Part shown: positions 1 to 38,580 of the stretch, piece by piece
How the letters are laid out: every line of letters begins with the position of its first letter
How positions within the stretch are numbered: the first letter of the stretch is position 1
IMG/VR virus record: IMGVR_UViG_3300036987_000521
Span: 1 to 38,580 of that record
DNA length: 38,580 nucleotides
Reading direction: 5' to 3' (one strand)
From: a virus
Taxonomy: Duplodnaviria > Caudoviricetes
The notes under the pieces: model-generated
The model's input: only the letters and a program-made list of their open reading frames with translations
What the model was told of the DNA's origin: nothing
Databases searched by the model: none
Translations under genes and position numbers: made by a program

Positions 1-306
1 TCACCGGGTTGGCAGCTCATCGTACAACCCCTCGTCTTCAGGCGTGTAGCTATTCAGAAAGGCGCTGTGGCAGCGGATAGGCATCGCCGGGCCGGTCTGG
101 TAGATGATGGGTCGGTAGCGCGGAAGGGGCAACGGTTGCCCGCTCTCTTGGGCGACGGCCAGCCAGGCGGCCTTGGCCAGCTCGAGCTCGGCCACGGCCG
201 CGGCCGGGGTGGGGCCGAAGGCGGAACAAGCGACCAGGTCGGGGATGTCGGCGATGTAGCCGTCGTCTTCCCGGCTATAGAAGATGTTGATGTGGTAGTC
301 GTTCAT
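1..306 (-). CDS. hicB: HicB-family antitoxin (outside the att fragment)
   Basis: YHINIFYSxEDxGYIADIPDLxxCSAFGxTPxxAxxEL...W...GxPxP RNase-H-like HicB motif. Confidence 0.8.
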   Translation of the reverse strand: MNDYHINIFYSREDDGYIADIPDLVACSAFGPTPAAAVAELELAKAAWLAVAQESGQPLPLPRYRPIIYQTGPAMPIRCHSAFLNSYTPEDEGLYDELPTR

Positions 307-329
307 GGTTCATCTTGGTTTGGGGACAA

Positions 330-396
330 AGCGGGAGACGGGATTCGGACCCGCGACATCCTGCTTGGAAGGCAGGCGCTCTACCGCTGAGCTACT
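330..396 (-). pseudogene. 5'-truncated tRNA-Gly(TCC), probable att site
   Basis: Minus strand AGTAGCTCAGCGGTAGAGCGCCTGCCTTCCAAGCAGGATGTCGCGGGTCCGAATCCCGTCTCCCGCT has D arm, anticodon arm (TCC) and T arm; the first 5 nt of the acceptor stem (expected GCGGG) are replaced by TATCA; T loop reads TCCGAAT. Confidence 0.85.
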
Positions 397-481
397 TGAT
401 ACGACTGGTAGTAGGCCGTTCCTGGTGAGCTACTACGGGTTGTGGTGCGGCGGGCGGTTTGACCCACTGCGCGTTTGCGGC

Positions 482-497
482 GGCAGGCGGACAGGTG
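482..497 (+). repeat. 16-bp direct repeat GGCAGGCGGACAGGTG (second copy 38561-38576)
   Basis: Exact match near both ends of the element; the second copy lies in the first codons of the integrase. Confidence 0.75.
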
Positions 498-560
498 CTA
501 TCCGCATGTAGTCCGGTTTTATGTCAATGGCGACATAAGTACGATAGTGTGAACGTCCGG

Positions 561-890
561 CTAGGGAAGGCTTAGGGTCTGGTCGTAAGCGGCCAGGGCC
601 GATGGTAGCAGATCGCCACGGGCGACCAGGTTGACGATCAGCGGACGGTAGCGGGGCCAATCGGCCGCGGCGACATCATGCGGCCGGGCGCCATGTTCAA
701 GGTAATAGATCAACGCGCTAAGTTGATCCACATAGTGTAGGCGGCCCTGTTGCCGGGCACGGGGCGCGCCGCGGACGTGGTAGGAATGGGCCACGACCTG
801 ATCGGCTTCACGGTGCGCCTGGCGCAACATATCGCGATAGGACAGGTTTTGCACACGAGATATGAAAGCGTCGAAATCGTAGCGTGACAT
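561..890 (-). CDS. Hypothetical protein (109 aa, MSRYDFDAF...)
   Basis: Protein-like 3' part of ORF 561..1400; ATG at 890 with AGGA upstream. Confidence 0.6.
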   Translation of the reverse strand: MSRYDFDAFISRVQNLSYRDMLRQAHREADQVVAHSYHVRGAPRARQQGRLHYVDQLSALIYYLEHGARPHDVAAADWPRYRPLIVNLVARGDLLPSALAAYDQTLSLP

Positions 891-908
891 GGAGGTGTTC
901 CTGTGCGC

Positions 909-1217
909 ATGGTTATGCCGGGTCTGTTGACCGTGTTGGTGGGCCGGCGGGCCTGCGGTAAGTCGTTTGTGGCACGGGCACTCGAGGCGCATTATGCGCA
1001 CCTGGGGCAAAGCTGCGCGCATTTCGCGCTCGCGCCGGTGGACTGGGCCGCGGTTGACGCGTCTCTGCTGCGTTATGACAACGTGCTGTTGGAGTGCCGA
1101 CGGTTGCCCGCCCGCGCTCGGCTGCCCCGGAATGCGCGCATTCTGCGGTTTGGCAGCGTTGGGCGGACGCCGGAACCCCCCTTTCTGGCGCAGTCGGCGC
1201 TCGAGAACTCTCCTTGA
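909..1217 (+). CDS. Small P-loop-like protein, possibly truncated
   Basis: LTVLVGRRACGKS Walker-A-like motif; GGAGG at 891; start uncertain. Confidence 0.4.
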   Translation: MVMPGLLTVLVGRRACGKSFVARALEAHYAHLGQSCAHFALAPVDWAAVDASLLRYDNVLLECRRLPARARLPRNARILRFGSVGRTPEPPFLAQSALENSP

Positions 1218-1260
1218 CCTTTCCGCGGCCCCCGGTGTATAATAGAACGCACGTTCTATT
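1214..1260 (+). promoter_or_regulatory. Sigma70 promoter with overlapping LexA (SOS) box
   Basis: TTGACC(1214-1219)-N18-TATAAT(1238-1243); perfect inverted arms AATAGAAC-GCAC-GTTCTATT (1241-1260) matching GAAC-N4-GTTC. Confidence 0.8.
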
Positions 1261-1275
1261 TTTCCGAGGCCCAAC

Positions 1276-1413
1276 ATGCCAAAACGCAAACGCAAGAAGC
1301 TCTTTCCGCTGCCCGCGCCCCAGCCGAGCGCCGACCACGGCCGGCTGCTGCGCGTGTTGGCGAAGCTGCTGCGCCAGATCGCCGACGAGTTGACGCGCAT
1401 CGCCGACGGTTAG
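1276..1413 (+). CDS. 45-aa SOS-regulated small protein, candidate antirepressor
   Basis: GAGG RBS then MPKRKRKKLFPLPAPQPSADHGRLLRVLAKLLRQIADELTRIADG*; absent from the ORF track. Confidence 0.65.
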   Translation: MPKRKRKKLFPLPAPQPSADHGRLLRVLAKLLRQIADELTRIADG

Positions 1414-1676
1414 GCCGGGACGGCCGCCGGGTGGGGTGCGCGCCGGCGCCGGGGCTGCGGCCCGGCCTGGTAGATGACGGGCCGATAGCGCGCGGGCGGC
1501 ACGGGCAGCCCGCTCTCCTGGGCGACGGCCAGCCAGGCGGCTTTCGCCAGCTCGAGTTCGGCCAGGGCCGCGGCCGGCGTGGGGCCGAAGGCGGCGCAGG
1601 CGACCAGGTCGGGGATGTCGGCGATGTAGCCGGCGTCTTCCGGGCTGTAGAAGATGTTGATGTGGTAGTCGTTCAT
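1410..1676 (-). CDS. hicB: HicB-family antitoxin, orphan, downstream of the repressor
   Basis: Close paralogue of 1..306; GAGGGG RBS; no HicA adjacent. Confidence 0.8.
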   Translation of the reverse strand: MNDYHINIFYSPEDAGYIADIPDLVACAAFGPTPAAALAELELAKAAWLAVAQESGLPVPPARYRPVIYQAGPQPRRRRAPHPAAVPA

Positions 1677-1687
1677 GGTTCGTCCCC

Positions 1688-2014
1688 TCAATCCCCCTGG
1701 GCCATGCTGCGCACCAGGCGCAGGAGCATGGCGCGCGCTTCGGCGCCGCCCACGCCCCGGTAGCGGGCGAGCAGTTCGCCTTCGTCGGCGCTGAGGCCCG
1801 TGTCCAGCCCCAGAAAGTATTCTACCGGCCGGCCGAGGATGCGCGCAAGCTGGAAGACATGCTCTATCGAGAAGGGGAAGCGGCCTCGTTCGTAATGGCT
1901 GTAGCTCTGATACTCCAAAGATAATCCCTTCGCCACTTCGGAACGATCCATACCGGCATCTTCGCGCGCCCGGATAACCCGCTTTCGCAATTCATCTTCC
2001 CGTCTGGTCAGCAT
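1688..2014 (-). CDS. XRE/CI-like HTH repressor without S24 autocleavage domain
   Basis: IRAREDAGMDRSEVAKGL...SYSHYERG...VEYFLG; divergent from the cro-like gene. Confidence 0.85.
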   Translation of the reverse strand: MLTRREDELRKRVIRAREDAGMDRSEVAKGLSLEYQSYSHYERGRFPFSIEHVFQLARILGRPVEYFLGLDTGLSADEGELLARYRGVGGAEARAMLLRLVRSMAQGD

Positions 2015-2068
2015 CTTCTCCCTCAACGGAAGTATATCACGAGTTTCGCAAATTGGTTTGTAAACCCC

Positions 2069-2097
2069 TTGACAAGCACGTCCCTATGTGGTATAAA
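2069..2097 (+). promoter_or_regulatory. Early lytic promoter (PR-like)
   Basis: TTGACA-N17-TATAAA with extended -10 TG. Confidence 0.7.
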
Positions 2098-2189
2098 GAT
2101 TGTGCCGTTGCGGGACGGCCTTCTCTTTCTCCCGCAAACTCCCTAATAGGGATATAGTAAGTCCCCAAACTTAGCATCCAGGAGGCGCC

Positions 2190-2486
2190 ATGGAATTTGG
2201 TGTGCAGCTCAAGACGCTGCGGAATGCGCGGGGTTGGACGCAGGATCAGCTCGCCGAGCAGGCGGGGATCCCGAATACGTACCTGTCGCTGATGGAGACG
2301 GGGAAGATCGTGCCGGCCGGCGAGTGGGCGCGCCGGCTGCGCGCGGCGCTGGGCTGGACGGCGGAGACGGATGATCTGTTGACGGCGTTGCACTTTTCGC
2401 GCCACACGGCCGCCCCACTCGCCGAGCTCGAGCTGGCCGTCAGCGGCGCGTACGATGAGCCGCTGGCCGGCCCATCTGTAAACTGA
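2190..2486 (+). CDS. Cro-like XRE HTH regulator
   Basis: LKTLRNARGWTQDQLAEQAGIPNTYLSLMETGK; AGGAGG RBS. Confidence 0.85.
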   Translation: MEFGVQLKTLRNARGWTQDQLAEQAGIPNTYLSLMETGKIVPAGEWARRLRAALGWTAETDDLLTALHFSRHTAAPLAELELAVSGAYDEPLAGPSVN

Positions 2487-2489
2487 GGG

Positions 2490-2876
2490 ATGGACGCCGA
2501 TACTTTGATCGCCCAACTCCGGCCCGCCCTCAACCTGCACACGCCAGACAGCCCGGTCCGGATCATCGCCGTGCGCCAATTGCAGCCGCAGGAGCGCCGG
2601 ACTGAATACGACATCATCATGCAGACATCCACCGATCCCGACCTGATTCACCCGGGTGGCGCCACTCTGCCATCCGACCGCATCACGGGGATCAAATGGC
2701 ATCCCCACGACAGCCGATCCATCCGGCTCAGCGTCGCCGCCCGCAGCAAAGACGGCGCTGAGAAAAGAACGCACACGTTCGTTTTTCTCGGTTCGCCGGC
2801 CGACATAATGAACGCCATCGTCGCGGCGCAGGATGCCGGCGTTTGGCAGATGGCGAGCGAGGAGCTATCACCATGA
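2490..2876 (+). CDS. Hypothetical protein
   Basis: Fits the operon; C-rich codons unlike neighbours. Confidence 0.5.
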   Translation: MDADTLIAQLRPALNLHTPDSPVRIIAVRQLQPQERRTEYDIIMQTSTDPDLIHPGGATLPSDRITGIKWHPHDSRSIRLSVAARSKDGAEKRTHTFVFLGSPADIMNAIVAAQDAGVWQMASEELSP

Positions 2877-3295
2877 GCTACGAGGTGGATCCGACGCCCC
2901 GGACGCGGCGCTGGCGGGGGATCAGCGTGCAGATCCCGGTGAAGACGACGCAGGTGTCGCCCCCGACCCAGCCGGCGTTCGATTTCGACCAGGCGGCGCG
3001 GCCGGTGCAGAAGACGGATTTGACGATTGAGCAGCGGTTCTTGGACTGGTGCCAGGCCAATCCGGGCATCCTGCGGACGCTGCGCCAGATGGCGTTGGCG
3101 CGGGTGGCGGCGGGCGAGACGCGGATCAGCACGAAGGAGTTGATCGAGGATCTGCGGCGGTCAGGCCCTTCGATCAACTCAGGGCGCGAGCCGTACAAGA
3201 TCAACAACATCTTCACGAGCCGGCTGTCCCGCGTGCTGAATGATGATCCACGGCTGGCGGGGTTGATCGAGTTGCGGGCGTTGAAGGCGGAGTAG
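2873..3295 (+). CDS. Phage hypothetical protein, possibly DNA-binding
   Basis: GAGGAG RBS, ATGA overlap; IEQRFLDW..ANP...YKINN...P.L.G.IELR pattern. Confidence 0.7.
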   Translation: MSYEVDPTPRTRRWRGISVQIPVKTTQVSPPTQPAFDFDQAARPVQKTDLTIEQRFLDWCQANPGILRTLRQMALARVAAGETRISTKELIEDLRRSGPSINSGREPYKINNIFTSRLSRVLNDDPRLAGLIELRALKAE

Positions 3296-3304
3296 GGCCT
3301 GGGG

Positions 3305-3337
3305 AGAGTTGGCAACCGGGCGACGGTTGCCAACTCT
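3305..3337. repeat. REP-like palindrome AGAGTTGGCAACCG-N5-CGGTTGCCAACTCT (copies 12376-12408, 18084-18116)
   Basis: Three copies of a 14-bp-stem hairpin; compensatory AGA/TCT to AAA/TTT change in copy 3. Confidence 0.85.
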
Positions 3338-3351
3338 GCGGAGGCGAGGCG

Positions 3352-3768
3352 ATGCAGACGAAGCAACGAGCGCCGGCGGCGACGCATCCGGCGGCGGGTG
3401 AGTTGGTGTATGCGGCCGAGCCGGCCGGGCTGGTGGCGCCGGTGTCGCCGTGGGTGGGCGAGGATGCGCTGCGGGCGTGTTTGTCGGTGAACACGGATGC
3501 GGCGATCGTGCGGGCGTTCGATCAGTTACCCTCGGCGGTGCGGGGGTGGTTGTTGACCCGGCCGAAGTATGAGACGGTGAGCGTGCATCGGTTGGGGGAG
3601 CTGGCGCGGGGCTGGCGGGAAGAATCGCGGCGCTACGGGCTGGATTCGTATCTGCGCGGGTGGCTGACGGAGCGGGCGCAGGCGTTCGAGCAGGCAATTT
3701 TGATTCTGGAGGGGAGCCATGAGAGACAACGTGTTGACGGTGGCGACGATGAAAACGCCCCGCTTTGA
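3352..3768 (+). CDS. Hypothetical protein
   Basis: GGAGG RBS, phage-typical codon usage. Confidence 0.6.
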   Translation: MQTKQRAPAATHPAAGELVYAAEPAGLVAPVSPWVGEDALRACLSVNTDAAIVRAFDQLPSAVRGWLLTRPKYETVSVHRLGELARGWREESRRYGLDSYLRGWLTERAQAFEQAILILEGSHERQRVDGGDDENAPL

Positions 3769-4162
3769 TGCCGATCGGCATGTGCTGCGGTCGGTGCGGG
3801 TGGATCGGGACGTTGCGGCCTGGCGGCTGGCGAACGAGGAGCGCGCCGCCCGGCGCTGGCGGGCGAAGTGGTTGATCGCGATTGTGGTCGGGGTGCTGCT
3901 GCTCATCGGGGTTTGTCTGTTGCTGCCGGGCACGGCCGGGGCGACGGCGGATGCGGCGGTGGGCTGCGTGGGGTATGAGGCGGCCGGCCGGGTGACGAAT
4001 GTGAGCCGGGGGTATGTGGCCGGGTATACGTTCGGGAAGCCGACCTGGTTTTTCGGGGTGCGCACGGCGAAGGTGTTCCGGGTGGGGGAGCGGGTGCTGG
4101 TGCGCGGGTGTCAGGACACGGAGCGCCAGCTGCGGGCCGTGACGCTGCAGCGGTTGCGGTAG
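3719..4162 (+). CDS. Membrane-anchored hypothetical protein
   Basis: TM segment WLIAIVVGVLLLIGVCLLL followed by a small beta-rich domain. Confidence 0.65.
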   Translation: MRDNVLTVATMKTPRFDADRHVLRSVRVDRDVAAWRLANEERAARRWRAKWLIAIVVGVLLLIGVCLLLPGTAGATADAAVGCVGYEAAGRVTNVSRGYVAGYTFGKPTWFFGVRTAKVFRVGERVLVRGCQDTERQLRAVTLQRLR

Positions 4163-4268
4163 GCGTCAGGAGGCAGGGGTCAGGAGTCAGGGGTCAGGAG
4201 TCAGGAGTCAGGGGTCAGGGGTCAGGAGTCAGGGGTCAGGGGGCAGGAGTCAGGGGTCAGGAGGCAGG
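4162..4268 (+). repeat. Heptamer tandem array GG(G/A)GTCA
   Basis: Same unit also at ~6100-6140, 8583-8661, 9095-9194, 15976-16062, 21677-21708, 23807-23921, 25584-25652, 26672-26779. Confidence 0.95.
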
Positions 4269-4741
4269 CCATTCGCCTCGGCGGGGCCGGGGTTGGCATA
4301 GCGCGCAGGGTGGCGGCGCCCGAAGATGAGAAGCCGCGGCGGGTGGCCCAGCGCCCGATTAGACCAAGCTGGTGGGTGGCCCCCGGGCCTTTGTCGTGGA
4401 AAACCGGATAGCTACTACGATTGAAACCGACCGCCGGCGTGATGCCTTTATGGGGCCGGGGCAGCCGCCGGCAGGTCTTCGGAATGCGGAACGGTGAATG
4501 CGGAATGCGGAATGACGGGGTTCGCCCTGTGCGGTAAGGGGCTGTGCTGGCGGCGCTGAGTGTTGGCAGCGTCCTCCTTCGCCAGGCACAGCTCCTTACC
4601 GGGCCGGGTGAGCGCCGGTCTGGTCGCCTCGGTTGCCCCGTTGTGCGCTCCGCATGACCACTGCGCTGGTGGGGCCGCTGGTCGGTCGGGGGGTCGGCCA
4701 GCGGCAAGCGGGGTGGGGGGCGGGGGGCGGGGGGCGGGGGT

Positions 4742-4795
4742 GATCCTTCGACTGCGCACCGGCAAACGGCCGCCGGTGCTCCGCTCAGGATGACA
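4742..4795 (+). repeat. REP-like element GATCCTTCGACT-[hairpin]-CGCTCAGGATGACA (copies 24321-24369, 33922-33972, partial 33975-34017)
   Basis: Conserved ends with variable internal GC hairpins. Confidence 0.85.
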
Positions 4796-5012
4796 CGGTG
4801 ACATGGTGACGTGGTGATCGGGTGAATGCCGGCCAGTGGTCGGTTGACATCGGCGACGCCGGCCGTGGCAGGCGACGGCGTGGTCTCAGCGAGAAGGCGG
4901 CCCCCTGCGGGCGGGCTGTAGGGACAGGATAACTCGCGCCGGACCCTGTAACCGGCGGGTTCACTTTTTAGCGTAGCACAGGCGACTGATTTTGCACCCC
5001 AGGAGTTGGCGC

Positions 5013-5288
5013 ATGTTTATTGCGGGTTTGCTGATTACCGGGTCGTTGTTGGCGATTGGGCATTGGTTCCCCTGGCCCAAGCGGTTGCCGCGGCTGGCGG
5101 CGTATGCCTACGGGGTGGGCTGCTTGTTGATCGGCCAGGCGGTGTGGTTGACGCCGACCGGGCAGGCGGCGCTGTGGTGGCGGCTGGCGGCGTTTGCGGC
5201 GGTGGCCGGGGCGGTGACGGCCGGCTGCTATGGGATTGACTGGGCGTTGAACGCCTGGTTGCGAGGTCGCCATGGTCGCGCGGAGTGA
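5013..5288 (+). CDS. Small multi-TM membrane protein
   Basis: AGGAG RBS; three hydrophobic segments. Confidence 0.7.
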   Translation: MFIAGLLITGSLLAIGHWFPWPKRLPRLAAYAYGVGCLLIGQAVWLTPTGQAALWWRLAAFAAVAGAVTAGCYGIDWALNAWLRGRHGRAE

Positions 5289-5526
5289 GGATCAGGGGCG
5301 GCTGGATGTGGAGGATGCGCTGGGGGCGTTGGGCGAGGCGCAGGAGCGGCTGCGGTGTGTGGCGTTGCGGGTGACGAGCCGGATGCGGACGCTGGCCGAG
5401 GCGGAGGAGTTGGTGGAGGTGAATGCGGCGCGGGCGGCGTTGGTGCGGGTGCAGGGGTATCTGGTGGGGCGGCATCCGCAGGGGCGGGGCGGTGACGGGG
5501 AAACAGGTAGACCCGGAAACAAGTAG
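5272..5526 (+). CDS. Hypothetical protein
   Basis: Overlaps the upstream gene; consistent codon usage. Confidence 0.55.
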   Translation: MVARSEDQGRLDVEDALGALGEAQERLRCVALRVTSRMRTLAEAEELVEVNAARAALVRVQGYLVGRHPQGRGGDGETGRPGNK

Positions 5527-5540
5527 ACCAGGAGCGGACG

Positions 5541-6158
5541 GTGAACGAGCAGGCGATTTATGCGGCGACGGTGCAGCAGGTGGTGCGGTTGGCGCGGCGG
5601 GCGGCGGCGGCGCGGGATCTGCTGCGGGGGATGGCGGTGTGGGTGGCCGGCCGGGCGTTGGCCGAGGGGGGGAATGCGGATCGGGCGGCGTGGGCGGTGC
5701 TGGAACGCCAGTTGCACCAGGCGCTGGATGCGTTGGCGGCGCCGGCAGGCCCGCCGGCGCCCGACCCGGATGTGACGCCCCGGACGGCATTCTATCGGCA
5801 ACTGTATGGCGGGCGCACGGTGAGCGGGCCGGGGGGCGCGGGCGGGGATGCGCCGGATGGGCCGGTTGAGCCGGTTGAGCCGCTGTTGGAGCCGGTGGTG
5901 ATTGCGATCCCGGCGGGCCTGGTGGAGAAGGGTACGGCGGTGCGCTGGTGGATCGAGGAGGAGCAGCGGGCGACGGAGGCGTATCTCTTCGAGCGGGCCG
6001 ATGATATCCGGCGCAAGTTGATTGCGCCGTTCGGGCTGCTGTATGCGCTGGAGGCGCAGATCGGGCGCCTGGCGGCGTTGTTGACGGGGGCGGCGGGCGG
6101 GAGTCAGGGGTCAGGGGTCAGGGGGCAGGGGTCAGGGGGACGGGGGGGATGGGAATGA
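5541..6158 (+). CDS. Hypothetical protein with heptamer-repeat-encoded tail
   Basis: AGGAG RBS, GTG start. Confidence 0.6.
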   Translation: MNEQAIYAATVQQVVRLARRAAAARDLLRGMAVWVAGRALAEGGNADRAAWAVLERQLHQALDALAAPAGPPAPDPDVTPRTAFYRQLYGGRTVSGPGGAGGDAPDGPVEPVEPLLEPVVIAIPAGLVEKGTAVRWWIEEEQRATEAYLFERADDIRRKLIAPFGLLYALEAQIGRLAALLTGAAGGSQGSGVRGQGSGGRGGWE

Positions 6159-6436
6159 GACGACGTTGGCAGGTGGCGGCGGTGGTGGTGTTGGTGGCGG
6201 CGCTGGCGTGGGCGGCGCTGCGGCTGGCGCAGGATGCGGCGGCGGGTGATCTGCGGCGGCCGACGCGGGTTTATCAGCTCGATTCGGGGCAGTTCGTGCG
6301 GACGTGGCTGGATGAGCCGGTGGGCCTGTTGTGTGTGGCGATCATCGGGCAGGATGGGGTGGCGCCGGCCGGGATCTCGTGTGTGCCGCTGGGGGAGACG
6401 ACGTATGGGTGGGCGGTGGGCGCGCCGGCGCGGTGA
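6155..6436 (+). CDS. Putative exported or membrane small protein
   Basis: N-terminal basic plus hydrophobic signal (MRRRWQVAAVVVLVAALAWAAL), GISCVPL motif. Confidence 0.6.
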   Translation: MRRRWQVAAVVVLVAALAWAALRLAQDAAAGDLRRPTRVYQLDSGQFVRTWLDEPVGLLCVAIIGQDGVAPAGISCVPLGETTYGWAVGAPAR

Positions 6437-6541
6437 CAGGGTGGCAAGGTGACAGGGTGACAAGGTGACGGGTCGCCGGTTGTAACTGGAGTTACGGCCG
6501 GCGGCGCACCTTAAAGTTTGGTGCGCGGGCGATATTGGGTA

Positions 6542-6573
6542 TTGACAAGCGTTAGACAGTGTGATACACTGTC
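6542..6573 (+). promoter_or_regulatory. Promoter with palindromic operator
   Basis: TTGACA-N17-TACACT; inverted repeat GACAGTGT-GAT-ACACTGTC (6555-6573) over the -10. Confidence 0.75.
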
Positions 6574-6591
6574 ATACAGTAAGGAGCGAAC

Positions 6592-6825
6592 ATGGAAACA
6601 CCAATTCTGACCGTGCGCGTGCCGGAACCCCTACTCAAGCGGCTCGAAGCAAAAGCTACGCAGGAGCGCCGTTCTCGGAGTGCGATGCTGGTGCTGCTGC
6701 TACAGGATGCTCTTGATTTAGCGCCAGCTCCAACAGGTAGAGAACTTCGCCCGTCACCGTCCGATGATTTCGGCGGGCGCGACGTTGTAGCTCGGCACGG
6801 AGTGCTTCTGGAATGCGCAAGCTGA
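6592..6825 (+). CDS. Arc/ribbon-helix-helix repressor
   Basis: LTVRVPEPLLKRLEAKATQERRSRSAMLVLLL; AAGGAG RBS. Confidence 0.75.
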   Translation: METPILTVRVPEPLLKRLEAKATQERRSRSAMLVLLLQDALDLAPAPTGRELRPSPSDDFGGRDVVARHGVLLECAS

Positions 6826-6853
6826 TCATGGTCGTCGTTTCCTGTGTGTCCAT
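6656..6853 (-). CDS. Second Arc/Mnt-like RHH protein, probably leaderless
   Basis: ISLRIPEALRAELQRRARRNHRTVTGEVLYLLE; TGnTATACT 7 nt before the ATG. Confidence 0.75.
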   Translation of the reverse strand: MDTQETTTMISLRIPEALRAELQRRARRNHRTVTGEVLYLLELALNQEHPVAAAPASHSENGAPA

Positions 6854-7077
6854 GTAGGACAGTATATCACAGCTTCCCCATTTTTCATCCCAGGAGTTGA
6901 ACCCATGAAAAACATCTTCCAAGAAACCCGTGAGGGCATCGGCCCGGCCACGTATCACGGACGCGCCAGCCAGACCGGCGCCGAGGTGATGGTCTCCTCA
7001 CCCTCGCGCAGCTTACGTTTTGGCATATCCCCATTATACACCAGATTGGTGCATTTTCATCCCAGGAGGAAAAGCAA

Positions 7078-7794
7078 ATGGACGGCAAGATCATGGCGTT
7101 GATTGCGGATGCGCGGGCGCGGCTGGAAGCGCAGGCGGCGGCGGAGGCGCAGGCGGCGGCGGAAGCGCAGGCACAGAAAGCGGCGGTGTATGCGACGCGT
7201 TTGGCCGAGTTCAAGCGGGAATTGGTCGCGGCGCTGCCAGATGCCCTGCAGCCCTACGTCGTGTGGCGGGGTGAGTACGCGCTGCGGGACCTCGATGATT
7301 CACTGGAGACGGGGGTGGACATCGCGGTCCCTGAGTTGGCGCCGTTGTGGTTCGGCCGGCGGCGCGACGGTCTGATCTATGTTGTGCGGCAGGCGAAATT
7401 GTCGAGCGACATCGCAGCCCTGGTGATCGTGGTGTGGGATGGGGGATCGGCGTGGGCCGATCTGGGCGCGGCATTGGTGGCGGCGCAGCGAGAGGCGAAG
7501 CGGCAACAGGCGTTTTTGGCTTTAGCTGCGGAGCAGAACGCGAAAGCGGCCATGCGGGAAGCTCAGGACGCAGCCATGCGGGAAGCTCAGGACGCAGCCA
7601 TGCGGGAAGCGGCAGACGCCGCGGCCCTGCGCCAGGCTCAGCGGGCGGCAGACGCCGAGGTCGCCGCGGCGGCCAGGGACACGGCGTGGCAGCGGAGGAT
7701 TGACCTGCTGCACACGGACTCGGTGGCGCGGGCGCTGCTGGATAGCTATGTCTTGGTTCGGGACGCACGCCAAGCCCAGTACGCGGAGTATTAG
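7078..7794 (+). CDS. Alanine-rich coiled-coil hypothetical protein with AAMREAQD repeats
   Basis: AGGAGG RBS; 24-bp tandem repeat ~7547-7610. Confidence 0.7.
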   Translation: MDGKIMALIADARARLEAQAAAEAQAAAEAQAQKAAVYATRLAEFKRELVAALPDALQPYVVWRGEYALRDLDDSLETGVDIAVPELAPLWFGRRRDGLIYVVRQAKLSSDIAALVIVVWDGGSAWADLGAALVAAQREAKRQQAFLALAAEQNAKAAMREAQDAAMREAQDAAMREAADAAALRQAQRAADAEVAAAARDTAWQRRIDLLHTDSVARALLDSYVLVRDARQAQYAEY

Positions 7795-7797
7795 GCC

Positions 7798-9471
7798 ATG
7801 ATACGGATTCCGATTGCGAAGATTCGGCGCGATGGTGGGACGCAGCCCCGTGAGACGTTGGATGCGGCGGTGATCGCGGAGTATGCCGAGGCGATGCGCG
7901 GGGGCACGGAGTTCCCGCCCGTGGTGGTGTTCTATGACGGCACGGCGTATTGGTTGGCGGATGGGTTTCATCGGGTGGCGGCGGCCGAGACGCTGGGCCG
8001 GCCCAACGATACGATCCCGGCGGAGGTGCGCCAGGGGACGCAGCGGGAGGCGATCCTCTGTTCGACGGGGGTCAATGATGCGCACGGGCTGCGCCGCAAT
8101 GACGCCGATAAGCGGCGGGCGGTGCAGACGTTGCTGGCGGATCCCGAATGGGGCCGGTGGAGCAATCGGGAGATCGCCCGGCAGGCGAAGGTCAGCGAGT
8201 CCCTCGTGCGCTCCATGCGCGAGCTATCTGCGTTTCAAACGCAGATAGACGCTTCCCCCGAATCCCCTACTCCCCTCCCCCCCACCTCCACCGAGCGGAC
8301 GGTGACGCGTGCGGGCACGACGTACACGATGCAGACGGGCGGGATCGGCCAGGCGCCGAACTATGCGACGGTGGCGGAGCTCCAGCCGGCGGTGGTGGCG
8401 TGGGTGCAGGCGTTGAGCGCGGATGCGACGGCGCAGCGGCATATCCTGGCGCAGATCGGGCTGCAGAACCAGGTGGGGATGGATCACATCGAGCGGTTGT
8501 ATCAGTTCAGCGGGACGCCGAAGCCGTGCCGGCGGGCGGATTTGAAGTCGGCGGCGGCGGCGGTGTTGCGGGGGTGGGGGCGGAGTCAGGAGTCAGGGGT
8601 CAGGGGGCAGGAGTCAGGGGTCAGGGGGCCGGAGTCAGGGGTCAGGGGGCAGGAGTCAGGGGACGGGAGTCCAGAGGGGCAGGGGGCGACTGGGGCGCAG
8701 CCGGGGGATCCGGACCGGAACGGGCATACGGCGGAGTGGCGGGAGCGGGAGGCGCTGCGGTTGCAGCCATTGGTGGTGAAGTGGCTGAAGCTGCCGAGTG
8801 CGGCGAGTGCGGAGGAGTTGCGCGTGGCGCTGAAGTTGGCGGCCAGTGTGCTCGATTTGGAGGGGTGGCACGCGCGGCGGGGCCGGAACTTCGATTGGGA
8901 GGCGCTGGTGGGGGTGATCGGTAATGGGGTGGATCACGGTGCGCTGCGGCTGGCGGTGCGGGCGGTGTGGGAGGATCTGGGCAAGCGGCTGGCGGCGATG
9001 GACGATGTGGACGATGTGGACGATGTGGACGCGGTGGCGCCGTCGTTTCCGCGGTGGTTGGGGCCGGCGTTACGGCGGGTGGCGGATGGTGGCCGGGGTC
9101 AGGAGGCCGGGGGCCGGAGTCAGGAGGCCGGGGGCAGGCGTCAGGAGGCCGGGGGCAGGCGTCAGGAGGCCGGGGGCAGGCGTCAGGAGTCAGGCCCTTC
9201 GACCGGCTCAGGGAACGGGCCTGGGGGGAATGGGGCGGCCCGGCGACCGGCGGCCCTTCGACAGGCTCAGGGGGCGCTGGATTGGTTGGCGCAGGCGAAG
9301 CATGTGGTGGGGCTGAAGAATACGGCGCTGGATAAGGCGAGTGCGTTCATCGGGCAGTATGGGCCGAGTTGGGCCGAGAGCGAGGATGTGGCGCAGTTGT
9401 TGGCGGAGTTGGCGCTGGCGCGGGCGACGGGGGTGACGGCGGCGAGTTGGGCCGCGAACCCGGTCGCTTAA
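7798..9471 (+). CDS. ParB/Srx N-terminal domain protein with HTH and repeat-derived insertions
   Basis: FPPVVVFYDGTAYWLADGFHRVAA ParB motif; WSNREIARQAKVS HTH. Confidence 0.8.
   Translation: MIRIPIAKIRRDGGTQPRETLDAAVIAEYAEAMRGGTEFPPVVVFYDGTAYWLADGFHRVAAAETLGRPNDTIPAEVRQGTQREAILCSTGVNDAHGLRRNDADKRRAVQTLLADPEWGRWSNREIARQAKVSESLVRSMRELSAFQTQIDASPESPTPLPPTSTERTVTRAGTTYTMQTGGIGQAPNYATVAELQPAVVAWVQALSADATAQRHILAQIGLQNQVGMDHIERLYQFSGTPKPCRRADLKSAAAAVLRGWGRSQESGVRGQESGVRGPESGVRGQESGDGSPEGQGATGAQPGDPDRNGHTAEWREREALRLQPLVVKWLKLPSAASAEELRVALKLAASVLDLEGWHARRGRNFDWEALVGVIGNGVDHGALRLAVRAVWEDLGKRLAAMDDVDDVDDVDAVAPSFPRWLGPALRRVADGGRGQEAGGRSQEAGGRRQEAGGRRQEAGGRRQESGPSTGSGNGPGGNGAARRPAALRQAQGALDWLAQAKHVVGLKNTALDKASAFIGQYGPSWAESEDVAQLLAELALARATGVTAASWAANPVA
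9233..9272 (+). repeat. REP-like CCCTTCGACAGGCTCAGGG element (40-bp identical copy 18346-18385; cores 9193-9213, 25652-25672)
   Basis: Exact repeated sequence; encodes PSTGSG or ALRQAQG when in frame. Confidence 0.85.
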
Positions 9472-9527
9472 AGTTGAGCGCCCAGGCGGTTGCACGTCTG
9501 GGCGCTCGTGGGTGAAGGGGGATCACC

Positions 9528-9884
9528 ATGCTGGACAATAGTGTAGGGCAAGTTGGGGCGGGTGTCAAATCGGCGAAGCGGCGAATCAGCGAATCAGCGA
9601 AGCGGCCGGTGGAGTTCGTGGGGGAGCTGGTGGGGTTGTTCCCGGAGACGGATCCGGAGCGGTTTATGCGTTCGTTCGATTATGTGGCGTTGCGGCAGTT
9701 GCAGGTGAAGCGGCTGGTGCTGGCGCACGACTGCGCGTTGCCGTTCCCGGATACGGCGCCGTTGGCGTTGATCGCCTGGCTGCAGGACTGGGATGTGCGG
9801 GTCATCTCGACGGAGTTCTTGGGGACGCGGCGGGCGGGCCAGGCGCGCTGGTTCGGGAAGTTTCGGCTGATCTTGGGGAGGTAG
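9528..9884 (+). CDS. Hypothetical protein
   Basis: G-rich RBS; GCGAATCA octamer repeats near the 5' end. Confidence 0.55.
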   Translation: MLDNSVGQVGAGVKSAKRRISESAKRPVEFVGELVGLFPETDPERFMRSFDYVALRQLQVKRLVLAHDCALPFPDTAPLALIAWLQDWDVRVISTEFLGTRRAGQARWFGKFRLILGR

Positions 9885-9888
9885 GGCG

Positions 9889-10851
9889 ATGGCGTTCAAG
9901 AAGTTGGATCCGACGGTGTATCCGCGGCGGTTGTGGAGTTTGGTGGGGTTTCCGGGCAGCGGGAAGTCCACGTTTGCGATGCGGTTGCGCGGGCCGCTGC
10001 TGGTGATTGATGCCGACCATCGGGTCGACGAGGTGGCGCGGCTGGCGCCGGGCGGGGTGTATCAGCTCTCGGCGCGGCCGGCGGATAATGTGGACGCGGA
10101 GCGGATTGCGGCCTGTCTGCGCCAGAATATGCCGGATGCGGACATCGGGACGGTGGTGGTGGATTCGCTGACGGCGATCCTGGCGCCGCTGGTGACGGAG
10201 GCGATCCTGGCGAACGATGCGGGCCGGAATAAGAACCGGATGGCGGCGTTCAAGACGAAGGCGCTGGCGCTGCGGTTGCTGCAGGATATGGTGGGGGCGT
10301 GGGGGACGGATGTGCTGTACATCTATCACTGGCAGCAGGGCCGGGATGCGAGCGCGAACGAAGTGGTGACGGCGACGATCAGCCGGACGGAGCTGGCGCG
10401 GCTGCAACGCTCGATCAATGTGCAGCTTTCGATCGTCGAGGATGGGGCGCGGCGGGGGATCCACGTGGACTGGGCGCGGCAGGGGCGCAGTGAGCTGACG
10501 CTGTGGGATGCGTCGGGCACGTGGGCGGGGCTGCCGGAGCAGTTGGAGGCGGCGATCTACGGCGGTTTGAGCGCGGACGAGCAGGCGCGGCTGGCGCAGG
10601 CGACGCCGAAGGGGTTTACGAGCGCGGCGGCGGCGATTGCGTGGGGGGAAGCGCAGCAGGGGGTGTTCGAGGCGCTGGCCCATGCGCGCAATGCGTATGA
10701 CATGGTGAAGGAGCGCGAGCAGCCGCCGAATGCGCCGGCGATGTGGGAGGCGTGGATTGCGGAGGTGCTGGCGCGCAAGGCGGCGCAGGCGGCGGCCGCA
10801 GCGCAGGCGTCCGCCGCAGTGCCGCCGCCTGCGGCGGACGGGCAATTCTGA
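9889..10851 (+). CDS. AAA/RecA-fold P-loop ATPase (Sak4-like recombinase candidate)
   Basis: GFPGSGKS Walker A, LVIDAD, VVVDSLT Walker B; GGAGG RBS. Confidence 0.75.
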   Translation: MAFKKLDPTVYPRRLWSLVGFPGSGKSTFAMRLRGPLLVIDADHRVDEVARLAPGGVYQLSARPADNVDAERIAACLRQNMPDADIGTVVVDSLTAILAPLVTEAILANDAGRNKNRMAAFKTKALALRLLQDMVGAWGTDVLYIYHWQQGRDASANEVVTATISRTELARLQRSINVQLSIVEDGARRGIHVDWARQGRSELTLWDASGTWAGLPEQLEAAIYGGLSADEQARLAQATPKGFTSAAAAIAWGEAQQGVFEALAHARNAYDMVKEREQPPNAPAMWEAWIAEVLARKAAQAAAAAQASAAVPPPAADGQF

Positions 10852-10943
10852 GGTAATTTCGAGCGGTGAGCATGGCCCCGAGACGCCCATGTAACGGGCG
10901 TTACAGTGGCTAGGTTGGGCGATCCACGTGAAGGCGACCAATT

Positions 10944-11726
10944 ATGAGTCAGGTGCGAAATCGGGGCGTTTTGCTGCTGCGGGCGTTGAAGGGTGCGCCG
11001 CTGGCGGTGCTGGTGGCGATCCGCTGCCTGGGCCGCGGGGGGCCGGGGGATCTGGCCGCGGTGACGGGCTACGACCGGGGCACGGTGGGGCAGGCGCTGC
11101 GGGCGTTGGCGGCGCTGGGGTTCGTGGAGGCGTTCGGTCGCGTTTCCGGCTGGCGGGCGACGACCGCGGCGGCGCAATTGCCGCTGTTCATCCCGTCGGA
11201 GTTGGCGGGAGGGGAGTTGACAGAATCCGAGGGGGAAAATTTCCCCCTCGCTGGCGGCAGTAGTAGTAGTAGTTTAACTATGGACCAAGGACGTGAAGAT
11301 AAACAACTACTACTACTACCGGGGCGGGATGGGGAAAAATTCCCCCTCCCGTTATGTCCAGCGGCGGCGCCCGTGAGCGCCGCTGAGTTGCGGATCGAGA
11401 CGGCGTTGATCGAGCAGGGGTGTCCACGTGTCCGGGCGCGGCAGGTGACGGTGACGGCGCTGCGGGAACGGGGCTACTTTCCAGCCTACGTCGAGATGGA
11501 AATCCTCCGTTGGGCCGCCTACATTCAGCGGTACGGTAAAACCATCAACAATCCGGGTGCGTTCCTGGCGGCAAAAATCACCCGCGGTGAGCACTGCCCA
11601 GATGTGCGGTTGTGGGATAACCCCTGGTGCGAGATGGCGCAACAGGTGGATCGCCTCGCCCAGGAATGGGCGCGGCAAGAGGCGGCCGCGGACGGGGCGG
11701 CCGATGCGGATTTGATCGAGCACTGA
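10944..11726 (+). CDS. Replication initiator-like protein (N-terminal HTH)
   Basis: LAAVTGYDRGTVGQALRALAALGFVE winged HTH; C-terminal INNPGAFL motif; internal iteron-like repeats. Confidence 0.7.
   Translation: MSQVRNRGVLLLRALKGAPLAVLVAIRCLGRGGPGDLAAVTGYDRGTVGQALRALAALGFVEAFGRVSGWRATTAAAQLPLFIPSELAGGELTESEGENFPLAGGSSSSSLTMDQGREDKQLLLLPGRDGEKFPLPLCPAAAPVSAAELRIETALIEQGCPRVRARQVTVTALRERGYFPAYVEMEILRWAAYIQRYGKTINNPGAFLAAKITRGEHCPDVRLWDNPWCEMAQQVDRLAQEWARQEAAADGAADADLIEH
11229..11349. other. Putative replication origin inside the initiator gene
   Basis: GAGGGGGAAAATTTCCCCCTC and GGGGAAAAATTCCCCCTC flank an AT-richer (AGT)n...(ACT)n inverted repeat. Confidence 0.55.
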
Positions 11727-11735
11727 GGGGGGCGC

Positions 11736-11927
11736 ATGGATTACGCGCAGCGGCTGCGGTTGCGGGCCAGGTTGCAGCGGTGCGGGATGCCGGCGGTGCT
11801 GGATGAGATCGTGCGGCTGGGGGCGGCGGTGGAGCAGTTGACGGCGTTGGTGGCCGGGGCCCGGGGTCAGGAGTCGGGGGGCGGCGTGCCCGGCCTGCGG
11901 CGGGACGGTGGGGCGGGATCCCGGTGA
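11736..11927 (+). CDS. Hypothetical protein
   Basis: RBS; coupled to neighbours. Confidence 0.5.
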   Translation: MDYAQRLRLRARLQRCGMPAVLDEIVRLGAAVEQLTALVAGARGQESGGGVPGLRRDGGAGSR

Positions 11928-12535
11928 GTTTCTGCGGGAGGGCGAGTATGTTGTGGCCCAGTGAGCCGGTTGTAACCGTGGTTACACGGGGGGCGGCGGC
12001 GGCGGAGACGTTGACTGACGCGGATTATCGGGACATCTATGCGGAGTTGCGGACGAAGACGAGTCTGCGCCAGTTCGTCGCGGCGATCCACAGTGCGGTG
12101 AGCTTCGGGTGGTGGGCGAAGTTCGAGACGGGGGCGGTGGGCCTCGATTGGGCGCGGCGCAATGAGTTGCGGGCGGCGGTGGGGCTGGCGGTGCTGCCCG
12201 TGCCGCCGGGGTTGGCGCTGGCCGGGGCGGAATTGACGCCGGATGCGACGGTGTATCAGGTGGGGGCGGGGCCGGTGGATCGGGTGGCGCTGGTGGGGCA
12301 GGCGGCGGGGCCGCTGCGGCTGCGGTTGAACGGCGATCTCCGGGTGGAGCGGGGGGAACTGCTGCCGGAAGGGGGAGAGTTGGCAACCGTGCGACGGTTG
12401 CCAACTCTGGCGGGGCGGCGGCGCGCCCGGCGGAAGAGTGTGCAGATCAGCCCGGAGTTGTGGGCGCGGTTGAATGCGGCCCGTGGGGGGATGCGTTGGG
12501 CGGCGTTCTTGGGGCGGTTGGTGGACTTGGCGTGA
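11924..12535 (+). CDS. Hypothetical protein, possible DNA-binding C-terminus
   Basis: GTGA overlap; RKSVQISPELWARLNAAR RHH-like tail; contains a REP palindrome in frame. Confidence 0.6.
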   Translation: MSFCGRASMLWPSEPVVTVVTRGAAAAETLTDADYRDIYAELRTKTSLRQFVAAIHSAVSFGWWAKFETGAVGLDWARRNELRAAVGLAVLPVPPGLALAGAELTPDATVYQVGAGPVDRVALVGQAAGPLRLRLNGDLRVERGELLPEGGELATVRRLPTLAGRRRARRKSVQISPELWARLNAARGGMRWAAFLGRLVDLA

Positions 12536-12627
12536 GCCAACGGTCGCCGGGCGGGCGGGCCGGACAGGGGCTAACCTGGAACCGGCGGGCCGGCCCGGCA
12601 GCGGGATTTTACTACAGGGGCTAACCA

Positions 12628-13074
12628 ATGTCTATTACAGGGGCTGACACGATGTTGGACACACGGAATTTCGAGACGCTTACGGTGCAGGGGGTGGAGA
12701 TCCCGATTGCGGCGGCATTGGATCGGCACGGGCGGCCGGCGCCATTGATCGGCGACCGGGAACCGGCGGCGTGCGATCACGCAGGGATGACCTGGAGCAG
12801 TGAGCTGGATCTGCGGTGTGCGCGCTGCGGCGCACGGTTGTTTCTGCCGCCGCGTACGCTGGCGCTGCTTGGCGAGCAACAGATCGAGGCAATGCACCGG
12901 CTCTGGCACGCGGCTGGCTGGCCGGTTTGGGCAAAAGATCATTGGTATGACATTCGGCCGGAACGCTGGATTTTGCACGAGCAGCCACTTTTTGCGCGCT
13001 GCTGTGGTGTGATCCCGGTGCGACATGATCAAGAAGCCATGTTTGCGGCTGCGCTACAGGCGATTGCGTTATGA
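12628..13074 (+). CDS. Hypothetical protein with Cys motifs (start may be 12652)
   Basis: CDH...CARC...CCG. Confidence 0.55.
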   Translation: MSITGADTMLDTRNFETLTVQGVEIPIAAALDRHGRPAPLIGDREPAACDHAGMTWSSELDLRCARCGARLFLPPRTLALLGEQQIEAMHRLWHAAGWPVWAKDHWYDIRPERWILHEQPLFARCCGVIPVRHDQEAMFAAALQAIAL

Positions 13075-13178
13075 TCGGCGATGCGCTGCTGGTGCTGGCG
13101 CTCGGTGCGCTGGTGGTCGTGTGGCGAGCAGGGCGGCCACGGGCGGCCGGCCGGCGGCGCATGATCCGGTTCGATTGA
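13071..13178 (+). CDS. 35-aa single-TM peptide
   Basis: ATGA overlap; MIGDALLVLALGALVVVWRAGRPRAAGRRRMIRFD*. Confidence 0.5.
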   Translation: MIGDALLVLALGALVVVWRAGRPRAAGRRRMIRFD

Positions 13179-13197
13179 GGGGGCAATGATGGACGGC
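13121..13197 (+). repeat. 77-bp direct repeat (second copy 15177-15253)
   Basis: Exact duplication GTGGCGAGCAGGG...AATGATGGACGGC flanking the cassette array. Confidence 0.95.
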
Positions 13198-13386
13198 CGA
13201 CGGCGGTGGCGACGCAATTGGAGCCGACGGCGCAGGGGTGGCAGGTGGTCGCTGCCGGCGGGCCGTGCAGCGGGCAGGGCGGGTGTGAGTGCGCGGCGGA
13301 TGATGACGCCGTGTTTGCGGATGCCAGTGGGGAATTAGGCGGACGGAATCCGTCTAAGAGTAGTTAGGACGAAACCTACCGCCGAC

Positions 13387-13413
13387 AAACAAAGGCCCGC
13401 CGTGGGGCGGGCC
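13387..13413 (-). terminator. Intrinsic terminator of the reverse-oriented cassette operon
   Basis: GGCCCGCC-N4-GGCGGGCC stem followed by TTTGTTT on the minus strand. Confidence 0.65.
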
Positions 13414-13435
13414 AGTCATCGAGGAGTGTCGCGCT

Positions 13436-13804
13436 CTACTCAAACAATCGTCGGCGTACCAGGTCGCTCATATCGCCGCCGGTCTCCTGGTCGGCCATCT
13501 GCTGGAGCCGGTCGCGTTCCGCCTCAGTCATGCGCACCCGCAGCATGAACGAGCGAGGCGCATCCTCGGTGAGCGTGGGCGCTGCGGCTAGTTTCATCTC
13601 ACGGCGCACCTCGTCGGTGGTCAGGTTGTCGCCGTACCTGGTGTGCAGGTCGCGGGCAAGGTCTCGAAATTCATTTGTGCCATGCTGCTCAGCCTCGCAA
13701 AAACCAAAACGGGCAGCATACACAGCAGCGGCGGCCAGGGTAAACCCGACGCCGGCGTTTGGGTTGCGGTCGAGGAGATCACGGTAGTGACGAGCGTTTC
13801 TCAT
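13436..13804 (-). CDS. Protein with C-terminal RHH/MobC-like DNA-binding domain (cassette 1)
   Basis: SFMLRVRMTEAERDRLQQMADQETGGDMSDLVRRRL; GAGG RBS. Confidence 0.7.
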   Translation of the reverse strand: MRNARHYRDLLDRNPNAGVGFTLAAAAVYAARFGFCEAEQHGTNEFRDLARDLHTRYGDNLTTDEVRREMKLAAAPTLTEDAPRSFMLRVRMTEAERDRLQQMADQETGGDMSDLVRRRLFE

Positions 13805-13860
13805 GGAATCCTCTCTGATGGCCTATTATGGCCCGACCAGCGGGGTATGAGTGATGACGG

Positions 13861-14178
13861 TCAATTGCTCATGCGGTCGTAGCAGCTATCACACGCTGTT
13901 CCTCGTGCGCTGGTCATCGGGAATGCTGTCATGTGTCCGCAGTCGGCACGTTTCAGAGTGGGGCCGGATTTCGGGGCCGGCTTGGGTGCGATTTTGGCCG
14001 AGCGACGGGTTTTGATCTGGCTGATGACCTCATGGTATCGGGGTGTGACCTGGATTCCAGCCATCCAGGGGTCAAAATACGGGAGACCATCTGCCAGCCA
14101 TTCAATCTCGGTAGCGGTCAGGGCTGCGATTTGCTCATCTGTATAGGTCAGCACTGCGTTGATGGTGGGGTTTGCCAT
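13861..14178 (-). CDS. Hypothetical protein with C-terminal Cys cluster (cassette 1)
   Basis: AGGAG RBS; CGH...CDSC. Confidence 0.7.
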   Translation of the reverse strand: MANPTINAVLTYTDEQIAALTATEIEWLADGLPYFDPWMAGIQVTPRYHEVISQIKTRRSAKIAPKPAPKSGPTLKRADCGHMTAFPMTSARGTACDSCYDRMSN

Positions 14179-14233
14179 TGGATCATCTCCTGTTGATCTG
14201 ATGGGCCGTGGCCCGTTTGCTGTTTCAATGATT

Positions 14234-14264
14234 ACATTGTAGCACAGTGTTGCTACAATGTCAA
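14234..14264 (-). promoter_or_regulatory. Promoter with palindromic operator
   Basis: TTGACA-N17-TACAAT on the minus strand; inverted repeat ACATTGTAGCA-N6-TGCTACAATGT spans it. Confidence 0.8.
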
Positions 14265-14345
14265 GTACCTGAATCTGACGATTACCCTACGAACTTTGTG
14301 ACGATCTTTCACAAACGGGCCGGCCGCAATGGGGGCCGGTTTCGT

Positions 14346-14454
14346 TCCTAACAACGGGTTCCACCTGACCGGCGAGCTGGCCGGTTTACAAACAGATTTC
14401 GGATTCGGGGGAGACTCGCCGGAACCGCCGGCAGGTGAACCCTAGACGTTAGGC
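14346..14454 (+). other. attC recombination site 1
   Basis: R'' TCCTAAC, 5-nt spacer, L'' GTTCCAC...; L' GGTGAAC, R' GTTAGGC; arms pair with extrahelical C and A (G and T on the bottom strand). Confidence 0.85.
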
Positions 14455-14478
14455 GGACTACCACCGAGGATGTAACTC

Positions 14479-14757
14479 ATGGCGTGGTACAAAATTTATC
14501 CCAAATTGCCAGCAGAGGAATTCACCTACGAGAACAGCGGTGTGAAGTCCGGATTTCCACCGCCATACCGAGAGGTTTTCGTTGAGCACACCTATGACGT
14601 GACGGGAATCGTGGGCGAGTACGGCAACGAACAGCTTTACACGGTTGTGGGGTACTCGCTCGATATGCCGTTCCGTCCAAAATACAATTCGGTCGCCATC
14701 ATGTTCGAGGAACGTGGCACATTTGAGAAAATGTGGTGGCATTTCCCGTCCGCCTAA
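14479..14757 (+). CDS. Hypothetical cassette protein (cassette 2)
   Basis: GAGG RBS just after R'; stop TAA lies within R'' GCCTAAC; lower GC than neighbours. Confidence 0.75.
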   Translation: MAWYKIYPKLPAEEFTYENSGVKSGFPPPYREVFVEHTYDVTGIVGEYGNEQLYTVVGYSLDMPFRPKYNSVAIMFEERGTFEKMWWHFPSA

Positions 14758-14842
14758 CACTGCGTCCAGCCGACCGCCTGTCAGTCGCCGCGGCGGACGG
14801 CACGAAAACGACACCGGCGGCGGCTGAACAGCACCGTTAGGC
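14752..14842 (+). other. attC recombination site 2
   Basis: GCCTAAC-ACTGC-GTCCAGCCGACCGCC ... GGCGGCGGCTGAAC-AGCACC-GTTAGGC; L'' slightly degenerate. Confidence 0.82.
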
Positions 14843-14849
14843 GGACTAC

Positions 14850-15122
14850 ATGAACACAGAATGTCGTATCACCCAACCAGACAGCAATCAATGGCTGCGC
14901 ATCGCTGATTTGATAGCACGCCTCGAAACGATTAAGGCCCAGTATGGCAATCTGCTGTGCTATATCTACAGTGCGGATCAGCGCGCCAGTGTGCCGCTGC
15001 TCGATCTGTGTCTGTCGCCAGGTCGCACGCTCAACATTGCGGCGCAGATCGGCACAGTTTGCGATGAGATGTATTTCGACCTGCTGGTGGAAATTGAGCG
15101 GTTGCGGGAGCTGGCCGTCTAA
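14850..15122 (+). CDS. Hypothetical cassette protein (cassette 3)
   Basis: ATG 7 nt after R'; stop TAA within GTCTAAC. Confidence 0.7.
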   Translation: MNTECRITQPDSNQWLRIADLIARLETIKAQYGNLLCYIYSADQRASVPLLDLCLSPGRTLNIAAQIGTVCDEMYFDLLVEIERLRELAV

Positions 15123-15241
15123 CCCTGCGTTAACTCGCCACCGTGGCGAGGTTGTGGACGACGGGAGAGATGGACGGTGGCGAGCAGGGCGGCCACGGGC
15201 GGCCGGCCGGCGGCGCATGATCCGGTTCGATTGAGGGGGCA

Positions 15242-15670
15242 ATGATGGACGGCTATCTGATGTTGGCGCTCATCACCAACTTCGCCATGATGATGGGCGG
15301 CATCGGTGGGGCCTGCGGGTATGCGTTGGCGTTGACGGCGCAGCGGCGGATCGAGCGCCGGATTTTTGTGGCGGTCGAGGCGGCGCCGATCACGGCGCAT
15401 GTGACGGCGCCCGCGGTGGTGGATGTGCCAGTGATGTTGCACATCCCGCCCATTGCGCCGCTGACGGTGCCGATTGTGCTGGCGGCACCGCCCAGTGTGG
15501 CGGAACTGGCCGAGCGGGTGCTGGCCGAGACGCCGGAGTTGGGGCCGGATGCGCTGGCCCGGATCGTCGGGTGCGCAGAGGATACGGCGTACGCGTTGAT
15601 CCTCGACTGGCGGGATGCGCAGGGGCTGGTCGCGGAAGGGGCGCCGGTGCGCGAGGAGTTGACCGGCTGA
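15242..15670 (+). CDS. Membrane-anchored protein with C-terminal HTH-like segment
   Basis: N-terminal TM; LGPDALARIVGCAEDTAYALI. Confidence 0.65.
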   Translation: MMDGYLMLALITNFAMMMGGIGGACGYALALTAQRRIERRIFVAVEAAPITAHVTAPAVVDVPVMLHIPPIAPLTVPIVLAAPPSVAELAERVLAETPELGPDALARIVGCAEDTAYALILDWRDAQGLVAEGAPVREELTG

Positions 15671-15720
15671 GACGGCCGGCGGCGCGGGTGGGGGGTGGGG
15701 GATCGCCGGGCCGGGGGCGC

Positions 15721-15975
15721 ATGGAGAAATCTGAGTATCGTCCGCAGCAGCGGGCGGGGTTGATCGTGTGGCTGCTGGCGCAGGGGGTGCGGCTGTCTAC
15801 GGCCGAGGTGGCCCGGCGCACGGCGCGCTCATCGAGCGCGGCGCGGGCGATGTTGAATGGGCTGGCGGCCGTGGTGCCGCTGGTGCAGGATGCGCAGGGG
15901 CGGTGGGCGCTGTGCGACGGGGACGGGCAAATGCGGCCAATGTTGAAAAATCGGGGCGGTGCTGTGGTAGAGTGA
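15721..15975 (+). CDS. HTH protein, candidate late-gene regulator
   Basis: LSTAEVARRTARSSSAARAMLNGL; last gene before the packaging module. Confidence 0.6.
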   Translation: MEKSEYRPQQRAGLIVWLLAQGVRLSTAEVARRTARSSSAARAMLNGLAAVVPLVQDAQGRWALCDGDGQMRPMLKNRGGAVVE

Positions 15976-15976
15976 G
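15946..15976 (+). promoter_or_regulatory. Putative late promoter motif (second copy 21556-21587)
   Basis: AAAAAT-N11/12-TGTGGTAGAGTGAG shared upstream of the terminase and scaffold genes. Confidence 0.6.
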
Positions 15977-16170
15977 GGGCAGGGGTCGGGAGTCAGGGGT
16001 CGGGAGTCAGGGGGCAGGAGTCAGGGGTCAGGGGTCGGGAGTCAGGGGTCGGGAGTCAGGGGTGACGATCGGAAAAAGTCTTCGTGTATCCATTGCGCTG
16101 ACCTGGTAGGCGGCGCCGCAGCGGGCGGCGCGCCCGAAAAAGTGCATGTTTCCTGCATGTTTTGTGCACC

Positions 16171-16905
16171 ATGATTTTGCCTTACGAGTTGCCGCACGCG
16201 TGCGAGTCGGCGGAGGTGGCGGGGTTGTTGGCCCGGCTGAAGCCGACGGCACGGCGCGCGCTGCGGTCGTATGTGAGCCAGGTGGCGTTCGGTAAGTTGC
16301 GCGTGGGGGAGTGGTTGGCGGCGCCCACCTGCCCGGTGCGGGAGCGGCGCTGGCGGTATCTGCTGGCGGAGCCGGCCTTTGCGGCGGCGCTGGCGGCGTA
16401 TACGGCGGCGATGCAGCGGTGGGAACTGGCGGCCGAGCAGAAGGCGGTGGCGGGCAGTCAGCGGACGCTGCGCCTGGCGGCCGAGCGCAGCGCGGCGCGG
16501 TTGGTGGAGCAGGCGGATGGGCATGTCGGGCAGTTCTTCGCGGTGCGCGAGCGGTGGACGGCGGAGCCGCGGCCGACGGCGGAGGTGCTGGCCGAGGAGG
16601 TGCGCGCCGATGGCGACGGCCCCCAGCGCCGGTTCTTCCGGGTGCGCGAACTGGTCTTCGATGCGACGAGCCTGACTGATCCGCAACGGGCGCGGCTGAT
16701 CAAGAAGTTTTCGGATTCGCCGCGGGCCGGGCTGAGCGTGGAGTTGTACGATGCGCAGCGGGCGAGCGAGAGCATTCTGGATCGGGCGGCGGCGGAGACG
16801 GCGAGCAAGGGGCCGGCCGGGCCGGTGCGGTTGCAGGTGATCTATGACGATGGGCCAGGCGACGTATCAGATTCGGCTGCCGCGGCCGCATCTGAAGCAG
16901 CGTGA
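16171..16905 (+). CDS. terS: Terminase small subunit (putative)
   Basis: Position before terL; LIKKFSDSPRAGLSVELYDAQRA C-terminal pattern. Confidence 0.7.
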   Translation: MILPYELPHACESAEVAGLLARLKPTARRALRSYVSQVAFGKLRVGEWLAAPTCPVRERRWRYLLAEPAFAAALAAYTAAMQRWELAAEQKAVAGSQRTLRLAAERSAARLVEQADGHVGQFFAVRERWTAEPRPTAEVLAEEVRADGDGPQRRFFRVRELVFDATSLTDPQRARLIKKFSDSPRAGLSVELYDAQRASESILDRAAAETASKGPAGPVRLQVIYDDGPGDVSDSAAAAASEAA

Positions 16906-18085
16906 ATTTATCGAGAGTCCGGCGAAGCGGAAGGTGATTCGGGCCGGCCGGCGCAGCGGGAAGACGGTGGGGATTGCGATCTTTGCGGTGCAGCAGTTTC
17001 TGGCGGGCCGGCGGGTGCTGTATGCGACGCCGACGAGCGAGCAGATCGGCCGGTTTTGGACGACGGTGACGCGGGCGCTGAATGCGCCGATTGATGCGGG
17101 GGTGTTTTATAAGAATGCGACGGAGCATATCATCGAGCGGCGCGGGACGGAGCAGCGGATTCGGGCGAAGACGGCGTGGAATGCGGATACGCTGCGGGGC
17201 GATTATGCGGATGTGCTGATCCTCGATGAGTGGCAGTTGATGGATGAGGACGCCTGGGGGGTGGTGGGGGCGCCGATGTTGTTGGATCGGGACGGCGATG
17301 CGGTGTTTATTTACACGCCGCCGAGCCTGCATAGCCGGAGCGTGAGCAAGGCGCGGGATCCGCAGCACGCGGCGAAGTTGTTTCTGCGGGCGGCGGCGGA
17401 TGCCACGGGGCGGTGGGCGACGTTTTGTTTTGCGTCGCACGCTAATCCGCATATCAATCGGGCGGCGCTGGCTGAGATTACGCGGGATATGACGGCGCTG
17501 GCGTATCGGCAGGAGATCCTGGCCGAGGATGTGACGGAGGCGCCGGAGGCGTTGTGGACGCGGGAGCGCTTGGAGGCCGGGCGGGTGCTGCGGGCGCCGG
17601 AGTTGGCGCGCATTATCGTGGGGGTGGATCCGTCGGCGACGGCCGGGGGCGATGAGGCGGGGGTGGTGACGGCCGGGGTGGATCGGGATGGTGGGCTGTT
17701 CGTGCTGGCGGATGACTCGGTGCGGGGGTCGCCGTTGACGTGGGCGACGGCGGCGGTGACGGCGTATCATCGGAGTAAGGCGGATAAGATCGTGGCCGAG
17801 GCGAATAACGGCGGCGAGATGGTGGCGCTGACGCTGGCGACGGTGGATCGTAAGGCGCCGGTGCAGTTGGTCCATGCTAGCCGGGGGAAGGCGACGCGGG
17901 CGGAGCCGATTGCGGCGCTGTATGAGACGGGGCGCGGGCATCATGTGGGGCGGTTTACGGCGTTGGAGGATGAGTTGTGTTTGTGGACGCCGGGGGATCC
18001 CTCACCGAATCGGCTGGATGCGCTGGTGTGGGCGGCGACGGCGTTGACGGAGCATCAGCCGGGGCGGAAGCTGGTGACGTGGTAA
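16844..18085 (+). CDS. terL: Terminase large subunit
   Basis: AGRRSGKT Walker A, LILDE Walker B, IIVGVDPS and SPNRLDALVWA nuclease motifs. Confidence 0.95.
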   Translation: MTMGQATYQIRLPRPHLKQREFIESPAKRKVIRAGRRSGKTVGIAIFAVQQFLAGRRVLYATPTSEQIGRFWTTVTRALNAPIDAGVFYKNATEHIIERRGTEQRIRAKTAWNADTLRGDYADVLILDEWQLMDEDAWGVVGAPMLLDRDGDAVFIYTPPSLHSRSVSKARDPQHAAKLFLRAAADATGRWATFCFASHANPHINRAALAEITRDMTALAYRQEILAEDVTEAPEALWTRERLEAGRVLRAPELARIIVGVDPSATAGGDEAGVVTAGVDRDGGLFVLADDSVRGSPLTWATAAVTAYHRSKADKIVAEANNGGEMVALTLATVDRKAPVQLVHASRGKATRAEPIAALYETGRGHHVGRFTALEDELCLWTPGDPSPNRLDALVWAATALTEHQPGRKLVTW

Positions 18086-18127
18086 AGTTGGCAACCGGGC
18101 GACGGTTGCCAACTTTGGGGAGGCAGG

Positions 18128-19507
18128 ATGGATGATTTTGCGTGGGCGACGGGGACGTTGGCGGCCCGGCAGACGGTGTATCAGGCGGCGTATGATTATT
18201 ATGCGGGCAAGCATGTGTTGACGTTTGTGACGCAGAAGTTTCGGCAGACGTTCGGGGCGCTGTTGCAGGCGTTTGCGGATAATCTGTGTCCGGCGGTGGT
18301 GGATACGGTGGGGGATCGGTTGACGATCAGTGGGTTCAGTGCGGAGGGCGGCCCGGCGACCGGCGGCCCTTCGACAGGCTCAGGGCGCGATGCGGCGGGC
18401 GCGGCGGCCTGGGCGATCTGGCAGGCGAACCGGATGGATCAGCGCAGCCGGGAGGCGCATCTGGATGCGTTGGTCGGCGGGGATGCGTATCTGGTGGTGT
18501 GGCCGGATGCGGCCGGGCAGCCGACGTTGTATCCGAATGCGGGCGCGACGCTGGCGGTGAAGTATGACCCGGAGACGCCGGGGCGGATCGTGCAGGCGGC
18601 AAAAGCCTGGCTGAATGACGATGGGTTTTTGCGGCTGACGCTGTATTATGCCGATCGGATCGAGAAGTGGATCAGCGCGGCGAAGTTGAGCAGCGGGCTG
18701 GTGGGGCCGCTGAATGCGGCGGCGTTCGTGCCCTTCGAAGCGGCGGGTGTGGCGTGGCCGGTGGTGAATCCGTGGGGCGAGGTGCCGGTGTTTCATTTCG
18801 CCAATAATGGGTTTACGGGGCAGTTGGGCCGGTCGGAGTTGGCGGATGTGCTGCCGTTGCAGAATGCGTTGAACAAGGCGGTGTGCGATATGTTGGTGGC
18901 GATGGAGTTCGTGGCGCTGCCGCAACGCTGGGTGACGGGGTTGGAGGTGGAGCTGGATCCGGCGACGGGGAAGCCAAAGGCGCCGTTCGTGCCGGGGGTG
19001 GATCGGGTGTGGGCGGTGGGCGCGCCGGATGCGCGGTTCGGCGAGTTCGGGCCGGCCAATCTGAGTCAGTTGGTGGCGGTGCAGGAGGCGTTTCGGACGG
19101 AGATCGCGCGGGTGAGCCGGACGCCGTTGCATTATCTGGCGCCGAGCGGCGAGTTCCCGTCGGGCGAGGCGCTGAAGACGGCTGAGGCGCCGCTGCTGGC
19201 GAAGGTGAAGCAGCGCCAGGTGGTGTGGGGGAATGTGTGGGAGAATGCGCTGGGGCTGGCGCTGCGGATGGCCGGGGGGCCGCGTGTGCGGCTCAATGCG
19301 CAGTGGGTGGATCCGACGCCGCGCAATGAGACGGAGTTCTTGAACGGGCTGGCGGTGAAGCAGGCGTTGGGGGTGTCGGACGTGCAGTTGCAGCGGGAGA
19401 TGGGGTATAGCGCGGATGAGATCGCCGGGTTTGCGGCGGAGCGGACGGCGCAGGCGACCGATGTGGGCAGCCAGTTGTTGACGGCCTTTGAGCAGGGCGC
19501 CGCCTGA
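18128..19507 (+). CDS. Portal protein (SPP1 gp6-like)
   Basis: YDYYAGKH, NLCPAVVD, GEVPVFHFAN, GRSEL, PSGEALK motifs; position after terL. Confidence 0.92.
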   Translation: MDDFAWATGTLAARQTVYQAAYDYYAGKHVLTFVTQKFRQTFGALLQAFADNLCPAVVDTVGDRLTISGFSAEGGPATGGPSTGSGRDAAGAAAWAIWQANRMDQRSREAHLDALVGGDAYLVVWPDAAGQPTLYPNAGATLAVKYDPETPGRIVQAAKAWLNDDGFLRLTLYYADRIEKWISAAKLSSGLVGPLNAAAFVPFEAAGVAWPVVNPWGEVPVFHFANNGFTGQLGRSELADVLPLQNALNKAVCDMLVAMEFVALPQRWVTGLEVELDPATGKPKAPFVPGVDRVWAVGAPDARFGEFGPANLSQLVAVQEAFRTEIARVSRTPLHYLAPSGEFPSGEALKTAEAPLLAKVKQRQVVWGNVWENALGLALRMAGGPRVRLNAQWVDPTPRNETEFLNGLAVKQALGVSDVQLQREMGYSADEIAGFAAERTAQATDVGSQLLTAFEQGAA

Positions 19508-19575
19508 CAGGGTGACACGGTGACAGGGTGACACGGTGACGGGGGGACGGGGGGACGGGGGGCCGGGGGGCCGGG

Positions 19576-21261
19576 GTGACTGAGGGGCCGGGGCAGATCT
19601 ACGAGGCGGCGGCGCGGTTGCGCCAGGCGGTGCTGCGGCGCGAGCAGCAGGCGGCCGGGCAGTTGATCCGGGCGTATGGGGCGATCTGGCAGCAGTTGCG
19701 GGGGCAGACGGCGCGGCTGTTGGCGCAGTATGCCGCGGCGCAGGCGGCGGCGCAGGCGCAGGGGCAGCCGTTTGGGCCGGCGGCGAGCTGGTTGTTTCAG
19801 TATAACCGGTTGCAGGCGTTGGAGGCGCAGACGGCGGCGGCGCTGCAGGAGTTTGCGGCGCTGGCCGAGACGACGATTGCGGCGGAGCAGCGGGCGGCGG
19901 TGGAACTGGCGGCGGCGCACGCGGAGGAGCTGGTCCGGGATCAGGGGGCAGGGGGCGGGGGTCAGGAGGTGGGGGTCCGGTGGGATCGGTTGCCACGGGA
20001 GGCGGTGGACGACCTGGTGGGTTTTTTGCAGGACGGTTCGCCGTTGCGGGCGTTGTTGGACGGGCTGGCGCCGCAGGGCAGCCTGGCGGTGCGCGATGCG
20101 CTGCTCGGCGGGCTGGCCGCCGGGTTGAATCCCCGGACGGTGGCGCGGCAGGTGCGCGATGGGTTGGGGGTGGGGCTGGCGCGGGCGTTGACGATCAGCC
20201 GGACGGAGATGTTGCGGGCGTATCGGGAGGCCAGTCTGCGCAACTATCAGGCGAACGCCGGGGTGGTGGCGGGGTGGCGGTGGTTGAGCGCCAAGCAGGG
20301 ACGCACGTGTATTGCGTGTCTGATGGCGGATGGCACGGTGCATGGGCTGGCGGAGCGGTTGACGGATCATCCGAACGGCCGCTGCACGATGGTTCCAATC
20401 ACGCGCACGTGGGCCGAGTTGGGGATTGCCGGCATGGCGGAGACGCAGCCGGGGCCGGGGCAAACGGGGGAAGCCTACTTCCGGGGGTTGCCGGCGGCGA
20501 CGCAGCAGCAGATGTTGGGGCGGTCGGCGTGGGCGGCCTGGCAGGGCGGGGCCGTGGAACTGCGCGATTTTGTGGGGATCCGGGCGAGTGCGCTGTGGGG
20601 GCCGACGCATTACGTGCGGAGTTTGCGGGAGATCTTGGGGGAGGCGGAGGCGGCGAAGTGGATCCGGAGCGGAACGAGAAAGACCGCTCGTTCGGAGGCG
20701 TTGCTGCTTGAAGCTGATCGTGTTGCAGCCAAGCATGGTGTATTGGTGTCGCACGGTGATATAATGGGCGTAGCAGAGATTGTGAGTCAATCGCTCGCAC
20801 GCTTTGGGCATGATGAATGGTTGCCACGTGAGATACGCGCCGATGCGAAGCACTTTTTGCCAGCGGAGCGGCAAGCGGTAGTCGGGCGCTACGCGTATAA
20901 AGGCCGCGTGTTTTTTATCAATCCAGAACATGCCTATTGGCAAGGCGGTTCTGCTGGCGCAGCGGAATTCATTGCTAACCTACAAGCCGGTTATCTCTCG
21001 ACAGCCGACGCATTACATCCCTTATGGCATGAATTGGGGCACGCTGCGCATCATCGCGTGTTGCGCCATCAATACGAACGACTCAACTACACGGCGATTT
21101 GGACGAACGCGGAGCAGGACATTGCGGCAATCGTCAGTCAGCGCGCCGCGCACTCTCCTACAGAATTCATGGCCGAAGTATTTGCTTTGCTGATGGTTGG
21201 TGGATCGCCAGACACTGCGCCCCGCTTGCTGTATACACGTTTTGGAGGTTTGATCCCGTGA
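19576..21261 (+). CDS. MuF/SPP1 gp7-like minor head protein with C-terminal zinc metallopeptidase extension
   Basis: ISRTE...W.W...TCIAC...DG...HPNGRC MuF motif; HELGH...EFMAEVF in the lower-GC tail. Confidence 0.88.
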   Translation: MTEGPGQIYEAAARLRQAVLRREQQAAGQLIRAYGAIWQQLRGQTARLLAQYAAAQAAAQAQGQPFGPAASWLFQYNRLQALEAQTAAALQEFAALAETTIAAEQRAAVELAAAHAEELVRDQGAGGGGQEVGVRWDRLPREAVDDLVGFLQDGSPLRALLDGLAPQGSLAVRDALLGGLAAGLNPRTVARQVRDGLGVGLARALTISRTEMLRAYREASLRNYQANAGVVAGWRWLSAKQGRTCIACLMADGTVHGLAERLTDHPNGRCTMVPITRTWAELGIAGMAETQPGPGQTGEAYFRGLPAATQQQMLGRSAWAAWQGGAVELRDFVGIRASALWGPTHYVRSLREILGEAEAAKWIRSGTRKTARSEALLLEADRVAAKHGVLVSHGDIMGVAEIVSQSLARFGHDEWLPREIRADAKHFLPAERQAVVGRYAYKGRVFFINPEHAYWQGGSAGAAEFIANLQAGYLSTADALHPLWHELGHAAHHRVLRHQYERLNYTAIWTNAEQDIAAIVSQRAAHSPTEFMAEVFALLMVGGSPDTAPRLLYTRFGGLIP

Positions 21262-21479
21262 CTTTAGCAATTCCGCCATGTCTGTGGTGTCGGCATTTGC
21301 AGCAAGCCGGGCGTATGCGCGTGTGGACGTGCGCGGCTTTCCTTGACGGCATTCCTGAACCGATCCTCGCGGCGGAAGTGGTACACGATAAGCCCTATCC
21401 CGGCGATCACGACATCCAGTTTGCGCCGAAGCCGGGCTATGATGCGCAGGGTCGCCGGGTGTCGGCCGAGGGCGCTTGA
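21258..21479 (+). CDS. Small Cys/His protein, candidate immunity partner of the MuF toxin domain
   Basis: GGAGG RBS, GTGA overlap; CLWCRH...CAAFLDGIP...HDKPYPGD. Confidence 0.7.
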   Translation: MTLAIPPCLWCRHLQQAGRMRVWTCAAFLDGIPEPILAAEVVHDKPYPGDHDIQFAPKPGYDAQGRRVSAEGA

Positions 21480-21507
21480 CTGCGTGCCAGGCGCCCAATG
21501 GATTCCG

Positions 21508-21532
21508 AACCGCCAAAACTGGCGGTTTTTTT
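21508..21532 (+). terminator. Intrinsic terminator
   Basis: AACCGCCA-AAAC-TGGCGGTT followed by a T run. Confidence 0.8.
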
Positions 21533-21614
21533 GTTGTCCAATTTCGGGCGGCATCAAAAATTTACCGGGGGCGTGTGGTAGAGTGAGCGCAACAGGTTGA
21601 AAGGAGCTGGTGAG

Positions 21615-22196
21615 ATGCCAGAGCAACAGACGGGGGGCGGGATGCCCAAGGACGCCGGCGGGACGCCGGGCGCGGGGAGTCAGGAGTCAGGAGCCAGGAG
21701 TCAGGAGCCGGGCGGCGGGACGCCGGCCAGCTTCGAGGCGTGGCTGGCGGGGCAGCCGGAGGATGTGCGGGGGCTGTACGAGTCGCACACTAAGGGGTTG
21801 CGCACGGCGCTGGATACGGAGCGGAGTGAGCGGTCGGCGCTGAGCCGGCAATTGCGCGAGCTGCAAGGCAAGGCGGAGAAGGGGTCCGATGCCGAGAAGG
21901 GGCTGGCGGAATTGCAGGGGCGGCTCGAATTGGCCGAGCGCCGGGCGACCTTTGCGGAGGAGGCGCATAAGCCGGAGATCGGCTGTGTGAATGCGAAGGC
22001 GGCGTGGGCGCTGGCGCAGGCGGAGGGGCTGTTCGATCGGCGCGGGAATCCCGATTGGGCCGCGTTGCAGGCCGTGGCGCCGGAGTTGTTCCGTAAGGCG
22101 GTGGGTTCGGCGGATGGCGGCGCGGGGCCGGCCGGACAGCGGTCGGGGGCGACGGGGATGAATGAGCTGCTGCGGCGGGCGATGGAAGGGCGGTAG
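21615..22196 (+). CDS. Capsid scaffolding protein
   Basis: AAGGAG RBS; coiled coil; C-terminal MNELLRRA; precedes the capsid gene. Confidence 0.8.
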   Translation: MPEQQTGGGMPKDAGGTPGAGSQESGARSQEPGGGTPASFEAWLAGQPEDVRGLYESHTKGLRTALDTERSERSALSRQLRELQGKAEKGSDAEKGLAELQGRLELAERRATFAEEAHKPEIGCVNAKAAWALAQAEGLFDRRGNPDWAALQAVAPELFRKAVGSADGGAGPAGQRSGATGMNELLRRAMEGR

Positions 22197-22279
22197 CGGA
22201 TTGCGGATTGCGGATTGCGGATTGCGGATTGCGGATTGCGGATTGCGGATTGCGGATTGCGGATTGCGGATTGCAGATT
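22196..22279 (+). repeat. (GCGGATT)11 plus one variant
   Basis: Fills the whole gap between the scaffold stop and the capsid RBS. Confidence 0.97.
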
Positions 22280-22288
22280 TAGGAGGCA

Positions 22289-23275
22289 ATGAGGATGCCG
22301 TACAACAATTATGTGCAGACGGTGGGGAGTTTGATCCCGCAGGATGTGTCGCTGGACATGTTGGGGCGGGCGACGCAGAATAGCCAGGCGCTCCGGTTGG
22401 CGCGGCGGTTGCGCGATATGCCGACGGCGACGCGCACAATGCCGGTGCAGAGTGCGATGGCGACGGCGTATTTCGTGAACGGCCGGACGGGGCTGAAGCA
22501 GACGACGCAGGTGGACTGGACGGACAAGACGCTGACGGCGGAGGAGCTGGCGGTGATCGTGCCGATCCCGCAGAGCACCTATGACGATCTGGTGCAGGGC
22601 TTCGATGTGTGGGGCGCGGTGCGCCGGGACATCGAGGAGGCGATGGGGGTCGCGATTGACCAGGCCGTGCTGTATGGGACGAACATCCCGGCAGCGTGGG
22701 CCAGTGCGCTGGGCGGCAACGCCGGCGAGGGGATCGTGGATGTGGCCGCGGCGAAGACTTCGACGCCGGGGACGCATGTGATCAGCCTGGTGAACTATGG
22801 GGATGTGTACGATGCGATCATGGGCGAAGAAGGGGTGTTCGCGCTGATCGAGGAAGACGGCTTTGTGGCGACGGGGGTGCTGGCGCATACGACGATGAAG
22901 GGGCGGCTGCGCGGGCTGCGCGACGACAATAAGCAGCCGATCTTCATGGCTTCGATGCAGCAGGCCGGGCAGTATGTGCTCGACGGGGTGCCGGTGACGT
23001 TCCCGACGAACGGCGCGCTGGACAGTGCGGCGTCGCTGCTCATCGCCGGGCAGTGGCCGGAGCTGGTGTATGCGGTGCGCCAGGATGTCAACTGGATGAT
23101 TGCGAAGGAAGCCTCGATCCATGATGCGAATGGCACGCTGGTGTATAACCTCTTCCAGCAGGACATGATCGCGCTGCGGGTGACGTTCCGGCTGGCGGTG
23201 GCGCTGCCGAATCCGATCAACCGGCAGGAGCAGACGGCGGGGGCGCGCTTCCCGTTTGCGGTGCTGACGGCGTAA
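22289..23275 (+). CDS. Major capsid protein (HK97 fold)
   Basis: LTAEELAVIVPI, AIDQAVLYGT, LRDDNKQPIF, NLFQQDMIALRVTFR. Confidence 0.93.
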   Translation: MRMPYNNYVQTVGSLIPQDVSLDMLGRATQNSQALRLARRLRDMPTATRTMPVQSAMATAYFVNGRTGLKQTTQVDWTDKTLTAEELAVIVPIPQSTYDDLVQGFDVWGAVRRDIEEAMGVAIDQAVLYGTNIPAAWASALGGNAGEGIVDVAAAKTSTPGTHVISLVNYGDVYDAIMGEEGVFALIEEDGFVATGVLAHTTMKGRLRGLRDDNKQPIFMASMQQAGQYVLDGVPVTFPTNGALDSAASLLIAGQWPELVYAVRQDVNWMIAKEASIHDANGTLVYNLFQQDMIALRVTFRLAVALPNPINRQEQTAGARFPFAVLTA

Positions 23276-23337
23276 CGGGGGAAAAATCGGTAGACAGGGA
23301 AACAGGTAGACAAGGAAACGCGGAGTTAGGAGGACAG

Positions 23338-23805
23338 ATGCAGACGCAATATGGACGGTTGGCGGCGGCGGGTGCGGTGGCGGTGGTTTTGCTGGCGGCG
23401 GTGCTGGTGTTTTCGGCGGCGTTGAGTATTCAGGCGGCGCCGTTGGCGGCACCGACGCCGATTTCGATCAGCTACAACAGCGATAACACGCGTTATCCGC
23501 TGAACTGGTTCGTGACTGAGGTGATCACCCAGGACACGGCGAGCGCGGCGATTCGGCTGGCGGACTACGAGGCGCTGGACATTCACTATGTGATTGACCA
23601 GGGCGAGACGAACACGGTGACGCTGAAGTTGCAGTTCTCGAACGACAACAGTAATTGGGTGGACGGGGTGAGCCTCGTGAGCGCGAGCACGACGGATCAG
23701 AATGCGTTGCAGCCGTTCCATAATTTCGGGATCTGGACGCGGCTGTATGCGGATGTGGCGACCAGCGACGCGTTGACGGTGACGGCGATCGGGGTGGCGA
23801 AGTAG
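23338..23805 (+). CDS. Beta-sandwich protein with N-terminal signal peptide
   Basis: AGGAGG RBS; hydrophobic leader ending IQA-AP; TVTLKLQFSNDNSNW...WTRL. Confidence 0.75.
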   Translation: MQTQYGRLAAAGAVAVVLLAAVLVFSAALSIQAAPLAAPTPISISYNSDNTRYPLNWFVTEVITQDTASAAIRLADYEALDIHYVIDQGETNTVTLKLQFSNDNSNWVDGVSLVSASTTDQNALQPFHNFGIWTRLYADVATSDALTVTAIGVAK

Positions 23806-23922
23806 GCCGGGGTCAGGGGTCAGGGGTCAGGGGTCAGGAGGCCGGGGTCAGGGGTCAGGGGTCAGGGGTCAGGGGTCAGGGGTCAGGGGTCAGGGGTCAG
23901 GAGGTAGGGATCAGGAGGCAGG

Positions 23923-24300
23923 ATGACGGCGGCTGTGGCGTTGGTGCGGCTGAAGAAGATGGTGGCGAGTACGGTGGAGCCGACGTTGAGCGATGACGAG
24001 GCGACGACGTTGCTCGGCATGAGCGCGCTGGTGGATCGCGCGGGGTATGCGCCGCCGGACGCCGCGTGGACGCCGACCTATGATCTGAACATCGGGGCGG
24101 CCGAGGGGTGGCGCTGGAAGGCGGCGGCGGTGGCCGGCAAGGTCGATTTCAGCGCGGACGGCGGCAGTTATCAGCGCAGCCAGCAACATGCGATGTGCCT
24201 GGCGCAGGCGCAGGCGTATGCGCGCAAGGTGGCGGTGGCGCTGCCGGTCGTTTCGACGCTGGTGGATGAGGCCGCTGAGCAGGCGGCTGATTGGGTGTAG
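23923..24300 (+). CDS. Head-tail adaptor
   Basis: PTLSDDE...YDLNIGAAEGWRWKAA...DFSADGGSYQRSQ; position. Confidence 0.75.
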   Translation: MTAAVALVRLKKMVASTVEPTLSDDEATTLLGMSALVDRAGYAPPDAAWTPTYDLNIGAAEGWRWKAAAVAGKVDFSADGGSYQRSQQHAMCLAQAQAYARKVAVALPVVSTLVDEAAEQAADWV

Positions 24301-24383
24301 CGCCAGACGGGGTGAACGGTGATCCTTCGACTACGCAGCCAAAGGGCGGCTGCTCCGCTCAGGATGACAGGGTGACGGAAGCG

Positions 24384-24770
24384 ATGTTGACGGCCGACGA
24401 CCTGGCGGGGATGCAGGCGACGCAAACCGCCGCGATGCTGGATCGCTGCGAGATCTGGACGTTTGCGGCGGGTGCGGTGGACGCGTACGGGCGGCCGGCG
24501 CCGGGGTGGGTGCGGCACGGCGAAAGCGTCTGTGGGTTCGATCCGCGGCCGGGCGGGCGCGAGGCGTTGGGCGGCGCGCAGGCGCCGTTGTATGATGCGC
24601 GGCTGCGGTTGCCGCTCGACACGGTGATTGATCGGCTGGCGCGGGTGCGGGTGACGCAGCGGTTCGGGGTGGCGCAGGGGGCGCCGCGCACGTATGAGCT
24701 GACGGGCGAACCGGCGGCGGGGCCGAGCGGGCTGGTATGCCGGTTGCAGTTGGTGACGACTGATGGCTGA
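24384..24770 (+). CDS. Head closure protein
   Basis: MLDRCEI...DAYG...RLPLDT..; position. Confidence 0.7.
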   Translation: MLTADDLAGMQATQTAAMLDRCEIWTFAAGAVDAYGRPAPGWVRHGESVCGFDPRPGGREALGGAQAPLYDARLRLPLDTVIDRLARVRVTQRFGVAQGAPRTYELTGEPAAGPSGLVCRLQLVTTDG

Positions 24771-25203
24771 TGGCGTAGTGCGGTTTTACCCGGCGCGGGC
24801 GATTGGCCGGGTGCGCGTGGCGACGCAGGTCGGGTTGACGAAGCTCGCCTTCGACATCGAGGCGGGTACGAAGCAGAACATCGTGGGCAATGACCAGGTG
24901 GACACGGGGTTCATGTTGAACTCGGTGTACACGGTGACGCCGGCCAGCTCGGGGTATGCCGCGGCGCAGGCGGCGGCGCAGGCGTGCACACGGGGGCGGG
25001 ACGGTCGGGCGGTGGATCACATTGACGATATGGCGATGGAAGTTGTCCGGCCGCTCGATTTGCGCACGGGGGTGGCCGTGGGCGCCAATTATGCGATTTA
25101 CCAGGAACTCCGCAAGTCGTTTTTTTATGCGGCGGCTGAGGCGGTGCTCCAGCGGGCCGGGGGCACGTTGGAACGGGTGTACAGCGAGCAGTTCCATGAC
25201 TGA
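24763..25203 (+). CDS. HK97 gp10-like neck protein
   Basis: VDTGFMLNS...VGANYAIYQE. Confidence 0.75.
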   Translation: MADGVVRFYPARAIGRVRVATQVGLTKLAFDIEAGTKQNIVGNDQVDTGFMLNSVYTVTPASSGYAAAQAAAQACTRGRDGRAVDHIDDMAMEVVRPLDLRTGVAVGANYAIYQELRKSFFYAAAEAVLQRAGGTLERVYSEQFHD

Positions 25204-25582
25204 CGCCGATGCGGTGCTGTGGCAATATCTGCGCTGGCAAGGTGCGTTGCGGGCGGTGGTCGGTGAGCGGGTCTATGTGGCGACGGAGTTGCCGGCCGGC
25301 ACGACGCAGGCGCAGTTGCCGCTGGTGTTGGCGACGGCGCGGGGCGGCGGGCAGAATTACAGCTCGACGCTGCTGCGGAGCGCGTATCAGGTGCAGGCGT
25401 TTGGTCGCAATGAAGGTGAGGCGCGGCTGGTGGGCCGACTGGTGTACGATGTGTTGAACGATGCGCACGCGGGGCAGATCCGGTGGGCGCGGTTGGAGCA
25501 GGGGCCGACTCTGTTGCGCGAGCCGCAGACACGCTGGCCGTTTGCGTTGGCGTTCTATCAGTTGGCGGTTGCGAATGGGTGA
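25196..25582 (+). CDS. Tail terminator/completion protein
   Basis: LRAVVGERVY...LP...QVQAFG; position. Confidence 0.7.
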   Translation: MTDADAVLWQYLRWQGALRAVVGERVYVATELPAGTTQAQLPLVLATARGGGQNYSSTLLRSAYQVQAFGRNEGEARLVGRLVYDVLNDAHAGQIRWARLEQGPTLLREPQTRWPFALAFYQLAVANG

Positions 25583-25697
25583 AGGTCAGGGGTCAGGAGT
25601 CAGGGGGCAGGAGTCAGGGGGCAGGAGTCAGGGGGCAGGAGTCAGGGGGCAGGCCCTTCGACAGGCTCAGGGTGCGTCAGGGGACAGGAGGTAGACG

Positions 25698-26063
25698 ATG
25701 GCGTATGCAAGCGCGGTGGCGTTGACCGTGCAGGAGATTGGGCGCAGCGGCCGGGCGATCGTGAAGCCGCTGGTGGCGCCGACGGCGACGCATGGCAACA
25801 AGGTGTTGAACGACGGCAAGGTGTTCCTGGTGGTGAAGAACGGCAGCGCCAGCCCGATCACGGTGACGGTGGAGACGCCGGGCAGCGTGGATGGACAGGC
25901 GTTGGCGGATTTGACGGTGACGGTGGCGGCGACGGCGGATGCGGACGGGCTGGACTTTCAAGCGATCGGGCCGTTTACGACCACGTTCAACCAGGCGGAC
26001 GGCTATGTGTGGGCGGTGTGCTCGACTGTGACCGATGTGTTGATCGGCGCGTTCCGGGCGTAG
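25698..26063 (+). CDS. Virion structural protein, hypothetical
   Basis: AGGAGG RBS; beta-rich NDGKVFLVVKNG..ITVTVETP. Confidence 0.65.
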   Translation: MAYASAVALTVQEIGRSGRAIVKPLVAPTATHGNKVLNDGKVFLVVKNGSASPITVTVETPGSVDGQALADLTVTVAATADADGLDFQAIGPFTTTFNQADGYVWAVCSTVTDVLIGAFRA

Positions 26064-26075
26064 GAGGAGGGGACA

Positions 26076-26672
26076 GTGGCAAACGTGATCACGGATATTA
26101 TGATTTCGCCGGTGCGCATCCTGTATGCCGCGGTGGGGGCGACGTTGCCGGCGGATACGGTGGCGGCGGGCGGCGCGTGGCCGGCGGGCTGGACGGAACT
26201 GGGCTGGCAGGAGGAGCCGTTCAAGCTGACCTATGAGTTCGATGTCAAGGATCTCGGTATTCAGCAGAGCCTGGCGCCGGTGGCGCGGCAGCGGATCAAC
26301 GAGAAGTTGACCGGCGAGGGCAAGCTGGCCGAGTTCGACATGGCGCAACTGGCGCTGGCCTGGGGCGGGACGTTGAGCCAGACGGCGGCCGGGACGGGGC
26401 AGCCGGCGAAGGACGAGGTGGCGTTTGGCGATACGCCGGCGTTGACGGCGCGCGCGTGGGGCTTCGAGGGGAACTACGTGTCGGCGGCCGGTAATGTGCA
26501 TCCGATCCGGGTCTTCGTGTGGCGGGCGACGGCGACGGCCGGCGGCGAGGCGATATTCGGTAAGGAGGATGCGCTGGGCGTGACGCTAAAGATCGCGGCG
26601 CTGGCCGATATGTCGAAGAGCGCCGGGCAGCGGTTGTTCAAGTACCAGAAGATTACGGGGCCGGCGACGTAG
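26076..26672 (+). CDS. Major tail tube protein
   Basis: GWTELG...KLTYE...LAEFDMAQLALAWGG; position before chaperone and TMP. Confidence 0.8.
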   Translation: MANVITDIMISPVRILYAAVGATLPADTVAAGGAWPAGWTELGWQEEPFKLTYEFDVKDLGIQQSLAPVARQRINEKLTGEGKLAEFDMAQLALAWGGTLSQTAAGTGQPAKDEVAFGDTPALTARAWGFEGNYVSAAGNVHPIRVFVWRATATAGGEAIFGKEDALGVTLKIAALADMSKSAGQRLFKYQKITGPAT

Positions 26673-26780
26673 GGGTCAGGGGTCAGGAGTCAGGGGTCAG
26701 GGGTCAGGGGTCAGGAGTCAGGAGTCAGGAGTCAGGGGTCAGGGGTCAGGAGTCAGGAGTCAGGAGTCAGGAGGTCAGGC

Positions 26781-27179
26781 GTGGCGGTAGATGTGGTGTT
26801 GGGCGGGCGGACGTTCAAAATTGAGCCGTTGCCGTTGGGGGCGAGTCGGGCGTGGCGGGCGCGGTTTCAGGAACCGTTCAGCCAGTTAACGGCGGCGTTA
26901 CAGGCGGCGCCGAACGTGGCGTTGAGCGATCTGGCCGGGGTGGCCGGGCTGTTGCAGGTGGCGAAGGATGTGTTGATCGGCTCGATGGAGCTGGCGCACG
27001 AGATGTTGTTCGCCTATGCGCCGAATCTGGCGGCCGAGCGGGGTTGGATCGAGGCGCACGCGTATGATGACGAGGCGTTGCGGGCGCTGGTCGAGGTGTT
27101 GAAGCTGGCGTACCCTTTCGGCTGTCTGCTGCAGGCGCTGACGCCTGGCCCGCCGGTCCCCAAGATCGCGAAGAAGTAG
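26781..27179 (+). CDS. Tail assembly chaperone (gpG-like); -1 frameshift form extends to 27376
   Basis: Slippery C CCT TTC at 27113-27119; open -1 frame to TAG at 27374-27376. Confidence 0.75.
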   Translation: MAVDVVLGGRTFKIEPLPLGASRAWRARFQEPFSQLTAALQAAPNVALSDLAGVAGLLQVAKDVLIGSMELAHEMLFAYAPNLAAERGWIEAHAYDDEALRALVEVLKLAYPFGCLLQALTPGPPVPKIAKK

Positions 27180-27387
27180 TTCTGGCGACGTATGGCCCGG
27201 CGGCGCTGGCGTGGGATGTGACTGATCAGGAGCTCCTGCTGCGGGCGTATCTGCGGCGGCAGGAGGCGCTGGCGCAGTTGCAGGCGCGGGTGCTGTTGGC
27301 GGCGCTGGCGCAGGCGTTGCAGGGGGCGGATGGACGCATCCACATGTCGGCGGATCTGTTGTTGGGATTGACATAGGAAGTAGCCGG

Positions 27388-29784
27388 ATGGCGATCACAG
27401 TCGGGGATGCGGTTGTTTGGCTGCGGGCCAATGAGAGCAAGCTGGGCGGCGATCTGGCCGGGGGCGAGCGGCTGGCGACGGCCTGGGTGGGCCGGGTGGC
27501 CAGGATCGTCAAGGCGGGGCTGACCGGGGCGCTGGTGGCCGGGGGCGCGGCGATTGTGGGCGGCGTGGCGGCCATCGGCGGGATCGTGGTCAAGTCGATC
27601 GGCGAGGCGCGGGCGGCTGAGCGCACGACGGCGCAGTTGAATACGGTGATCGCCTCGACGGGCGGGGTGGCCGGCGTGACGGCGGCGGCGGTGCAGGATC
27701 TGGCGACGGCCCTGCAGCGCACGACGACCTATGAGGATGATGCGACCACGGCGGCGGCAGCGCTGTTACTGACCTTCACGAACATCGGTAAGGATGTGTT
27801 TCCCCAAGCCCTGGGCATGACGCTCGATATGAGCACGGCCCTGGGGCAAGACCTCAAATCCTCGGCGGTCCAGCTCGGCAAGGCGCTGCAAGACCCTATC
27901 GAAGGGGTGACGGCGCTGCGGCGGGTGGGCGTCAACTTCACCGAAGCGCAACAAGCGACGATCAAGAGCCTGGTCGAGTCGAATCGGCTGCTGGATGCGC
28001 AAAAGCTGATCCTGGCGGAGTTGAACACGGAGTTCGGCGGCAGCGCGGCGGCGCTCGGGCAGACGTTCGACGGGCAACTGGCGATCTTGGGCAATCGGTT
28101 GGGCAGCCTGGGCAAGACGCTGGGCGGGCTGCTGTTGGAACCGTTACAGGCCCTGACACGGGATTTCTTGTCGCCGTTGCTGGACGGCATCGAGGTGTTC
28201 GCCGGGGCGTTCTTAGACGCGTTTGCGCAGGTGGGGCGGGCCTTCGCGCAGGCCAATCTCCGGGGGCTGGTGGCCGACCTGCTGCGCACGCTGAACGACG
28301 GGCAGCCGGTGTGGCTCAACTGGGCGACGTTGGGCCGGGAGGTGGCCTACCAGGTCGGCATGATCGGCGTGAGTTTCGTCGAGGTCGGCTTCAAGCTGCG
28401 CGATCTGGTGGCGTTCGCGGGATCGGCGTTAGCCGCCCTGAAGAATTGGTTCGTGGATACCTTTGGCGGGTTGGCGACGTATCTGAGCAATCTGTTCCAC
28501 AGCGTAGATCTGGGGCTGCAGGCGTTCAACAAGACGCGCACGGGCGATATTCTGGGGGCGCTTGCGACCTGGCGCGAGGCGGATGCGGCCATGGCGCGGG
28601 CGACGGGCGGGCTGAACACGGCGCTCTATGGCGGGGCCATGGATTTGACCGACATCAACCGGGCCTGGGAGACCTTCAATGCGAACCTGGCAACGACTGA
28701 CGACCGGCTGACGGGCGTCAAGGAGGATCTGGCGACGATCCGGGCGGGCGGCGCGCCGACGTTGCAGGCGTGGGAACTGGACGAGGGGCGCATCGTGCAG
28801 GGCGCGACGCGGGTTGTGGCCCAGGTCAAGCCGGTGGTGGCGACGGTGGGACAGGCGCTCGGCCAGGGGCTGGAGCATGCGCTGCATAAGGCGGGCCGCC
28901 TGGTGGGGGATTTCGTGGGCAAGGCGCGCACGGCGTTGGGCAATTTGCTGCCGGATCTGCCGGGGCTGGGCGATCTCATGGCGCCGGGCGCGAACGGGCC
29001 GTTCGAGAATTTGTTCCGGGCGGCCGATGTGGCGAAGCTGGGCGCGGCCTCGCCGTGGGCGGCGAAGCTGGGGCTGGATCAGGCGACGGCGCAACGGATC
29101 GTTAGTGATTTCAAGGCCGAGCTGATTACCGAGGAAGTCCAGGCGTTGATTGACATGCCGGGGCTGGTGGATCAGGTTAAGCTGGCGCAACTGGCCGAGC
29201 AGACGACGCAGGCGTTCATTACGAAGGTGGCGGCGCAGGCCGGGGTGGGCACGGGCACGGTGGGGGCCTTGCTGGGGGTGCAGCAGACGGCGGCCGGCGG
29301 CACGAGCGTGCCGGGCGCGGCCGGGGCGGTGGGGACGCTGCTGGGGGCGGTGGGCCGCGGGTTCGCCGAGAAGAAGGCGGATGTGGTCGCCATCGGCAAG
29401 GCATTCATCGATTATATCATCGAGGGCTTCGACGCGCAGCGGGAGGCGCTGTTGGCCGCCTGGCAGGCGTTGGTGGATGCGATGAAGACGATCGCCAGCG
29501 GGTTGCCGACGATCCCCGCGCCGCCGACGGCCAGCGCCGGCGGCGTGACGGCGCCGCAGTATGCGGCCGGCACGAGCTTTGCGCCGGGCGGCTGGGCCTG
29601 GGTGGGCGAGCAGGGGCCGGAGCTGGTCCGCTTGCCCAGAGGCAGCCAGGTGACGCCGGCGCTGGCCGTCGGCGGCGCGACGTTCAATATCACGGTGCAT
29701 GCGCCGGGCGGGCAGCCGGCGGCGGTGGCGCGGGCGGCGGAGTTGGGGGTGCGGCAGGCGTTGCAAGGGGTGGGGGCGCTGTGA
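27388..29784 (+). CDS. Tape measure protein
   Basis: Ala-rich helical; DMSTALGQDLKSSAVQLGKALQDPIEGVTALRRVGVNF; C-terminal WVGEQGPELV. Confidence 0.9.
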   Translation: MAITVGDAVVWLRANESKLGGDLAGGERLATAWVGRVARIVKAGLTGALVAGGAAIVGGVAAIGGIVVKSIGEARAAERTTAQLNTVIASTGGVAGVTAAAVQDLATALQRTTTYEDDATTAAAALLLTFTNIGKDVFPQALGMTLDMSTALGQDLKSSAVQLGKALQDPIEGVTALRRVGVNFTEAQQATIKSLVESNRLLDAQKLILAELNTEFGGSAAALGQTFDGQLAILGNRLGSLGKTLGGLLLEPLQALTRDFLSPLLDGIEVFAGAFLDAFAQVGRAFAQANLRGLVADLLRTLNDGQPVWLNWATLGREVAYQVGMIGVSFVEVGFKLRDLVAFAGSALAALKNWFVDTFGGLATYLSNLFHSVDLGLQAFNKTRTGDILGALATWREADAAMARATGGLNTALYGGAMDLTDINRAWETFNANLATTDDRLTGVKEDLATIRAGGAPTLQAWELDEGRIVQGATRVVAQVKPVVATVGQALGQGLEHALHKAGRLVGDFVGKARTALGNLLPDLPGLGDLMAPGANGPFENLFRAADVAKLGAASPWAAKLGLDQATAQRIVSDFKAELITEEVQALIDMPGLVDQVKLAQLAEQTTQAFITKVAAQAGVGTGTVGALLGVQQTAAGGTSVPGAAGAVGTLLGAVGRGFAEKKADVVAIGKAFIDYIIEGFDAQREALLAAWQALVDAMKTIASGLPTIPAPPTASAGGVTAPQYAAGTSFAPGGWAWVGEQGPELVRLPRGSQVTPALAVGGATFNITVHAPGGQPAAVARAAELGVRQALQGVGAL

Positions 29785-29830
29785 GAATGCGGAATGGTGA
29801 ATGCGGCGTGCGGAATGACCAGGTGCGGCC

Positions 29831-30661
29831 ATGACGTGGCGGTGGACGGCGTTCGCCGAGGTGGCGCTGCCGGAGTATGGGGCGGTGTCGCCGGTGGGGA
29901 CGGGCGAGAGCGTGGACGGGCTGGTCGAGCTGCTCGGCGGGGGCGTGTACGACGCGCAGGGTGAAGATCAGGCGCCGCCGCGGTTCCCGGTGGATGAGGA
30001 GCTGCGGCTGACGGTCTATGCCGAGACGTTGCCGGCGTTACGCGGGTTGCTGCGCGGGCTGACGGGGTTGCGCGGCAAGCGCGGCGCGCTGGAACGGTGG
30101 AGCGACGATGGCGAGCGCCAACGCGCAACGGCCCGGCTGCGCCGCGTGCCCGGCGAACGGGAGTTGCAGCAGTTGTGCCATCAGCCGCTCAAGTTGCCGT
30201 TTCGCCGGTTGACGCTGTGGCGCGGTGCGCTGACGGACGGCGGGGCGGACGGCGCCAGTCCAGATGGCCGGGCGGATCTCTGCACGACGGGCGGCGATCA
30301 GGATAATGCGGTGTACAGCGCCGCTGTGTTGACGTTCTATGTGGGCGGCAACGCGGCGGTGACGGATGCGATCATTACGGTGACGCCTACCGGCGACATC
30401 GCTGATTTGACGTTGACGAATGCGGCGACGGGGCATGAACTGGCGTTCGGCGCGGAGATTGCGGACGGCACGACGCTGGCGCTGGATGCGACCGTGCCGA
30501 GCGTGCTGAACGCGGGTGCGGACGCCTGGGCTGATTTGACGCTGCCAGACGGCGATGCGGCGTGGCTGCGGCTGGCGCCGGGGGCGAATCCGGTGACGGT
30601 GGCGTATACGGGGGATGGGCCGGTGGCGGTGACGGTGCGGTTCTACGACCTGTGGGAATAG
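29831..30661 (+). CDS. Distal tail (Dit-like) protein
   Basis: Follows TMP; C-terminal WLRLAPGANPVTV. Confidence 0.7.
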   Translation: MTWRWTAFAEVALPEYGAVSPVGTGESVDGLVELLGGGVYDAQGEDQAPPRFPVDEELRLTVYAETLPALRGLLRGLTGLRGKRGALERWSDDGERQRATARLRRVPGERELQQLCHQPLKLPFRRLTLWRGALTDGGADGASPDGRADLCTTGGDQDNAVYSAAVLTFYVGGNAAVTDAIITVTPTGDIADLTLTNAATGHELAFGAEIADGTTLALDATVPSVLNAGADAWADLTLPDGDAAWLRLAPGANPVTVAYTGDGPVAVTVRFYDLWE

Positions 30662-30697
30662 GCCGCGCCGGGGTGACACGGTGACACGGAGGGGGCA

Positions 30698-31318
30698 GTG
30701 GCGAATTTGAGCTATGGCGAGGAGCTGCCGCAGGATGATGCGGCTCGGAAGTTGGTGGGCGCACTAACGGATTACGGCAGCAGTGTGAATGCGTTTGTGG
30801 CGTTGCGCGGGGTAAATCTGCAAATCCAAAACGCGGAGCCGGTGGCGGATCTGGCGGTGGCGCAGGACACGCATGACGCGCTGAATGCGAATGCGAATTT
30901 GCAGGTTGGCGATGCGGATGTCGCGGCAGATCATCCTGTGCCTGTCGAGATTGTCGCCGTGTCGGGAAGTGGTGCGGGACAGGAGCCAATGGCGAATAGT
31001 CTGCCGGTGGTGCTGGCGAGTAATCAGAGCGCGGTGCGGGTTACGGCGGCGCCTGATCTGGGGCAGATTTGGTTTTTTGCGGCGGCGGTGACAAATGTTG
31101 CGGTGGCTATCGCGGCGCTGGTGGGCGCGGTGAAACTGTTGATCTACAATAACAGTGGCGCGACGATCTATATTGGCGATGTGGCCTCGGTGACGACGGC
31201 TAACGGCTATCCGATCCCGGCCGGCGGTTCGCTGGCGCTGGATACGTCGGGGGTGGCGTGGGGGGCGATTGCGGCGTCGGCGGGGCCGCATGATGTGCGC
31301 GTGTTGGAACTGGCATGA
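30698..31318 (+). CDS. Tail-associated structural protein
   Basis: NSLPVVLASNQS; IYNNSGATIYIG...NGYPIPAG beta domain. Confidence 0.65.
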   Translation: MANLSYGEELPQDDAARKLVGALTDYGSSVNAFVALRGVNLQIQNAEPVADLAVAQDTHDALNANANLQVGDADVAADHPVPVEIVAVSGSGAGQEPMANSLPVVLASNQSAVRVTAAPDLGQIWFFAAAVTNVAVAIAALVGAVKLLIYNNSGATIYIGDVASVTTANGYPIPAGGSLALDTSGVAWGAIAASAGPHDVRVLELA

Positions 31319-31469
31319 TCTGGCCGGCCGGCTGCCGGGCCGGTATCTCTGGGCGGTGCAAATGGACGCGGCGAGCGGCTCCGCAAAGGTGTTGAGTTTT
31401 AATCGGGGTATCTTGGGCGCGTAAGACGGTTTCTGACGCGCACGGACAAATACGGACGGGACATAGACG

Positions 31470-32846
31470 ATGGGAACACTCGCACTACGCATGATCCGCG
31501 GCGATACGGCCGTCTTTCCGTTTCCGTACACAGGCGCGGCGCCGGTGGCGCTGCGTTTTTATGTGCGGAAGCAGGTGGACGGGCAGGTGTTGGTGGCGTT
31601 GACGCTGGCGGCGCAGCCGTCACGGTTCACGGTGGCGGAGGATGCGATCGCCGTGGCGCTGCTGCCGGCGGATACTGAGGGGCAGCCGGCGTGCGGGTAT
31701 CAGGCGTGGGTGTATGATCTGGAGGTGACCGACACCGATGGCGTGGTGACGACGGTCTGGGGCGGACCGTTCGAGCTGGTGGGGGATGTGGCGGCCGGGG
31801 ATGTGGTCGATCCGGCGGTGATCGCGCCGTTGTTGGGGGTGACGGTGGCCGAGCGGGCCGGCCTGGATGCGGCCGCGGCGCCGGGGACGCTCAATCCGCT
31901 GATTACGGCGAGCGCGCTGGCGGCCGAGTTGGCGGACTATGCGCCGGATGACCACACGCACGGGGGCGGGGATGTGACCTCGGCGGTGGCGAGTGCGACG
32001 GACGCCGACACGGTAGACGGGGAGCACGCGAGCGCCTTCGCCGACGCCAGCCACACGCACGGGGGCGGCGATGTGACCTCGGCGGTGGCGAGTGCGACGG
32101 ACGCCGACACGGTAGACGGGGCGCACGCCAGTGCCTTCGCCGACGCCAGCCACACGCATGGGGGCGGGGATGTGACCTCGGCGGTGGCGAATGCGACGGA
32201 CGCCGACACGGTAGACGGGGCGCACGCCAGTGCGTTTGCGGATGCCAGCCATACGCACGGGGGCGGGGATGTGACCTCGGCGGTGGCGAGTGCGACGGAT
32301 GCCGATACGGTAGACGGGGCGCACGCCAGTGCGTTTGCGGATGCCAGCCACAGCCATGCCGGGGCGGGGAGCGCAGACCGGGAGTTCTGCTTCGTTGCGG
32401 AGTTCGCCGGGGCGGTGTTGGCGGCCGATGGCGGCGATAATGTCGGGACGCTGACGGCGGCGCATGATGCGACGGATCATCGCAATTATTACGACTGGAC
32501 GACGGCCGAGGCGAGCACGCAGGATTATGATCTGGTGCTGCAGTGGCGGTTGCCGCCGGAGTTCAGCGGTTGGCGGGCCGGGGACGCGAACGTGTATGTG
32601 ACGAGCCGGGTGAGCGCGACGCCGGGCGCGACGGGGGTGCGGGTGGTGGAGTTCCTGGATGCGGGCGGGACGAATCGGATTACGGCGGCGACGAAGCAGA
32701 ATGCCGCCTGGACGGCCGATGCGTTCGCGATTAGCGGCGGGACGTGGGCGGCGGGGGACCTGGTGACGCTGCGGGTGCGGCTGCTGGCGGATGCGGGGAA
32801 GGCGGCGCAGTTGCACGGGGTGCGGTTGCCGTGGACGGCGGTGTGA
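31470..32846 (+). CDS. Baseplate-upper/tail fibre protein with four 33-aa repeats
   Basis: IRGDT...YDLEV...G.F N-terminal domain; 99-bp repeats HTHGGGDVTSAVASATDADTVDGAHASAFADAS at 31953-32350. Confidence 0.75.
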   Translation: MGTLALRMIRGDTAVFPFPYTGAAPVALRFYVRKQVDGQVLVALTLAAQPSRFTVAEDAIAVALLPADTEGQPACGYQAWVYDLEVTDTDGVVTTVWGGPFELVGDVAAGDVVDPAVIAPLLGVTVAERAGLDAAAAPGTLNPLITASALAAELADYAPDDHTHGGGDVTSAVASATDADTVDGEHASAFADASHTHGGGDVTSAVASATDADTVDGAHASAFADASHTHGGGDVTSAVANATDADTVDGAHASAFADASHTHGGGDVTSAVASATDADTVDGAHASAFADASHSHAGAGSADREFCFVAEFAGAVLAADGGDNVGTLTAAHDATDHRNYYDWTTAEASTQDYDLVLQWRLPPEFSGWRAGDANVYVTSRVSATPGATGVRVVEFLDAGGTNRITAATKQNAAWTADAFAISGGTWAAGDLVTLRVRLLADAGKAAQLHGVRLPWTAV

Positions 32847-32889
32847 TGGAAATGCAGAATGCTGAATGCCTGGGCGGGGAGGTGCGGCG

Positions 32890-33915
32890 ATGACGTTGCG
32901 GTTTGTGGATTCGTTCGATCATTATGCGACGGCCGATCTGACTAAAAAGTGGACGTCGACGCTCGGCACGGTCGAGATTTCGGCTGGCAATGGTCGCGAC
33001 GGCACGGCGTGTCTGCGGGGCAGCGCCGCTCCCAATGCGACCCGGACGTTCTATGTGCAGAGGACGTTGGCTGCGCAGGCGACATGGATCGTGGGGGTGG
33101 CCTTCAAGCCGAGCAATGATGGCATCGAGCACGGGATCTTCACCCTGCTCGATGGCGTAACACTGCATTGCGATCTGCGGCGCAATGGGGACGGCACGTT
33201 GAAGGTGACACGGAATGGTACGACGCTGGGCACGTCGGTGGCGACGATTTCGGCGGGTAGTTGGTACTACGTCGAGCTGAAGGCGACCATCAGCGATGCG
33301 GCCGGCGTCGCGGTCGTGCGTCTCAACGGCGCCGAGATATTGAATTTGAGCGGCGTGGACACGCGGAATGGCGGTAACGCCTCGGCCAATGTGATTCGGT
33401 TGGGGACGACGAGCGCGTGGGCGTCATTGGCGGTGCAGGCGGATTTTGATGATCTGTACATCTGCGACGCCCAGGGCGCCGCGAATAGCGACTTTCTCGG
33501 TGATGTGCGGGTGGAGGCGCTGCTGCCGAGTGGGGCGGGGAACAGCGCGCAGTGGACGCCGAGCGCGGGGGCGAATTACGCGTGCGTGGATGATACGGCG
33601 CCGGACGGGGATACGACGTATGTCGCCAGTTCGACGGCGGGGCACAAAGACACGTATGCGCTGGGCGATCTGGTTTCGACGGCGGGGACGATCTTCGGGG
33701 TGCAGACGAACCTGGTGGGGCGCAAGGATGATGCGGGCAGCCGAACGGTGCGGCCGGTACTGCGGCTGAGCGGCACGGAGGCGACCGGCGCGACGACCGG
33801 GCTGAGCGATTCGTATCTGGATATTCTGGATATCTTCGAGACGGCGCCAGGCGGCGGGGCGTGGGACATGGCCGGGGTGAATGGGGCGGAGGCGGGGGTG
33901 GAGTTGGTGGCGTGA
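32890..33915 (+). CDS. Lectin/LamG-like tail-associated protein
   Basis: GGAGG RBS; WYYVELK...VVRLNG...DFDDLYI beta-sandwich pattern. Confidence 0.65.
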   Translation: MTLRFVDSFDHYATADLTKKWTSTLGTVEISAGNGRDGTACLRGSAAPNATRTFYVQRTLAAQATWIVGVAFKPSNDGIEHGIFTLLDGVTLHCDLRRNGDGTLKVTRNGTTLGTSVATISAGSWYYVELKATISDAAGVAVVRLNGAEILNLSGVDTRNGGNASANVIRLGTTSAWASLAVQADFDDLYICDAQGAANSDFLGDVRVEALLPSGAGNSAQWTPSAGANYACVDDTAPDGDTTYVASSTAGHKDTYALGDLVSTAGTIFGVQTNLVGRKDDAGSRTVRPVLRLSGTEATGATTGLSDSYLDILDIFETAPGGGAWDMAGVNGAEAGVELVA

Positions 33916-34041
33916 CGGGGCGATCCTTCGACTACGCCGGGCACACGCCGCCCGGCTCCGCTCAGGATGACAGGTGCGCACCGGCAAACGGCCGCCGGTG
34001 CGCCGCTCAGGATGACAGGGGCAGGTTGAGAGGAGGCGACG

Positions 34042-34287
34042 GTGGCCGGGCGGGTGAGTCAGGTGGTGGTCGAGGCGGCGCTGGCGCCGAGCACGGTGGC
34101 CGGGCGGGTGAGTCAGGTGGTGGTCGAAGTGGTGCATCCGTTGATGCGGCAGGCGGTGATCAGCCAGGTCGTCGTTGAGGTGCTGCGGGAGTATGTGCCG
34201 GCGGTGAGCGGGCCGACGTTGGCGCAGCGGTTGCGGCATGGGATGGGGCTGGTGAACGGGGTGGTGTATGGGGCCGGTAGTGTGTAG
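34042..34287 (+). CDS. Small protein with three SQVVVE repeats
   Basis: AGGAGG RBS; internal repeats. Confidence 0.55.
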   Translation: MAGRVSQVVVEAALAPSTVAGRVSQVVVEVVHPLMRQAVISQVVVEVLREYVPAVSGPTLAQRLRHGMGLVNGVVYGAGSV

Positions 34288-34289
34288 CG

Positions 34290-36644
34290 ATGTGGATTGA
34301 CATCGAGGACCGCGCGGGGAACCGGTTGGGCGCGGGGCCGATTGTGACGGCGACGGGGTGGACGCACACGCGGCGGCTCGATCAGGCCGGGACGTTTTCG
34401 TTCCAGATGCCGGTGAGCGATGCGCGCAGCGCGTTGGCGCAGGTGAAGCGGGTGGCGCGCTGCTGGACTGTCGAAAACGGGACGACGCGTGAGTTGGGCG
34501 CGGGGATCATCGAGCGCCGGCAGTTGACCGTCAAGGCGGACGGTGCGACGTTGCTGGAGGTTTCCGGCGCCGATCTGTTGCGCGAGCTGGCCTATCGCAA
34601 TGTCGGCGAGCTGAACCTGTTCACGACCTGCCGGGAACATCCGGCCGGCGTCATGCTGTTGACCGTGGATCCGCCGGCGACGCTGAGCGAAGCCGCGTGG
34701 ACCGATGGCGCGGTGGGCGATACGGCTACGGCCGCGACGGTGCCCAGCCTGGACGCCGGCGGCGCGCAGTTCCTCTATGTGTCGGCCGGCCGCCAGTTCA
34801 ACAAGCTGCATTTTGTGCTCAGTAGCGGGCAGAGCGTGGTCACGGATCTGCATGTGCAGTACTTCGATGCGGAGAGCGCCGGCTGGAACGATGTGACAAT
34901 TGTCGAAGATACGACGGCGGTGGGCGGTGCGCCGCTGGCGCAGTCGGGCTATCTGACCTGGGATGCGCCGGTGGGGTGGATCACGGAGACGACAACGGAC
35001 ACGCCGGTCTATGATATCCGTATTTTCCCGGATGCGACGTTGGGCGATGTCGGGCTGGCGGATGTTAGCATCGCGTATGATGCGCCGACCGAGACGGCGC
35101 TGTCAACGCTCATGGCGCTGGCGCCCAGTGGGTGGAGCCTCGATACGGTGGCGGGCTACGCTGAGACGCAGCCGGCGCAGGAGATCGGGGCGAACCGGGT
35201 CGCGAACGGCGATTTCGCCGCGTACACGGGCACGCTCGATGACGGGAATAGCGACACGTTTACGGCCTGGACGAATGCCGATGTGGACGATCCCAACGGC
35301 GATACGGTCGAAGCGGTGGCCGGCGGCAGCGGCGCGGTGTGGTTGAAGATCAGCACGGGGGGCACGACGGGGGCACGGCCCAGCGTGGGACAGGCATTGA
35401 CCGTGACGCCGGGGACGGATTATCTGCTGACCTTTTGGAACAAGGGGGACGGCAGCGGCGGGGCGGGGGCCTGGCGGCTGTACGACGAAGCGGGCGGCAC
35501 GGCGTTGAGCGCGTTGACGGAGACGGGCAATGCGACGACGACCTGGACCCCGGCCCGCATCCGGTTCACGGCGCCGGCCAATCGCACGACGGTGTATCTG
35601 CGGCTGTGGGGGCCGGCGGCGGACGATCCGGGGGCGGCCTGGTTCCACACGGTCAGCGTTAAGCAGCGGCTCGGCGGCGAGGTGTATTTGACGCTGAACG
35701 GCGAGACGGTGCTCGAGGCGCTGAATCGGCTCAGTGAGCAGACGGGCGAGCACTTTATATTGGGCAGCGGACGGCAGGTGCGTTGGCTGCGCAGTGATGC
35801 CACGGCAACGGGTGTGCGCCTGACCACGGGCGGCGCGCTGGCCGGCGCAGACGATGCGCGCACGGCCTGGCTGGTGAGCCTGGATGAGGTGCTGGATGCG
35901 TATGACCTGGTCAGCCGGGTCTATCCGTTGGGCGGCGGCACGGGCCAGAACCGGGTGGATCTGACCCACTGCACGCGGCCGGCGCCGGACGGTTATACGC
36001 TCGATCTGACGGCGGGCTATTTGGAGCGCGATGCGGCGGTGACGGCGCTGGGGCGCATTGACTATCGGTTGGATTTCCCCGACATCAATGCGGCGGCGCC
36101 CGATGCTACGCAATTGGCGTTTGCGGCGAACAGCCTGCTCGAGCGGGCGTATGTCTGGCTGAAGCGCCACAGTGCGACTTCGACGGATCCATTGACCGGC
36201 GATGCGCCCCGCGCGTATCGGGCGACGGTCGTCAAGTTGCTGCAAGCCGTGCTGCCCGGCTACACCGTCCACCTGGCGTATCGGGAGGTGTGCGCGGGCG
36301 TGGTCACGGTGCAGATCGCCCAGGACGTGTGTGTGTTGAGCAGCACGGTGCAGGTGGATGGGCGCGGCGTGCGCACGGTGGCGCTGGAGTTGGGGACGGT
36401 AGATCAGCCGTTGGGCAGCGATACGGAGTTGCTGGCCTATATCCTGCGCCAGCAGCGGGCGAGTCGGGCGCAGACGCCGGCCAACGAACATTATAGTTCG
36501 TCGGGCGCGGGGGTGATCGTCGGTGCGGGGGTGCGCAATGGCCGGGTGACGGGGGTCGTGCGGCGGCTGGGGATTACGGAAGACGTGCCGGCGACGGCCA
36601 CGTTGCAGGTGCGCAATGGCGTGGTGACGGGGTATACTACGTAA
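34290..36644 (+). CDS. Tail hub/Tal-like host-specificity protein with carbohydrate-binding insert
   Basis: TRRLDQAGTFSF, LVSRVYPLGG hub motifs; NGDFA...QALTVTPGTDYLLTFW...RFTAP CBM4/9-like insert. Confidence 0.75.
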   Translation: MWIDIEDRAGNRLGAGPIVTATGWTHTRRLDQAGTFSFQMPVSDARSALAQVKRVARCWTVENGTTRELGAGIIERRQLTVKADGATLLEVSGADLLRELAYRNVGELNLFTTCREHPAGVMLLTVDPPATLSEAAWTDGAVGDTATAATVPSLDAGGAQFLYVSAGRQFNKLHFVLSSGQSVVTDLHVQYFDAESAGWNDVTIVEDTTAVGGAPLAQSGYLTWDAPVGWITETTTDTPVYDIRIFPDATLGDVGLADVSIAYDAPTETALSTLMALAPSGWSLDTVAGYAETQPAQEIGANRVANGDFAAYTGTLDDGNSDTFTAWTNADVDDPNGDTVEAVAGGSGAVWLKISTGGTTGARPSVGQALTVTPGTDYLLTFWNKGDGSGGAGAWRLYDEAGGTALSALTETGNATTTWTPARIRFTAPANRTTVYLRLWGPAADDPGAAWFHTVSVKQRLGGEVYLTLNGETVLEALNRLSEQTGEHFILGSGRQVRWLRSDATATGVRLTTGGALAGADDARTAWLVSLDEVLDAYDLVSRVYPLGGGTGQNRVDLTHCTRPAPDGYTLDLTAGYLERDAAVTALGRIDYRLDFPDINAAAPDATQLAFAANSLLERAYVWLKRHSATSTDPLTGDAPRAYRATVVKLLQAVLPGYTVHLAYREVCAGVVTVQIAQDVCVLSSTVQVDGRGVRTVALELGTVDQPLGSDTELLAYILRQQRASRAQTPANEHYSSSGAGVIVGAGVRNGRVTGVVRRLGITEDVPATATLQVRNGVVTGYTT

Positions 36645-37399
36645 TGGCCTATAAGCGGGTGCTGTTTGTGGCGCCGGGAGATAGCGGGCTGGATGTGCTG
36701 CCGGAGATTGATGCGCTGTATGAGTTGGGGTATCAGACGCAATCGTTGCAGGGGCGGGTGACGCGGCAGCGGTTGTTCGATGCGGTGCGGCGGCAGGAGT
36801 TCGATGTGATCCACGTGGCGGCGCATATCGGGCCGGCGGGGGTGCAACTGTCGGACGGGGAGCTGCTGGATGGGCCGGCGCTGGTGCAGGTGGCGCGCTC
36901 GTGCAAGGCGACGCTGGTGTTTCTGAATGGCTGCGAGAGCGCGGAGCTGGGGCAAATGCTGGTGGATGACGATGTGCCGGCGGTGATTTGCACGTTGGCG
37001 ACAGCGCCGGATGTGGTGGCGAAGGAGACGGCGCAGACGTTCTATCGGTTGCTGGTGCGGCACGAGGATCTCCGCCAGGCGTATCACGATAGTAAGCCGG
37101 CGGCGCTGCGGGGCGGGTATACGTTCCTGTCGGACGGCAAGCTGATCGAGATGCAGTTCGGGCCGATCATCAGCCGGCTGGATCTGTTGGCGCAGGCGCA
37201 GACGCAGGATGCGGTGGAGCACGCCGATTTCCGCAAGCTCCTCGCCGATATTTGCATCGAGCTGGGGGCGTTCCGGGAGATCGCCGGGAACCTGGGGCGG
37301 TTCAAGAGTTCAATGATCTGGGTGCTGGTGGTGGGGCTGACCGGTTCGCTGGCGGTGCAACTGCTGATGACGTTCATTGGCCGGGATCTGGTGCGGTGA
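36644..37399 (+). CDS. CHAT-domain (caspase-like) protein with C-terminal TM helix
   Basis: LDVLPEI, FDVIHVAAH, LVFLNGCES, AQTFYR motifs; TM IWVLVVGLTGSLAVQLLMTFI. Confidence 0.75.
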   Translation: MAYKRVLFVAPGDSGLDVLPEIDALYELGYQTQSLQGRVTRQRLFDAVRRQEFDVIHVAAHIGPAGVQLSDGELLDGPALVQVARSCKATLVFLNGCESAELGQMLVDDDVPAVICTLATAPDVVAKETAQTFYRLLVRHEDLRQAYHDSKPAALRGGYTFLSDGKLIEMQFGPIISRLDLLAQAQTQDAVEHADFRKLLADICIELGAFREIAGNLGRFKSSMIWVLVVGLTGSLAVQLLMTFIGRDLVR

Positions 37400-37710
37400 G
37401 CGAGCCGGTGGCGCTGCTGCTGGCGTTCGGCTTTGGGCTGGCGTACAATGCGCTGCTGACCCGGCGGATGGCGGCCGACGGCGGGCGGCCGCGGCCGATG
37501 GCGTTGTGGGTGGTCGGCGGGGTGCTGGCGACGTTGGCGCTGTCGGCGCTGGTGGAGCACCAGACGATCCGCCTGGTGCTCCACTGGCAGGGGCGGCCGA
37601 TCCAACTGACGAATGCGCAACATGCGGCGTTGTTCGAGTTGCGCTTTTTTGTGGCGACCGGTGCGCCGCTGGCGGCCGGGAGTTTGTGGCGCTATTGGCA
37701 GCGTTTATAG
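37396..37710 (+). CDS. Three-TM membrane protein, holin-like
   Basis: GTGA overlap with the CHAT gene; 104 aa, three hydrophobic segments; last late gene. Confidence 0.6.
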   Translation: MSEPVALLLAFGFGLAYNALLTRRMAADGGRPRPMALWVVGGVLATLALSALVEHQTIRLVLHWQGRPIQLTNAQHAALFELRFFVATGAPLAAGSLWRYWQRL

Positions 37711-38580
37711 TTGGTGATCTACGGGGCCGTGTTCCTGGTGGGCGGTGGCCCGGTCGGTGTCAACGAGGGCCAGGTAGCTGCGGAGCACTTCCAGGGTGGT
37801 GTGGCCCAGCATGGACTGCAGGATGTAGATGTTCATGCCGGAACGCAGGCTCCACAGGGCGAAGGTGCGGCGGAAGGTGTGGGGGTGGCAGTGGGCGACG
37901 CCGGCGCGCCGGCCGATGCGCTGGCAGGTCTTGAGGAGCAGGTTGCGGGTGAAGGGGCGGGCGTCGGTGGTGGTGAAGAGCGGGCCGGTCGTGCGGCCCA
38001 GCAGATGTTTGAGCACCTCGCGCTTGGTGCGGGCGCCGATGTAGGTGGTGCGGGGCTTGCCGCCCTTGCCCGCGCGCACGCGGACGGCGCCGGTGGCGAG
38101 ATCCACGTCGGGGACGGTGAGGGCGCAGAGTTCGGAGGCCCGGACGCCGGAATCTATGAGGAAGAGCAGCAGCGTCTTGTCACGGGCGTTGGCGGCGGCG
38201 GCCAGCAGTTTGCGGAAGTCGTCACGGGTGAAGGCGGGGCCGATGGCTTTGCCGGGCGGTGGGATGGTGACGTTGCGCAGGGGGTCGGTGGTCAGCAGGT
38301 CTTCGGCGGTGAGGAAGCGCAGCCAGGCGCGCAGGGCGCGGCCGTAGTCGTGGACGGTCCAGGCGGTGTATTGGCGCTCGGCGAGGTCGCGCAGGTAGCT
38401 GCGGATGAGTTGGGGCGTGATTTCGTCGGCATAGAAGACGCCGTGATCGTGGAGCCAGGCGTTGGCGCGGGTGAGCAGGTCGCGATAGTTTTCGATGGTG
38501 CGCGGGGCGCGGCGCTCGGCGCGTTTGGCGTCGAGGAACAGGTCGAGGGCGGTGGCGAGGGGCAGGCGGACAGGTGGCAT
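37705..38580 (-). CDS. int: Tyrosine integrase (XerC/D-like)
   Basis: DSGVRASEL, GKGGK, HTFRR, LGH, catalytic Y; lacks the IntI-specific insertion. Confidence 0.95.
   Translation of the reverse strand: MPPVRLPLATALDLFLDAKRAERRAPRTIENYRDLLTRANAWLHDHGVFYADEITPQLIRSYLRDLAERQYTAWTVHDYGRALRAWLRFLTAEDLLTTDPLRNVTIPPPGKAIGPAFTRDDFRKLLAAAANARDKTLLLFLIDSGVRASELCALTVPDVDLATGAVRVRAGKGGKPRTTYIGARTKREVLKHLLGRTTGPLFTTTDARPFTRNLLLKTCQRIGRRAGVAHCHPHTFRRTFALWSLRSGMNIYILQSMLGHTTLEVLRSYLALVDTDRATAHQEHGPVDHQL

Follow-up and report, generated by a model that had tools for sequence, protein, structure and literature searches.

A predicted attI-headed cassette array in a temperate phage contig with no recognised integron integrase gene

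The phage contig and its cassette array

The window analysed here is the whole 38.6-kb contig (38,580 bases) of a tailed temperate phage, whose gene set includes a repressor, ParB, a Sak4-like protein (9889-10851), terminase, portal, capsid and tail genes. The features that matter for the present analysis are the following, with the strand in brackets.

13121-13197 (+): copy 1 of a perfect 77-base direct repeat
13198-13335 (+): flank of 138 bases, 72% GC, its origin without match
13336-13369 (+): predicted attI-type site, with the inverted pair TAGGCGGA-N5-TCCGTCTAA, a 5-base spacer, the crossover between G13363 and T13364, and the R box GTTAGGA
13364-14448 (+): cassette 1, 1085 bases, its start complementing its own R'' end; carries two genes in a reversed operon that has its own promoter and terminator
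13394-13413 (-): terminator-like hairpin behind the 122-aa gene
13436-13804 (-): 122-aa protein of cassette 1, with a conserved N-terminal domain (residues ~1-75) and a weakly matched ribbon-helix-helix domain
13861-14178 (-): 105-aa protein, first gene of the reversed operon, no assigned function
14234-14264 (-): promoter TTGACA-17-TACAAT (11/12, extended -10); a perfect inverted repeat of 11 bases overlaps it
14346-14454 (+): attC1, 109 bases, with both extrahelical bases; crossover between G14448 and T
14449-14836 (+): cassette 2, 388 bases; ORF 14479-14757, 92 aa, no assigned function
14752-14842 (+): attC2, 91 bases; crossover between G14836 and T
14837-15188 (+): cassette 3; ORF 14850-15122, 90 aa, no assigned function; probably fixed and not excisable any more
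15117-15188 (+): attC3 remnant, 72 bases; R'' and most of the stem are retained, L'' has lost 5 bases, and phage DNA stands in place of L' and R'
15177-15253 (+): copy 2 of the 77-base repeat, running into the ORF at 15242-15670
37705-38580 (-): phage tyrosine integrase, 291 aa, not an IntI

As the original prediction had stated, the phage integrase lacks the insertion of IntI proteins. An alignment with two IntIs left a gap of ~43 residues opposite the insertion, and the protein reached 70 bits with the integron integrase model TIGR02249, the cut-off of which is 265. Neither a second tyrosine recombinase nor an IntI was found on the contig (54 ORFs scanned for families, 11 in the TIGR02249 scan; 198 ORFs listed), and the intI gene that a complete integron requires beside attI is absent from the window. 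The integrase gene lies far from the array and adjoins, on the circularised map, a tRNA piece (336-396; the sole match in an Rfam search of the window), as prophage integrases do. Named relatives of the integrase amounted to 2 among the 120 listed, both from Caldilineales, with 43-46% identity. Because the named homologues are Caldilineales, we infer a host from the Chloroflexota, of the Anaerolineae/Caldilineales type.

The tRNA piece is located between two HicB-like ORFs (1-306 and 1410-1691, minus strand) that have 33- and 34-base exact repeats in common, possibly the result of a duplication near the attachment site. A protein with a CHAT (caspase-like) domain is encoded behind the tail genes (36644-37399, plus strand) and has a 33% homologue in the complete phage G002. 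Tandem heptamer repeats are scattered over the contig (4174-4260, 8582-8660, 15976-16062, 22196-22274, 23804-23900, 25594-25650 and 26671-26770), and a tail protein gene (31956-32350) contains internal repeats of ~99 bases.

The original prediction of two attC-shaped sites was verified in its coordinates and motifs. Both attC1 and attC2 show an R'' box RYYYAAC, an R' box GTTRRRY, an L''/L' inverted repeat and a length within 57-141 bases; the R'' box of attC1 starts with T, which is a one-base departure. A covariance model trained on 28 attC sites from contigs other than the window recognised attC1 with 67.8 bits (E 1.6e-14) and attC2 with 48.8 bits (E 6.6e-10). The score of attC1 is not fully independent, since part of the pattern by which the training sites had been retrieved came from attC1 itself. 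The plus strand was preferred, and the model found no further site in the window under E 0.8. The bottom strands of both sites folded into R-box/L-box hairpins. For attC2, none of 200 shuffled sequences was as stable (z -6.1), and for attC1 the signal was weak, with 8/200 shuffles as stable (z -2.2). The canonical pair of extrahelical bases ascribed to the first site is present in the attC1 fold; the minimum-energy fold of attC2 has the second extrahelical base only, with a G-T wobble in place of the first. Related contigs carry sites 90-92% identical to attC1 (L137 and L152) and 85-86% identical to attC2 over 76-80 bases (L144, L157 and L181), and compensatory L-box changes occur in this attC family, in 10 of the 28 sites at one pair. 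The two sites lie ~300 bases apart with no intI nearby, as in a CALIN. Judged by its predicted sites, the array is a genuine CALIN in a phage, with an attI in addition.

Each cassette start complements its own end as claimed, including the 1-nt indel of cassette 1, the first crossover G being at 13363. The stops of the ORFs in cassettes 2 and 3, expected in R'', indeed fall in its TAA. Both cassettes are in canonical orientation relative to their sites, and the same site family occurs beside true IntI genes; the array does not bear the marks of a Xer-type integron-like system (genes reversed to the sites, or a Xer-like enzyme). The GC content of cassettes 1-3 is 56-58% vs 67% for the contig.

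The 105-aa protein of cassette 1 had no PHROG, Pfam or NCBIfam match. The 122-aa protein matched PF21983 below the cut-off (E 2e-4) and has 133 relatives, some of which are fused to RHH, HTH, AT-hook or Cro-like parts. Its predicted model (pLDDT 91.6) gave no fold match, and a scan of viral sequences with the protein gave no match either. It is likely autoregulatory, with the 11-base inverted repeat over the promoter as a likely operator. The proteins of cassettes 2 and 3 had no family match, and their Atlas leads all stayed <0.9; the cassette 2 protein has one 86% homologue, and an identical protein is listed on a 67.7-kb contig. Cassette 2 homologues lie on two contigs in all, of 48 and 68 kb (P0001 and P0257).

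The attI-type site and the ends of the array

Two features went beyond the original prediction. One is the attI-type site (13336-13369); the other is the direct repeat, whose two 77-base copies (13121-13197 = 15177-15253) match perfectly. The attI-type site aligns with the insertion site of a complete integron, L182, and with 10 sites in 9 other contigs, in which the same motif heads cassettes and which include two complete phages without IntI. L182 carries four copies of TAGGCGGA-N5-TCCGTCTA upstream of its intI. The fourth and last copy is followed by GTT, and the R'' of the first cassette complements that crossover, as read from the sequence. The IntI of L182 is 81-88% identical to proteins named as Chloroflexi/Caldilinea integrases; its more distant named matches are mostly from Chloroflexota/Anaerolineae, with one from Desulfomonilaceae.

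The window site has an L and an R box, a G/TT crossover at the head of the array and a complementary R'' in the first cassette. The motif adjoins a cognate intI in one complete integron, L182, the single intI-linked example on which the attI identity rests. The motif pattern had 0 matches in 816 kb of control loci and 0 in 200 resampled windows, and the exact pattern was absent from 5 further sequence sets. The motif was also absent upstream of five other intI-like matches (non-Chloroflexota or unplaced) and in L196-L198. We conclude that 13336-13369 is a predicted attI-type site of a Chloroflexota-type integron. The spacer after TAA is 5 bases long in the window and 6 in G002, L195 and L152, with an equivalent spacer in L182, and the activity of the window site may differ owing to this one-base-shorter spacer.

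A consensus scan revealed no sigma-70-like site on the plus strand upstream of 13363, where a Pc promoter would be expected. The ORF 13206-13367 runs through the 138-base flank and has its stop within the R box of the attI-type site; no credible homologue of this flank (13198-13335) was found among the fetched loci. Elsewhere, an attI unit lies directly behind the G/TT crossover of an attC (L193:1025-1055 and L171:2638-2660), as if attI had moved as a tiny cassette, and an attC with a symmetrical L box and without the first extrahelical base stands behind the second attI of another phage (L200:7405-7506).

Copy 1 of the 77-base repeat covers the end of a 35-aa membrane ORF (13071-13178) as well as the start of the following gene with its ribosome site. 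Since 77 is a common k-mer size, an assembly artefact was considered. It was ruled out by the independent unitig graph of run X1 (possibly the source run), in which the repeat forms its own unitig at twofold depth, 21.3x vs 10.9-12.7x for the insert and the flanks; it is also countered by X2 and X5 pieces in which the end of the repeat continues either into the insert or into the flank on the right. As neither terminal inverted repeats nor a transposase were seen, we also rejected a transposon that had duplicated its target. An X6 contig joins the right end of the array to the left end, which would fit an excised 2-kb circle, but its depth is 3.5x and both flanks have gaps, making tip clipping possible; we did not count it as evidence.

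The attC3 remnant ends at a 12-base microhomology (15177-15188). The third site had been described as truncated and as consisting of R'', a spacer and GTTAAC only. The truncation stands; the restriction to these elements does not, as attC homology continues from the R'' box at 15117 to 15188. The remnant is 83-85% identical to sites in L093 and L180 over 75-77 columns (alignment with L093 2948-3043), and a 96-base attC of G002 matches the window at 15117-15188. With this full attC homologue at hand, we dropped the idea of a 19-base site of R'', spacer and GTT made by a crossover at L''. Without L' and R', the remnant lacks the full anatomy of an attC, and it gave neither R-box pairing in the fold nor a covariance-model match. 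The simplest reading is that a microhomology recombination would have inserted a 2,056-base block with duplication, or joined two sibling genomes; the array thus likely arrived, or was trimmed, by an event of this kind.

Cassette turnover in related loci

A metagenome scan for the attC right arm yielded 68 stretches in 60 loci. A profile of the window gene at 11924 found four viral contigs, G002, G030, G031 and G032; a viral scan with that gene alone gave no match. In the complete phage G002, an attI variant is accompanied by 6 attC sites. G030 carries two attI sites, and the model recognised 5 attC in it. The complete phage G031 contains one cassette, with an attI and a degraded attC that the model missed, whereas G032 has neither attI nor attC. 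As G002 and G031 had first been reached via site patterns, the unbiased count of arrays is 1/2. No IntI was found in any of the four contigs. The array lies downstream of gene 11924 in the window and upstream of its homologue in G002, G030 and G031. The best PHROG match was a DNA methyltransferase family for 16/91 ORFs from related arrays and their flanks. Several loci can be assigned to phages by their terminase, replication initiator, ParB and tail matches; many of the others are short, and gene content was the only basis for calling them phage-like.

The comparison of related loci for turnover at G/TT, proposed with the original prediction, revealed such switches. L137 and L184, one pair of short contigs whose phage origin was deduced from gene content, have ~88 bases of flank and an identical attI in common and diverge after GTTAG. 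L156 and L175 have exactly one cassette in common, the shared stretch running from -3 to +4 relative to its two crossovers, and differ in what adjoins it on either side. Among 11 attI sites compared, only L184 and L193 have a first cassette in common. In 32 phage-like loci, in which shared blocks of >=200 bases and >=90% identity were counted, 11/23 internal homology ends lay <=10 bases from G/TT in both partners, corresponding to ~7 independent cassettes. Across all 61 loci, after four duplicates had been dropped, 14/39 ends fell within 25 bases of G/TT, compared with a null mean of 1.9 and a maximum of 7; the loci had been chosen by the attC right-arm pattern, so right-hand ends could also stem from homologous recombination there. 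Some attC sites are chimeric, three left ends fall at R'' and two further ends lie within attC, which points to homologous exchange in attC as well. The switches in L137/L184 and L156/L175 are hard to explain by homologous exchange in an attC arm, as judged from these alignments.

A comparison of 35 phage-like sequences (window included) with 11 chromosome-like loci gave 168 matches, the longest of which, 119 bases, is of attC size. No cassette body was common to the phage-like sequences and the 49 kb of chromosome-like DNA; in this small sample, the two cassette pools look separate. No other cassette order or empty site of the window phage appeared in 7 sequencing runs. In X1, a single unbranched unitig covers the array and neither an excised nor a reordered form was seen, in contigs that drop rare variants; the other six runs contained only identical fragments of it. 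Terminase relatives (56-74% identical) showed no convincing attC in 80 loci by a heuristic search or in 36 of them by the model, and are too distant to serve as empty-site controls. IntI matches reached via relatives of G006 and G007 were 53-56% only.

In L137, L152, L156, L163, L184 and others, many methyltransferase ORFs extend across the attC as far as the vicinity of R', so that the attC also codes for protein there; the stops in the window lie in R''. The contig L097, which belongs to a genome (G006) titled Chlorobiaceae, has the same attC type and a homologue of gene 11924, and may be a prophage or a mis-binned phage.

Possible routes of cassette exchange

The array comprises an attI-type site, two intact and one broken attC and self-complementary cassette ends, with no IntI. 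We hold it probable that a host IntI inserts cassettes into this attI-headed three-cassette array, and removes them, in trans. The host would belong to a Chloroflexota group whose members carry IntI, as the homologue names suggest. Its IntI would recombine the folded attC bottom strands with the short attI at G/TT, which is what the related contigs point to, and the first cassette would thereby change from one lineage to another, with further swaps probably arising where similar attC arms recombine. One microhomology event would have brought in or trimmed the array, duplicating 77 bases and cutting attC3 and leaving cassettes 1 and 2 and attI as the only parts still active. The cargo would be phage accessory genes: in the relatives, many orphan DNA methyltransferases that may counter host restriction, and in the window, a putatively self-regulated two-gene operon and two small proteins without assigned function. 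The forward cassettes would depend on phage transcription, no Pc promoter having been recognised. The gain and loss of genes through a host IntI, as originally predicted, has thus received comparative support from the attI-type site, the switches at G/TT and the IntI-less complete phages, and stays conditional; the ends of the array, for their part, carry the traces of a microhomology event not due to IntI.

This event also speaks for a different history, in which illegitimate recombination brought in attI and the cassettes as one block that has ceased to be a substrate of IntI in the window phage. The 77-base duplication, the cut through attC3, the lack of variants in the sequencing runs and the position of the array on the other side of gene 11924 compared with G002, G030 and G031 would all fit. 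Yet attI, attC1 and attC2 are intact, the cassette ends are still complementary, the cargo looks like that of a phage, with no cassette body in common with the 11 chromosome-like loci, and relatives show turnover at the same kind of site, which makes such a frozen state unlikely. Still less probable, in our estimate, is that IntI has little role and that the sites serve mainly as short homology linkers for phage recombination by the Sak4-like protein or host RecA. Phage annealing proteins tolerate short or imperfect homology, a Sak4-like gene is present in the window, some attC are chimeric and 5/23 homology ends lie either at R'' or within attC. This does not easily explain, however, why L137 and L184 switch 4 bases past G/TT at attI, and the compensatory L-box changes (10/28 sites at one pair) and the very presence of attI would find no explanation. 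It is highly improbable that the sites are substrates of the tyrosine integrase encoded by the phage itself or of a second Xer-like phage recombinase: a non-IntI recombinase gene does lie ~600 bases upstream of one attI in L200, but a true IntI integron has matching sites, the recombinases of phages with arrays are divergent (26% between the window and G002), and the window integrase resides far from the array, beside the tRNA piece like a prophage integrase.

Clusters of attC in phages that can be recombined by IntI1 are already known. Seventeen phage CALINs have been reported, some with methyltransferase cargo, and IntI1 recombined 5/6 tested sites (Qi, 2023; PMC9892861). The window resembles them in having at least two canonical attC in a phage without intI. 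It differs in that its attI sits in an IntI-less phage and its relatives differ at G/TT, while that report shows no cassette turnover among related phages. Its main text names no Chloroflexota phage that we found, and 'Chloroflex' does not occur in the one supplement searched. The same report describes the cryptic Shewanella prophage M16-3, which has its own intI and an attI heading a CALIN, and proposes that phages capture CALINs by illegitimate or homologous events (PMC9892861). According to a review, CALINs can be mobilised in trans (PMC11389934). With chromosomal integrons and CALINs, whose carriers include Chloroflexi (Cury et al., 2016; PMC4889954), the array has the attC anatomy and orientation in common, and its attI is of the L182 type. 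Unlike them, it has neither intI nor a recognised Pc promoter, its attI is a single 28-34 base unit vs four iterated units in L182, and its cassette pool looked separate from the chromosome-like loci fetched. In clinical class 1 and 2 integrons, a shortened delta-attI was recombined by IntI1 and cassettes with truncated attC exist (PMC12901181); the short attI and cut attC of the window, and the attI directly behind an attC crossover in L193, are reminiscent of these, although attC3 was cut at a microhomology with phage DNA and not fused to the next cassette. In the literature searched, mostly outside the subscription journals, we found no report of attI-headed, IntI-less (Chloroflexota) phage arrays or of turnover between related phages.

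Phage morons are accessory operons with their own promoter and terminator. Cassette 1, a reversed self-contained operon with a probable autoregulator, is built like a moron, as is a cassette in G002, but it is bounded by integron recombination sites. Integrons are now viewed, in two preprints, as stores of anti-phage defence. Phages that keep a host-type attI and use the host integrase to refresh counter-defence genes would, if our reading is true, turn the integron machinery around, and the use of CALINs in trans would become testable with defined sites.

How cassettes form de novo is described as 'largely unknown' (PMC5371416), and phage-type cassettes offer material for this question. A near-identical 95-base attC lies behind two unrelated genes in L157 and L181 (L181:5929-6023), with identity from the R'' box on, which suggests grafting onto new genes or exchange inside attC. 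Together with attC that often overlap gene ends and with methyltransferases and self-regulated operons in cassette form, this raises the tentative idea that Chloroflexota phages possess integrase-less integrons of their own, with a minimal mobile attI and a phage-specific pool of cassettes made by grafting host-type attC onto ordinary phage genes; if true, the de novo formation of cassettes could be traced in this case. Several IMG/VR contigs (L081-L090) also contain attC-like sites in long rows, with a near-identical 87-base site in five of them.

What the first reader, a model, noticed from the sequence alone, without database searches (positions are those of the whole stretch)
36644..37710. 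Membrane-anchored caspase-like CHAT protease plus holin-like gene in place of an endolysin
Seen: the last two late genes, translationally coupled to the tail module, encode a CHAT-like domain keeping His (VIHVAAH) and Cys (FLNGCES) with a helical linker and C-terminal TM, then a 3-TM protein. I recognise no amidase, muramidase or M23/M15 peptidase in the window. Established: lysis cassettes usually sit here, and many Chloroflexota lack canonical peptidoglycan. Inference: a protease-based lysis or cell-death system, or alternatively an anti-defence or exclusion module.
Basis: partly seen in the sequence, partly recalled or inferred. Interest (0 to 1): 0.8.

Follow-up and report, generated by a model that had tools for sequence, protein, structure and literature searches.

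The report
Phage membrane-tethered caspase-like lysis accessory
A Chloroflexota-type prophage ends its late genes with a small caspase-fold protease, predicted to hang on the inner face of the host membrane, and a three-helix membrane protein; relatives keep this protease beside ordinary wall-cutting enzymes, so it likely helps open the membrane at lysis rather than replacing the endolysin.

Summary
ORF 36644-37399 is a CHAT/caspase-fold domain (His61, Cys97), a coiled-coil linker and one C-terminal membrane helix. It overlaps the last tail gene and a 104-aa three-helix gene. No endolysin was found in the window (ten families in six frames).

The reading 'in place of an endolysin, wall-less host' is not supported. 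All 6 Anaerolineae genomes carrying the gene have murG and mraY. Three lineages keep it near confirmed peptidoglycan hydrolases (M23+SLT, M23, Hydrolase_2). Its protease domain is predicted to be cytoplasmic.

It belongs to a large, mostly viral family (dyad in 154 of 163). The gene sits at many places in late operons, often beside small membrane genes. The C-terminal half looks like an XhlA-type holin partner, on weak profile hits.

Best reading (0.45): a lysis accessory whose protease, switched on by clustering in the membrane, triggers a two-part holin. Substrate and activity are untested. Still unexplained: this prophage and two terminally repeated relatives show no recognisable endolysin. 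I found no description in print.

The parts
34290..36644 (+). Last tail gene (784 aa; weak Sipho_Gp37 and CBM_4_9 hits); its stop overlaps the CHAT start
36644..37399 (+). CHAT-TM gene, 251 aa: minimal caspase-fold protease, coiled coil, C-terminal membrane helix
36644..37138 (+). CHAT/caspase-fold domain (residues 1-165), no sensor domain, no signal peptide
   Evidence: best fold match SAVED-CHAT 8tl0, Z 18.3, rmsd 2.3, 160 aligned; Foldseek E 1.8e-8
36824..36826 (+). His61, predicted catalytic His
   Evidence: 155 of 163; aligns to the HFIGHG His of 8tl0
36932..36934 (+). Cys97, predicted nucleophile
   Evidence: 162 of 163; aligns to the first Cys of VLNACC in 8tl0
37139..37321 (+). Flexible hinge (about 165-177) and coiled-coil linker
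   Evidence: pLDDT under 50 at 165-177; heptad score above own shuffles in 113 of 115 members
37322..37378 (+). C-terminal membrane helix (227-245), predicted N-in
   Evidence: K+R 2.2 before versus 0.7 after, mean of 109 single-helix members
37396..37710 (+). 104-aa three-helix membrane protein (GTG start), conserved directly behind CHAT-TM in the nearest relatives; candidate holin partner
   Evidence: no family or fold match
37705..38580 (-). Tyrosine integrase converging on the late operon and closing it

Best explanation
The gene encodes a caspase-fold protease joined by a coiled coil to one membrane helix, and it likely acts as the trigger part of a two-component membrane-lysis module, working with a wall hydrolase rather than instead of one. 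Steps. (1) Shown from sequence: it is coupled to the late operon, with no promoter-like site in front. (2) Predicted: it is anchored N-in, with the protease in the cytoplasm. (3) Inferred: it accumulates late and clusters through the coiled coil, which would activate the protease, as oligomerisation does for SAVED-CHAT. (4) Inferred, untested: it cuts its own hinge (about 165-177) or the neighbouring membrane protein, which would free an XhlA-like coiled-coil/helix piece to cooperate with the three-helix partner, as XhlA/XhlB and SPP1 gp24.1/gp26 do. (5) The wall would then be cut by an endolysin where one is encoded. In this prophage none is recognisable, so either an unrecognised enzyme, host autolysins, or a lost gene must be assumed.
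For: Fold and dyad. The CHAT domain is more conserved than linker or helix (mean entropy 2.36, 3.27, 3.14). Mostly viral: three nearest Atlas clusters 76-100% viruses; 13 host CHAT domains form their own starred clade. In full lysis cassettes: G042 has CHAT-TM, a 170-aa and a 95-aa membrane gene, then a 754-aa M23+SLT enzyme; G235 has an M23 enzyme as next gene, 840 bp on; G052/G053 has Hydrolase_2 about 3 kb on; G046 has SH3_3 close behind and G047 a homologue directly in front; G049 has a PHROG holin two genes on (E 7e-12). A small membrane gene lies within two genes in 21 of 32 loci versus 51 of 140 other genes (p 0.005). XhlA-type hits: PHROG 1193 in 4 of 127 members (best 5.9e-6), holin PHROG 689 in 2 of 127, Pfam XhlA in 1 of 127. 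gp24.1 and XhlA have a C-terminal helix and kill only with their two-helix partner (PMC6316719, passage). Hosts make wall precursors.
Against: No activity, substrate or expression data. The XhlA-type hits are few and weak, could come from any coiled coil plus helix, and are absent for this protein. With two or more helices required, the neighbour excess is not significant (10 of 32 versus 22 of 140, p 0.07), and the loci are not independent. Eight related loci carry the gene among head-tail connector genes, mostly with no holin beside it. Two homologues are fused to a terminase small subunit and have no membrane helix. The partner has no holin match, and remote relatives of it occur in an early region of G048. 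His61 is followed by Ile, not the usual Gly (Gly in 80 of 163). The window, G031, G051, G045 and G037 show no endolysin.
Confidence: 0.45

Rival explanations
1. The protease cuts a host membrane-associated protein (wall synthesis, an autolysin regulator or a pore-forming death protein), so the host destroys its own envelope and a phage endolysin becomes optional.
For: No recognisable hydrolase in the window or in two records with direct terminal repeats, G031 and G051. Hydrolase-free and hydrolase-bearing members are neighbours in the tree (L089 with L094; window with L132). The protease is predicted to be cytoplasmic and membrane-bound.
Against: Endolysins are kept in at least three lineages. 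Lysin parts in these phages are divergent and split (210-aa proteins without a Pfam hit beside SH3 or Hydrolase_2), so absence may be failure to detect. No substrate is known.
Confidence: 0.17
2. Late anti-defence or superinfection-exclusion protease that cuts or jams host immune proteins at the membrane.
For: Hosts are rich in CHAT proteins (25 of 28 genomes match). Nearest solved relatives are immune proteins, SAVED-CHAT and DdvA. The gene moves about within genomes.
Against: It overlaps or abuts late genes on the late strand; no promoter-like site precedes it here. It recurs inside lysis cassettes. Phage members do not nest among the 13 host CHAT domains sampled, although two small phage branches join them at unstarred forks.
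Confidence: 0.15
3. Morphogenesis protease acting at the membrane on packaging or virion proteins.
For: Eight related loci lie among head-tail connectors; several lie directly before the terminase; two CHAT-terminase small subunit fusions; a protein with an N-terminal hydrophobic segment follows the capsid gene here and in relatives.
Against: 0 of 22 records picked by this terminase carry the gene. Several carriers have their own prohead protease (S78 in G045). Lysis genes also sit before the terminase in G042.
Confidence: 0.13
4. One reading: the protease replaces the endolysin because the host has a protein wall and no peptidoglycan.
For: No endolysin in the window. Litorilinea has an outer proteinaceous layer (PMC13319060, passages). 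The window's own host genome was not available.
Against: murG and mraY in 6 of 6 carrier genomes. Litorilinea has an intact pathway and a peptidoglycan-like layer. In the passages read, loss of the pathway is placed in Dehalococcoidales and SAR202 (PMC10608941). No signal peptide in 127 of 127 members. It coexists with endolysins.
Confidence: 0.05

Closest known systems
SAVED-CHAT of Haliangium type III-B CRISPR (PDB 8tl0; bioRxiv 10.1101/2023.06.23.546230, passages)
   Same: Best fold match (Z 18.3). His and Cys align to its HFIGHG and VLNACC motifs. It is activated by oligomerisation and cuts one partner.
   Different: Here there is no SAVED or other sensor domain, the protein has a membrane anchor, and it is phage-encoded in late operons.
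DdvA TPR-CHAT anti-sigma factor of Myxococcus xanthus (PDB 8rot; PMC11506125, passages)
   Same: CHAT domain tied to a membrane helix by a linker proposed as the self-cleavage site; second fold match (Z 14.6).
   Different: DdvA's CHAT is periplasmic, C-terminal and TPR-regulated, in host defence. Here it is N-terminal, predicted cytoplasmic and minimal.
Two-component holins XhlA/XhlB of PBSX and gp24.1/gp26 of SPP1 (PMC6316719, PMC5589764, passages)
   Same: A protein with a single C-terminal helix beside a multi-helix membrane protein in a lysis cassette; weak profile hits in a few members.
   Different: Those carry no enzyme domain and always come with an endolysin. The partner here is unrelated by profile and differs between lineages.
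Canonical endolysins (amidase, M23, GH25, SLT, CHAP)
   Same: Gene position at the end of the late operon in this prophage.
   Different: No wall-hydrolase or wall-binding domain; predicted to face the cytoplasm; found together with true endolysins.

Membership tests
CHAT / caspase-like cysteine protease | Pfam CHAT above the curated cut-off | tested here: met
   32.9 bits versus 24; 123 of 127 members match at E 0.01
CHAT / caspase-like cysteine protease | Caspase-hemoglobinase fold | tested here: met
   8tl0 Z 18.3, 8rot Z 14.6, separase Z 12.7, Dronc Z 12.2
CHAT / caspase-like cysteine protease | His-Cys dyad at the homologous positions | tested here: met
   One search aligns them to a His and Cys 47 residues apart in 8tl0 by my count, the spacing of H375/C422; both kept in 154 of 163
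CHAT / caspase-like cysteine protease | Gly after the catalytic His (recalled caspase motif) | tested here: inconclusive
   Ile62 here; Gly in 80, Ser 31, Ala 31 of 163
CHAT / caspase-like cysteine protease | Dyad distance and proteolytic activity | not testable with these tools
   Model coordinates were not returned; no assay
Immune CHAT effectors (SAVED-CHAT, TPR-CHAT, DdvA) | Fused sensor or regulatory domain | tested here: not met
   CHAT starts at residue 1 and no other domain is found
XhlA/gp24.1 holin partner | Soluble helical part plus one C-terminal membrane helix | tested here: met
XhlA/gp24.1 holin partner | Profile match | tested here: inconclusive
   None for this protein; 4 of 127 members PHROG 1193, 1 of 127 Pfam XhlA
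XhlA/gp24.1 holin partner | Stand-alone small protein without enzyme domain | tested here: not met
   Fused to CHAT; it may work like XhlA but is not filed as one
XhlA/gp24.1 holin partner | Kills only together with the second holin | not testable with these tools
   Needs co-expression
Holin (104-aa partner) | Small multi-helix membrane protein in a late operon | tested here: met
Holin (104-aa partner) | Match to a known holin family or fold | tested here: inconclusive
   No hit
Holin (104-aa partner) | Timed membrane lesion | not testable with these tools
   Needs an assay
Endolysin | Peptidoglycan-hydrolase catalytic or wall-binding domain | tested here: not met

The most novel reading that the evidence does not exclude
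Chloroflexota phages carry their own caspase-like executioner: a membrane-clustered protease that opens the cell by cutting a phage or host membrane protein, in the manner of caspase-gasdermin, and thereby makes the endolysin optional, which is why this prophage and two terminally repeated relatives have none.
Probability: 0.2. Interest if true: 0.9.

Novelty: new variant of a known kind. Interest (0 to 1): 0.63.

Why it matters
Characterised bacterial CHAT proteases in the papers I read serve host immunity. A minimal, membrane-anchored form kept in phage late operons and lysis cassettes would be a protease-gated step in lysis, and would show how phages leave filamentous Chloroflexota with their multilayered envelope. 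A 251-aa protein with one Cys control and a coupled partner is easy to test. The endolysin-free carriers are also direct targets for finding new wall hydrolases or an endolysin-independent route.

Tried and rejected
Control by terminase: 80 viral loci were found and 22 long records searched; 0 had CHAT-TM. Eight were fetched but share only 1-9 of 30-53 proteins with carriers, so they are probably other host lineages; dropped as a control for endolysin content and not scanned with Pfam.
L132: the 203-aa gene before CHAT-TM looks C39-like by recalled motifs only. No Pfam, PHROG or PDB hit, so it is not counted as a hydrolase. Its SH3 hit is under the cut-off.
The 210-aa proteins of G046, G047 and G053 resemble the middle domain of the G042 enzyme only weakly (pairwise E 0.001-0.09): a lead. 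Profiles built from them and from the two lysin N-terminal domains found nothing in the window.
Complex prediction of CHAT-TM with its partner was not available, so binding is untested.
No hit in annotated phage records. No partner relative in viral contigs. Longer homologues were only host-type CHAT proteins. No fold match for the partner.
No RNA holder listed. Contigs confirm 34098-38580 without differences, possibly from the source sample, and do not show att sites.
Gaps at 4163-5012 and 15671-16161 hold heptamer repeats and no enzyme-like frame.
Broad alignments were too diverse for pattern scans, so sub-families A3, A6, A7 and A8 are under-sampled in the synteny survey.
Full report
Setting. 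The window is an IMG/VR provirus record of 38,580 bases from a 67.7-kb contig. It runs from HicB-like genes and a repressor pair through replication, terminase, portal, capsid and siphovirus tail genes to an integrase on the minus strand. The record is cut exactly at a stop codon on the left and at the integrase start on the right, so att sites are not in view. The gene order is that of a whole temperate phage (inference), but CheckV gives 50%.

Observation. ORF 36644-37399 overlaps the stop of the last tail gene and is overlapped by a GTG-start gene, 37396-37710, which meets the integrase end. It matches Pfam CHAT above cut-off. The model has a caspase-type domain at 1-165, a low-confidence hinge at 165-177 and one long helix ending in a hydrophobic segment. 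The best structural matches are SAVED-CHAT (Z 18.3, rmsd 2.3, 160 aligned), DdvA (14.6), separase and caspases. His61 and Cys97 align to a His and Cys of 8tl0 that I count 47 residues apart, the spacing of its catalytic H375/C422. I could not measure the dyad distance. The partner folds as three helices with a hairpin and has no family or fold match.

Family. A profile search gave 659 representatives at E 1e-10 and listed the best 150; many weaker hits will be host CHAT proteins. Of 163 proteins in hand, 154 keep both His and Cys and 149 have one or two C-terminal hydrophobic segments. Among 127 near full-length members, none has an N-terminal hydrophobic segment, basic residues sit before the helix (2.2 versus 0.7), and the linker is heptad-like in 113 of 115. 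This predicts a cytoplasmic protease on a coiled-coil stalk. Some members extend outside as long Pro/Thr stalks, and two lack the helix and are fused to a terminase small subunit. The three nearest Atlas clusters are 76-100% viral. At E 1e-24, 6 of 401 Anaerolineae genomes carry a member; only 6 candidates per genome were scored, so this is a lower bound. In a tree of 31 phage-type and 13 host domains the host domains form a starred clade, and the window protein groups with L131, L132 and L003 at unstarred forks. The nearest named relative is a Caldilineales MAG with the same order: tail, CHAT-TM, three-helix partner. The partner also follows CHAT-TM in L131 and L133.

Position. I read gene tables for 33 distinct loci, after dropping duplicate loci of the same contig and near-copies L069, L074 and L095. 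Part was cut; most of it was shown again. Where the contig is long enough to judge, the gene is on the late strand. It lies at the tail end in about 5 loci, before or just after the terminase or at the start of the late region in about 13, among head or neck genes in about 10 (8 of them one lineage), and around the tape measure gene in 3; two contigs are too short. So it is not conserved at one lysis position. A small membrane gene lies within two genes in 21 of 32 loci versus 51 of 140 other genes (p 0.005). With two or more helices the figures are 10 of 32 versus 22 of 140 (p 0.07). One locus was lost by my gene caller, the caller missed known membrane neighbours in L003, L073 and L133, and the loci are not independent.

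Endolysin test. In the window nothing was found, nor with local profiles from relatives' lysins. In relatives the picture is mixed. G042 has CHAT-TM, two membrane genes and a 754-aa M23+SLT enzyme before the terminase. G235 has an M23 enzyme as next gene. G052/G053, one phage with a complete record, has Hydrolase_2. G046 and G047 have SH3 genes nearby, and G049 a PHROG holin. Against this, G031 and G051 (direct terminal repeats; CheckV 68 and 73%), G045 (97%, with its CHAT gene in two pieces) and G037 (55%) show none. The Pfam scan covered 296 of 309 representative proteins of 95-750 aa from 10 records; G041, G042 and G047 were not in it. Most of the 26 viral records are fragments. So the protease coexists with endolysins and cannot be their general substitute, but endolysin-free carriers exist and are unexplained.

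Host wall. All 6 carrier genomes have murG (3 over cut-off, all E 2e-65 or better) and mraY (6 over cut-off). In the order of the nearest relative 27 of 28 have murG. Litorilinea aerophila has an intact pathway and a peptidoglycan-like layer under further layers (PMC13319060, passages). Loss is reported for Dehalococcoidales and SAR202 (PMC10608941, passages). The window's own host was not available.

Mechanism. The C-terminal half has the shape of XhlA and SPP1 gp24.1, which carry one C-terminal helix and kill only together with a two-helix holin (PMC6316719, one passage; PMC5589764, passages). Profile support is weak: 4 of 127 members hit the PHROG hemolysin family, 2 a holin family, 1 Pfam XhlA, and this protein none. 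SAVED-CHAT is activated by oligomerisation, and DdvA is proposed to cut the linker to its own membrane helix (PMC11506125, passages). I therefore infer a protease that clusters in the membrane late in infection, switches on, and cuts itself or the partner to release a membrane lesion (0.45). Rivals: cutting a host envelope or death protein so that the endolysin is optional (0.17); late anti-defence or exclusion (0.15); morphogenesis (0.13); endolysin substitute in a wall-less host (0.05). No step beyond sequence, fold and gene context is shown.

Novelty. Five full-text searches aimed at a phage-encoded CHAT or caspase-like lysis protein (listings and abstract starts only) and one on Chloroflexota phage endolysins showed no description. 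The library lacks most subscription papers, and I read no supplements; family tables in such files could list it. Annotated phage records gave no hit. Two earlier AI notes of this scan describe what seems to be the same family in other phages; they agree but are not independent evidence. Interest 0.63.

Noticed in passing
window 23338-23805 (+): The gene after the major capsid protein has an N-terminal hydrophobic, signal-like segment. Homologues follow the capsid gene in L066, L074 and G037, and similar-looking genes in L067 and G045: a possibly exported or membrane-anchored capsid-associated protein.
   Followed up: partly
P0083, P0149: CHAT domain fused to a terminase small subunit, with no membrane helix; no DNA context seen.
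   Followed up: partly
P0043, P0045, P0046, P0049, P0069, P0077, P0118; L134:5820-7037: Members with a long Pro/Thr stalk after the membrane helix; several share a short Cys-X7-10-Cys loop and a terminal Cys motif.
   Followed up: no
window 1-306 and 1410-1676 (-): Two HicB-like genes, 89% identical over 227 nt, with an AT-richer stretch between them.
   Followed up: no
window 4150-4270, 8570-8680, 15975-16070, 23800-23920, 25580-25660, 26660-26780, 22196-22279: Many arrays of 7-nt repeats (GGGGTCA/GGAGTCA; GCGGATT) between and inside genes, strand-biased.
   Followed up: no
window 19576-21261 (+): Head morphogenesis (MuF) protein with a long C-terminal extension holding an HELGH metallopeptidase-like motif (motif label recalled).
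   Followed up: no
L081:9989-10394 (G045): CHAT-TM gene in two pieces; the second is a 65-aa coiled-coil plus helix ORF with a weak holin hit (E 0.0065).
   Followed up: partly
L119:3623-4252, L082:11154-11786, L083:7210-7821, L126:8635-10899: Unnamed 210-aa proteins beside SH3 or Hydrolase_2 genes weakly resemble the middle domain of the G042 lysin: possibly split lysins.
   Followed up: partly
G049 (L112:4032-4934; L114:11913-14276): A carrier phage with a subtilase after the tail genes and a RAMP, Cas6 and PAPS-reductase-like trio, suggesting a type IV-like CRISPR module (label recalled).
   Followed up: no
window 5541-6158; L003:11063-11323: The gene behind the partner in L003 resembles, by eye, the C-terminal part of an early-region protein of the window, which itself follows another small membrane gene (5013-5288).
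   Followed up: no
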